Assembly: GCA_009914755.4 (NCBI GenBank)
Contig: CP086569.2
Location: forward strand, 21,472,001 to 21,536,000
Length of the DNA: 64,000 bases
Source: the human T2T-CHM13v2.0 reference genome, Homo sapiens
Reading direction: 5' to 3'
In this document: in pieces, positions 1 to 64,000 of the stretch
How positions within the stretch are numbered: position 1 is the stretch's first letter
Layout: each line of letters starts with the position of its first letter
Translations under genes and position numbers: made by a program
The notes under the pieces: model-generated
What the model was told of the DNA's origin: nothing
The model's input: only the letters and a program-made list of their open reading frames with translations
The model's database searches: none

Positions 1-639
1 CCACCACAGGAACACCAAATTTAATAACTGTCTCAAAAATGAAATGAAAAACCTGGTGAGCTCTCACAGTACCTACTTCTAAATTAATACTGCTGGAAAT
101 GGAACTAAAGAGAGTAAGACAGACAGTCTTGAATTACAGACCCCACCTCTGCCCACCCACCAGCAGTGGCTGTGTGGCATGGCAAGATAATGTGTGCTAG
201 TGAAAGGGAGAACACAGTGATTGTGAGACTTTGCATTTAACTCAGTGGTGTCTTGTCACATTGGAAAGCAAAACTGTGCTAAACTCAGCTGATGCCTGTC
301 TATGAAGGGAACATTTAGACCAGCCCTAACCGGAGAGGAATTGCCCATTCCAGCAGTCAGAACTTGAGTTTTGGCCAACCTCACCACCAGAAGCCAAAGT
401 GTTCTGGTGACCTACATAATCCTAAAAGGTAACCTAGGCCACAAAGACTGCAAATCCAAGACAAGTGCTAGTTCTGGGTTAGGCTGAAAACCAATGAACT
501 TGGGGGCCACATGAGACAACAGCTGGGTTGGCTGAGGGAGTGCTTTCACCATCCCTCCCTCAACCCCAGGCATCACAGTTCATGACTCTAAAAGATACCC
601 CTTATTTCCACTTAAGGACACAATAGAAAAAAGTAGAAA

Positions 640-1395
640 AGACTTTGTCTTGCATCTTGGGTACTAGGCCACAGTAGGATAGGGCAACTGGTCAGTGTTG
701 TGAGGCCCCACTATTTATAATAGCCAAGATTTTGAAACTACCTCAGTGGCCATCAACAGAAGGATGAATAAAGAAATGTGCTACAGATGCGACAGATTTC
801 TATTTAGCTATAAAAATAATTAGATCCTGTAACTTGTAACAACCCAGATGGAACTAGAGTTTATTATGTTAAGTGAAATGAGTTGGGTACAGATAGAGAA
901 ACTACACATGGTCTCACTTATCTGTGTCGGAGCTATAAGTTAAAACAATTGATATCATGGAAATAGAGCATGGAAGGGTAGATAATAGGCTGGTAAGGGT
1001 GTGAGAAAAGGGGGACAGTTAATGGAGCTATAAGTTAAAACAATTGATATCATGGAAATAGAGCATGGAAGGGTAGATAATAGGCTGGTAAGGGTGTGAG
1101 AAAAGGGGGACAATTAATGGATACCAACACTATTTGCAATGAGTGAATATTATCTAGTATATGCTACCACAATTGAGCATAGGTGAAAATAATTGTATTT
1201 TTAAAAAATAACTAGTCAAAATTAATTACATATTTTTAAATAACTAAAGGAATAGAAAGATTGTAACACAAAGGATAAATGCTTGAGGTGATGGATATGC
1301 CATTTGCTATTATGCATTTCATGGCTGTATCAAAATATCTCAAATAAGCCATTAAATGTGTGCACCTTGTTTGTACTTCCCCCAAAATTAAAAAT
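640..1395 (+). mobile_element. Old LINE-1 (L1M-type) 3'-end fragment
   Basis: Sense-strand similarity to L1M 3' terminal consensus (ccactatttataatagccaagatt...ccatcaacagaaggatgaataaagaaa...ggatggaactagag...ttaagtgaaat; later gaggtgatggatatg...caaaatatctcaaataa...aaaattaaaaattaaa). Recognised from memory of the L1 consensus; not aligned. Confidence 0.7.
929..1118. repeat. Two tandem copies of a 95 bp unit inside the L1M 3' end
   Basis: ggagctataagttaaaacaattgatatcatggaaatagagcatggaagggtagataataggctggtaagggtgtgagaaaaggggga... occurs twice back to back (929-1023 and 1024-1118) with one or two mismatches. Confidence 0.9.
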
Positions 1396-1469
1396 TAAAT
1401 TCTGAAAGACAAGCTAAGAAATACTCTCCTTGATGTCAATTTTGGCAAATAATTTTGGGCTAAGTTACA

Positions 1470-2465
1470 TATAGCAATTGCAACAACAAAACAAATATAG
1501 GCAAGTGGAACTAAAAGACTTATGCATGGCAAAAGAAATTGTCAACAGAGCAAACAAATAACCTACAGAATCAGTGAAAATATTTACAAACTATACATCC
1601 AACAAAGGCTTAGCATCCAGAACATGTAGTAAACTGAAATGAATCAACAAGGGAAAGCCTCATTAAAAAAATGGGCAAAGATCATTAACACTTTTTATAA
1701 GATGTACAAGTGGTTAACAAATACATAAAAAAGCGGTTCAGCATCACTAATCATCACAGAAATGCAAATCAAAACCACAATGAGATATCAACTAACACCA
1801 GTCTGAATGGCCATTATTAGTAAGTCAAAAACCAACAGAGGCTGGCAAGGCAATGGAGAAAAGGAAACACATATAAACCCTGTTGGTGATAATATAAATT
1901 AGTCCAGGCACTGTGGAGAGCAGTTTGGAAATTTCTCAAAGAACTCAAAACTGAACTACCATTCAACCCAGCAAGCCAACTACTAGGTGTATACTCAATA
2001 GCAAATAAATTATTCTACCAAAAAGACACATGCACTCATATGTAATCACTTCTGTTCACTATAGCAAAAACATGGAATCAACCTTGGTGGCCATCAGTGG
2101 TAAACAGGATAAAGAAAATATGCTGTATGTATGCTGTGGAACACTATGCAGCCATAAAAACAATGAAATAATACTGTTTGCAGCAATATGGATGGAGTTA
2201 GAAGCCATAATCCTAATCAATGCAGAAACAAAACCAAATACCACATTTTCTCACAAATTGAAGTTAAGCATTGAGCACACATTGGCATAAATATAAAAAC
2301 TAGATGACTGGAAATGACAGGTGGGCGAGGGGATTGAAACCTACTTACTGGGTACTGTGCTACCCACCTGAGGTGATGGGATTTGTACTCCAAAACAGTA
2401 TCCCACGATATTCTCATGTAACAAATCTGCACCTGGACTTTTATATCTGAAAGTTAAGATTTAAT
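1470..2465 (+). mobile_element. LINE-1 (L1PB/L1MA-like) ORF2 C-terminus and 3' UTR fragment
   Basis: Sense L1 ORF2 C-terminal motifs: agaaatgcaaatcaaaaccacaatgagatatca (MQIKTTMRY), ccctgttggtga, gacacatgcactcatatgt (KDTCT.M), caaaaacatggaatcaaccttggtggccatc (AKTWNQP), gcagccataaaaacaatgaaataat. Confidence 0.8.
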
Positions 2466-3470
2466 AATAATAAATAAGAGAAGACATGAATAACCAAAAT
2501 CAGAAATAAAACAATTACAATGATTAGAATAGAACTACAGAAAATTATTACAGACTGTTATGAGCAACACTATCAAACTGGAAAATTTTAAATGACATTG
2601 ATAAATTCCTGGACATGTAAAACAAAATCAGAAAAAAAATAGATAACCTCAACAGACCAGTAATAACAAAACTGACTCAGTAATAAAATATTTCCAACAA
2701 ATCCAGAACCAAATGGCTTCATTGCTGAATTCTACTAAACTTTAAACATAGAACTAACATTAATTTTACCTGTCTACTCAAACAAAATTAAAGAGGCATG
2801 GCTTCTCCCTAATTCCATGAGGCCAACATTACCCTGATACCAAAATTATACAAAGATTTAAGAAAAAGAAACAACTACAGGCCTATATTGCTGATTAGCA
2901 GAGATCCACAAATTCTCAACAAACTACTAGCAAAGTGAATCTAATAATACATTTTGAAGATAATACCCCATGATCAAGCAGAATTTATCTGATGAATGAA
3001 AAGATTTTCAACATATACAAATCAACATGGACACATCACATTGAGAGAATAAAAGACAAAAATGACATTATCTCAATAGATGCAGAAAAACATTTGATAA
3101 AATTCAACATCACTATGATTTATGAAAACACTTTGGCATGGAATGAATATACTTCAACATAGTAAAGGCCATATATAACAAACACATAGCTAATATCATG
3201 AATGTGGAAAAGCTGAAAACATTTTCTCTAAAAACTAGAATAAGACAAGAATGCCTTCACTCAGCACTCCAGTTCAATATAGTATTACAAGTCCAAAGCA
3301 GAGCAACAAAAGAAATTTAATTCAAATTGAAATAAGGGCGGTCAGATTATCTCTTTGTAGAAAAATCTAAACCAATTGCATATTGAAGAAACCTAAGAAA
3401 GCCTGCTTAAAAGCCAACACCTAACACTAATTAAAAGAGTTTTCTGTGAGATCCAGTAAAGACGGCGATC
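2465..3470 (+). mobile_element. Old LINE-1 (L1M) ORF2 EN/RT-domain fragment
   Basis: Degenerate sense L1 ORF2: ...aggcctatattgctgatt (YRPISLM), agatccacaaattctcaacaaactactagc ([10 protein letters not shown]), tctcaatagatgcagaaaaacatttgataaaattcaacatc ([14 protein letters not shown]). Many stops. Confidence 0.7.
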
Positions 3471-4449
3471 CCCCTTTTTTTTTAATCACTTGTATTTAAC
3501 TTATTCCTGCAATTTTTAGTCACAGATACTAGGAAGAAAGAAATGCATTCAAATGGAAGGTTTGGACATCTTTTATGTCTTCCAAAGGGAAAAGGTAAAA
3601 TTATCTCTAGATGCAGATAGCACGTTCTTACATGAAGAAGAGCCTAAAGACTCTATCTCCCTGTCCCGTCCCCACAAAATACCCACAAAACAAAACTATA
3701 AACACTAGTAAATGGACTCGGTGAAGTTCCAGAATACAAAATCAACATACAAAATTAGTGACGTTTGTATATATCAATAACAAACTGTCTAAAAGTAAAA
3801 TATAAAAGTATTCTTTGAAAAGAGTGAAAGACAAATGAAAAAATCATTTCATTTGTATTAAGTACTACAGTTGGAGCAAGCAATAAAAATGTTCAAATTC
3901 TAAGAGAACAAACTAGTGAGAAAGTTAGTTTGGAGACTGAGGACTTTGAAGAGTTCCACATACAATGAAGTTTCTAAAAAGCCATCTGCATTTTCAGGGA
4001 AGGATACATGCTCAGAAAGTCCCAGTAGTTCTTTCTCTAACCTTTGTTTTATCTAAAATGTTCAATATAAGCAGAGAGAGTAAATATTGATAAGGAATTG
4101 TAAACAACTGTCCAATCATTGAAGAAGTACGCTACAAGGAAAAAAAAAAAACTCTTTGGACAATGGAGAATATTTTTCTACTTTTTCTTCCTATCTTCCT
4201 ACAGGTGTGTAAAAAATTTCTGTCAAACCTCAAACTAGTAACAAGCAAAATGAACAAAGGTTTTATGACCCTGAGGGACAAAAAACAAATAGAAAGCCTT
4301 CATTATTGTTCACTTTATTGCTATGAGATGCCTTTCAGCCTGTAGTGGAGAGAGTGAACACTGAGATAAAAGTAGTGGATTTCCTGATTTAAGGATATGG
4401 ACATACTGGTACTGGAACCAATCCCTCATGGATACAGAAATATGACTGT

Positions 4450-4995
4450 GTAGACTGTTCTCAAAAACATTAAAAATAGAACTATCATATAATTAAGCTA
4501 TCCTTTTATGTACATTCAAAGAAAAAATAATGGAATACAGTTCAGCATTAAAAATAAAGTTCTGCTATTTGGGAAAACATGGATAAACCTGGAGAATATT
4601 AACAAGACACAGATAATGCAAATAGAAAAAATACTAATATTGGATGATCACACATATGTGAAGCTTTTATAAGTGAACTAGATAGAAGATAATAGTAGAA
4701 TTCTAATTACCAGGGAGAGGATAGGTGTGGGAAAAATTAGGAGATGTTAGTTAAAGGGTTTTAAGTTTCAGTTATGTAAAATAAATAACTTCTAAAGATA
4801 ATTGCACAGCTTGGTGACTAGAGGTAATACTGTATGTACTTCAAATGTTAAGACAGTAGATGTTAAGTATTTTTTTGCAAACAAAAATAGTAACTTTGGA
4901 AATCTAAATATGTGAATTAGAGTGACTATAGTGATTATTTTGCCACAAATAATGTATATCAAAACATGCTGTACCCTTCAAACATACAATTTCAA
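4450..4995 (+). mobile_element. L1M 3'-end fragment
   Basis: Matches the L1M 3' terminal consensus: ggataaacctggagaatattaacaag...ccagggagaggataggtgtgggaaaaattaggagatgttagttaaagggttttaagtttcagtt...gcttggtgactagaggtaatactgtatgtacttcaaatgttaag...tatatcaaaacatgctgtacccttcaaacatacaatttcaatgtcatttttaaaaaaaa. Confidence 0.75.
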
Positions 4996-5039
4996 TGTCA
5001 TTTTTAAAAAAAATTATTTGCGTATATTTTCATCAGGAA

Positions 5040-5460
5040 TACATTTGTTGATAGTTTCCTTTGTTGTTGTGTCCTTGCCTGGTTTGAGAATCACAATAAT
5101 AATAACTTTGTAGAATGAATTAGGAAGAAGTTTATTCTCACTGACTTTTTGGAATAGTTTTACCATAAATTTTATCAAGTCTTCTTTGTGTGGTTGTAGA
5201 ATTTGGCTGAAAATTCATTCATTCCTGGTCTTTTTTCTTGTTTGGGAGATATTTATTACTTACTTAATATTCCTACTCATTACTTTATTGCTGATTCACT
5301 CTTGCTACTTGTTGCTCTGTTCAGGATTTCTCTTTTTTCCTTGTACAATCTTGGTAGCTTGTATGTTTCCAAGAACGTATCCATTTACTCTTGTTTTCTA
5401 CTTGGTGAGCATATAGTTGTTCATAAAAACCTCAACAAAATACTCTCAAGTAAAATCCAA
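5040..5460 (-). mobile_element. Old L1 (L1M) ORF2 fragment, antisense
   Basis: Plus strand reads like antisense L1: tagaatttggctgaaaattcattcattcctggtctttttt (cf. ggtagaattcagcagtgaagccatctggtcctgggctttt), gtttgggagatatttattacttac, caggatttctcttttttccttgtacaatcttggtagcttgtatgtttc. Confidence 0.6.
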
Positions 5461-5995
5461 TAATACATTCAAATATAATATACCATGACGAGTGATTTTA
5501 TACAAAAATGCAAGGTCAAGATATCCAAATGAATAAATGTGATTTACCACATAAACATAATTAAAACAAAAACCATGTAATCAGAACAAATGCACAAAGA
5601 AGATAATGCCTCAAATTTTTTTCAAAAAGGTCATAGACAACAAACTCACAGCCAACATCATACTGAATGGAAAAGTTTGAAAGCATTATGTCTAAGAACT
5701 GACACAAGATAAGGCTGTGTCTACTATCACTCCTAGTATTTATCGTAGGAATAGTAGTTCTAGACAGAGAAGTCAGGCAAACAATGGAGACAAAAAGTAT
5801 CCAAATTTTTGGGAATGCAAAAGTTATACTTGCTTGCTGATAATATTTTATATGAAGAAACATCTTAAAAGTTCCACCAAAAACTGTTTGATAAATAAAT
5901 TTGGTTTCAGGATACAAAACCAATGTACAAAAATTAGTAATGTTTCTCTAAACAAATAACGATTCAAATCATTCATTCAAATAAGCACTCTGACT
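5460..5995 (+). mobile_element. Old L1 (L1M) ORF2 RT-region fragment
   Basis: Degenerate sense ORF2: ...catgtaatcagaacaaatgcac, gccaacatcatactgaatggaaaag ([10 protein letters not shown]), later QKISNVSLNK resembling QKSVAFLYTNN. Confidence 0.6.
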
Positions 5996-5999
5996 TTCC

Positions 6000-6560
6000 A
6001 GTGCCAGGCTTTTTTGGTTACTGAAGCCATGAAGTATTGTTTGAAGTTGAGTAATGTGATGTCTGCAGCTTTATTCTTTCTGCCTAGGATTGGTTTGGCC
6101 ATTGAAACTATTGTTTGATTTTAAATAGATTTCAAAATTGATTTTTCTAATTTCTGAAAAAAGTCATTGATAATGTGATAGAAATAGCATTAAACCTGTA
6201 AATTGATTTCGGCAGTGTGACTGTGTTAAAAATACTGATTCTTGCTCTCCATAGCATGGAATATATTTTTTAAAATCTCTGATTCCATTCATTAGTTTTG
6301 TAATTTACCTTGTAGACATCTTTTACCACCCTTGTTAGCTTTACTCATGAATATTTTACTCTTTCTGTGGCCATTTGATAGGATCATATTATCAGTTTGT
6401 TTATTAGCTTGGACCTGCTTGCTTTATAGAAAGCTATAGATTTTTGTGTATTGATTTTGCATCACAAAACTTTGCCAAAGCTACTTATCAAATTTAGAAG
6501 CTCCGGTCACAGATTATTAGGTTTTGAAAATTGTCAGTTCATGTATTTTGCTAGGGTTTT
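6000..6560 (-). mobile_element. Inverted 5' segment (ORF2 RT region) of a twin-primed L1PA/L1PB-type element
   Basis: Plus strand matches antisense L1 ORF2: gtgccaggcttttttggttac (cf. ctgccaggctttggtatcagg), aaaaagtcattgataatgtgatagaaatagcattaaacctgtaaattg...actgattcttgctctccatagcatggaatat (cf. gaaagtcattggtagcttgatggggatggcattgaatctataaatt...attgattcttcctatccatgagcatgg), gtgtattgattttgcatcacaaaactttgccaaagctacttatca. Confidence 0.7.
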
Positions 6561-6599
6561 TTAGGTATAGAATTCTAAGATCTGTACAAAAAGGTAGTT

Positions 6600-9500
6600 G
6601 GTTTCCTCTCTTCCTATTTGGAAGCCTTTATTTATCTTACCTGATTTATCTGGGTACTATCTTGAGTAAGAGTAGGAATCCTTTACAAAATCGATGTGCA
6701 AAAATCACAAGCATTCCTATTCACCAATAAACAAACAGCCAAATCATGAGTGAACTCCCATTAAGAATTACCACAAAGAGAATAAAATACCTAAGAATCC
6801 AACTTACAATGAATGTGAAGGACCTCTTCAAGGAGAACAGCAAATCACAGCTCAGCAAAATAAAAGAGGACACAAACAAGTGGAAGAAAATTCCATGCTC
6901 ATGGATAGGAAGAATCAATATCATGAAAATTGCCATACTGCCCAAGGTAATTTACAGATTCAGTGCCATCCCCATCAAGCTACCAATGAATTTCTTCACA
7001 GAATTGGAAAAAAAAACTACTTTAAAGTTCATACAGAAACAAAAAAGAGCCTGCATTGCCAAGACAATCCTAAGCAAAAAGAGCAAAGCTGGAGGCATCA
7101 CACTACCTGACTTCAAACTATACTGCAAGGCTACAGTAACCAAAACAGCATGGTACTCGTACCAAAACAGATATATTGACGAATGGAACAGAACAAAAGC
7201 TGCAGAAATAACACCACACATCTACAACCATCTGATCTTTGACAAACTTGACAAAAACAATCAATGGAGAAAGAAGTCCCATTTAATAAATGGTGCCGGG
7301 AAAACTGGCTAGTCATAGGTAGAAAGCTGAAACTGGATTCCTTCCTTACACTGTATACAAAAATTAACTCAAGATGGATTAAGGACTTAAGCATAAGGCT
7401 TAAAACCATAAAAAGCCTAGAATAAAACCTAGGCAGAGAATGATGGTTTCCAGTTTCATCATGTCCCTACAAAGGACATGAACTCATCATTTTTTATGGC
7501 TGCATAGTATTCCATGGTGTATATGTGCCACATTTTCTTAATCCAGTCTATCGTTGTTGGACATTTGGGTTGAACCATCATTCCCAGCAAGCTATCGAAA
7601 GGACAAAAAAAACAAACACTGCATGTTCTCACTTATAGGTCGGAATTGAACAATGAGAACACATGGACACAGGAAGGGGAACATCGCACACCAGGGACTG
7701 TTGCGGGGTTGGGGGAGGGGAGAGGGATAGCATTAAGAGATATACCTAATGCTAAATGACGAGTTAATGGGTGCAGCACACCAACATGGCACATGTATAC
7801 ATATGTAACAAACCTGCACATTGTGCACGTGTACCCTAAAACTTAAAGTATAATAATAATAAAATTTAAAAAAAAAAGTATGGAGATTTCTCAGAGAATT
7901 AAAAGTGGATCTAACATTCAATTTAGTAACCCCACTACTGAAAGGAAAAAAATCAGTATATCAAAAGGACACCTATGTTTATTGCAGCACAATTTACAAT
8001 TGCAAAGATAGGAAATAAGCCTGAGTGCCCATCACCTCATGAGTGGATAAAGAAAATATGGTGTATCTATACCATGGAATACTACTCAGGCACAGAAAAA
8101 TGAAATAGTGTCTTTTGCAGCAACATGAATGGAACTGGAATCCAGTTATTCTAAGTGAAGTAACTGAACTCAGGAATGGAAAACCAAATATTGCATTTTC
8201 TAATTTATAAGTGGGAACTAAGCTGTGGGCAAGCACAGGTATACAGAGTGGTATAATGGACATTGGGGACTCAGAATGTAGGAGGATGGATGGAGGATGA
8301 GGTATGAAAAATTACCATTTGGGTACAATGTACACCAGTCGGGTGATGGGTGCACTAAAACCCCAGACTTCACCACTGTACAATCTATCCATGTAAACAA
8401 AAACAACTTGCACTCCTAAAGCTATTGAAAATTAAAAAAAGGTAACATAGATGTTAAATAGAAACAACTAAATGTAAATATAATTATGTTGACTTATGTG
8501 GGGAATATTTAGAAGAATAACAAACAATAAAAAGTACAATTTTTGGTTAAAAAACAAAAACAAAAACAAAACACCAAACCTAGGCAATACCATTCAGGAC
8601 ATAGGCATGGGCAAAGGCTTCATGACTAAAACACCAAAAGCAATGGCAACAAAAGCTAAATTAGACAAATGGGATCTAATTAAACTAAAAAGCTTCTGCA
8701 CAGCAAAAGAAACTATGATCAAAGTGAACAGGCAACCTTCAGAATGGGAGAAAATCTTTGCAATCTACCCATCTGACAAAGGGCTAATATCCAGAATCTA
8801 CACAGAACTTAAACAAATTTAAAAAAAAAAAAAAAAACCCATCAAAAAGTGGGCAAAGGATATGAACAGACACGTCTCAAAAGAAGACATTTATGCAGCC
8901 AACAGACACATGGAAAAATGCTCATCATCACTGGTCATCAGAGAAATGCAAATCAAAACCACAATGAGTTATCATTTCATGCCAGTTAGAATAGCAGTCA
9001 TTAAAAAGTCAGGAAACAACAGATGCTGGAGAGGATTTGGAGAAATAGCAACACTTTTACACTGTTGGTGGGAATGTAAATTAGTTCAAACATTGTGGAA
9101 CACAGTGTGGCAATTCAGCAAGGATCTAGAACTACAAATACCATTTGTTTTACAAATAGAATCAGCGATCCCATTACTGGTATATACTCAAAGCATTATA
9201 AATCATGCTACTATAAAGACACATGCACACATATGTTTATTGTGGCACTATTCACAATAGCAAAGACTTGGAGCCAACATCAGTGATGGATTGGGTTAAG
9301 AAAATTTGGCCCATATACACCATGGAATACTATGCAGCCATAAAAAGGATGAGTTCATGTTCTTTGCAGGGACATGGATGAAGCTGGAAACCATAATTCT
9401 CAGCAAACTATCACAAGGACAGAAAACCAAACCCCGCATGTTCTCACTCATAACTGGGAGTTGAACAATGAGAACACATGGACACAGGGCAGGGAGCATC

Positions 9501-9690
9501 ACACACCAGGGTCTGTCACGGGTGGGAGCCTGGGGGAGGGATAGCCTTAGAAGAAATATCCAATGTAAATGATGAGTTATGTGTGCAGCAAACCAACAAG
9601 GCACGTGTATACCTGTGTAACAAACCTGCACATTGTGCACATGTACCCTGGAACTTAAAGTATAATTAAAAAAAAAAAAAAAAATAGAAA
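6600..9690 (+). mobile_element. L1PA/L1PB-type element, direct segment from mid-ORF2 to the 3' end with poly(A); interrupted at 7436-8576 by a nested insertion
   Basis: Sense ORF2 across both flanks: ORF 6746-7312 ([21 protein letters not shown]...[23 protein letters not shown]), ...ctagaataaaacctaggca at 7426-7435, resumed at 8577 as aacctaggcaataccattcaggacataggcatgggcaaagg. ORFs 8496-8822 and 8862-9260 ([34 protein letters not shown]...), L1PA-type 3' UTR, A26 tail at 9665-9690. Confidence 0.75.
7436..8576 (+). mobile_element. Nested L1PA insertion: inverted segment 7437-7573, direct 3' end with poly(A) 7574-7880, then a 700 bp co-inserted block (L1PB 3' end 7881-8450 plus unique sequence ending in an A-rich tail); flanked by 10 bp repeats aacctaggca
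   Basis: 7437-7573 is the reverse complement of L1 ...caacccaaatgtccaacaacgatagactggattaagaaaatgtggcacatatacaccatggaatactatgcagccataaaaaatgatgag...ggaaaccatcattctc. 7574 onward is sense L1 continuing accatcattcccagcaag...ggaattgaacaatgagaacacatggacacagg... to aaaatttaaaaaaaaaag. 7881-8450 is an older L1 ORF2 C-terminus and 3' end in sense. 8450-8576 holds aataaa at about 8527 and an A-rich tail. aacctaggca occurs at 7426-7435 and 8577-8586. Confidence 0.55.
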
Positions 9691-9699
9691 TCCTTGTCT

Positions 9700-10912
9700 T
9701 GTTGCAGTTCTTAAAGAAAATACTGCAAGCTTTTGCCTTGAGGATGTTGCTTGTTACTATTTTGAGGTATGTTCCTTTAATACCTAGATTTTTTCTTAGG
9801 ATCCTTAACATGAAGGGATGTTAAAATTTATCAGAAGCCTTTTTTTAATCCCTTTAGATAACTGATTGAGTTTTGCTTTTAGTTGTGTTTATGAGATGAA
9901 TCACATTGATTGATTTGTATGTGTTGTACCAACCATTTCAGAGATTAAGCCTATCGGTGGATTAATCTTTTGATATAATATTGGATTTGGTTTGCTAATA
10001 TTTTGTTGAGAAATTTGCATATATGTTGATCATAATGATAGCCTGAAATTTTCTTATTTTACTGTTGCTTTAACAGGATTTTATTATCAAAATGCTCCTG
10101 GCCTCATAGAAATAGCTGGAGAGGAGTCTCTTCTCTTCTTTTTTTTTTTTTTTTTTTTGAAATAGTTTTAGTGGAATGGCATCAACTTCTTTTTTATATA
10201 TATCTGGTAAAATTCAGCTCGTCCTGGGCTTCTTTTGGCTCATAAGCTTTATTACTGGTTCAGTTTTGTAACTCATTTTTACTTTATTCAGGATTTCCAT
10301 TTCTTCCTGGTTTAAAGTTGTGAGTTTGCTGGTTCTCAGACATTTATCCATTTTTATAATAGTCTCTGAGGGATTCTTTGTTTTTTCTCTCTGGTCAGTG
10401 GTAGTGTCATTTCTTATTATGTTTATTTTGATTTTTTTTGCTGTGTTAATTTAGTTAGTGACTGCTGATCTTACTTATTCTTTCAAACAACAAGCCCATG
10501 AATTGGTTGATCTTTTGTATGGTACTTCACATCTCTATTATGTTCAAATCAGCTCGGATTTTGGTTATTTCTTCATTTCTGCTAGATTTGTGGTTGGCTT
10601 GCTTTTTTTTTTTTTTCTGGTTCCCCTAGATATGGTGCTATGTTGCTAATTTGCAGTCATTCTCACTTTTTGTTGTGGGCATTTAACACTGTAAACTCCT
10701 TTTAACACTGTTTTAGCAGTGTCTCAGGGGTTTTATTATGTTGTACCTTTCTTTTCATCAGTGGCTAATAAATTCTTGATTTCTGCCTTATTTACTTAAA
10801 AGGTCCTTCAGGAACCAGTTGTTTAATTTCCATGTAATTGTATGGTTTTCCACAATATTCTTAGTATTCTTAGTATTGATTTCTTTCTTTCTTTTTTCTT
10901 TTCTTTTGTTGC

Positions 10913-10946
<34 letters not shown>

Positions 10947-24135: not shown

Positions 24136-27100
24136 AACCTTATCATCAAAGCTGATTTAAAAGGCCTATGTAGCAAATAATTATTCTTGCTGCACTGTAT
24201 ATGAATAATTAAGACAAATATAATAAAGCAAACAGTCCTACCATGATTTGTCTTTTAATAAAAATGAGAAACTGAAGAGAGAAAATTATATTTCAAAAAC
24301 TGTAGCCCACCTGTTGTTAAATTCTTGCCTTACCTAATGTTTTTCAATTTTTATTATTTTCTACAGTTGAAATTATATTCATTTCAGAAATCAACCCTGG
24401 ATACATCACACTCAAGTCAAAGCCTATAGAGCTAAGAAAGCAACCCCTAACAGTCCAGAAAAATTTCCTATCAATGCAAAAAAAAAAAAAAAAAGAGGAA
24501 CTCTTAAGCCAAAAATTATAAAGAAGAATCATGGCCATTTTGCGGACAACTACCCAAAAACATCTACAGACAGTGTTGCTCCTGCAGTCAATCCAACAAC
24601 AAAAATCTCCCCACCCTGCCATCATCAGGAAGCAGCCGGAAAGAACATGTCACACCTCATCCTTTTATAAACTATAGGGTCTAGTCTGGAATGACATAGC
24701 TGGAGCACCATCGTCTTAAACAAACACCACCACTTTATGTTCCAGCTACCTTTCTGCCCTCATGCATTTTAAGGAAATCACTTCTCTCCTAACTGCAAGC
24801 ATCCAGAAAGAGCAGATAGTAAAACACAGATAAGACAGCTCAGGCACAGAGGGAGATGGAGGAAAGTCTCATGGGTAACTGCCAAACTTCACCCGCAAAC
24901 AATGGGCCCTAGTAAAACAGCCTTAATATGCTCATTCCTTTCCCTTTAGGTGGACTAAGATAGGGAATCTAAAAGCCTACTGTGCAGTATGCCTACAGCT
25001 GCAGAGAAATGTATGGGAACAGACACAACTCTCCCTCCCAGAGAAGCACAACAAAAAGACACAGAAGAAGTCCAAGCCTCTGATAAACTCTTCCACCCTG
25101 AATCCTTAAAAACTCTTAGTCTGTAAGAGAGTTTGTCTCTGACCTAACTCAGCCAGAAGCTTCTTTCAAGGTGGTTTTCTCTAAAATAAACCTCTGTTGA
25201 CTGGTGAGCCACCTTTCCTGTTTTTTCCCTCTTTCTTTAATTCTTACAGTAGCAACTTTAGGATATTTTTGATATAAATATTTATATTGTCCGATTTTTT
25301 TTTCAAGAAAGAGTCTTCTGCATTTTCTTTGTCCTTCTGTGTTCTGCCATAACAGAGTACCATAAGGTAAAACATGAGCTCCAAACCTTAAAATATAGGT
25401 TGTTAAGGTTCTGAAAATATTAGCATCTGTTTAGATAAACTTAGATGTTTGTCTCCAAAACAGAAAAAACTAAGATTACCCTCTTGTGCTGTTTTATGTT
25501 CTTGAGAGCTTGAGTTATGACCAAGTGGGACTGCTCTTTTGTTCATTATCTGAGGGATGTAATTTTTTGGTCACATACAGTGTGAGGCTAAAAATTGCTG
25601 AGAACATGAGACATATAATATTTTAAGCAGGGCACTCTTTCTTTAACTTATCAGATGAGTTTGTATTAATAAAAAGTTTTATCCAAAAAGAAACTTTGGT
25701 CATCTGAACCCTTGTTGCTTGGCTAGTCCTAAAATGATACAATTTTAGCAGAGCCTACCTAGTGTTAAAGATTAATGGGTCTGTGAAAGGCAGTGCCACA
25801 AATCTGTGAGATACTGGAGGCACTGTAAACATAAATATAGTCTAGGGTTAATCATCAGTGGCAACAGACTCCTTTGCTGTGTTAATTCATTCTGGAAATA
25901 AATTTTGGGGAAGTATGGAAACAACCTCTTCAATACCCTCTAACAGAACACCTATTATTTTTATAACAAAACTTATTCATGGAAAAGAATCTCCTGAGCT
26001 TTTGTTAAGAATTTTGTATATTAAGTCACTACTAGAATAAGTAAACCATTGAAAATGTTCATCATAAGTGGCCAAAAGATTGATTCTTTATAATAAAAAT
26101 GCACCTACTTTTAAAATATAGTATTTTAGATAGCTCTAATTCTAAAAAAAAATGCTTTATGTGTATTTATGGAAGAAGCAAAATTTCAAAAAGACACATA
26201 ATAGTGTCATGAGCAAGTTTTAGAAATTGTATTGACAACATTAAATAGTAGAATCTACAGCAATGATAAATTATTTTCATGCTCAAACTGTCTGCCTTGG
26301 ATTCTCTTTCATATTAACAAATTATATACCAGGATATTACATACCCTGTAGGCTAATAAGTAGGATTCAGTTCCTTTCTCAGCTGTGGCTAAGATATAAT
26401 TCACACTCAGGGAACCAATACCTTGGAAAGTTAAGTCTTTTACATTTATAAATGTTGGTTTGATATTTATTTGACTCAACTTTTTGAAGCACCCATTTTT
26501 TATTCATTTTTTCCTTTCAATTTCTTATCTTACTAATGATTTGTTTGTTAATTTTGTTTGTGGGATACATGAGACAATTAGTATTTTTGTGTTGATGGTA
26601 ATCTTAGAAACTGAGGCCCTAAACAATGTGGTAGAATAAAAGGTAAGTTGTACCCACTATTATGCAGAAAAAAACCTTTTCTTTCTTTGGCTGTCATTGG
26701 GGTGGTTTTGAAGCTTGTGAAAACTACTTTTCACCTCTATTTAGATATTTAATCTGTTTTTGGTTAAGTCACAACATTGATTATGGTTTATTGATTTTGA
26801 TGAATAACTTGAAAAGGAGCCTTTGCTTTTAAAGAATATCAACAAATTTCAAAAACCAGGAATACTTGTTGCTTGTCCTTGCTAAAATATGAAAATAAGA
26901 AATTTGATATAATTATTTTAAAGAGCAGTAGCATCACAATTTGTTTTAATTAAAAGCTAATATTTAGGCTATGTTTTTAAAAAGCATTTGTACCTTTTGT
27001 CTTATAAATCTTGGTCTCTCGGAAGTTGATTTAGTTAACTGAAATTCTTTTTCAATTATATATATAGCCTTCTGGTGTGCTTTCTTCCTTGTTGTCTTAA

Positions 27101-27317
27101 TTTTTCCTGAAAAATGGTAAAATATAAATGACATTCTAGAAAGCTTAGAATCTCACCAAATTTTCTTTTATAAGAATTTTTCTTCCATCTATTTCTACAC
27201 ATCCCTCTTTTTTGCTATCTTTGTTACCACATGAATAGTTCTACCGCAGACTTTAATGACCCTGAGATTTCTGGAGGAGCACAGCAAAAAAGTATCAAAT
27301 ACAACCTTTGAAGTTGC

Positions 27318-27375
27318 TCCCCTCACCTCCCCTCCACTCACCTCCCCTCCTCTCACCTCCTCTCCCCTCCCCTCT
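27318..27375. repeat. C-rich simple repeat (CCTCn/CCCCT-like)
   Basis: ctcccctcacctcccctccactcacctcccctcctctcacctcctctcccctcccctctg. Confidence 0.85.
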
Positions 27376-28837
27376 GATCTCTTTGACATTTGGGGTACCA
27401 GAAATTACTTTTTACTACAAGAAAAAACTTAACCTTTTGTGTGAAGTAACTGGCAAATCACTGGTGAGAGTTGCAGTTTCGGAGGTGACTAACATCTATT
27501 GCAGTAAATGGTTACTACTGCAGGAGGCTACTCATTTATTTAAGTTTTTAAATTAGAAAAGCAACGTTTAAGCTTTTGGACGCTATAGGAACACTTGCCA
27601 CTTGGGAATACACTTTTCCATGGAGTTGGGTGGAACACAGAGTGGGCCACTGGAATTGAGTGGCCCACCAGTCTCAGAGTAATCATTGTGGTTTTCACCA
27701 TTGCTCCTAATTAGTTCTAATGGCAAAGCTGCAATGACTTTTGCACCAACCTAATAGATGCACTATGGAAGAGTTGTTAGGTTTCATGGTATTTTCCCCT
27801 TTTTGAGGATCTAGGATTTAATGTAAATTTGGATCCTTTATTTTGGGCTATATAGAGGTTCTGCCTTTTAGTTCCTGTTTTTACATATGTGAGTACTTAG
27901 TTTTGAACATTGCAGCTGCTTTCTTGACCCCATTGGTTAATAGAATTTGCTGTAAGAAAGTGTCCCAGTTGGAAAATGATAACAATTATTTTACCTATTT
28001 AAATAAAATTGGCCTTCTAATACAATTTTCTGGTAAATTTCTATAATTTTATATCACCTTGAAATAAGTTTTTAATTTTTTTTTCATTTAGGCCATTCTT
28101 AAATTGTTTTTAAACTTCTATTGGTACACAGTAGGCATATATATTTATGGATGGGTTACATGATATGTTTTGATACATTGTATGCAATGTGAAATAAGTA
28201 CATCATGATGGGGTATCCCTGCCCTCAAGCATTTATCCTTCGAGTTACAAAAATCTATATACCCTTTAAGGTATTTTAAGATATTCAATTATTATCGACT
28301 ATGGTCACTCTATTGTACTGTCAAATAGTAGATCTTATTCATTCTTTCTATTTAGTTTTGTTTACCCATTAACAAACCTCACCTTTCCCACTGCCACCTA
28401 GTACCCATCCCAGCATCTGGTAATCACCATTCTGCTTTCTATCTCCATGAGTGTAATTGTTTTGATAGTTAAATCTTACAAAAAAGTAAGAAAATGCAAT
28501 GTTTGTCTCTCTGTGCCTGATATATTTTACTTGACATAATAACCTCCAGTTCTATCCATGTTGTTGCAACTGACTGACCCTCATTATTTCTTATGACTGA
28601 ATACTACTATATTGCCTATAAACACAACATTTTCTTTATCCATTTATCTGTTGATGGACACTTTTATTGCTTCCAAATCTTAGCTATTGTAAACACTACT
28701 GGAAAAAACATAGGAGTGCAGGTATCTCTCAATGTATTAATTTCCTTTGTGTGTGTGTGTGGAGGAGGAGGGGCAGGCATATATCCAGCAGTGGGATTAC
28801 TGGATCATGTGGTAGCTCAACTTTTAGTTTTGTGAAG

Positions 28838-29027
28838 AACCTTCAAAATGAGTTGACTGAAAATGTTTCGATTTGTGCCTAGATTTTCTATTATGTTCCC
28901 TTGGTCTCTGTGTCTGTTTTTATGGCAGCATCATGGTGTTTTGGCTACTGTAGTTCTATATTTAATTTGAAATCAGGTAATGAAATTCCTTCAGTTTTGT
29001 TCTCTGTGTAGAATATCTTTGGCTGTT
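28838..29027 (-). repeat. Internal paralogous copy, about 85% identical, of the old-L1 segment that spans the L1PA insertion point (a fossil empty site)
   Basis: agttgactgaaaatgtttcgatttgtgcctagattttctattatgttccc...ggtaatgaaattccttcagttttgttctctgtgtagaatatctttggctgttctggatcttttgt parallels 29730-29895 plus 32506-32535 (agttgattgaaaatgcttggatttgtgtctagattttcttttgtattcccc...gtagaatatc | aatgtctttggccattttggatttt). Confidence 0.6.
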
Positions 29028-29830
29028 CTGGATCTTTTGTATTCTCCATACTGGTTGCACTAATTTACATTCCCACAAACAGTGTATGAGGATTCCCTTT
29101 TCTCCATATCCTCACCAGCATTTGTTATTTAGAAAAAAAAGAAAAAAGCCATTTTAACTGATGTAATGATATCTAATTGCAGTTTTGATTTGCATTTATC
29201 TGATGATTGATGATGTTGAGTACATTTTCATATGCTTGTCATTTGTATGTCTTATTTTCAGAAATGTCTATTCAATTTTTTTGTCTATTATTAATTGGAT
29301 TATTAGATGGTTTTCTATAGGAGTTGTTTGAGCTCCTTATATATTATGGTTATTAAAACCCTATCAGATGGGTATATACCAAATATTTGCTCACATTCTG
29401 TTGTCTCTTTTTTGTTGATTATATTCACTGCTGTGTGGAAGCTATTTAACTTGATGTGATCCCATCTGTTCATCTTTGCTTTGGTTGCTGGCCCTTGTGA
29501 GGTATTGCCCAAGAAATTTTTGTCCAGACTAATGTCTTTTGAGATTTTCCCCCAAAGTTGTCTTACTGTAGCTTAATAGTTTCAGGTCGTATATCTGTTT
29601 ATAATTTAGTTTGATTTGATTTTTGAGATGGGGTAAGAGATAGTTGTCTTTTTTCCAGTTTTCCCAGCACCATTTGTTGATAAGACTGTCTTTTGCCCAG
29701 TGTAGGTTCTTGTTACCTTTGTCAAAAATGAGTTGATTGAAAATGCTTGGATTTGTGTCTAGATTTTCTTTTGTATTCCCCTGGTCTCTGTGTCTGTTTA
29801 TATGGCAGTATCATGCTATTTAGGCTACTA

Positions 29831-32505
<2,675 letters not shown>

Positions 32506-35500
32506 ACAAAAGAATGTCTTTGGCCATTTTGGATTTTATGTGGTTTTATATAACTTATAGAATTCTTTTTTCTATTTCTGTGAAAAGTAATATCGTTGCA
32601 TTGATACTCCTAATCCATAAATATGGAACATTTTCCATCTTTTTGGTGCCCTTTTAAATTTCTTTTATTAATGTTTCATAGTTTTTATTATAGCTATCTT
32701 TCACCTCTTTAGTTAATTCCTAAGAGTTTAATTTTATGTTTCGCTTTTGTAAATGAAATTACTTTTTTGTTGCTTTTTCAGATTTATTGGAGTTGGCGTA
32801 TAGAAATGCTACAGATTTTTGTATGTTGATTTTGTATCCTGCAATTTTACTAAATTTATCAGTTCTAATAATCTTTTGTGAAATCTTAAGATGTTCAAAA
32901 TGTTCAATTTTATCAACTGCAAACCATGATAATTTGATTTCTTTATTCCCAATGTAATGTGATTTGTATCTTTCTCTTGTCTGATTGCTCTAGCTAGGGT
33001 TTTCGGAACTGTGCTTAATAATAGTGGTGACAGTGAGCATCCTTATTGTGTTCCAGATCTTAAACGAAAGTCTCGTCATTTTTTCCCCATTCAGCATACT
33101 AGCTGCATGTCTGGCATATATGACTTTTATTATGTTGAGCTATGTTTCTTCTAACTCAATTTTTTCAGGATTATTATAATAAAGAAATATTAAATGTTAT
33201 CACCTGATTTTTCAGCATCAATTGAAATGATCATATGATTTACATTTTTCATTTGTTGACATGATGTAGTACACTGATTTGCACATGTTGAGCCATCCAT
33301 TCATCCCTAGAATAAATCCCACTTGGTCATGATGAATGATTTCTCTAATGTGTTTTTGAGTTATGTTTGCCAATATTTTGTTGAGGATTTTTGCATCAAT
33401 ATTTATCAGAGATATTGGCCTGTGTTTTTCTATGGTTTTGATGTGTCTCATGTTTTGAAATCGGGTTAATGTAGGCCTTGCAGAATGAGGTTACAAGTAT
33501 TCTGTCTTCCACTATATTTCAGAATAGTTTTGCATAAGATCAGTATTCTTCTTTTAATGTTCAGTAGAATTCAGCGGACAAGCCATGAAGTCCCAGGTTT
33601 TTCTTACTGAGAGACATTTTATTATGATTCTAATTTCATTACTTGTTATTGGTCTATTCAGGTTTTGGATTTCTTCCTAGTTTAATTTTGGTAGGTTGTT
33701 TGTATCGGAATGTGTTCATTTCCTCCAGATTTTCTTAATTGTTGGCATATACTCTTCATAGTAGCCAAGAATAATCCCTCAAATTTATGTGGTATCAGTT
33801 GTAATGTCTGCTTTTTCATTTATAATTTTACTTATTTAAATCATCTCTCTTTTTTAGTCTTTCTAAAGGTGTCAGTTTTGTTTAACTTTTCAAAAATATC
33901 GATTTTTGTTTAATTGATCTTTTGAATTTTTTTAACTTCAATTTTGTATATTTCTGCTCTGATCTTTATTTTTTTTTTCTAGTTTTGGGTTTGGTTTGCT
34001 CTTGTTTTCTAGTCCTTAAGACGCATTGTTAGACTGTTTATTTGAAATTTTCCCCTTTTTTGATATAGGCACTTACAAACTTTCTTTTTAGTACTGCTTT
34101 TTTGTATCTCATAGACACATTATGTTTCCATTATCATTTGTTTGAAGAAAATTTTTAATTTTCTATTTCTTCATTTACCGTCCTGTTATTTAGGATCATC
34201 TTGTTTAAGTTCCCTGTATTCATTAATTTCCATTAACTTCCAAGCTTTCTCTTGTTATTAATTTCTAGTTTTATTTAATTGTGGTCAGAGAAGATGTTTG
34301 ATATTATTTAAATTTTTGAATATTTTAAGCGTTTTATGGCTTAACATATGGTCTATCCTTGAGAATGATCCATATACTGAGGAAAAACAATGTGTATTCT
34401 GCAGATCTTGAATGAAATACTCTGCAAATATCTACTACATACATTTGGTCTATAGTGTAGATTAAGTCTGTTGTTTCTTATTTTCTGTCTGAAAGATCTG
34501 TCCATGGCTGAAAGCAGAGTGTTAAAGTCTCCAGCTATTATTATTGTACTGGGGTCTATCTTTGTCTTTACCTCTAATTATATTTCCTGTATATACATGG
34601 GTGTTCCAGTTTGGGGGGATATTTATTTAAAGTTGTTATGTCATCTCATATCAAAACCATCTCAGACTTTGTTTGTCTAGAAAAGTCTTTATTTCTCCCA
34701 TTTGTTTGAAGGATATTTTCACCAGTTATACTATTCTAGGGTAACTTTTTTTCATCAGCATTTTAAATATATTATGCCACTCTCTCTTGGCCTCTGAGGT
34801 TTTCACTAAAAGTCTTCTGCTAGATGTGTTAGAACTCCTTTGCATGTTATTTGTTGTTTTTCTCCTGCTGCCTTTAGGATCATTTCTTTATCCCTGACCT
34901 TTGCAAGTTGGACTATTAAATGCCTTGAAGTAGCCTTCCTTGGATTAAATCTCTTGGGGTTCTATAACCTTCTTGTACTTAGATAGAGATATGTCTCTCT
35001 AGGTTTGGGAAGTTATCTGTTCTTATCCCTTTAAATAAACTTCCTACCTCTCTCTTTTTCCCCACCTTCTCTTTCAAGCCAATAACTCAGATATGCCATT
35101 TTTAGGCTATTTTATAGATCCTGTAGGCATGCTTTTTTTTTTCCTATTGTCTCTTTTGACTGTGTGTTTTCAAATAGCTGTCTTTAATCTTACTAATTCT
35201 TTCTTCTGCTTGATCCATTCTGCTATTAAAGGACTCTGAGGCATTTACCAGTAAGCCATTTGCTTTTATTATCTCAAGAATTTCTGCCTAATTATTTTAA
35301 ATTATTTTAATATTTTTGTTAAATATATCTGATAGAATCTGCATTTATTCTCTGTGTTATCTCTAATTTCTTTGAGTTATCTTAACACAGCTGTTTTGAG
35401 TTCTCCATCTGACAGGTCACGTATCTCTGTTTCTCCAGGATTGGTCCTTGGTGCATTATTCTGTTCATTTAGTGAGGTCACGTTTCCCTACATATTGTTT

Positions 35501-38500
35501 ATGCTAATAGATGCTCTTTGGTGTCTCAGCATTGAAGAGTTAGGTATTTATTGTAGTCTTCATTATCTGGGCTTATTAGCGATCCTTCTTGAGAAGATTT
35601 TCTAGATATCAGAAAAGACTTGAATGTTGCAGTTCAAGTTATTTCTGGTTTAGGGGACACTCCAAGCCCAGTGACACTCTGGTGCTTGCAGTGTTGTAGA
35701 GGTACCATTTTGGTGGTCTTGGACAGGAGCCAGGAGAACTCCCTGGATTACCAGGTAAATATGCTTGTTCTCCTCCCTCATTTGCTCACAAACATACAGT
35801 CTTTTTCTGTTTTTGTTGTGAGGCAGCTAAAGCTGAAAGTGTAGTGACACAAGTAGGCCTTTTGCCACCACCACTGTAAATGCTAAGTCAGATTTGAAGC
35901 CATCTCACTTCTAGGTCTCACACAAGGCCTCTGGTAACCACTCCCTGGTTACTCCCTTTGTTTGCTCCAGACCCTGAGGTGCTACAATTGACAGGTGGCA
36001 AAGCTAGCCAAAATTTTGTCCTTCTTTTCAGGGAAGCAATTTTTCTCAAGCCCCTCATGGGCTTAGAAGTGCCACACAAACAACAAAATGCAGTCCTTTC
36101 CACTCTCTGCTTTCCAAAGACTGTGGCCACTGTCACTCCAGATTATGAGGAATACTATCCGACTGAAACTGATGATTCCTTAAGGCCCAGTGTCAACTAA
36201 ATCAGCTTATGATGAATGCTGTCTAGGCCGGTACTCACCTTTCAGGGCCATGGGTAACTTTCTGGCCCAGGGAAGGTTTACAGATACCATCCAACAATCA
36301 AATCCTAAAATTAGGGACTCTCCAGGCACCTGCCTGATGCTCTACCTTCCTGTGGTCATGCTGGTACCTACAGTGAAAGACAAAAATCCCTTTACTTTTC
36401 CATCACTTTCCTTGAGCAGAAAGTTGTTTTGCCTCTTAGCCACAGCAACTGGTAATGTGCTGAGTTTCACCTGAAGTCAGCAAGTCTCTGAGCTTCATCC
36501 AAGACCCTCAATGTAATATCTGGGTGTCACTGCTGGTTATTCAGGGGCCAAGGGCTCTTCAGTCAGCAGTTGGTGAATGCTGCCAAGCCTGAGACTTTTC
36601 CTTCAAGGCAGCAAGTTTCCTTCTGGTCCATGGTGTGTCTAGAAATGTCATCTGGATTTTAGGGCTTGAAATAGGGGCCTCACAACACAAACCAGTGCCA
36701 GGTTCTGCTGTGGCTGACGTGGTACGCTAGATGAAAAACAAACTTATTCCCATTACTTTCTCTCCTCTCCTCAATAAGAAGAAAGGAGACTCTTTTGGAG
36801 TCATAAGGTATTTGGCCTGAAGTTAGGTGAGGAGTAATGCCAGCATTCCCTTGTCTTTCCCAGCTAATTTCTCAGTATGCCATGTGCCCCCTCAGGCTAC
36901 TGTCTTTGGCCTAGTTCAGCACTAGAATTCACTAATAGTTGCAGTTCTTGTGGCCTAAACTGTCTCTTAAGTTTAGTTAGAGACACAGAGTACTGTAGCA
37001 AATTTAGATCACTGCATTCAGTAATACCTATCTGGCTAGGGCTTATTTAAGTATTCCCTCCAAGGCAGGATCCTGGCTGAGTTTGTTCTGGTTTTCCTTT
37101 CTGCTCTAAAAGGACAGCACTGAGTTCAATGCCTCAAAATTATTGTTCTCCCTTTCCTAGTGCCCAGAGATACTCTCCACACCATACCACTGATTAGGAT
37201 GGTGGGGAAGAGGCGGCATCAGTAATTCAGGACTTTTATTTTCCTATCTCATCAGTGCTTCTTTCAGTTATATGAAGTTATAAACAGATACTATGAGTCC
37301 TAACCTGATTTTTGGTTCTTACGGTGTTTTTTCTGTGTAGATAGTTATTAAATTGGTGTCTTGGGGGGGGAACAATCAGTGGAACTTTCTATTCTGACAC
37401 TTTGCTTCACCTCCCCCATTTTTAATACCTTTTTTAAAAAAACTGTTTAAATTCTCTGTATTTTTTTATGTATAAATTTGCTTTTCTCTTTTCTCTAAAA
37501 CCTGATAAGGGCTTGGTTACTTGGCATAGACAAAGTTTGGGCAGAGATAAAATTTAATACAACTCTTCTTTTGAAATATTGAGCTTTCATGACTAAAATG
37601 AGCCCTGTCTTACTGCTGAAATTTTAAAATTAAAGCTACAATTTGTATTTATATTTGTAGTGTTGTATATATTTGTGCACATGTCTGTGTTTATATATGT
37701 CTACATGATACCAAATTAACTTGTAAATAAATAAATACTGATAAATTAAGTAAATAAATCCAAATGTTTTTTAACTTTATGTGACTCTGGTAATCTTTGA
37801 TAATAAAAGCCCATTTTAAAATTGTTAGTAAAATAAAATGTCTTTAGAATGTTGAGCTTTTTGCCCATATCTATTTTTCAGAAAGGTTTATACTTTCTCT
37901 GACAGATATTTTGGTAAGGTAATAAACCGTGCTTCTGTGATGCTTCTGGTATAAAATTAAGAGGCATGTTGGTGAAGTTTTTGGTTTTGAGCCTTATGGT
38001 GAGGCTTGGGGACATTGTGTTTTTGCAGTGCCTGGATTACCAGATACAAAGCAAATCCAATCACAATATAGCCCAATTCTTCATCTAGCCCTGCTTTTTG
38101 GCCATGCTGAGAGAAGTTGGGCTTTCTAGGCATTAACTTCACAGGTTTGTCCTCTATCTTGTCATCTTCAGTTGAATGACAATTAAAATTGCTTTCTAAG
38201 TGTTTTACTGAAAATTAAGCTTATTAAAAGTTAATATTGTAAATAATACAGGTAATTTAACCTATCAGATTTTTTTAAAAAAATTCTATATGCAGAGTAC
38301 ATAAGGTAAGTAGAATGTGTTTTTGGTAAAAAATCTTACAAAGAAGTCATTAGTGTGTGGTTTTGGTTGAATAAAACGTAATTTTCTTTAGCTTAGATAT
38401 TATTTAAAGTTATTTTTAATTAAATTTTTATATTTCCATAGGTTATTGGGGAAGAGGTGGTGTTCGGTTACATGAGTATGTTCTTTAATGACTATTTATG

Positions 38501-41500
38501 CGATTTTGGTGCACCATCCCCTGACCCGTATACACTGCAGTCAATTTGTGATCTTTTATTCCTCATCCCTTCCCAGCCTTTCTTCCTGAGTCCCAAGTCC
38601 TTTGTGTTATTCTTATGCTTTTGCATTCTCATAGCTTATTTCCCACTTACAAGTGAGAACATATGATGTTTGGTTTTCCATTCTGGAGTTACTTCACTTA
38701 GAATAATAGTCTCCAATGTCATCCAGGCCACTGAGAATGTCATTAGTTTATTTCTTTTTATAGCTTAGTATTTGTATTCCATCATGTATACATACATATA
38801 TGCACATACATACACACCACAGTGTCTTTATCTGCTTGTTGATTGATTGACATTTGTGTTGGTCCCACGTTTTTGCAATTGCAAATTGGGCTACTATAAA
38901 CACACATGTGCAAGTATCTTTTTCATATAATGATGCCTTTCTCCTGGGTAAGTACCCCAGTAATGGAATTGCTGGATCAAATTGTAGTTCTACTTTTAGT
39001 TCTTTAAGTAATCTGCCCATTTTTTTCCATAGTGGTTGTATTAGTTTACATCTCCACTAGAATTGTAGAAGTGTTTCCTGTTCACCGCATCTACACCAAC
39101 TTCTATAATTTTTTTATTTCTTTTATTATGGCCATTCTTGCAGAAGGAAGGTGGTAGGTAACACATTGCGTTTCCTGATCATTTCCCTGATCATTAGTGA
39201 TGTTGACCATTTTTCATATGTTTGTTGGCCACTTGTATATCTTCTTTTGAGAATTTTATATTCATGTCCTTAGCCCAATTTTTGATAGAATTGTTTGATT
39301 TTTTCTTGCTAATTTGTTTGAGTTCCTTGTAGATTCTGGATATTACTCCTTTGACAGATGTATAGATTGTAAATATTTTCTCATATTCCATGGGTTGTCT
39401 GTTTACTCTGCTGATTGTCCCTTTTGCCATGCAAAAGTTATTTAGTTTAATTAAGTCATAGCTATTTATCTTTGTTTTTATGCATTTGCTTCTGGGTTAT
39501 TGGTCATGAAATCCTTGTCAAAGCAAATGTCTAGAAGGGTTTCTCCAATGTTATCTTCTAGGATTTTTATAGTTTCAGGTCTTAGATTTAGGTCCTTGAT
39601 ACATCTTCAGGTGATTTTTGTATAAGGTGAGAGAAGAAAATCCAATTGTATTCTCCCATATATGGCCTGCCAATTATCCTAGCACCATTGGTTAAATAGG
39701 ATCCTGTCCCTACTTTATGTTTTTGTTTGCTTTGTCGAAGATCAGTTGGCTCTAAGTATTTGGGTTTATCTCTGGGTTCTTTATTCTATTCCACTAGTCT
39801 ATGTCCTATTTTTATGCCAATACCATCTTGTTTTGGTGACTGTGGCATGATAGTATAGTTAGAAATCAGCTAATGTGATGTCTGGAGATTCATTCTTTTT
39901 GCTTAGTCTTGCTTTGGATATGTGGGCTCTTTTTTGGTTTCATATGAATTAAAAAAATTTTTTTCTAACTCTGTGAAGAATGATGGTGGTGTTTTCATGA
40001 AAATTGCATTAAATTTGTAGATTGCTTTTGACAGTATGGTCATTTTTACAATATGATCCTAACCACTCATGAACATAGAATATGTTTTCATTTGTTTGTG
40101 TCATTTATAATTTATTTCAGCAGTTTTGTAGTTTTCCTTGTAGAAGTTTTTACCTCCTTGGTTAGGTATATTCCTAAGTATTTTATTTTTTGCAGCTATT
40201 GTAAAGGGGTTGAGTTCTTGATTTGTTTCTCTGCTTGGTCAATGCTGTTGTATAGAAGAGCTACTGAATTGTGTATATTAATTTTGTATCCAGAAACTTT
40301 GCTGAATTCATTTATCATCCTAGGAGCTTTCTTGAGGAATTTTTAGTGTTTTCTAGGTCAATAATCACATCATCAGCAAACAACAAGAGTTTGACTTCCT
40401 CTTTAATGATTTTGATGCCATTTACTTTTTCTCTTGTCAGATTGCTCTGGCTAGGACTTCCAGTGATATGTTGAAGAGGACGGTGAGAGTGGGCATTCTT
40501 GTCTGGTTCTAGGTCTCAGAGGAAATTCTTTCAACTTTTCTCCATTCAGTATTATGTTGGCTGTGGGTTTGTCACAGATGGCTTGTGTCACATTGAACTA
40601 TGTCCTTTGTATGCCAGTTTTGCTGAGAGTTTTATTTATGAATAGATGCTGGATTTTGTTTAATGCTTTTTCTACATCCATTAACATAATCATGTGATTT
40701 TTTGTTTTTAATTCTGTTTATACAGTGTATCACATTTATTGTGTTCTGAATATTAAACCATCCTTGCCTCCCTGGTACAAAACCCACTTGATCATGATGA
40801 ATTATCTTTTTCATATATTGTTGGATTTTTTTTGTTATTTTTATTTAGTATTTTGTTACTTTCATTTAGTATTTTGTTAAGGATTTTAGCATCTATGTTC
40901 ATCAAGAGAATTGGTCTGTAGTTTTCTATTTTGGTTATATCCTTTCCTGGTTTTGATATTAGGGTGATAATGGCTTCATAGAATGAATTAGGGAGGGTTT
41001 CCTCTTTATCTTGTGTAATAATGTCACTAGGGATTGATACTAATTCTTCTTTTAATATCTGGTAGAATTCTCCTGCGAATCCATTTGGTATTGGACTTTT
41101 TTTGTGGGTAGTATTTTGAATTGCCATTTTATTCTTGTTGCATGTTATTGGTCTGTTCAGGGTACCTAATTCTTTCTGATTTTAGCTAGGAGGACTGTAT
41201 GTTTCCAGGAATTTATATATCTTCTCTAGGTTTTCTAGTCTATGTCTGTAAAGCTGTTCACTGTAACCTTGAATGCTTTGTTTTGCTTTGTTTTTTGTAT
41301 TTCCGTTTTGTCAATTGTAATTTTGTTTCTAATTGAGCTTATTTAGATTTTCTCTCATCTTTTCTTAGTTAATCTTCTTAATGGTCTACCAATTTTATTT
41401 GTCTTTTTGAAGAACCAGATTTTTTATCTTTTTTATTTTTATATTTCAATTTCATTTAGTTCTGCTCTGATACTGGTTATTTCCCTTCTTCTGCTGGGTT

Positions 41501-42229
41501 TGGATTTTGTTTGTTCTTATTACTCTAATTCCTTGAAGTGTGACCTCAGATTGTTTGTGGTGTTCTTTCAGACTTTTTGATGTAGGACATTTACGGCAAG
41601 GAACTTTTCTATTAGCACTGCCTTTGCTGTATCCCAGGGCTTTTGAGAGGTTGTGTCACCTATTGTCATTCAATTTGAAAAATTTTTAAACTTTGATCCT
41701 GACTTCATTATTGATGCAATAATCATTTAGAAGTAGGTTATTTAATTTTCATGTATCTGCATGGGATTGAAGAGTCTTTTGGAGTTGGCTTCTAGTTTTA
41801 TTCCACTGTGGCCTGACAGAGTACTTGCTGTAATTTCAATTTTCTTAAATTTATTGAGCCACCTCTGGTGGCCTATTATATGATCTATCTTGGATACAGT
41901 TTCATGTGCTGTTGAATAGAATGTGTATTCTGTGGTTGCTGGGTAGAATGTTCTGTATATATCTGTTAAGCCCATTTGTTCCAGGGTATAATTTAAATGC
42001 ATTGTTTCTTTCTTGACTTTCTGTCTTGATGGCATGTCTAGTGCTGTCAATAAGAGTATTGAAGTCCCCACTATTATTGTGTTGCTGTCTATCCCATTTC
42101 TTAGGTCTAGTAATAATTATTTTTAAATTTGAGAGTTCCAGTGTTAAGTAGATATATATGTAGGATGGAGATACTTTCTTGTTGGAGAAGGTTTTTATCA
42201 TTATATAATGCCTCTCTGTGTAATTTTTT

Positions 42230-42534
42230 TTTCTTTTTCTTTTTTTTTTGGAGACAGAATCTTGGTCTGTCACCTAGGCTGGAGTGCAGTCGTGGGATCT
42301 CGGCTCACTGAAACCTCTGCATCCCAGGTTCACACCATTCTCCTGCCTCAGCCTCCCAAGTAGCTGGGACTACAGGTGCTCGCCACCACACCTGGCTGAT
42401 TTTTTTTGTATTTTTTTAGGAGAGATGGGGTTTCACTGTGTTAGCTAGGTTGGTCTCAATCTGCTGACCTCATGAACTGCCTGCCTCAGACTCCCAAAGT
42501 GCTGGGATTACAAGTGTGAGCCACCATGCCTGGC
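42230..42534 (-). mobile_element. Alu, antisense, nested in the L1 and flanked by 17 bp TSD ctctctgtgtaattttt
   Basis: tttttctttttcttttttttttggagacagaatcttggtctgtcacctaggctggagtgcagtcgtgggatctcggctcactgaaacc...aaagtgctgggattacaagtgtgagccaccatgcctggc. Identical ctctctgtgtaattttt at 42213-42229 and 42537-42553. Confidence 0.92.
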
Positions 42535-44184
42535 ATCTCTCTGTGTAATTTTTAACTGCTGTTGCTTTTAACTTTATCTGCTGTAATAATAGCTACTCCT
42601 GCTTGCTTTTGGTGTCCGTTTGCATGGAACGTCTTTTTCCACCCATTAACCTTAAGTTTATGTGAGTCCTTATGTGTTAGGTTAGTCTCTTGAAGGCAGC
42701 AGATATTTGGTTGGTAAGTTCTTATCCATTCTGCAGTTCTCTATCTTTTAACTAGAACATTTAGGCCATTTGCATTCAACATTAGTGTTGAGATGTGAGG
42801 TACCATTCCATTCATTATGCCATTTGTTGTGCATATACTTTTTTGTTTGTTTGTTTTAAATTGTATTTTTGTCATATAGGTCCTGTGAGATGTATGCTTG
42901 AAAGTGGTTCTGTTTTGATGTGTTTCCAGGATTTTTTTCCAGATTCAGAACTCCTTTTAGCAGTTCTTTCAGTGCTGGCTTGATAGTGGTGAATTCTCTC
43001 AGCAGATGTTTGTCTAAAAAAAGACTGTATCTTTCCTTCATTTATAAAGCTTAGTTTCACTGGATACAAAGTTCTTAGCTGAAATTATTTTATTTGAAGA
43101 AACTGAATATAGGGCCCCAATCCCTTCTAGCTTGTAGGGTTTCTGCTGAGAAATCTGCTGTTAATATGATAGGTTTTCCTTTATAGGTAACCTGGTGCTT
43201 TTGCTTCACAGCTTGTAAGATTCTTTCCTTCATATTAATTTTAGATAACCTGATGACAATGTTCCTAGGTAATAATCTATTTGTGTTGAATTTCCCAGTT
43301 GTTCTTTCAGCTTCTTGCATGTGGATGTCTATCTGTCTAGCAAGGCCAGGGAATTTTGTTTCTTTATTTCCCCAAATATGTTTTCCAAACTTTTAAATTC
43401 CTTTTCTTCTCCAAGAATGCCAATTATTCTTAGGTCTGTTTGTTTAACATAATCCCAGACGTCTTGGATGTTTTCTTTATATTGTCTTACTCTTTTTTCC
43501 TTATCTTTGTTGGATTGGGTTAATTTGAAGACCTTGTCTTTGAGCTCTGCAGTTATTTCTCCTGATTGATTGTATTACTGAGACTTTCCAGAGCATTTTG
43601 CATTTCTGTGTGTATATTTTTTCCTGATGTTTTGATCATCTTTTATTTATGCTATTTCACTGAATATTTCTCCCTTCACTTATTGTATCTTTTAAAAATT
43701 TTCTTAGATTGGACTTCACCTTTCTCTGGTGCCTCTCTGATTAACTGAATAACTTACCTTCTGAATTATTTTTCAGGTAAATCAGGGATGTCCTTTTGGT
43801 TTGGATCCATTTCTGGTGAACTAGTGTGATTTGGGTGTTAGAAAACTTTCTTTTGTCATATCATCAGAGTTGATTGGTTGCTTCTCATTTGGGGAGGCTC
43901 TGTCAGAGGGAAGGTCTAGGACTCAAGACTGTTGTTCAGATTCTTTTGTCCCATTGGGTGTTCCCTTGATGTAGTACTCTCCCACTTTTCCTAAGGACAT
44001 GGCTTCCTGAGATCCGAGTTGATCATTATCTCTCTTCCACATCTGGGCATCCAGCAAGTGTCTACCAGGACTCTAGTGAACAGTCTGTGGGCCTGTCAGC
44101 CATGGATACCAGCAACTGCTCCAGTGGAGTTGGCAGGGGGGTAAAATGTACTCTGTGAGGGTTCTTGGCTTTGGTTGCTTAATG

Positions 44185-44186
<2 letters not shown>

Positions 44187-44237
<51 letters not shown>
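44187..44237. repeat. (T)51 homopolymer
   Basis: aatgaa + 51 T + gctggttgg, read directly. Confidence 0.95.
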
Positions 44238-44241
<4 letters not shown>

Positions 44242-45331
44242 GTTGGTCTCCTGCCATAAGGTGGTGCTTTCAAGAGAACATCAGCTGTGTAGTATTGGAA
44301 GAAACAGGCAGTGGGCATAGTTGTAGAACTCGCAAGAGTATATATCCTTTGCCTTCAGTTACCAGAGTGGGTAGGGAAAGACCATTAGATGGGGGCAGGA
44401 CCAGGCTTGTCTGAACTCAGACTCAGGCAGGTCTCACTGCAACTACTATGTGATGGGGTTGAGATTCCCAGGTCAATGGATTTATATTGCTAGGAGGATT
44501 ATGGCTGCCTCTACCCTGTCATCCAGGTATTCATGGAAGTGAGAAAAAGCCAGCAGTCATAGCCCTCAGCCAACTCCCACACAACCCAAAGGGCTGGTGT
44601 CACTCCCATCATGCCCCCTCCCACCACCCCGCCAACAGCACCAAGTCTTTTTCCAGGCTGGGGGCGAGCAAGGGTGAGAACTTGCCTCAGGCTCCCCACA
44701 TCCCAGGTGCAAAAGCAAGTAGATTGTTCGTTTTTACCCTGCCTGTGGTGTTTGCAAACCAGATTAGTGCCCTCCCTCATTTCTGGCCAGGAGACTTCTT
44801 AATTGGTTCAAATTTTACAAAATTCAGCTGAAGGTTTTTGTATCCCTGTGGCCCATTCTCAGTGCCTCTGGGAACCATGTGAGGCAGGGCAGAAATGGCT
44901 TCCTAGGGGAACCAGCAAGCCCACATGGCTTTTTCCCACGGCTTTATCCTTGTATTTCGCATGACTCTCTACATTGACTCAGCTATAGGTAAGTCCAGAA
45001 TGTTCTCCTATAATCTAGACCTTCAGTTTCCCCATTGGGGGTGTGTTTTTGGGGGTGGACAATCTCCCTTTCCCACTTCCACATTTGGGCACTCACAGTA
45101 TTTGGATTGTTTCCCTAGTCCTGCAGGAGCAATGCTCTTCCTTGAGACAGTCTGTGGGTTCTCTTGGCTTTTCTAATGTATTCCTGCAGTCATTCCAGAG
45201 CAAAAGTTCATGTTGTAAGCCTCCACACACTACTCTGTCCATCCAACTGGGAGCTGCAATCTAGTCCTGCCTCCTGTTCACCATCAAGGAGATGCTTCTT
45301 TGAAGGATGTTTTAAATTAAATATATATATA

Positions 45332-45592
45332 TTTTTTTTTTATTTGGAGTCTCACTCCGTTGCCTAGGCAGTGGCACGATCTCGGCTCACTGCAAGCTCC
45401 ATCTCCTCAGTTCACACCATTCTCCTGCCTTAGCCTCCCAAGTAGCTGGGACTACAGGTGCCCACCACCATGCCTGGCTAATTTTTTGTATTTTTAGTAG
45501 AGACAGCGTTTCACCATGTTAGCCAGGATGGTCTCGATCTCCTGACCTCGTGATCCACCCGCCTCAGCCTCCCAGAGTGCTGGGATTACAGG
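45332..45592 (-). mobile_element. Alu, antisense, 5'-truncated (first ~35 nt of the Alu missing)
   Basis: tttttttttatttggagtctcactccgttgcctaggcagtggcacgatctcggctcactgcaagctccatctcctcagttcacaccattctcctgcc...cagagtgctgggattacagg, then unrelated sequence (aaattaaag). Confidence 0.9.
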
Positions 45593-46326
45593 AAATTAAA
45601 GAAATTTTTAAATGACACTAGATGAAATAGATATAGAAAGGCTGGGGGAAAAAAGAGATTGAAAACAGTTGTAAGAAGCTATAAAAGTTTATGGAAATTT
45701 TGGGTCCAAACTTACCAAGATTAGGTAAATATGTTTCTGAGATTTTATTTAGAATAGGTTTAGTATTAATAATACACAGATACAAAGACAAAATTTAGTT
45801 TTGTGTTTTAAAGATTTTTGTGTAGTGTTAATAAAATGTAGTAAAATAATTTTTTACCTTTGATTAGACTTCAAAAAAAAAAAAGAAAAAATCTTGATTC
45901 AGGCTGTCTTTGTTGTTCTGTGGATTATTTGAAAAACAGTATTGTCTTTATTAAAATAAAAGTTTTTTTGGTGTTTTTGAATCTTTCAGTCAACACTGTG
46001 CAAAATATATGATTCTGTATTAATCAAGTATTTTAAGCTTTTGATATGTCAGACTTCTCAAAATCAAATTTTAAATTTTAAATGAGGTTGTTACTTTTAC
46101 CTAACATTTAGACAGTCTAAAAAGGTCCCCCATAAAGTCCAAGAGAGACATATTAGGATTATTTGGTAAGATAAAGTCATACAAATGCACAATCAAATAT
46201 AATGTTTGACCTTTTTTCTTTACTTTTTTATAGCTATGTTATTAATATGTGTTCTAAAATGTAATGTTATATCTAAAATGTTATATATTGGTATAATTTA
46301 TCAGTTTATGATTATTTTATTCAATT

Positions 46327-46757
46327 ATTTTAAGCCACAGTGAGGAGAGAGGCCCTTTCTCCTACTGTCCCCTGTCTCCAAAGAACAGGAGAAAGTGAAA
46401 ATTGAAAAATAGCGGCTGATCGGTGCCACTGGCCAGGCCTGTAGGTTAAAGATTAACGCCCACCCTAACTGCTTGTGCTATCTATACATAACAGACAATG
46501 GTATGGAGAAATACTTGCCCTGCTTCTCCCTACCGCTAACATATGTGGACATAGTCATGCACACCATGCTTGCTGAATCTATCATGACCCTTTCACGTGG
46601 ACCCCTTAGAGTCGTAAGCCCTTAAAAGGGTGAGGAACTCTTTCTTCAGGGAGCTCAGTTCTTGAGATGCAAGTCCGCTAACACTCCCAGCCAAATAAAG
46701 CCTCTTCGTTCTTTAATCTGGTGTCTAAGGGTTTTGTCTGTGGCTCATCCTGCTACA
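46327..46757 (+). repeat. 5' LTR (LTR2-like/HERV-E-type, assignment tentative)
   Basis: tgaggagagaggccctttctcctactgtcccctgtctccaaagaa...ccaaataaagcctcttcgttctttaatctggtgtctaagggttttgtctgtggctcatcctgctaca; matches the 3' copy at roughly 88-90% identity by eye. Confidence 0.85.
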
Positions 46758-46782
46758 TTTCTCGGTTCCCTGACTGGGAAAG
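46758..46782 (+). promoter_or_regulatory. Primer-binding site, tRNA-Glu-like (degenerate)
   Basis: tt TCGGTTCCCTGACTGGGAA agg versus canonical Glu PBS TGGTTCCCTGACCGGGAA: one inserted C and one C>T. Confidence 0.6.
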
Positions 46783-47441
46783 GAGGTGGTTGACAGATGG
46801 TCAAGGCAGCCCCTTAGGCAGCTTAAGCATGCCCTGTGGAGCATCCCTGTAAGGGACCCCAGTCAACTTGGGTGACGCGGATCCTACGAGCACTGCCAGG
46901 TAGGCATTTGCTCAGGTAAAACACCTCATTGGAGTGGTGCAAGGCAGGACCCCGCAGATGATCAGTGCAGCTGCTGAACACCGGGAAGGAACCTGACACT
47001 TGGAGTCCAGACATCTGGAACATGGTAGGACTAATCCTGGGAACTTGCCCATTCCATTTGAGTGGAAGCATGGCCTGATCACCCATGATGTGCCTTTATA
47101 GGCAGTTTGGTCTCAGTTTTTATTTTGATTTGGCTTGGCTTATTTGAAAAAAGGGAAAGTAAATGTGAATGAATGCTTGTGTTTGAGATGGACACCTGAT
47201 GGACAGTGGTCACTGTCTAAAGTGAGTGTTGAGCCCCAAGCTGCAGTTCTGTAGGATACCTCATATGGCTAAGTGGTAGTTTGTGCTGGCACCTGGTACC
47301 AGTCTTTCTAAGCTAAGAGGATCTGAGATTCCCACGAGGGAAGTGACCAGTGATGGGAGAGTCGAGTGAGTGAATGCTTTACCCTTTCCCTTCTTGTGGC
47401 ATGAGAGTTGTTTTTCTCTCCAGGTGGAAGACGGGTGAGAG

Positions 47442-49065
47442 ACAAAGTAAGCCCACTCCATTAGGAACTATGTTAAAGAATTTCAGGAAAGGTTTTAATG
47501 GAGATTATGGAGTTACTATGACCTCAGGAAAACTTAGGACGTTGTGGGAGATATATTGGCTAGCATTAGAAGTGGCTTGGCCAAGAGAAGGAAGCCTAGA
47601 CAGGTCTCTTGTTTCAAAAGTACGGCACAAGGTAACAGGTATATCAGGACATATATCAGGACACCCAGACCAGCTTCTATACATAGATACCTGGTTACAG
47701 CTTGTATTAGCCCCCCACCAAGATGGTTGAGAGGACAGGCCGCAACAGTACTAGTAGCTACGGGACAGACAGCCAAGGAAGAATCCCACTCCACCAGCCA
47801 AGGAAAGTCAGCTCCTAAAGTCCTATCTGACAAGACATCAGAGGATTCATGGCAAGAAATAGCGCCAGTGACACTCACCTTTCATCAAGAAGGAAAGCTT
47901 CTCAATCCTAAGCCCAGTGTGCCTGAGCTTCCACAAGGCTTCATACACCTAAACCACCCAGAGTAGAGAAGGAAGGATGTGAGACCTTGGGAGAGACCCC
48001 CTCCCTTGGTAGCCTGTTTGAGGCCTAGAACTGGGACACAAATGCCCCTGAGAGAGCAACTGTATACTGAGGTAGACAAGGATGGTCATATGGTGGAAAG
48101 GCATGCCTTTGTTTACCAACCCTTCATCTCTGCTGATCTCAACTGGAAAAACAATACTCCATCCTATATTGAAAATCCTCAAGCTATAATTGATTTGCTC
48201 CAAACTATAATCAAGACCCACAACCCTACTTGGGTTGATTGCCACCAGTTGCTCATGTACCTCTTCCACACAGATGAAAGGAGGAGAGTGCTCCAAGCAG
48301 CAACTAATCACTTGGGGCAATTAGTTGGAGAACATGTTCTGGCTGATTACCAAAACCCCTAAGAGTACATACGGATCCAGTTACTAGAAAAAGACCCCCG
48401 GTGGGACTCAAATGAAAGACTGGGTATGCAAAGCCTAAACAGGTACAGGGAAGCCCTCTTGGAAGGGTTAAAGAAGAAAGTTCAGAATAACTCAAATGCT
48501 AACAAGGTCTCTGAAGTAATTCAGGGAAAAGAAGAAAGTCCAGCACAATTCTATGAGAGACTGTGTGAGGCCTATTGTATGTATACTCCCTTTGATCCTG
48601 ATAGTCCTGAGAATCAGTGCATGATTAACATGATTTTAGTTAGTCAAAGCGCAAAAAACATTAGAAGGAAGCTGCAAAAAACAGGCTGGGTTTGCAGGTA
48701 TGAATATACTTCACAGCTGTTGGAAATATGTTATCAGGTGTTTGTGAACAGAGATATGGTAAGCCATAGAGAGACTTGCAAAGAGAATGAGTGCCAGGCC
48801 AGACAGAATGCCGACTTGTTAGTTGTGGCTATGGTGAAGAAGGGGAGGTCCTGGAAAAAATACCCAGTCCAATCACCCATGCATGCAGTGTAACCAGTGT
48901 GCTTACTGTAAGGAAATAGGACATTGGAAGGACAAGAGCCCCCAGTTGAAAGGGGAACAAGGTGACTCTGAGCAGGGGGCCTCAGACAAGGATGAAGGAG
49001 TCTTGTTCAGTCTTGCAGAAGGGTTATTGGACTAAGGGGGACTGGGCTTAGGTGACCCCAACAAG
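47442..49065 (+). pseudogene. gag: gag (MA-CA-NC), disrupted; start codon mutated ATG>ACG
   Basis: acgggtgagagacaaagtaagcccactccattaggaactatgttaaagaatttc reads (M>T)GERQSKPTPLGTMLKNF. CA ORFs 47979-48362 (...PFISADLNWKNNTPSYIENPQAIIDLLQTIIKTHNPTWVDCHQLL...) and 48426-48893 (...QFYERLCEAYCMYTPFDPDSPENQCMINMILVSQSAKNIRRKLQK...). NC zinc knuckle CAYCKEIGHWKDK(S) at 48898-48939 with the last Cys lost. Several frameshifts. Confidence 0.8.
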
Positions 49066-49069
49066 CCCA

Positions 49070-49430
49070 TTGTCAGGATGACAATCAGGGGCAAGGACAT
49101 TGAGTTTCTTGTTGATACTGGTGCTGAACATTCAGTAGTAACCACCCCAGTCACCCCCTTATCCAAAAAGAATATTGATATAATCAGAACCACAGGGGTT
49201 TCCGCAAAGCAAGCTTTCTGTTTGCCCCAGTCCTGCAGTGTGGGTGGGGGTGGGGGGAGTGGGGCATGAGCTAATTCACCAGTTCCTGTACATGCCTGAC
49301 TGCCCCTTGCCTTTACTTGGAAGGGACCTACTTAGCAAGCTGACAGCCACTATCTCTTTTACAAAGCACAGCTCTTTACAGCTAAAGTTACCTGGAATGG
49401 GAGTCATAGTGGCCCTTTCGCTTCCTTAGG
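49070..49430 (+). pseudogene. pro: Protease (aspartic, DTGA active site retained)
   Basis: ORF 49078-49269: MTIRGKDIEFLVDTGAEHSVVTTPVTPL...; DTGA codons at 49114-49125. Confidence 0.8.
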
Positions 49431-49439
49431 AGGAAGGGA

Positions 49440-52290
49440 GACTCTACATAACTGAGCCAGGCCAAGAGATAGGACCAGCTGTGGCTAAGTGGTGGCCAAG
49501 GGTGTGGGTAGAAGACAACCTTCCAGGGTTGGCAATCAATCAGGCCCCTGTACTCATAGAAGTTGAGCCTGCAGCCCAGTTGGCCAGGCAAAAGTAGTAC
49601 CCAGTCTCCAGAGAAGATCTTGAGGGCATCCAGGTCTATCTCAAGTGCCTAAAGGCCTTTGGAATTATAGTCCCTTGTCAGTCTCCATGGAACACTCCCC
49701 TCCTACCTGTTCCCAAGCCAGGGACCAAGTACTACAGGCCAGTACAGGATTTGCACTTGGTCAACCAAGCTACAGTGACTTTGCATCCAATGGTACCTAA
49801 CCTGTACACATTGTTAGAATTCCTGCCAGCTGAGGACAACTTATTCACCTCCTTGGACCTGAAAGATGCTTTCTTTAGCATCAGACTAGCCCCTGAGGGC
49901 CCAAAACTGTTTGCCTTTCAGGGGGAGGATCCAGGGTCAGGTGTCATCACTCAGTACACTTGGACACGGCTCCCCCAAGGGTTCAAGTACTCCCCCACCA
50001 TCTTTGGGGAGGCACTGGCTCAAGACCCCCAGAAGTTTCCTTCCAGAGACCTAGGCTGCGTGCTGCTCCAGTATGTCGATGACCGCCTGCTGGGACAACC
50101 CATGGCAGTCTGGTGCACCAAGGGAATATACCCTTCTCCAACACCTGGAGAACTGTGGGCATAAGGTATCCAAGAAGAAAGCTCAGCTCTCCAGACAGCA
50201 GGTACGTCAGCTGGGATTTACTATCTGACAAGGGGAGCACAGCCAGAAAGAAAGCAAGTCATTTGCAACCTGCTGGAGCCTAAGACCAGAATGCAGGTGA
50301 GAGAATTCTTAGGAGCAGTAGAATTCTGCAGGTTGTGGATCCCAAACTTTGCAGTATTGGCTAACCCCGTGTATGGAGTCACAAAGCGGGGTGAAAAGGA
50401 ACATTTCAAATGGGGATCCCAACAGCAATGAGCTTCTCATTAGTTAAAAGAAAACCTCATGTCAGCCCCAGCCCTGGGGCTACCTGACCAGACAAAACCT
50501 TTTACACTATATGTGTCAGAGGGAGAATAAATGGCAGTTGGAGTTTTGACCCAGAGTATGGGGCCCTGGCCAAGGCTGATGGCCTAACTCTCTAAACAAC
50601 TAAAGGGGGTTTCTAAGGGTTGGCCCCATATTTGAGGGCCTTGGCAGCAACAGCCCTGCTAGCAAAAGAAGTGGATAAGCTAACTCTTGGGCAAAATCTA
50701 AACATAAAGGCCCCCCATGCTGTGGTCACTTTAATGAATACCAAAAAACATCATTTGCTAATGAATGCTAGACTAACTAGATACCAAATCTCGCTCTGTG
50801 AGAATCCCTGCATAACCACTGAAGTTTGCAACACCCTGAACCCTGCTACCTTGTTTCCAGTATCAGAGCCCAGTTGAACATGACTGTGTAGAGGCGTTGG
50901 ACTCAGTTTATTCTAGCAGACCTGACCTCTGAGACCATCTTTGGACAACAGTAGACTAGGAGCTGTGCATGGATGGGAGCAGCTTCATCATCCCACAAGG
51001 AGAGAGGTGTGCGGGATATGCAGTGGTAACCCGCACATTGAAATGCTGTCATTGAAGCCAAATCGTTGCCCCAGGGCACTTCAGCCCAGATGACCGAACT
51101 TACTGCTTTAATTCAGGCCTTAGAGCTAACTGATGGTAAGATTGTAAACATTTACACTGACTCTGGGCATGCCTTTTTAACTCTCCAAGTACATGGGGCA
51201 TTATACAAGGAAAAAGGCCTGTTGAACACTGGGGGAAAATACATAAAAGATCAGCAAGAGATCCTGCAATTATTAGAGGCAGTGTGGAGACCCCGAAAGG
51301 TGGCAGTCATGCATTGCAGAGGACACCAGTGAGCTTCCACCTCGATTTCCCTGGGGAACTCCCAAGCTGACTCAGAGGCTTGAAAATCAGTATCCACCCC
51401 CTACTGGGCATCAGTCACAGCCCCCCTGCTCCCTCAGGCACCTGACATTGTACCTACTTATTCTAAAGAAGAGAAGGACTTTCTTCAGGCAGAAGGAGGG
51501 CAAGTGATAGAAGAGGGAGGGATTTGGTTATTGGGCAGAAGAATAGCCATGCCGCAAATGCTAGGAGCCGCAGTCATACTGGCTGTGCATGAGACCATCC
51601 ACCTAGGACAAATGTCATTTGAAAAGTTGTTAGGCTGGTACTTCTACATCTTGCACCTGTCAGCCCTTGCGAAAACAGTGGTGCAGCAGTGTGTCACCTG
51701 CTGGCAACACAATGCTAGGCAAGGTCCAACAGCCCCTCCTGGCATACAGTCTTATGGAGCAGCCCCCTTTGAAGATCTCCAAGTAGACTTCACCGAGATG
51801 CCCAAACATGGAGGCAACAAGTATTTGCTAGTTCTAGTGTGTACATACTCTGGGTGGGTGGAGGCCTATCCAACACGGACTGAGAAAGCTTGTGAAGTAA
51901 CCCGCATGCTTCCCCGAGATCTCATCACTAGGTTTGGACTGCCCTTATGAATCAGCTCAGACAATGGCCCAGTGTTTGTGGCTGACTTGGTATAGAAGAC
52001 AGCAAAGCCATTGGGGATCACATGGAAACTGCACCTACCGACCACAAAGTTCTGGAAAGGTGGAGCGGATGAATCGCACTATCAAAAATAGTTTAGGGAA
52101 AGCGTGTCAAGAAACAAGATTAAAGTGGGTACAAGCTCTCCCTATGGTATTGTTTACAATTAGATGTACCCCTTCTAAAAGAATAGGATATTCCCCTTAT
52201 GAAATATTATATCATAGCCTCCTTCCCATACTATGGGGACTCCCAGGCACTCCTCGAGAGCTAGGTGAAATTGAGTTACAGTGACAGCTA
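49440..52290 (+). pseudogene. pol: pol (RT, RNase H, integrase), disrupted by stops/frameshifts
   Basis: RT ORF 49751-50164 (...LPQGFKYSPTIFGEAL...LLQYVDDRLL; YVDD at 50072-50083). RNase H ORF 51066-51332 (GTSAQMTELTALIQALELTDGKIVNIYTDSGHAF...VMHCRGHQ). IN ORFs 51504-51950 and 51934-52284 (HHCC zinc region, ...SGKVERMNRTIKNSL...). Confidence 0.82.
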
Positions 52291-52633
52291 CAGGCTTTAG
52301 GGAAAATTACACACAATTTCAGCCTGGGTAAATGGGAGGTGCCCCATCAGCTTATTCTCCCCAGTTCACCCTTTCTCCCCAGGTGATCAGGTGTGGATCA
52401 AGGATTGGAACATAGCCCCCTTGTGGCCACAGTGGAAAGGACCCCAGACCAACATCCTGACCACTCCCACAGCCATACAGCCTGGATCCACCACAGCTGC
52501 ATAAAACCTGCAGCACCTGTCACCTGGAAGGTGAGACCAAGCCCAGATAATCCCTGCAAAGTGACTCTGAAGAAGATGACAAGCCCTGCTCCAGTCATAT
52601 GTGGAAGCTGACTGGTCCATGCATGGCTGAAGC

Positions 52634-53962
52634 ATGAGGAAACTCATCATGGGCCTCATTTTCCTTAAAATTTGGACTTGTACAGTAAGGACTTCAACTG
52701 ATCTTCCTCGGACTGAGGACTTTTCCCAGTGTATACATCAAGTTACTGAGGTAGGGCAAAAGGTTAAAACAGTCTTTCTGTTCTATAGTTATTATGAATG
52801 TACTGGAACTCTAGAGAAGAACTTGTCTATATAATTCCACTCTATGAAAGTTATGTAGCCCAGGAAGTGACCAGCCTGATGTGTGCTATAACCCATCTGA
52901 GCCCCCTATGAATACAGTTTTTGAAGTAAGATTGAGGACTGGCAACTGGGGAAATGCTGATATGAGTACAGTAATAACTAGAACAGAAGAAAAAGAATTC
53001 CCAAACAAATTATCTTAAAATTTGATGCCTGCGCGGCAATCAACAGTGACTTGTATGGAAATAGAATAAGATGTGGCTCTCTAGATTGGGAAAGAGGTTA
53101 TATAGTAGAAAATAAGCATGTTTGTCATGAATTAGGACTGTGTAGTGATGAATGTAGTTACTGGTCCTGTGTCATTTAGGCCACCTGGAAAAAAGATGAG
53201 AAGGACACTGTTCACCTTCAAAAAGGAAAGAGTAACTCTTCCTGTACTAGTGCTCACTGTAACCCATTAGAACTACTAATTGCCAATCCCCTCGATCTCT
53301 GTTGGAAAACAGGAGAGTATGTAACTCTAGGAATCAATGGAACTGGACTGGATCCCCAAGGAAATATTTTAGTCCAAGGGTACGTCCACAGGTGCTGTCC
53401 CAAACCAGTGTTTCAGACCTTTTATGATGAGCTGAATCTGCCAGCACCAGAGCTTCTGAAAAAGACAACTTATTTCCCCAGTTAGCAGAAAATGTAGCTC
53501 ATTTCTTCAATGTTACTTCTTGTTGTGTATGTTGGGGAACCACTGTGGGAGACCAATGGCCTTGGGAAGCCTGAGAATTGGTGCCTACTGATCCAGTTCC
53601 TAACATAATTCCAGTCCAGAAAACCCAAACTAGCAACTTCCGGGTTTTGAAAACCTCAATTATTGGACAATACTGAATAGCTAGAGAAGGAAAAGACTTC
53701 GCCATCCCTGTAGGAAGGCTCAATTGTCTAGGACAGACGCTGTATAATAGCACAACAGGGACGGTCTCCTGGTGGGATGTAAACCATACTGAAAAGAATC
53801 CCATCAGTAAATTTGCTAAATTACAGACTGCTTAGGCCCCTCCAGAATCTCACTGAGACTGTACGGTTCCCACTGGACTATACTGGATATGTGTAGGTAC
53901 AGAGCCTATACTCAGTTACCTGATCAATGTGCAGGTAGTTGTGTCATTGGCACCGTTAAGCC

Positions 53963-53997
<35 letters not shown>

Positions 53998-54715
53998 GCC
54001 CATAAAAACAGGTGAGCTCCTAGGTTTCCCTGTCTGTCCCTCCTGGGAAAAGAGAAGCATAGCTATAGGAAATTGGAAAGATGATGAGTGGCCCCCCTGC
54101 CAAAGGATCATACAGTAGTATAGGCCTGCCACATAGGCACAGGACAGCTCATCGGGATACCAAACCCTCATCTACATGCTCAGCCAGATCATATGATTAC
54201 AGGCCATCTTAGAAATAACCACTAATGAAATTGGCAGAGCTTTGACTCTTTTATCCTGGCAGGAAACCCACATGAGAAATGTCATCTATCAAAATAGATT
54301 GTCCTTAGACTATTTGCTCGCAGCCAAAGGAGTCATCTGTGGAAAATTCAACTTGCCTAATTGCTGTCTGCAAATAGATGATCAAGGACAAGTAGTTGAA
54401 AATATAGAGACATGACTAAACTGGCACATGTGCCCATGCAGGTTTGGCATAGGTTTGATCCTAGATTCCTGTTTGGAAAATGGTTTCCAGCTCTAGGAGG
54501 ATTTAAAACTCTTGTAATAGGAATAATAATAGTGTTAGGAACCTGCATGTTACTCCCCTGTAAGTTACCCTTATTTCTGCAGTTACTAAGAAGCTTCATT
54601 ACCACCTTAGTTCATCAAAAGACCTCAGCACAAGCATATTACATGAATCACTATCGATTTATCTCACAGGAAGATTTAGACAGTGAGGATGAGAATGAGA
54701 ACTCCCACTAGTGAG
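52634..54715 (+). pseudogene. env: env (SU and TM), heavily disrupted; contains an internal (T)26 tract at 53967-53992
   Basis: Signal-peptide-like start MRKLIMGLIFLKIWTCTVRT (ORF 52634-52834). TM region [40 protein letters not shown] (CX7CC). Membrane-spanning and cytoplasmic tail ORF 54412-54711 (...TLVIGIIIVLGTCMLLPC...). Stop at 54709-54711 sits just upstream of the polypurine tract aaagcggggaa and the 3' LTR. Confidence 0.75.
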
Positions 54716-54736
54716 TGAGGTTCTCAAAGCGGGGAA

Positions 54737-55155
54737 TGAGGAGAGAAGCCATTTCTCCTACTGTCCCCTGTCTCCAAAGAAAAGAAAGAAGAAAAAACTG
54801 AAAAATAACAAACTGATCAGTGCCACTGGCCAGGCATGTAGGTTAAAGATTAACCCCCACCCTAACCACTTGTGCTATCTTCAGACTACAGACAATGGTG
54901 TGGGGAAATACTTGCCTTGCTTACCCCCACCGCTAATGTATGTGGACACAGTCATGTACCTCATGCTTGCTCAATCTATCATGACCCTTTCACATGGACC
55001 CCTTAGAGTTGTAAGCCCTTAAAAGGGCCAAGAACTTTTTCTTCAAGGAGCTTTGTTCTTGAGACGCAAGTCTGCCGGTGGTCCTGGCCAAATAAAGCCT
55101 CTTCCTTCTTTAACGCAGTGTCTGAGGAGCTTTGTCTGTGACTCATCCTGCTACA
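54737..55155 (+). repeat. 3' LTR of the HERV-E-like provirus
   Basis: tgaggagagaagccatttctcctactgtcccctgtctccaaagaa...ccaaataaagcctcttccttctttaacgcagtgtctgaggagctttgtctgtgactcatcctgctaca. AATAAA is present in both LTRs. Confidence 0.85.
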
Positions 55156-56188
55156 ACAGAACAACTCAAATTTTCTGCGTCCTTAACCATGATGATCCTC
55201 AATCTTTTTATTTGACAAAACAATTATTTTATTTTGATTGTTCTCAAAAAGTGGTTATAATCAATCACACTTTAAAATTATATTATTTCCAAAAAATAAA
55301 TTTGTATTTTATAAATTAAAATCAAAATATAAAAATTTTATATTGTTTCTGATAACTTTAGAGATTATATGATTAGAGTAGATAAAAACTTACAAAATGC
55401 TAAAAAAGAAATGCTGATATGTTCATACATGTTGCTAACACCAAGTAGAAAAAAATTAACTAAAGGGGATAAAACTGAGAAAATAGTCAAATAATTGTTG
55501 TAATTTTACTTTAAACTATTGCTGCTTTATTTTGTGTTTTTTGCCAAAGTTAAGAAAACCTTATTTCTTTTTATGCTATTTATAACTTGTAAAAATGATT
55601 AAAATATACTTTTATAAGACAAATTAAAGCTTTTGCCTTTATCTCTATCTAAAGTCTTCAAAATTCAAACACTATTTTATGAATCTTCTGATTTTATGAA
55701 AAGATAGTTATGTATATGAATTCAATAAAAAAGAGATCTGTACTTTCCTGGTAGCAGCACACAATTGGAGTCATTAGAAATTTTACCAAGGCATTGATTT
55801 AAAATGAATATTTTCAAATTTGACCAGACTGCTTCAAAAATGATTTGACTTTATGGAGATCATAAGAAGTCGTTTAAAAAGACTTGCCTTACTTCTAGTC
55901 TACACTGCTTATAGTTTTCCTGACCTTTTACCCAACAAGCTTGTTATAGACAACTTGATATAAACTTAAAAAGTTGGAGCTTATATATAAGCAAGTTTAA
56001 GGCCTCTTGAGTATAAATTACTCAAGGATCTCCAAGGAAGACTTGAACTATAACCCAAAAAGTTTGTCAAAATGCCATTTAAACTAAAAATGTTTCTGAG
56101 ATTCTTAAAAACTAGTTTTTAGACTAATTAGTTCATTAGGGTTTTTATTGTTTTCATAAAAATAAATTTTATTCAAAATATTTTTATG

Positions 56189-56446
56189 GCCAGGCATGGT
56201 GGCTCACACCTGTAATCCTGGCACTTTGGGAGGCTGAGGTGGGTGAATCATGAGGTCAGGAGTTAGAGACCAACCCATCTCTACTAAAAGTACAAAAAAT
56301 TATCTGCGGATAGTGGTGCTCACCTGTAGTCCTGGCTACTCAGGAGGCTGAGGCACAAAGATTGCTTGCACCCAGGAGGTGGAGGTTGCAGTGAGCCAAG
56401 ATCACACCACTGCACTCCAACCCTGGTGACAGAGAGAGATTCCCTA
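56189..56446 (+). mobile_element. Alu, sense, short tail followed by a (TA)/(TATG)-rich tract
   Basis: ggccaggcatggtggctcacacctgtaatcctggcactttgggaggctgaggtgggtgaatcatgaggtcaggagttagagacc...ctgcactccaaccctggtgacagagagagattccc. Confidence 0.9.
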
Positions 56447-57415
56447 TATATACATGTATATATATTTACATCGATCATATAGTGAGTCTTAACTGTGAGA
56501 GACATTTTGCAATGCCATCTTTTGAAGTGAAATACATTTGTTTAATTTTACTGATATATTCTCAGGAATCAGAGATTAATTCAACAAGATATTAAATAAA
56601 ATACATAATATTTATTCTTTTCTACTTATCACAATCTTTTCCCCCTTCTTTCTATGTCTCTTATCAAAACTTCTGACTTAAGCTTCTCAAACTCTGCTTT
56701 TAATATCTCAAATGTTCTAAATGTAAAAGTTTTATAGAGAGGACTGAAGGAAATCAAAATATTTTACTTTGAAATATTTTTATTTGATATATTTGAGATG
56801 GCTATGCAAAGGGCCTGCAAGGAGAAGAAATCCTCAAAGCTGTTTTTTTTTTTTTTTTTTTTAAAAAAGAGTCATATTTGCATAGAAAATTTACATTAAT
56901 GCAGCCAGACTTAGAAATACTGAGTGACAAATTTAAAAAGCTGGAAAAAAAAATGTACTATTCTATCTGAGGACTGCCTTCTATGAGATTTAATCTATAT
57001 AACAAGATAAAGTTTGCTAGCTAGGCCTTCTCTTCTCCTCTTTCTATAACTTAAGCATCTTTAGTTCTAGTTGCAATTTGACATAATTTTTTGGATTATA
57101 GTTTGCTCACTGTAACTTGTTTTTTCATGCTTCAAGCATCCATTTTTTCCTCTAAGCTCAATTAGTATAAAAGCATTAAAGATCTGGCTGTTTATTTGAA
57201 TTTTTATGTTTTATATAATGCTCATACATGTTAATAAATTTATATACCCATTTATTTTTCAAAATGGCAGACAGGAGGTAGTGTTAGCATGCCTTTCACC
57301 CTTGAAAGAAAAAATAGAGGGTAGAAATTCACACTATGAATTGTTTTTTTCAAGTACCACTTTGAATCTTAATAGGAAAACTGAAAGAATCCACACAACC
57401 TTTAAAAGAAGTGGC

Positions 57416-57734
<319 letters not shown>

Positions 57735-58406
57735 AGTGGCAAGCTGATTCCTACTCTATGAAGCAGGTAAAAAAATGTTTCCAGAGTGTTAAAGTTAGAA
57801 AGCCTGCATCTGAGCACACAACCCTAGGTAATCTGAACATCCAGATTACAGGAGAAGCCCTTAACCCTACCCAAAGAGATTTAGGGGGCCACATGAAATG
57901 TAAAAGTAGAAGCAGCAGCAGAAAGAACCTTGTACGCATTCCTAGTATCCAGCATGAGCTGAGGGAAGTCATCCATGACTACAACTCACAAGGGCCTTCA
58001 TGAAAGTCAAACAATGAGATCAGGGAGTGTCACAGTGTGGAAGGAGCTCCCAAGTGAATTTTGTAATTCTCTAAATGGGGAGAAACTTCCTCGAACACAA
58101 CTGGGGACAAGTGTGAGGATACTGTAGACAGGAGCACAGGAGCTGGGCAGCCAGCTTCACATGAAGACATAGAGGGTCATGGAATAGAAATCAAGGTTGT
58201 TATCTCTGCAGGGAAGCTTACAAAGTGGGGAAGATCTGAGTTGTGTGTGCAAGCTACCTGGATTTAAACAAGGTGCTGTTAATGGGGCACTGTTCAGGTG
58301 AGACCAGCTTTGTCAGGTTTTTGGGACCTGGGTGAGGCTTATAATTTCCTGCTACTCCCCACACCATTTGTGAACTTTACTGCCCAGCAGAGGCAGTTTT
58401 ACTCCC

Positions 58407-58495
58407 TTCTGGAATATTACCTAGTGACCTGGATATTTTCTTCTGGAATATTACCTAGTGGAATATTACTTTCTGGAATATTACCTAGTGACCTG
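58407..58495. repeat. Short tandem repeat, about 3.5 copies of a 20-25 bp unit (ttctggaatattacctagtg[acctg])
   Basis: ttctggaatattacctagtgacctggatattttcttctggaatattacctagtggaatattactttctggaatattacctagtgacctg. Confidence 0.85.
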
Positions 58496-59887
58496 ATAAA
58501 CACAGTGGCCACAGCTGGCCCTGCCCAAGGAGAGTGTGAGCTCATACCTAACACTGACCCCACCTAATGGTATTTCTCTACCTACCCTGGTAGCTTAACA
58601 CAAATAACATAAACTTTTAGGAGTTTTATGACCCCATCTATCACCTGAGAACCCAGAATACTTCTACAGAAAAACAAAGTAAGCACAAATCTTACTGCTA
58701 CTACCACAGCTGGTGCTCTCTTTTATATGCCATCTCTTGGTGGGAGGCCAAACTGCTTAGGCCATTACAGCATCTCTCAGCAGAAGAGCACTGCTCCTAG
58801 GAGTGAGAAAATAGTTATGGGAATCTCAGCTAACACCACTGCCTACAAAAACCTGGCCAATGACAGGTCATAAGTGTGTACATGTTACAAGTTCATTACA
58901 ATTAAAATCAGCATTCAAGAAAGCCATCACATTAAGTTTATATACAACTAAGGAATCAAATGGTGTATGTCATTCCCCTGCCACCTCTAAGGGAGCAGGC
59001 ACTGGTATCTACTACTAGGAGACCTGAAGTCAGGTTGCATCACTAGATCCCTTCCAGACATTTCCCAGCACGAGCTTGAAGTTTGGCAGCCCATCTGGGT
59101 AGCTAGACTCAGAAGAGCAATAACAATAAATGCAGTGCAGCTCTCAGAAAGTTCCATTCACAGGAGAAGGAAGGATCGTGCACCATATCAAGGGAACACC
59201 CAGTGGGACAAAGGAATCTGGGTGGAAGGCCTTCCATCCATTATCTTTCCCACTGGTGGGAAGCTTCTTACAGCAAAGACATAATTGCAGTGCTAGTTAA
59301 AGCAGGGAAATTCTGTACCTCTACCCCAACAGGCAGGCAACCTCCGTGATTGTAAAGAGGCTTGGAGAAGAGGTCTGTTCCCACTCCCACCCCCTGCCAC
59401 ACCGTATACCTTTGCAGACAGAGCTGGGGCTTGTCTTATGGGATGCAGCATGAATTAATCTACAGGCAAACTTCCGGGAACAATTCAGGGTAATTGCATC
59501 CCCGCAGGAGGAGTGCTTCCCTGATTCAGACCCGCACAACAGGCAGAGTCACAATTTCTGTCTACTTGGAACATAAACGTTCCTATGGATGATAAGAGGT
59601 ACCTGTTTGATCTGAAAAGCTAAAATATGGGACAGGAATGAGGCTGAGAGGCAGATAACTTTTCTCCTTGCCTGGCAGGGGTGCTAAAGTAGCTCTCCCC
59701 TTCACTTTGATAAATCCTCAGCACATCTAATTGAGAGCTCCCACAGCCACCTTCATCAAAGGTTGGAACCTCTACCCAACACTGGGTATTACATCTTCCT
59801 AGATCTACCCACATTAGCTACAACCAGTGTCTACCCAGGGTTACCTGCCCTATTGACTGAATCATCAACTCAGTAAATAAAATCCTG

Positions 59888-59962
59888 GGGGGAAATTAAA
59901 TAAATAAATGAAATGTACACATTTTAGGGGGAAAATTAAATAAATAAGTGAAATGTATACCA
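59888..59962. repeat. Tandem duplication, 2 x about 44 bp
   Basis: ggggaaattaaataaataaatgaaatgtacacatttta | gggggaaaattaaataaataagtgaaatgtatacca. Confidence 0.8.
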
Positions 59963-59989
59963 CTTGAGAATGAGCTAAGCTTCAAGAGA

Positions 59990-60940
59990 TCCCTGCCATT
60001 CCAAAACCATAGAAGCCAGTGAACTCATCCACATACCAAGAACATTACTACTACAACCAGCATCTCAGAAAGCCAGCACAAAAGGACGCTCTATAAGTAA
60101 AAAAAACTCATACAGGGTCATCACCACTACAAGCACCAAGAACAAAATTAAGCTAAAATAAACTATAAACATCAAAGTCAGATTATTAGGAATAAGAAAA
60201 AATAATCAAGTAAAAAATAAATTCAAGAAAAACTTAAAAAAATAGTTTATCCATGTGAGAAGAAACAAGAAAGGTATTCTAATAATATGACAAAACAGGC
60301 TCTATAATTCTCTCCAGAGATTATACCAGCTCCCCAGCAGTAAATCTAAACCAAGATGAAACCTCTGAAATGCCAAAGAATTGAGAAGATTGATTATTAT
60401 GATACTCGAGAAGATATCAGAGAAAAGTAAAAAACAACCAAAAATTTTAAAAATAGGATATGAATTTTTAAATTTCCAAAGAAATAGCTATAATAAGAAA
60501 AAAGGAATCAGAACAATCATAACTTCTCTGGAAATTAAAGACACACAGGGGAATACTAAACACTGTGGAAAGTTTCAATAATAGATAAGAACAAGTAGAG
60601 GAAAAGATTTTAGAGCTCAAAGGCAAGACTTTTAACCCAATGAAACAAAGACAAAATAAAAAGAATTCAAAAACTGAACACAGTCTCCAAGAAATATGGA
60701 ATTATGTAAAACTGACAAACCTAAGATTAATTGATGTTCTTGAGGGAGAAGTCTAAAAGTTTTGAAAACTTAACTTGAGGCAAAAATTGAGAAAATTGTC
60801 TCTGGCCTTGCCAGACATCTAGACAGCCAAATGCAAGAAGCTCAAAGGATTCCTGGGAATTTTATTGTGGAAAGATCATCATCACCAAAGAACAGAGTCA
60901 TCAGAATATCTAAAGTCAAAATGAATGAAATAATTGTGAG
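59990..60940 (+). mobile_element. Old LINE-1 (L1M) ORF1-region fragment, sense
   Basis: Degenerate ORF1-like translation: ...NKKNSKTEHSLQEIWNYVKLTNLRLIDVLEGE (cf. L1 ORF1 ...LRDLWDNIKRTNIRIIGVPEGEE), then ...AQRIPGNFIVERSSSPKNRVIRI. 58560-59990 may be its 5' UTR (unverified). Confidence 0.5.
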
Positions 60941-61406
60941 TTATATGTGAAACGGCAGGAGATCGGTCAGAGTGGTGGGAGAAATTTATAGGGAAAGGAG
61001 CAGGCCTTCTGAAAGGTCAGAAGCCTCTGCATAGCTTCAGGGGAGAATAGCTGAAGGCAGCTGTTCTCTATCTCTGAGGCAGACAGCAAGCGGTAGGTAC
61101 AAGGAAGTGTAGGGGAATTTATCTTAAACAGGCTTATTCACTTATATTGACCAGGAACTGATGCTTGATCATCCAGGTGCATGACACTCCCTGAAAGGGG
61201 AACAATAAATATTAATTTCCCACAGATTGTGTTTGCTCCAGGCTCTCAGCATTATGCCTGCACTGAATAAAAGCAAGCAGCTCTAGCTTCTCGAGGCTAC
61301 ACTTTGGCCACTAGAGCTAGGCAGACCCCTACCGGATCTTACACTGCATACCTGTGTCTAAGTATTCCTTTTATCTGTCACTCGGCCAGGGTCTGCACAA
61401 AAAACA
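60935..61406 (+). repeat. Candidate 5' LTR of the downstream class II (HERV-K-like) provirus
   Basis: Starts tgtgag..., contains aataaaagcaagcagctc, ends ...ctgcacaaaaaaca directly followed by tggcaggtagtgtcc (TGG... as expected of a PBS). No second LTR in the window to compare; boundaries inferred. Confidence 0.3.
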
Positions 61407-61478
61407 TGGCAGGTAGTGTCCTTTGTGAGGAACACTGCAATGGATCACAACAGAACCCTCAAAAATGAAGGTGAAGTG

Positions 61479-61704
61479 GGCCGGGCGCAGTGGCTCACGC
61501 CTGTAATCCCAGCACTTTGGGAGGCCGAGGCTTGCAGATCACGAGGTCATGAGATCAAGGCCAGCCTGACCAACATAGTGAAACCCTGTCTCTACTAAAA
61601 ATACAAACAATTAGCTGGGTGTGGTGGTGCGTGCCTGTAGTCCTAGCTACTTGGGCACTCTAGCCTGGGCAACAAGAGTGAAACTCCGTCTTAAAAAAAA
61701 AAAA
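61479..61704 (+). mobile_element. Alu, sense, internally deleted in the right monomer, 12 bp TSD gaaggtgaagtg; inserted in the leader of the HERV-K-like element
   Basis: ggccgggcgcagtggctcacgcctgtaatcccagcactttgggaggccgaggcttgcagatcacgaggtcatgagatcaaggcc...gtagtcctagctacttgg|gcactctagcctgggcaacaagagtgaaactccgtcttaaaaaaaaaaa. gaaggtgaagtg at 61467-61478 and 61705-61716. Confidence 0.88.
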
Positions 61705-61759
61705 GAAGGTGAAGTGACTGCACAGTAAGTAATTTGTGTCTGTTCAGCATTCCCAAGTT

Positions 61760-64000
61760 GAAGGGGATTTTCAAGCTAGGGTTTCACCATGGGACAACAG
61801 TTACCAGCTCAACAGCAACAGTATATAAAAGTATTGAAACAGCTACTTAAAGCAAGTGGAGCCTCGGTTTTGCAGGCTCGATTAAGGAAACTAATGCAAA
61901 CTGTTGTTTGCCATAACCCCCATGGTTACCTAAAGAAGGCACATTAGACTTAGAGCTCTGGGACTAAGTGGGGAGAAACTTAAATGACATCATGCAGAAG
62001 GGCAACATGTCCCAGTAACATCTTTAACGTTATGGGCCTTAGGTAGGGCTGCTTTGGCCCCACTCTACACAGAATAGCCTAAAAAGGGAAGGGAGGAAGA
62101 ACTATCATCTACCTTACCTCCTCCTCCTCTTCCCTCAGACCCACTGTTATCAAGTAAAGGTGCCACACAGGAGACAGAGATTTTCCCTGAGCCCCCTCCA
62201 CCAATAAATTGGAAAAAAGACAGATGATACACTACAGTTATGGGACCCTAACTTAGGAAAGCATATTAGAAGGGGAGCTCTTGGCCTACCCAGTGATGCA
62301 AGATCAACAAGGAAATCAGGTACATAAACCCATTATTTTCAACACTTACAAGGAAATGAGAAAAAACATTAGAGAAAATGGAGCTGCTAGCCCATTTACA
62401 AAAGGATTAATTGAGGCCATAGCAAACAACTACCATATAACCCTGTGGGACTGGTCAGTATTAGCTAAAACAACTTTAGAGGCCAGTCAATACCTCTAAA
62501 TGTCATGAGTTGTGAGGACAACAAGCCAATCAGAATCAATAGGCCAAGCAAAACATAATGGCTGCTACGTTCAGGGGAGGGGTCCCTGTATTAATGCACA
62601 ACAACAATTAAATTTTGTCCCTCTTTGCACAAGTATCTTTGTGCATTCACAGGATCTGGGACCAAATTCCCCAAGGCAGAATTCATCAGGGGGCTTTTGT
62701 AAATGTTTGACAAGGGCCTCAGGAGGCATTTGTTGAATTTATCAGTTGGTTGACCCACGCAATTGAGAGACAAATTACTCATGACTAGGCTGCTGATATC
62801 TTATTGTTGCAATTGGCTTAAAAAAATGCTAATGTAGACTGCCAGCAAGCAATGTAGGCAATCAGAGGAAACGCAGCTACAGTCAGGGGAACTTACATGA
62901 GGAAGTCAGCTGGTGCAGACTGAAACACACAAAGCCAGAATATTGGCAATGTCATTACAGCCTCCTAAAGTGAAAAGAGAGAAAAACCCAAATTGTTTCT
63001 ATGTGGAGAACCAGGTTATATGAAGCAGAAATGCCCCAATAGTAAAGACCAAAGTAACTCAGGAAAAGAACCTTCTTCTATATGCCCCTGAGGTAAAAAG
63101 GGACAACACTGGGCAAATCAAAGTAAGTCCAAATTTGATAAAAATGGCAACCCCCTAAGTAATTAAGTTGAAAACTTCAGCAGCTTTCCTAGATCAGATG
63201 GAAAGCCCTCAGTCCTCTTTCTCAGAGCAGCCACCACTGGGAACTCACAACTGGACTTACTCTGCCCCAACAAATTAGTGCTAAAAGAAGAAGACCCTAA
63301 AAGGGTTGCAACAAGAGTCTGGACCCACTGCCTCTGGAAACAGTGGGATTGGTCCTAGGGTGATCCAAACTATCCTGTAAAGGAATCAATGTGCTTACCA
63401 GAGTAATTGATAGTGATTATCAGGTGACATATTAGTTATGATGTAATCTAAAGGACTACATATGCTCTCCTATATCTAAGATAGCTGGATTACTACTTAC
63501 TATACTGGGTTCCCAATGCCCAGGGAAAGGAAAGGGGACAAGGATGTTTTGGAAGCTTGGGAGCCACAGGAGTATATTGGGACCAGTTAATCCCTGATCA
63601 GAAACCCGTGATTACCTTAAAAATGGGAAATAAAAATTTTACTGGCCTGTTGGATACAAGGGCAGACATTTCGATCATTAATGATTAAAACTGGCCAGAA
63701 ACTTGGCCCTATGTCACTCAGAATTAAAAAAACTGTCAGCATTGGGAAAGCACCGACAGCCAAGCAGAGCATGCACCTCCTAACATGTCATGATCTGGAG
63801 GGAAGAAAAGCAGTTATACAACCTTTAATCATCCCCATCCCTGTTAATCTTTGCGGATGGGATCTGTTAGTCCAATGGGGGGTCACCTTGCAGACCCTTT
63901 TCTAATAGTGGCCACTGCTGTATTTCCTCCCCTACTCCTGACATGGCTCTCTCAATATCCAATTTGAGTAGAACAGTGGCCTTTAGAGGGAGATAAATTA
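61760..64000 (+). mobile_element. Internal region of a betaretrovirus-like class II ERV (HERV-K supergroup): gag (61789-~63150), dUTPase (~63150-63590), protease (~63590-63905) and the start of pol; runs off the window; all frames disrupted
   Basis: ATG at 61789 opening MGQQLPAQQQQYIKVLKQLLKASGASV. CA-like ORF 62281-62499 (...HKPIIFNTYKEMRKNIRENGAASPFTKGLIEAIANNYHITLWDWSVLAKTTLEASQYL) parallels HML-2 Gag ...RYKSFSIKMLKDMKEGVKQYGPNSPYMRTLLDSIAHGHRLIPYDWEILAKSSLSPSQFL. NC: LFLCGEPGYMKQKCP...GKKGQHWANQSKSKFDKNGNPLSN versus HML-2 [28 protein letters not shown]. dUTPase motifs ATTGNSQLDL and VIDSDYQ (63404-63424). Protease LLDT(R)ADISII (63650-63667, DTGA>DTRA) and ...IPVNLCGWDLLVQWGVTLQT (ORF 63681-63905), cf. 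PVNLWGRDLLQQWGAEI. Confidence 0.8.

What the first reader, a model, noticed from the sequence alone, without database searches (positions are those of the whole stretch)
7436..8586. Nested L1 insertion with a twin-priming inversion that appears to carry about 700 bp of non-L1PA 3' sequence, a candidate 3' transduction
The flanks 6600-7435 and 8577-9690 form one continuous sense L1 ORF2 in L1 coordinates: ...ENLG | [13 protein letters not shown]. The motif aacctaggca is present once on each side, at 7426-7435 and 8577-8586. The 1.14 kb between them is therefore a later insertion with a 10 bp TSD.

Its structure is as follows:
- 137 bp of L1 in inverted orientation.
- The same L1 continuing in direct orientation to its 3' end and an A18 tail. 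The inverted and direct segments overlap by about 12 nt at the junction, which is the classic twin-priming signature.
- Then, still inside the TSDs, an older L1PB-like ORF2 C-terminus and 3' end (7881-8450).
- Then about 125 bp of unrelated sequence containing AATAAA (about 8527) and ending in an A-rich tract right at the TSD.

The simplest explanation is read-through of the source L1's weak polyadenylation signal into downstream genomic sequence (3' transduction) at the source locus. If so, the transduced segment would be a tag for finding the progenitor element.
Basis: partly seen in the sequence, partly recalled or inferred. Interest (0 to 1): 0.6.

Follow-up and report, generated by a model that had tools for sequence, protein, structure and literature searches.

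The report
Nested inverted L1 with likely 3' transduction
A 1.14 kb block inside an older primate L1 is one retrotransposition event: a 5'-inverted young L1 tail that most likely dragged about 670 bp of its source locus's downstream DNA along. This is a textbook and unremarkable kind of L1 insertion.

Summary
The flanks 6684-7435 and 8587-9684 are one continuous L1 ORF2. They align without a gap to human ORF2p residues 802-1170 across the junction. An exact 11-nt duplication, AAACCTAGGCA (7425-7435 and 8576-8586), brackets a 1,140-bp insert.

The insert reads:
- inverted L1PA, 7436-7572 (137 bp)
- direct L1PA, 7573-7860
- a short A/T tail, AAAATTT+A10 (not A18)
- a much more divergent non-L1PA L1 3' end, 7878-8440
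- 108 bp found nowhere else in the window, with AATAAA at 8526-8531
- a 27-nt A-rich tail that starts 17 nt after that hexamer

The inverted and direct arms overlap by 13 nt in L1 coordinates, which is the twin-priming pattern. No sub-block has target-site duplications of its own.

The best reading (about 0.8) is a single L1 event: a read-through transcript (3' transduction) inserted with twin priming. The decisive test is a paralog of 7878-8548 lying directly 3' of a source L1PA. I could not run it because no primate genome is reachable with these tools. Rivals are a second retrocopy landing in the first tail, and reverse-transcriptase template switching.

This is an ordinary instance of known L1 biology, so interest is low.

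The parts
6684..7435 (+). Outer, 5'-truncated L1PA-type element, left part (ORF2). The host of the insertion.
   Evidence: Translation aligns to human ORF2p from residue 802 onward, 80% identity over 802-1170. It has its own flanking repeat, TAGGAATCCTT 6673-6683 and TAGAAATCCTT 9685-9695.
7425..7435 (+). 5' copy of the target-site duplication, AAACCTAGGCA
   Evidence: Exact 11-nt repeat of 8576-8586.
7436..7572 (-). Inverted arm of the inserted L1PA (ORF2p Q1210-L1255), 137 bp
   Evidence: Identity to other L1PA copies on the opposite strand: 97% to 32094-32231, 90.5% to 18346-18482, 89.8% to 9285-9401. It is 35/37 aa identical to human ORF2p.
7573..7860 (+). Direct arm of the inserted L1PA: end of ORF2 (from about E1251/T1252) and the 3' UTR, including its own AATAAA at 7858
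   Evidence: Aligns to 32219-32511 (87%), 9389-9684 (82%) and 18357-18069 (85%). It starts 12-13 nt upstream, in L1 coordinates, of where the inverted arm ends.
7861..7877 (+). Internal short tail of the L1PA, AAAATTT + A10
Evidence: Read directly from the sequence.
7878..8440 (+). 3' end of a divergent, decayed non-L1PA L1 (L1PB/L1MA-type): ORF2 from about V1157, its own 3' UTR and an A7 tail. The first part of the putative transduced DNA.
   Evidence: 51% aa identity to human ORF2p 1157-1266, with stops and frameshifts. It is only 68-72% identical in DNA to L1PA copies over 7969-8217, and its 3' UTR does not align to them.
8441..8548 (+). Non-repeat sequence found once in the window, with AATAAA at 8526-8531. 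The second part of the putative transduced DNA.
   Evidence: No other match in the window. It holds the first canonical AATAAA after the L1PA's own signal; the hexamers in between, at 7898 and 8431, are ATTAAA.
8549..8575 (+). Terminal A-rich tail, AAAAAACAAAAACAAAAACAAAACACC
   Evidence: Starts 17 nt after the end of AATAAA and abuts the 3' copy of the duplication.
8576..8586 (+). 3' copy of the target-site duplication, AAACCTAGGCA
8587..9684 (+). Outer L1PA-type element, right part (rest of ORF2, 3' UTR, A17 tail)
   Evidence: Continues ORF2p without a gap from the left part. The C-terminus aligns to ORF2p 1153-1274.

Best explanation
One L1 endonuclease-dependent, target-primed reverse transcription event put a chimeric RNA into an older 5'-truncated L1PA-type element.

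1. The RNA came from a source L1PA elsewhere in the genome. That source had itself inserted into an older L1 of a different lineage.
2. Transcription ran past the L1's weak AATAAA (7858) and past two ATTAAA hexamers. It was cleaved and polyadenylated about 17-23 nt after the first canonical AATAAA downstream (8526).
3. The transcript therefore carried about 671 nt of source-locus flank: the old L1 tail plus 108 nt of unique DNA.
4. First-strand synthesis primed on this new poly(A) at a T-rich nick (bottom strand GGTTT/TATT or GGTTTT/ATT). It copied the flank, the source's genomic A/T tail and the L1 3' UTR back to about ORF2 codon 1251.
5. The second target end primed internally on the same RNA and copied codons about 1255 down to 1210.
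6. Joining the two cDNAs produced the 5' inversion with a 13-nt duplication.
7. The staggered target nicks gave the 11-nt duplication.

Shown: the duplication, the contiguity of the host element, the arm coordinates and overlap, the position of the poly(A) signal relative to the tail, and the absence of duplications around sub-blocks.

Inferred: that 7878-8548 was contiguous with the L1PA at a source locus.
For: - An exact 11-nt duplication sits at both ends, and the host L1 is ungapped in ORF2p coordinates.
- The inverted arm abuts the 5' duplication. The arms overlap by 12-13 nt when measured on three independent L1PA copies.
- The extra DNA lies between the L1's own tail and the terminal A-tract, inside the single duplication pair.
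- The A-tract starts 17 nt after the first canonical AATAAA downstream of the L1's own. The chance of such placement is about 2.4%.
- There are no direct repeats of 6 nt or more around the young L1 alone, the old L1 plus unique block, the old L1 alone, or the unique part alone.
- The carried L1 fragment is far more divergent than its carrier: 51% versus 95% aa identity to human ORF2p over the same span. It is unlikely to have moved by itself into a younger element.
- From the literature, about 25% of L1 insertions carry a 3' transduction, transductions typically end 10-30 bp after a poly(A) signal, and 21-46% of insertions traced by transduction to the eight most active source L1s also have a 5' inversion (PMC13009371).
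Against: - The source locus was not found, so the defining evidence for transduction is missing.
- The window holds no second copy of 8441-8576.
- A second retrocopy landing in the first insertion's poly(A) tail would have duplications made only of A's. These would be invisible, so the structure alone cannot exclude a two-step history.
- No clean microhomology is visible at the 5' junction or at the inversion junction (read).
- The nick site matches the TTTT/AA consensus only approximately.
Confidence: 0.8

Rival explanations
1. Two sequential retrotranspositions. The twin-primed L1PA inserted first, with the AAACCTAGGCA duplication. Later a 5'-truncated retrocopy of an unrelated polyadenylated transcript (old L1 fragment plus unique DNA, ending at the 8526 signal) was inserted in the same orientation into the first element's poly(A) tail. 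Its own duplications would be made only of A's.
For: - Poly(A) tails present the T-rich bottom strand that L1 endonuclease prefers (established knowledge).
- A10 lies on the left (7868-7877) and an A-rich tract on the right (8549-8575). They could hide A-only duplications.
- The signal-to-tail spacing is explained equally well.
Against: - It needs two independent events in the same roughly 20-30 bp. The second would be a rare class, a non-Alu, non-L1PA retrocopy of non-coding DNA.
- The terminal tract looks like one regular (A5C)n tail, with no sign of a composite.
- 3' transduction is common, at about 25% of insertions (PMC13009371), so a single event is much the more economical reading.
Confidence: 0.08
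2. Template switching or RNA ligation during a single event. Reverse transcription started on a polyadenylated cellular RNA mobilised in trans (old L1 fragment plus unique DNA). It then jumped to, or had been ligated to, the 3' poly(A) end of an L1PA RNA, and finished with twin priming. The result mimics a transduction without any source locus where the two are adjacent.
For: - L1 reverse transcriptase forms chimeric insertions by template switching or by copying ligated RNAs, within one pair of duplications (PMC13174262).
- The single duplication pair and the internal A-run are compatible with this.
Against: - Catalogued chimeras place the partner RNA at the 5' end and the L1 at the 3' end. 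Here the L1PA is 5' of the partner, which is the opposite order.
- It requires trans-mobilisation of a non-L1PA RNA as the first template, which is disfavoured by L1 cis preference (established knowledge).
- The interrupted internal tail AAAATTT+A10 looks more like an aged genomic tail than a fresh RNA poly(A). This is weak evidence.
Confidence: 0.07
3. The reverse order of sequential events. The old L1 fragment with its 3' flank inserted first into the outer L1, making the AAACCTAGGCA duplication. The young twin-primed L1PA then inserted exactly at its 5' boundary.
For: L1PB and early L1PA lineages are thought to have coexisted (PMC9252281), so an old-lineage L1 inserting into an early L1PA is not excluded by age alone.
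Against: - The young L1PA block 7436-7877 has no flanking repeat of its own.
- It would have had to land precisely between an intact 5' duplication and the first base of the earlier insert.
- In twin priming the inverted arm is expected to abut the event's own 5' duplication, and here it abuts AAACCTAGGCA.
Confidence: 0.02

Closest known systems
L1 3' transduction (partnered transduction: read-through of the L1 poly(A) signal; Moran 1999, Goodier 2000 and Pickeral 2000 from my own knowledge; summarised in PMC13009371)
   Same: - L1 3' end with a short tail, then non-L1PA DNA, then a downstream AATAAA followed 17 nt later by a terminal poly(A).
- All of this lies inside one pair of target-site duplications.
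- The length, about 670 bp, is within the usual range.
   Different: - The source locus is not identified here.
- The carried DNA is mostly an older L1 fragment rather than unique sequence, so only about 108 bp is a clean tag.
- The event is an old, fixed-looking insertion nested in another L1, not a recent L1HS event.
Twin-priming 5' inversion of L1 insertions (Ostertag and Kazazian 2001, PMC311219, as cited)
   Same: - The inverted arm sits next to the 5' duplication and the direct arm runs to the poly(A).
- The breakpoints coincide in L1 coordinates with a small (13-nt) duplication.
   Different: - The inverted arm is short (137 bp).
- No clear microhomology is seen at either junction.
- The first-strand primer site is the poly(A) of a read-through transcript rather than the L1's own tail.
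Chimeric L1 insertions by template switching or RNA ligation (U6/L1, Alu/L1, mRNA/L1; PMC13174262)
   Same: Two different RNA-derived sequences, in the same orientation, within one pair of duplications.
   Different: - Known chimeras have the partner 5' of the L1 and the L1 supplying the 3' end and tail. Here the order is reversed.
- The partner carries its own poly(A) signal and tail.

Membership tests
Endonuclease-dependent L1 (TPRT) insertion | Target-site duplication flanking the whole insert | tested here: met
   Exact 11-nt AAACCTAGGCA at 7425-7435 and 8576-8586. The host L1 is ungapped in ORF2p coordinates once one copy is removed.
Endonuclease-dependent L1 (TPRT) insertion | Poly(A) tail at the 3' end, abutting the 3' duplication | tested here: met
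   A 27-nt A-rich tract at 8549-8575, directly before 8576.
Endonuclease-dependent L1 (TPRT) insertion | First nick at a TTTT/AA-like site on the bottom strand | tested here: inconclusive
   The reconstructed target is ...GAATA|AAACCTAGGCA|ATACC... This gives bottom-strand GGTTT/TATT, or GGTTTT/ATT if one A belongs to the duplication. It is T-rich and close to the consensus but not an exact match (read; the consensus is from established knowledge).
Twin-priming 5' inversion | Inverted arm lies between the 5' duplication and the direct arm | tested here: met
   7436-7572 is antisense L1 and starts at the first base after the duplication. 7573 onward is sense L1.
Twin-priming 5' inversion | The 3'-most L1 coordinate of the inverted arm coincides with the start of the direct arm, with a small duplication or deletion | tested here: met
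   Overlap of 12-13 nt on three reference copies: 32219-32231, 9389-9401 and 18346-18357. The duplicated AACCATCATTCTC and AACCATCATTCCC match at 12 of 13 positions.
Twin-priming 5' inversion | Microhomology between target end and internal priming site, or at the inversion junction | tested here: inconclusive
   At most 1-2 nt of ambiguous identity at either junction (read).
L1 3' transduction | Non-L1 or foreign DNA between the L1 3' end and the terminal poly(A), inside the same duplications | tested here: met
   7878-8548 (671 bp) lies between the L1PA tail (7861-7877) and the terminal tail (8549-8575). No sub-block has its own flanking repeats of 6 nt or more.
L1 3' transduction | Transduced segment ends 10-30 nt after a downstream poly(A) signal | tested here: met
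   AATAAA at 8526-8531 and the tail from 8549. This is the first canonical AATAAA after the L1's own at 7858. Chance placement is about 2.4%. The 10-30 bp criterion is from PMC13009371.
L1 3' transduction | Transduced segment matches the DNA immediately 3' of a source L1 at another locus | not testable with these tools
   - No second copy in the window.
- The metagenome and prokaryote-genome scans returned only a chance 22-mer match in a bacterial gene.
- The viral scans returned nothing.
- The protein collection holds no ORFs from this locus.
Template-switch or ligation L1 chimera (U6/L1 type) | Partner RNA at the 5' end, L1 providing the 3' end and poly(A) | tested here: not met
   Here the L1PA is 5' and the partner (old L1 plus unique DNA with its own AATAAA and tail) is 3'. 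The architecture of known chimeras is from PMC13174262.
L1PB subfamily (label given to 7878-8440) | Best match to an L1PB consensus rather than L1MA or L1PA | not testable with these tools
   No repeat consensus library is available. What is shown: 51% aa identity to human ORF2p, 68-72% DNA identity to L1PA copies, and a 3' UTR that does not align to L1PA.

The most novel reading that the evidence does not exclude
The block is not a transduction. It is a 'reverse-order' L1 chimera. ORF2p began on a cellular polyadenylated RNA mobilised in trans, jumped onto the poly(A) end of an L1PA RNA, and then completed the insertion by twin priming. This architecture (L1 on the 5' side of its partner) is not among the catalogued L1 chimeras.
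Probability: 0.07. Interest if true: 0.35.

Novelty: already known. Interest (0 to 1): 0.1.

Why it matters
It matters little beyond annotation. If the transduction is confirmed, the 108-bp unique tag together with the copy-specific old-L1 sequence would point to the progenitor L1PA locus. That would date one source-offspring pair in primate L1 history. The locus is also a clean worked example of three-level nesting (old antisense L1, then L1PA, then the chimeric insert). It shows an 'older inside younger' repeat order, which repeat-chronology methods would misread unless transduction is taken into account. It opens no long-standing question.

Tried and rejected
1. **Source locus or orthologs through protein collections.** Exact look-up of 10 ORFs from 7400-8822, including ORFs that span each junction, found none in the collection. 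A composite query of antisense ORFs from the transduced block returned no hit at E<=0.001. The collection evidently does not hold ORFs from primate non-coding DNA.
2. **Exact 22-mer from the unique segment in metagenome and prokaryotic genome contigs.** Each scan gave one hit. Both hits are the same bacterial coding sequence, matching only over the 22-mer. BLAST of L001 against the window found nothing at 1e-20. Direct reading of both loci shows no similarity beyond the 22-mer.
3. **Two viral-contig scans** (unique 29-mer and tail/old-L1 junction 27-mer) found nothing.
4. **Subfamily consensus sequences from the literature.** The supplement of PMC9252281 holds no sequences. The labels 'L1PB' and the L1PA number therefore remain unassigned.
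5. **Idea that the outer L1 is itself twin-primed,** because antisense L1 lies just 5' of it at 6400-6683. Rejected. The outer L1 has its own 10/11 duplication (6673-6683 and 9685-9695), and the antisense element continues on the far side at 9696 onward. It is an older L1 that was interrupted.
6. **Idea that the L1PA copy at 29900-32521 is the source.** Rejected. It is 5'-inverted and truncated, and its 3' flank does not match 7878 onward.
7. **Rfam scan of the window** gave no match.

Full report
**What the window is.** The DNA is AT-rich primate-type sequence. The tools here are built around prokaryotic and viral collections. Most of the work was therefore done on the window itself, using other L1 copies in the window and the solved human ORF2p structures as coordinate references.

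**Checking the observation.**
- The motif AACCTAGGCA is at 7426-7435 and 8577-8586 as reported. The exact repeat is one base longer: AAACCTAGGCA at 7425-7435 and 8576-8586. The only other occurrence in 64 kb is at 31408, at the equivalent position of another sense L1.
- I joined 6600-7435 to 8587-9690 and translated. The result reads ...[23 protein letters not shown]... It aligns without any gap to human L1 ORF2p residues 802-1170 (8uw3_A, E=3e-196, 80% identity).
- The two flanks are therefore one L1 interrupted by a 1,140-bp insert (7436-8575) with an 11-nt target-site duplication.
- The outer element runs 6684-9684 and ends in A17. It has its own 10/11 duplication (TAGGAATCCTT 6673-6683, TAGAAATCCTT 9685-9695). 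It interrupts a still older antisense L1. The locus is therefore nested three levels deep.

**Anatomy of the insert.**
- 7436-7572 (137 bp) is L1 on the minus strand. It is 97% identical to 32094-32231, 90.5% to 18346-18482 and 89.8% to 9285-9401. It encodes ORF2p Q1210-L1255, with 35/37 residues identical to human ORF2p.
- 7573-7860 is sense L1 from about codon 1251 through the 3' UTR.
- On each of three reference copies, the inverted arm ends 12-13 nt downstream of where the direct arm begins (32231 vs 32219, 9401 vs 9389, 18346 vs 18357). The duplicated string is AACCATCATTCTC, and the two copies match at 12 of 13 positions.
- The L1 ends in AAAATTT + A10 (7861-7877), not A18.
- 7878-8440 begins exactly at ORF2p V1157 (VWRFLRELK...). 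It continues through a decayed ORF2 C-terminus with several stops and frameshifts, then a 3' UTR that does not align to any L1PA copy, and an A7 tail. Its identity to human ORF2p is 51%. DNA identity to L1PA copies over 7969-8217 is 68-72%.
- 8441-8548 matches nothing else in the window.
- AATAAA sits at 8526-8531. The A-rich tract AAAAAACAAAAACAAAAACAAAACACC starts at 8549 and runs up to the 3' duplication.

**Mechanism.** The inverted arm touches the 5' duplication, and the arms meet in L1 coordinates with a small duplication. This is the arrangement expected from twin priming. One cDNA is primed from the nicked bottom strand on the poly(A). A second is primed from the other target end at an internal site of the same RNA. 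The two are then joined.

The remaining 671 bp lie between the L1's own tail and the terminal poly(A), inside the only pair of duplications. I tested every sub-block for flanking direct repeats of 6 nt or more: the young L1 alone, the old L1 plus unique DNA, the old L1 alone, the unique DNA alone, and each arm alone. None was found.

Between the L1's own AATAAA (7858) and the end of the block, the only signal-like hexamers are two ATTAAA (7898, 8431) and then the canonical AATAAA at 8526. The tail begins 17 nt after its end. In this window an AATAAA falls in such a 21-nt span about 2.4% of the time. A recent long-read study summarises that about 25% of L1 insertions carry 3' transductions and that these typically end 10-30 bp after a poly(A) signal. 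It also reports that 21-46% of the insertions traced by transduction to the eight most active source L1s also have a 5' inversion (PMC13009371).

The most economical reading is a single event. A read-through transcript of a source L1PA, which had itself inserted into an older L1, was polyadenylated at the 8526 signal and inserted with twin priming.

**What is not shown.** The defining evidence for transduction is a paralog of 7878-8548 directly 3' of a source L1. I could not obtain it.
- The window has no second copy.
- Exact look-ups of ten ORFs across the insert and a composite protein search found nothing.
- The viral scans were empty.

Three rivals remain.
- **Second retrocopy in the first tail.** A polyadenylated cellular transcript is inserted into the first element's poly(A) tail, so its duplications are all A's and invisible. 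The structure cannot exclude this. It needs two rare coincidences.
- **Template switching or RNA ligation.** This would join a cellular RNA mobilised in trans to the 3' end of an L1PA RNA. Catalogued L1 chimeras have the opposite order, with the partner 5' and the L1 3' (PMC13174262).
- **Reverse order of sequential insertions.** This is effectively excluded. The young L1 has no duplications of its own, and it would have had to land exactly between an intact duplication and the first base of the earlier insert.

I put the single-event transduction at about 0.8.

**Family labels.** No consensus library was available; a literature supplement I checked held no sequences. I therefore cannot confirm 'L1PB' or assign L1PA numbers.

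From memory only: the inner L1's 3' UTR string GCTAAATGACGAGTTAATGGGTGCAGCACACCAACATGG and its CCCTAAAACTTAAAG ending resemble mid-age L1PA families. The outer element's CCCTGGAACTTAAAG resembles the older CCCTAGAACTT type.

Nesting alone proves that the insert is younger than the outer L1. L1PB and early L1PA lineages are reported to have coexisted (PMC9252281; PMC1914374). Age alone therefore does not forbid an old-lineage L1 inside an L1PA. The argument rests on structure.

**Verdict.** The nested-insertion and twin-priming parts of the interpretation are shown. The 3' transduction is the best-supported but unproven explanation. All components are textbook L1 biology, so this is an ordinary, already-known kind of feature with low interest.

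Noticed in passing
window 29900-32521: A second L1PA with a 5' inversion. 29900-31352 is antisense and 31352-32521 is sense. On the long minus-strand L1PA copy at 18060-20684 the two arms map to 19235-20684 and 19228-18060, so the breakpoints lie about 6 nt apart. This is another twin-priming-type inversion. Its ORF2 end is 97% identical to the inverted arm at 7436-7572.
   Followed up: partly
window 5990-6683 and 9696-9900: The outer L1 (6684-9684) has its own 10/11 target-site duplication, TAGGAATCCTT / TAGAAATCCTT. It interrupts an older antisense L1 that continues on both sides, giving three levels of nesting.
   Followed up: partly
window 44187-44237: A perfectly pure run of 51 T. The sequence next to it is not Alu-like. 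It lies at the edge of the GC-richer 44-53 kb stretch. Its origin was not determined.
   Followed up: no
window 47370-52290 (+): A series of broken ORFs with gag-like, reverse-transcriptase (LPQGFKYSPTIFGEALA) and integrase-like translations. This is a decayed endogenous retrovirus, identified by eye only.
   Followed up: no
window 929-1121: A 95-bp unit repeated twice in tandem at 98% identity.
   Followed up: no
L001 5968-5989; L002 5420-5441: The 22-mer GTTGACTTATGTGGGGAATATT from the unique segment occurs by chance in one bacterial coding sequence. That sequence is present both in a metagenome contig and in a Candidatus Deferrimicrobium MAG. There is no similarity beyond the 22-mer.
   Followed up: yes
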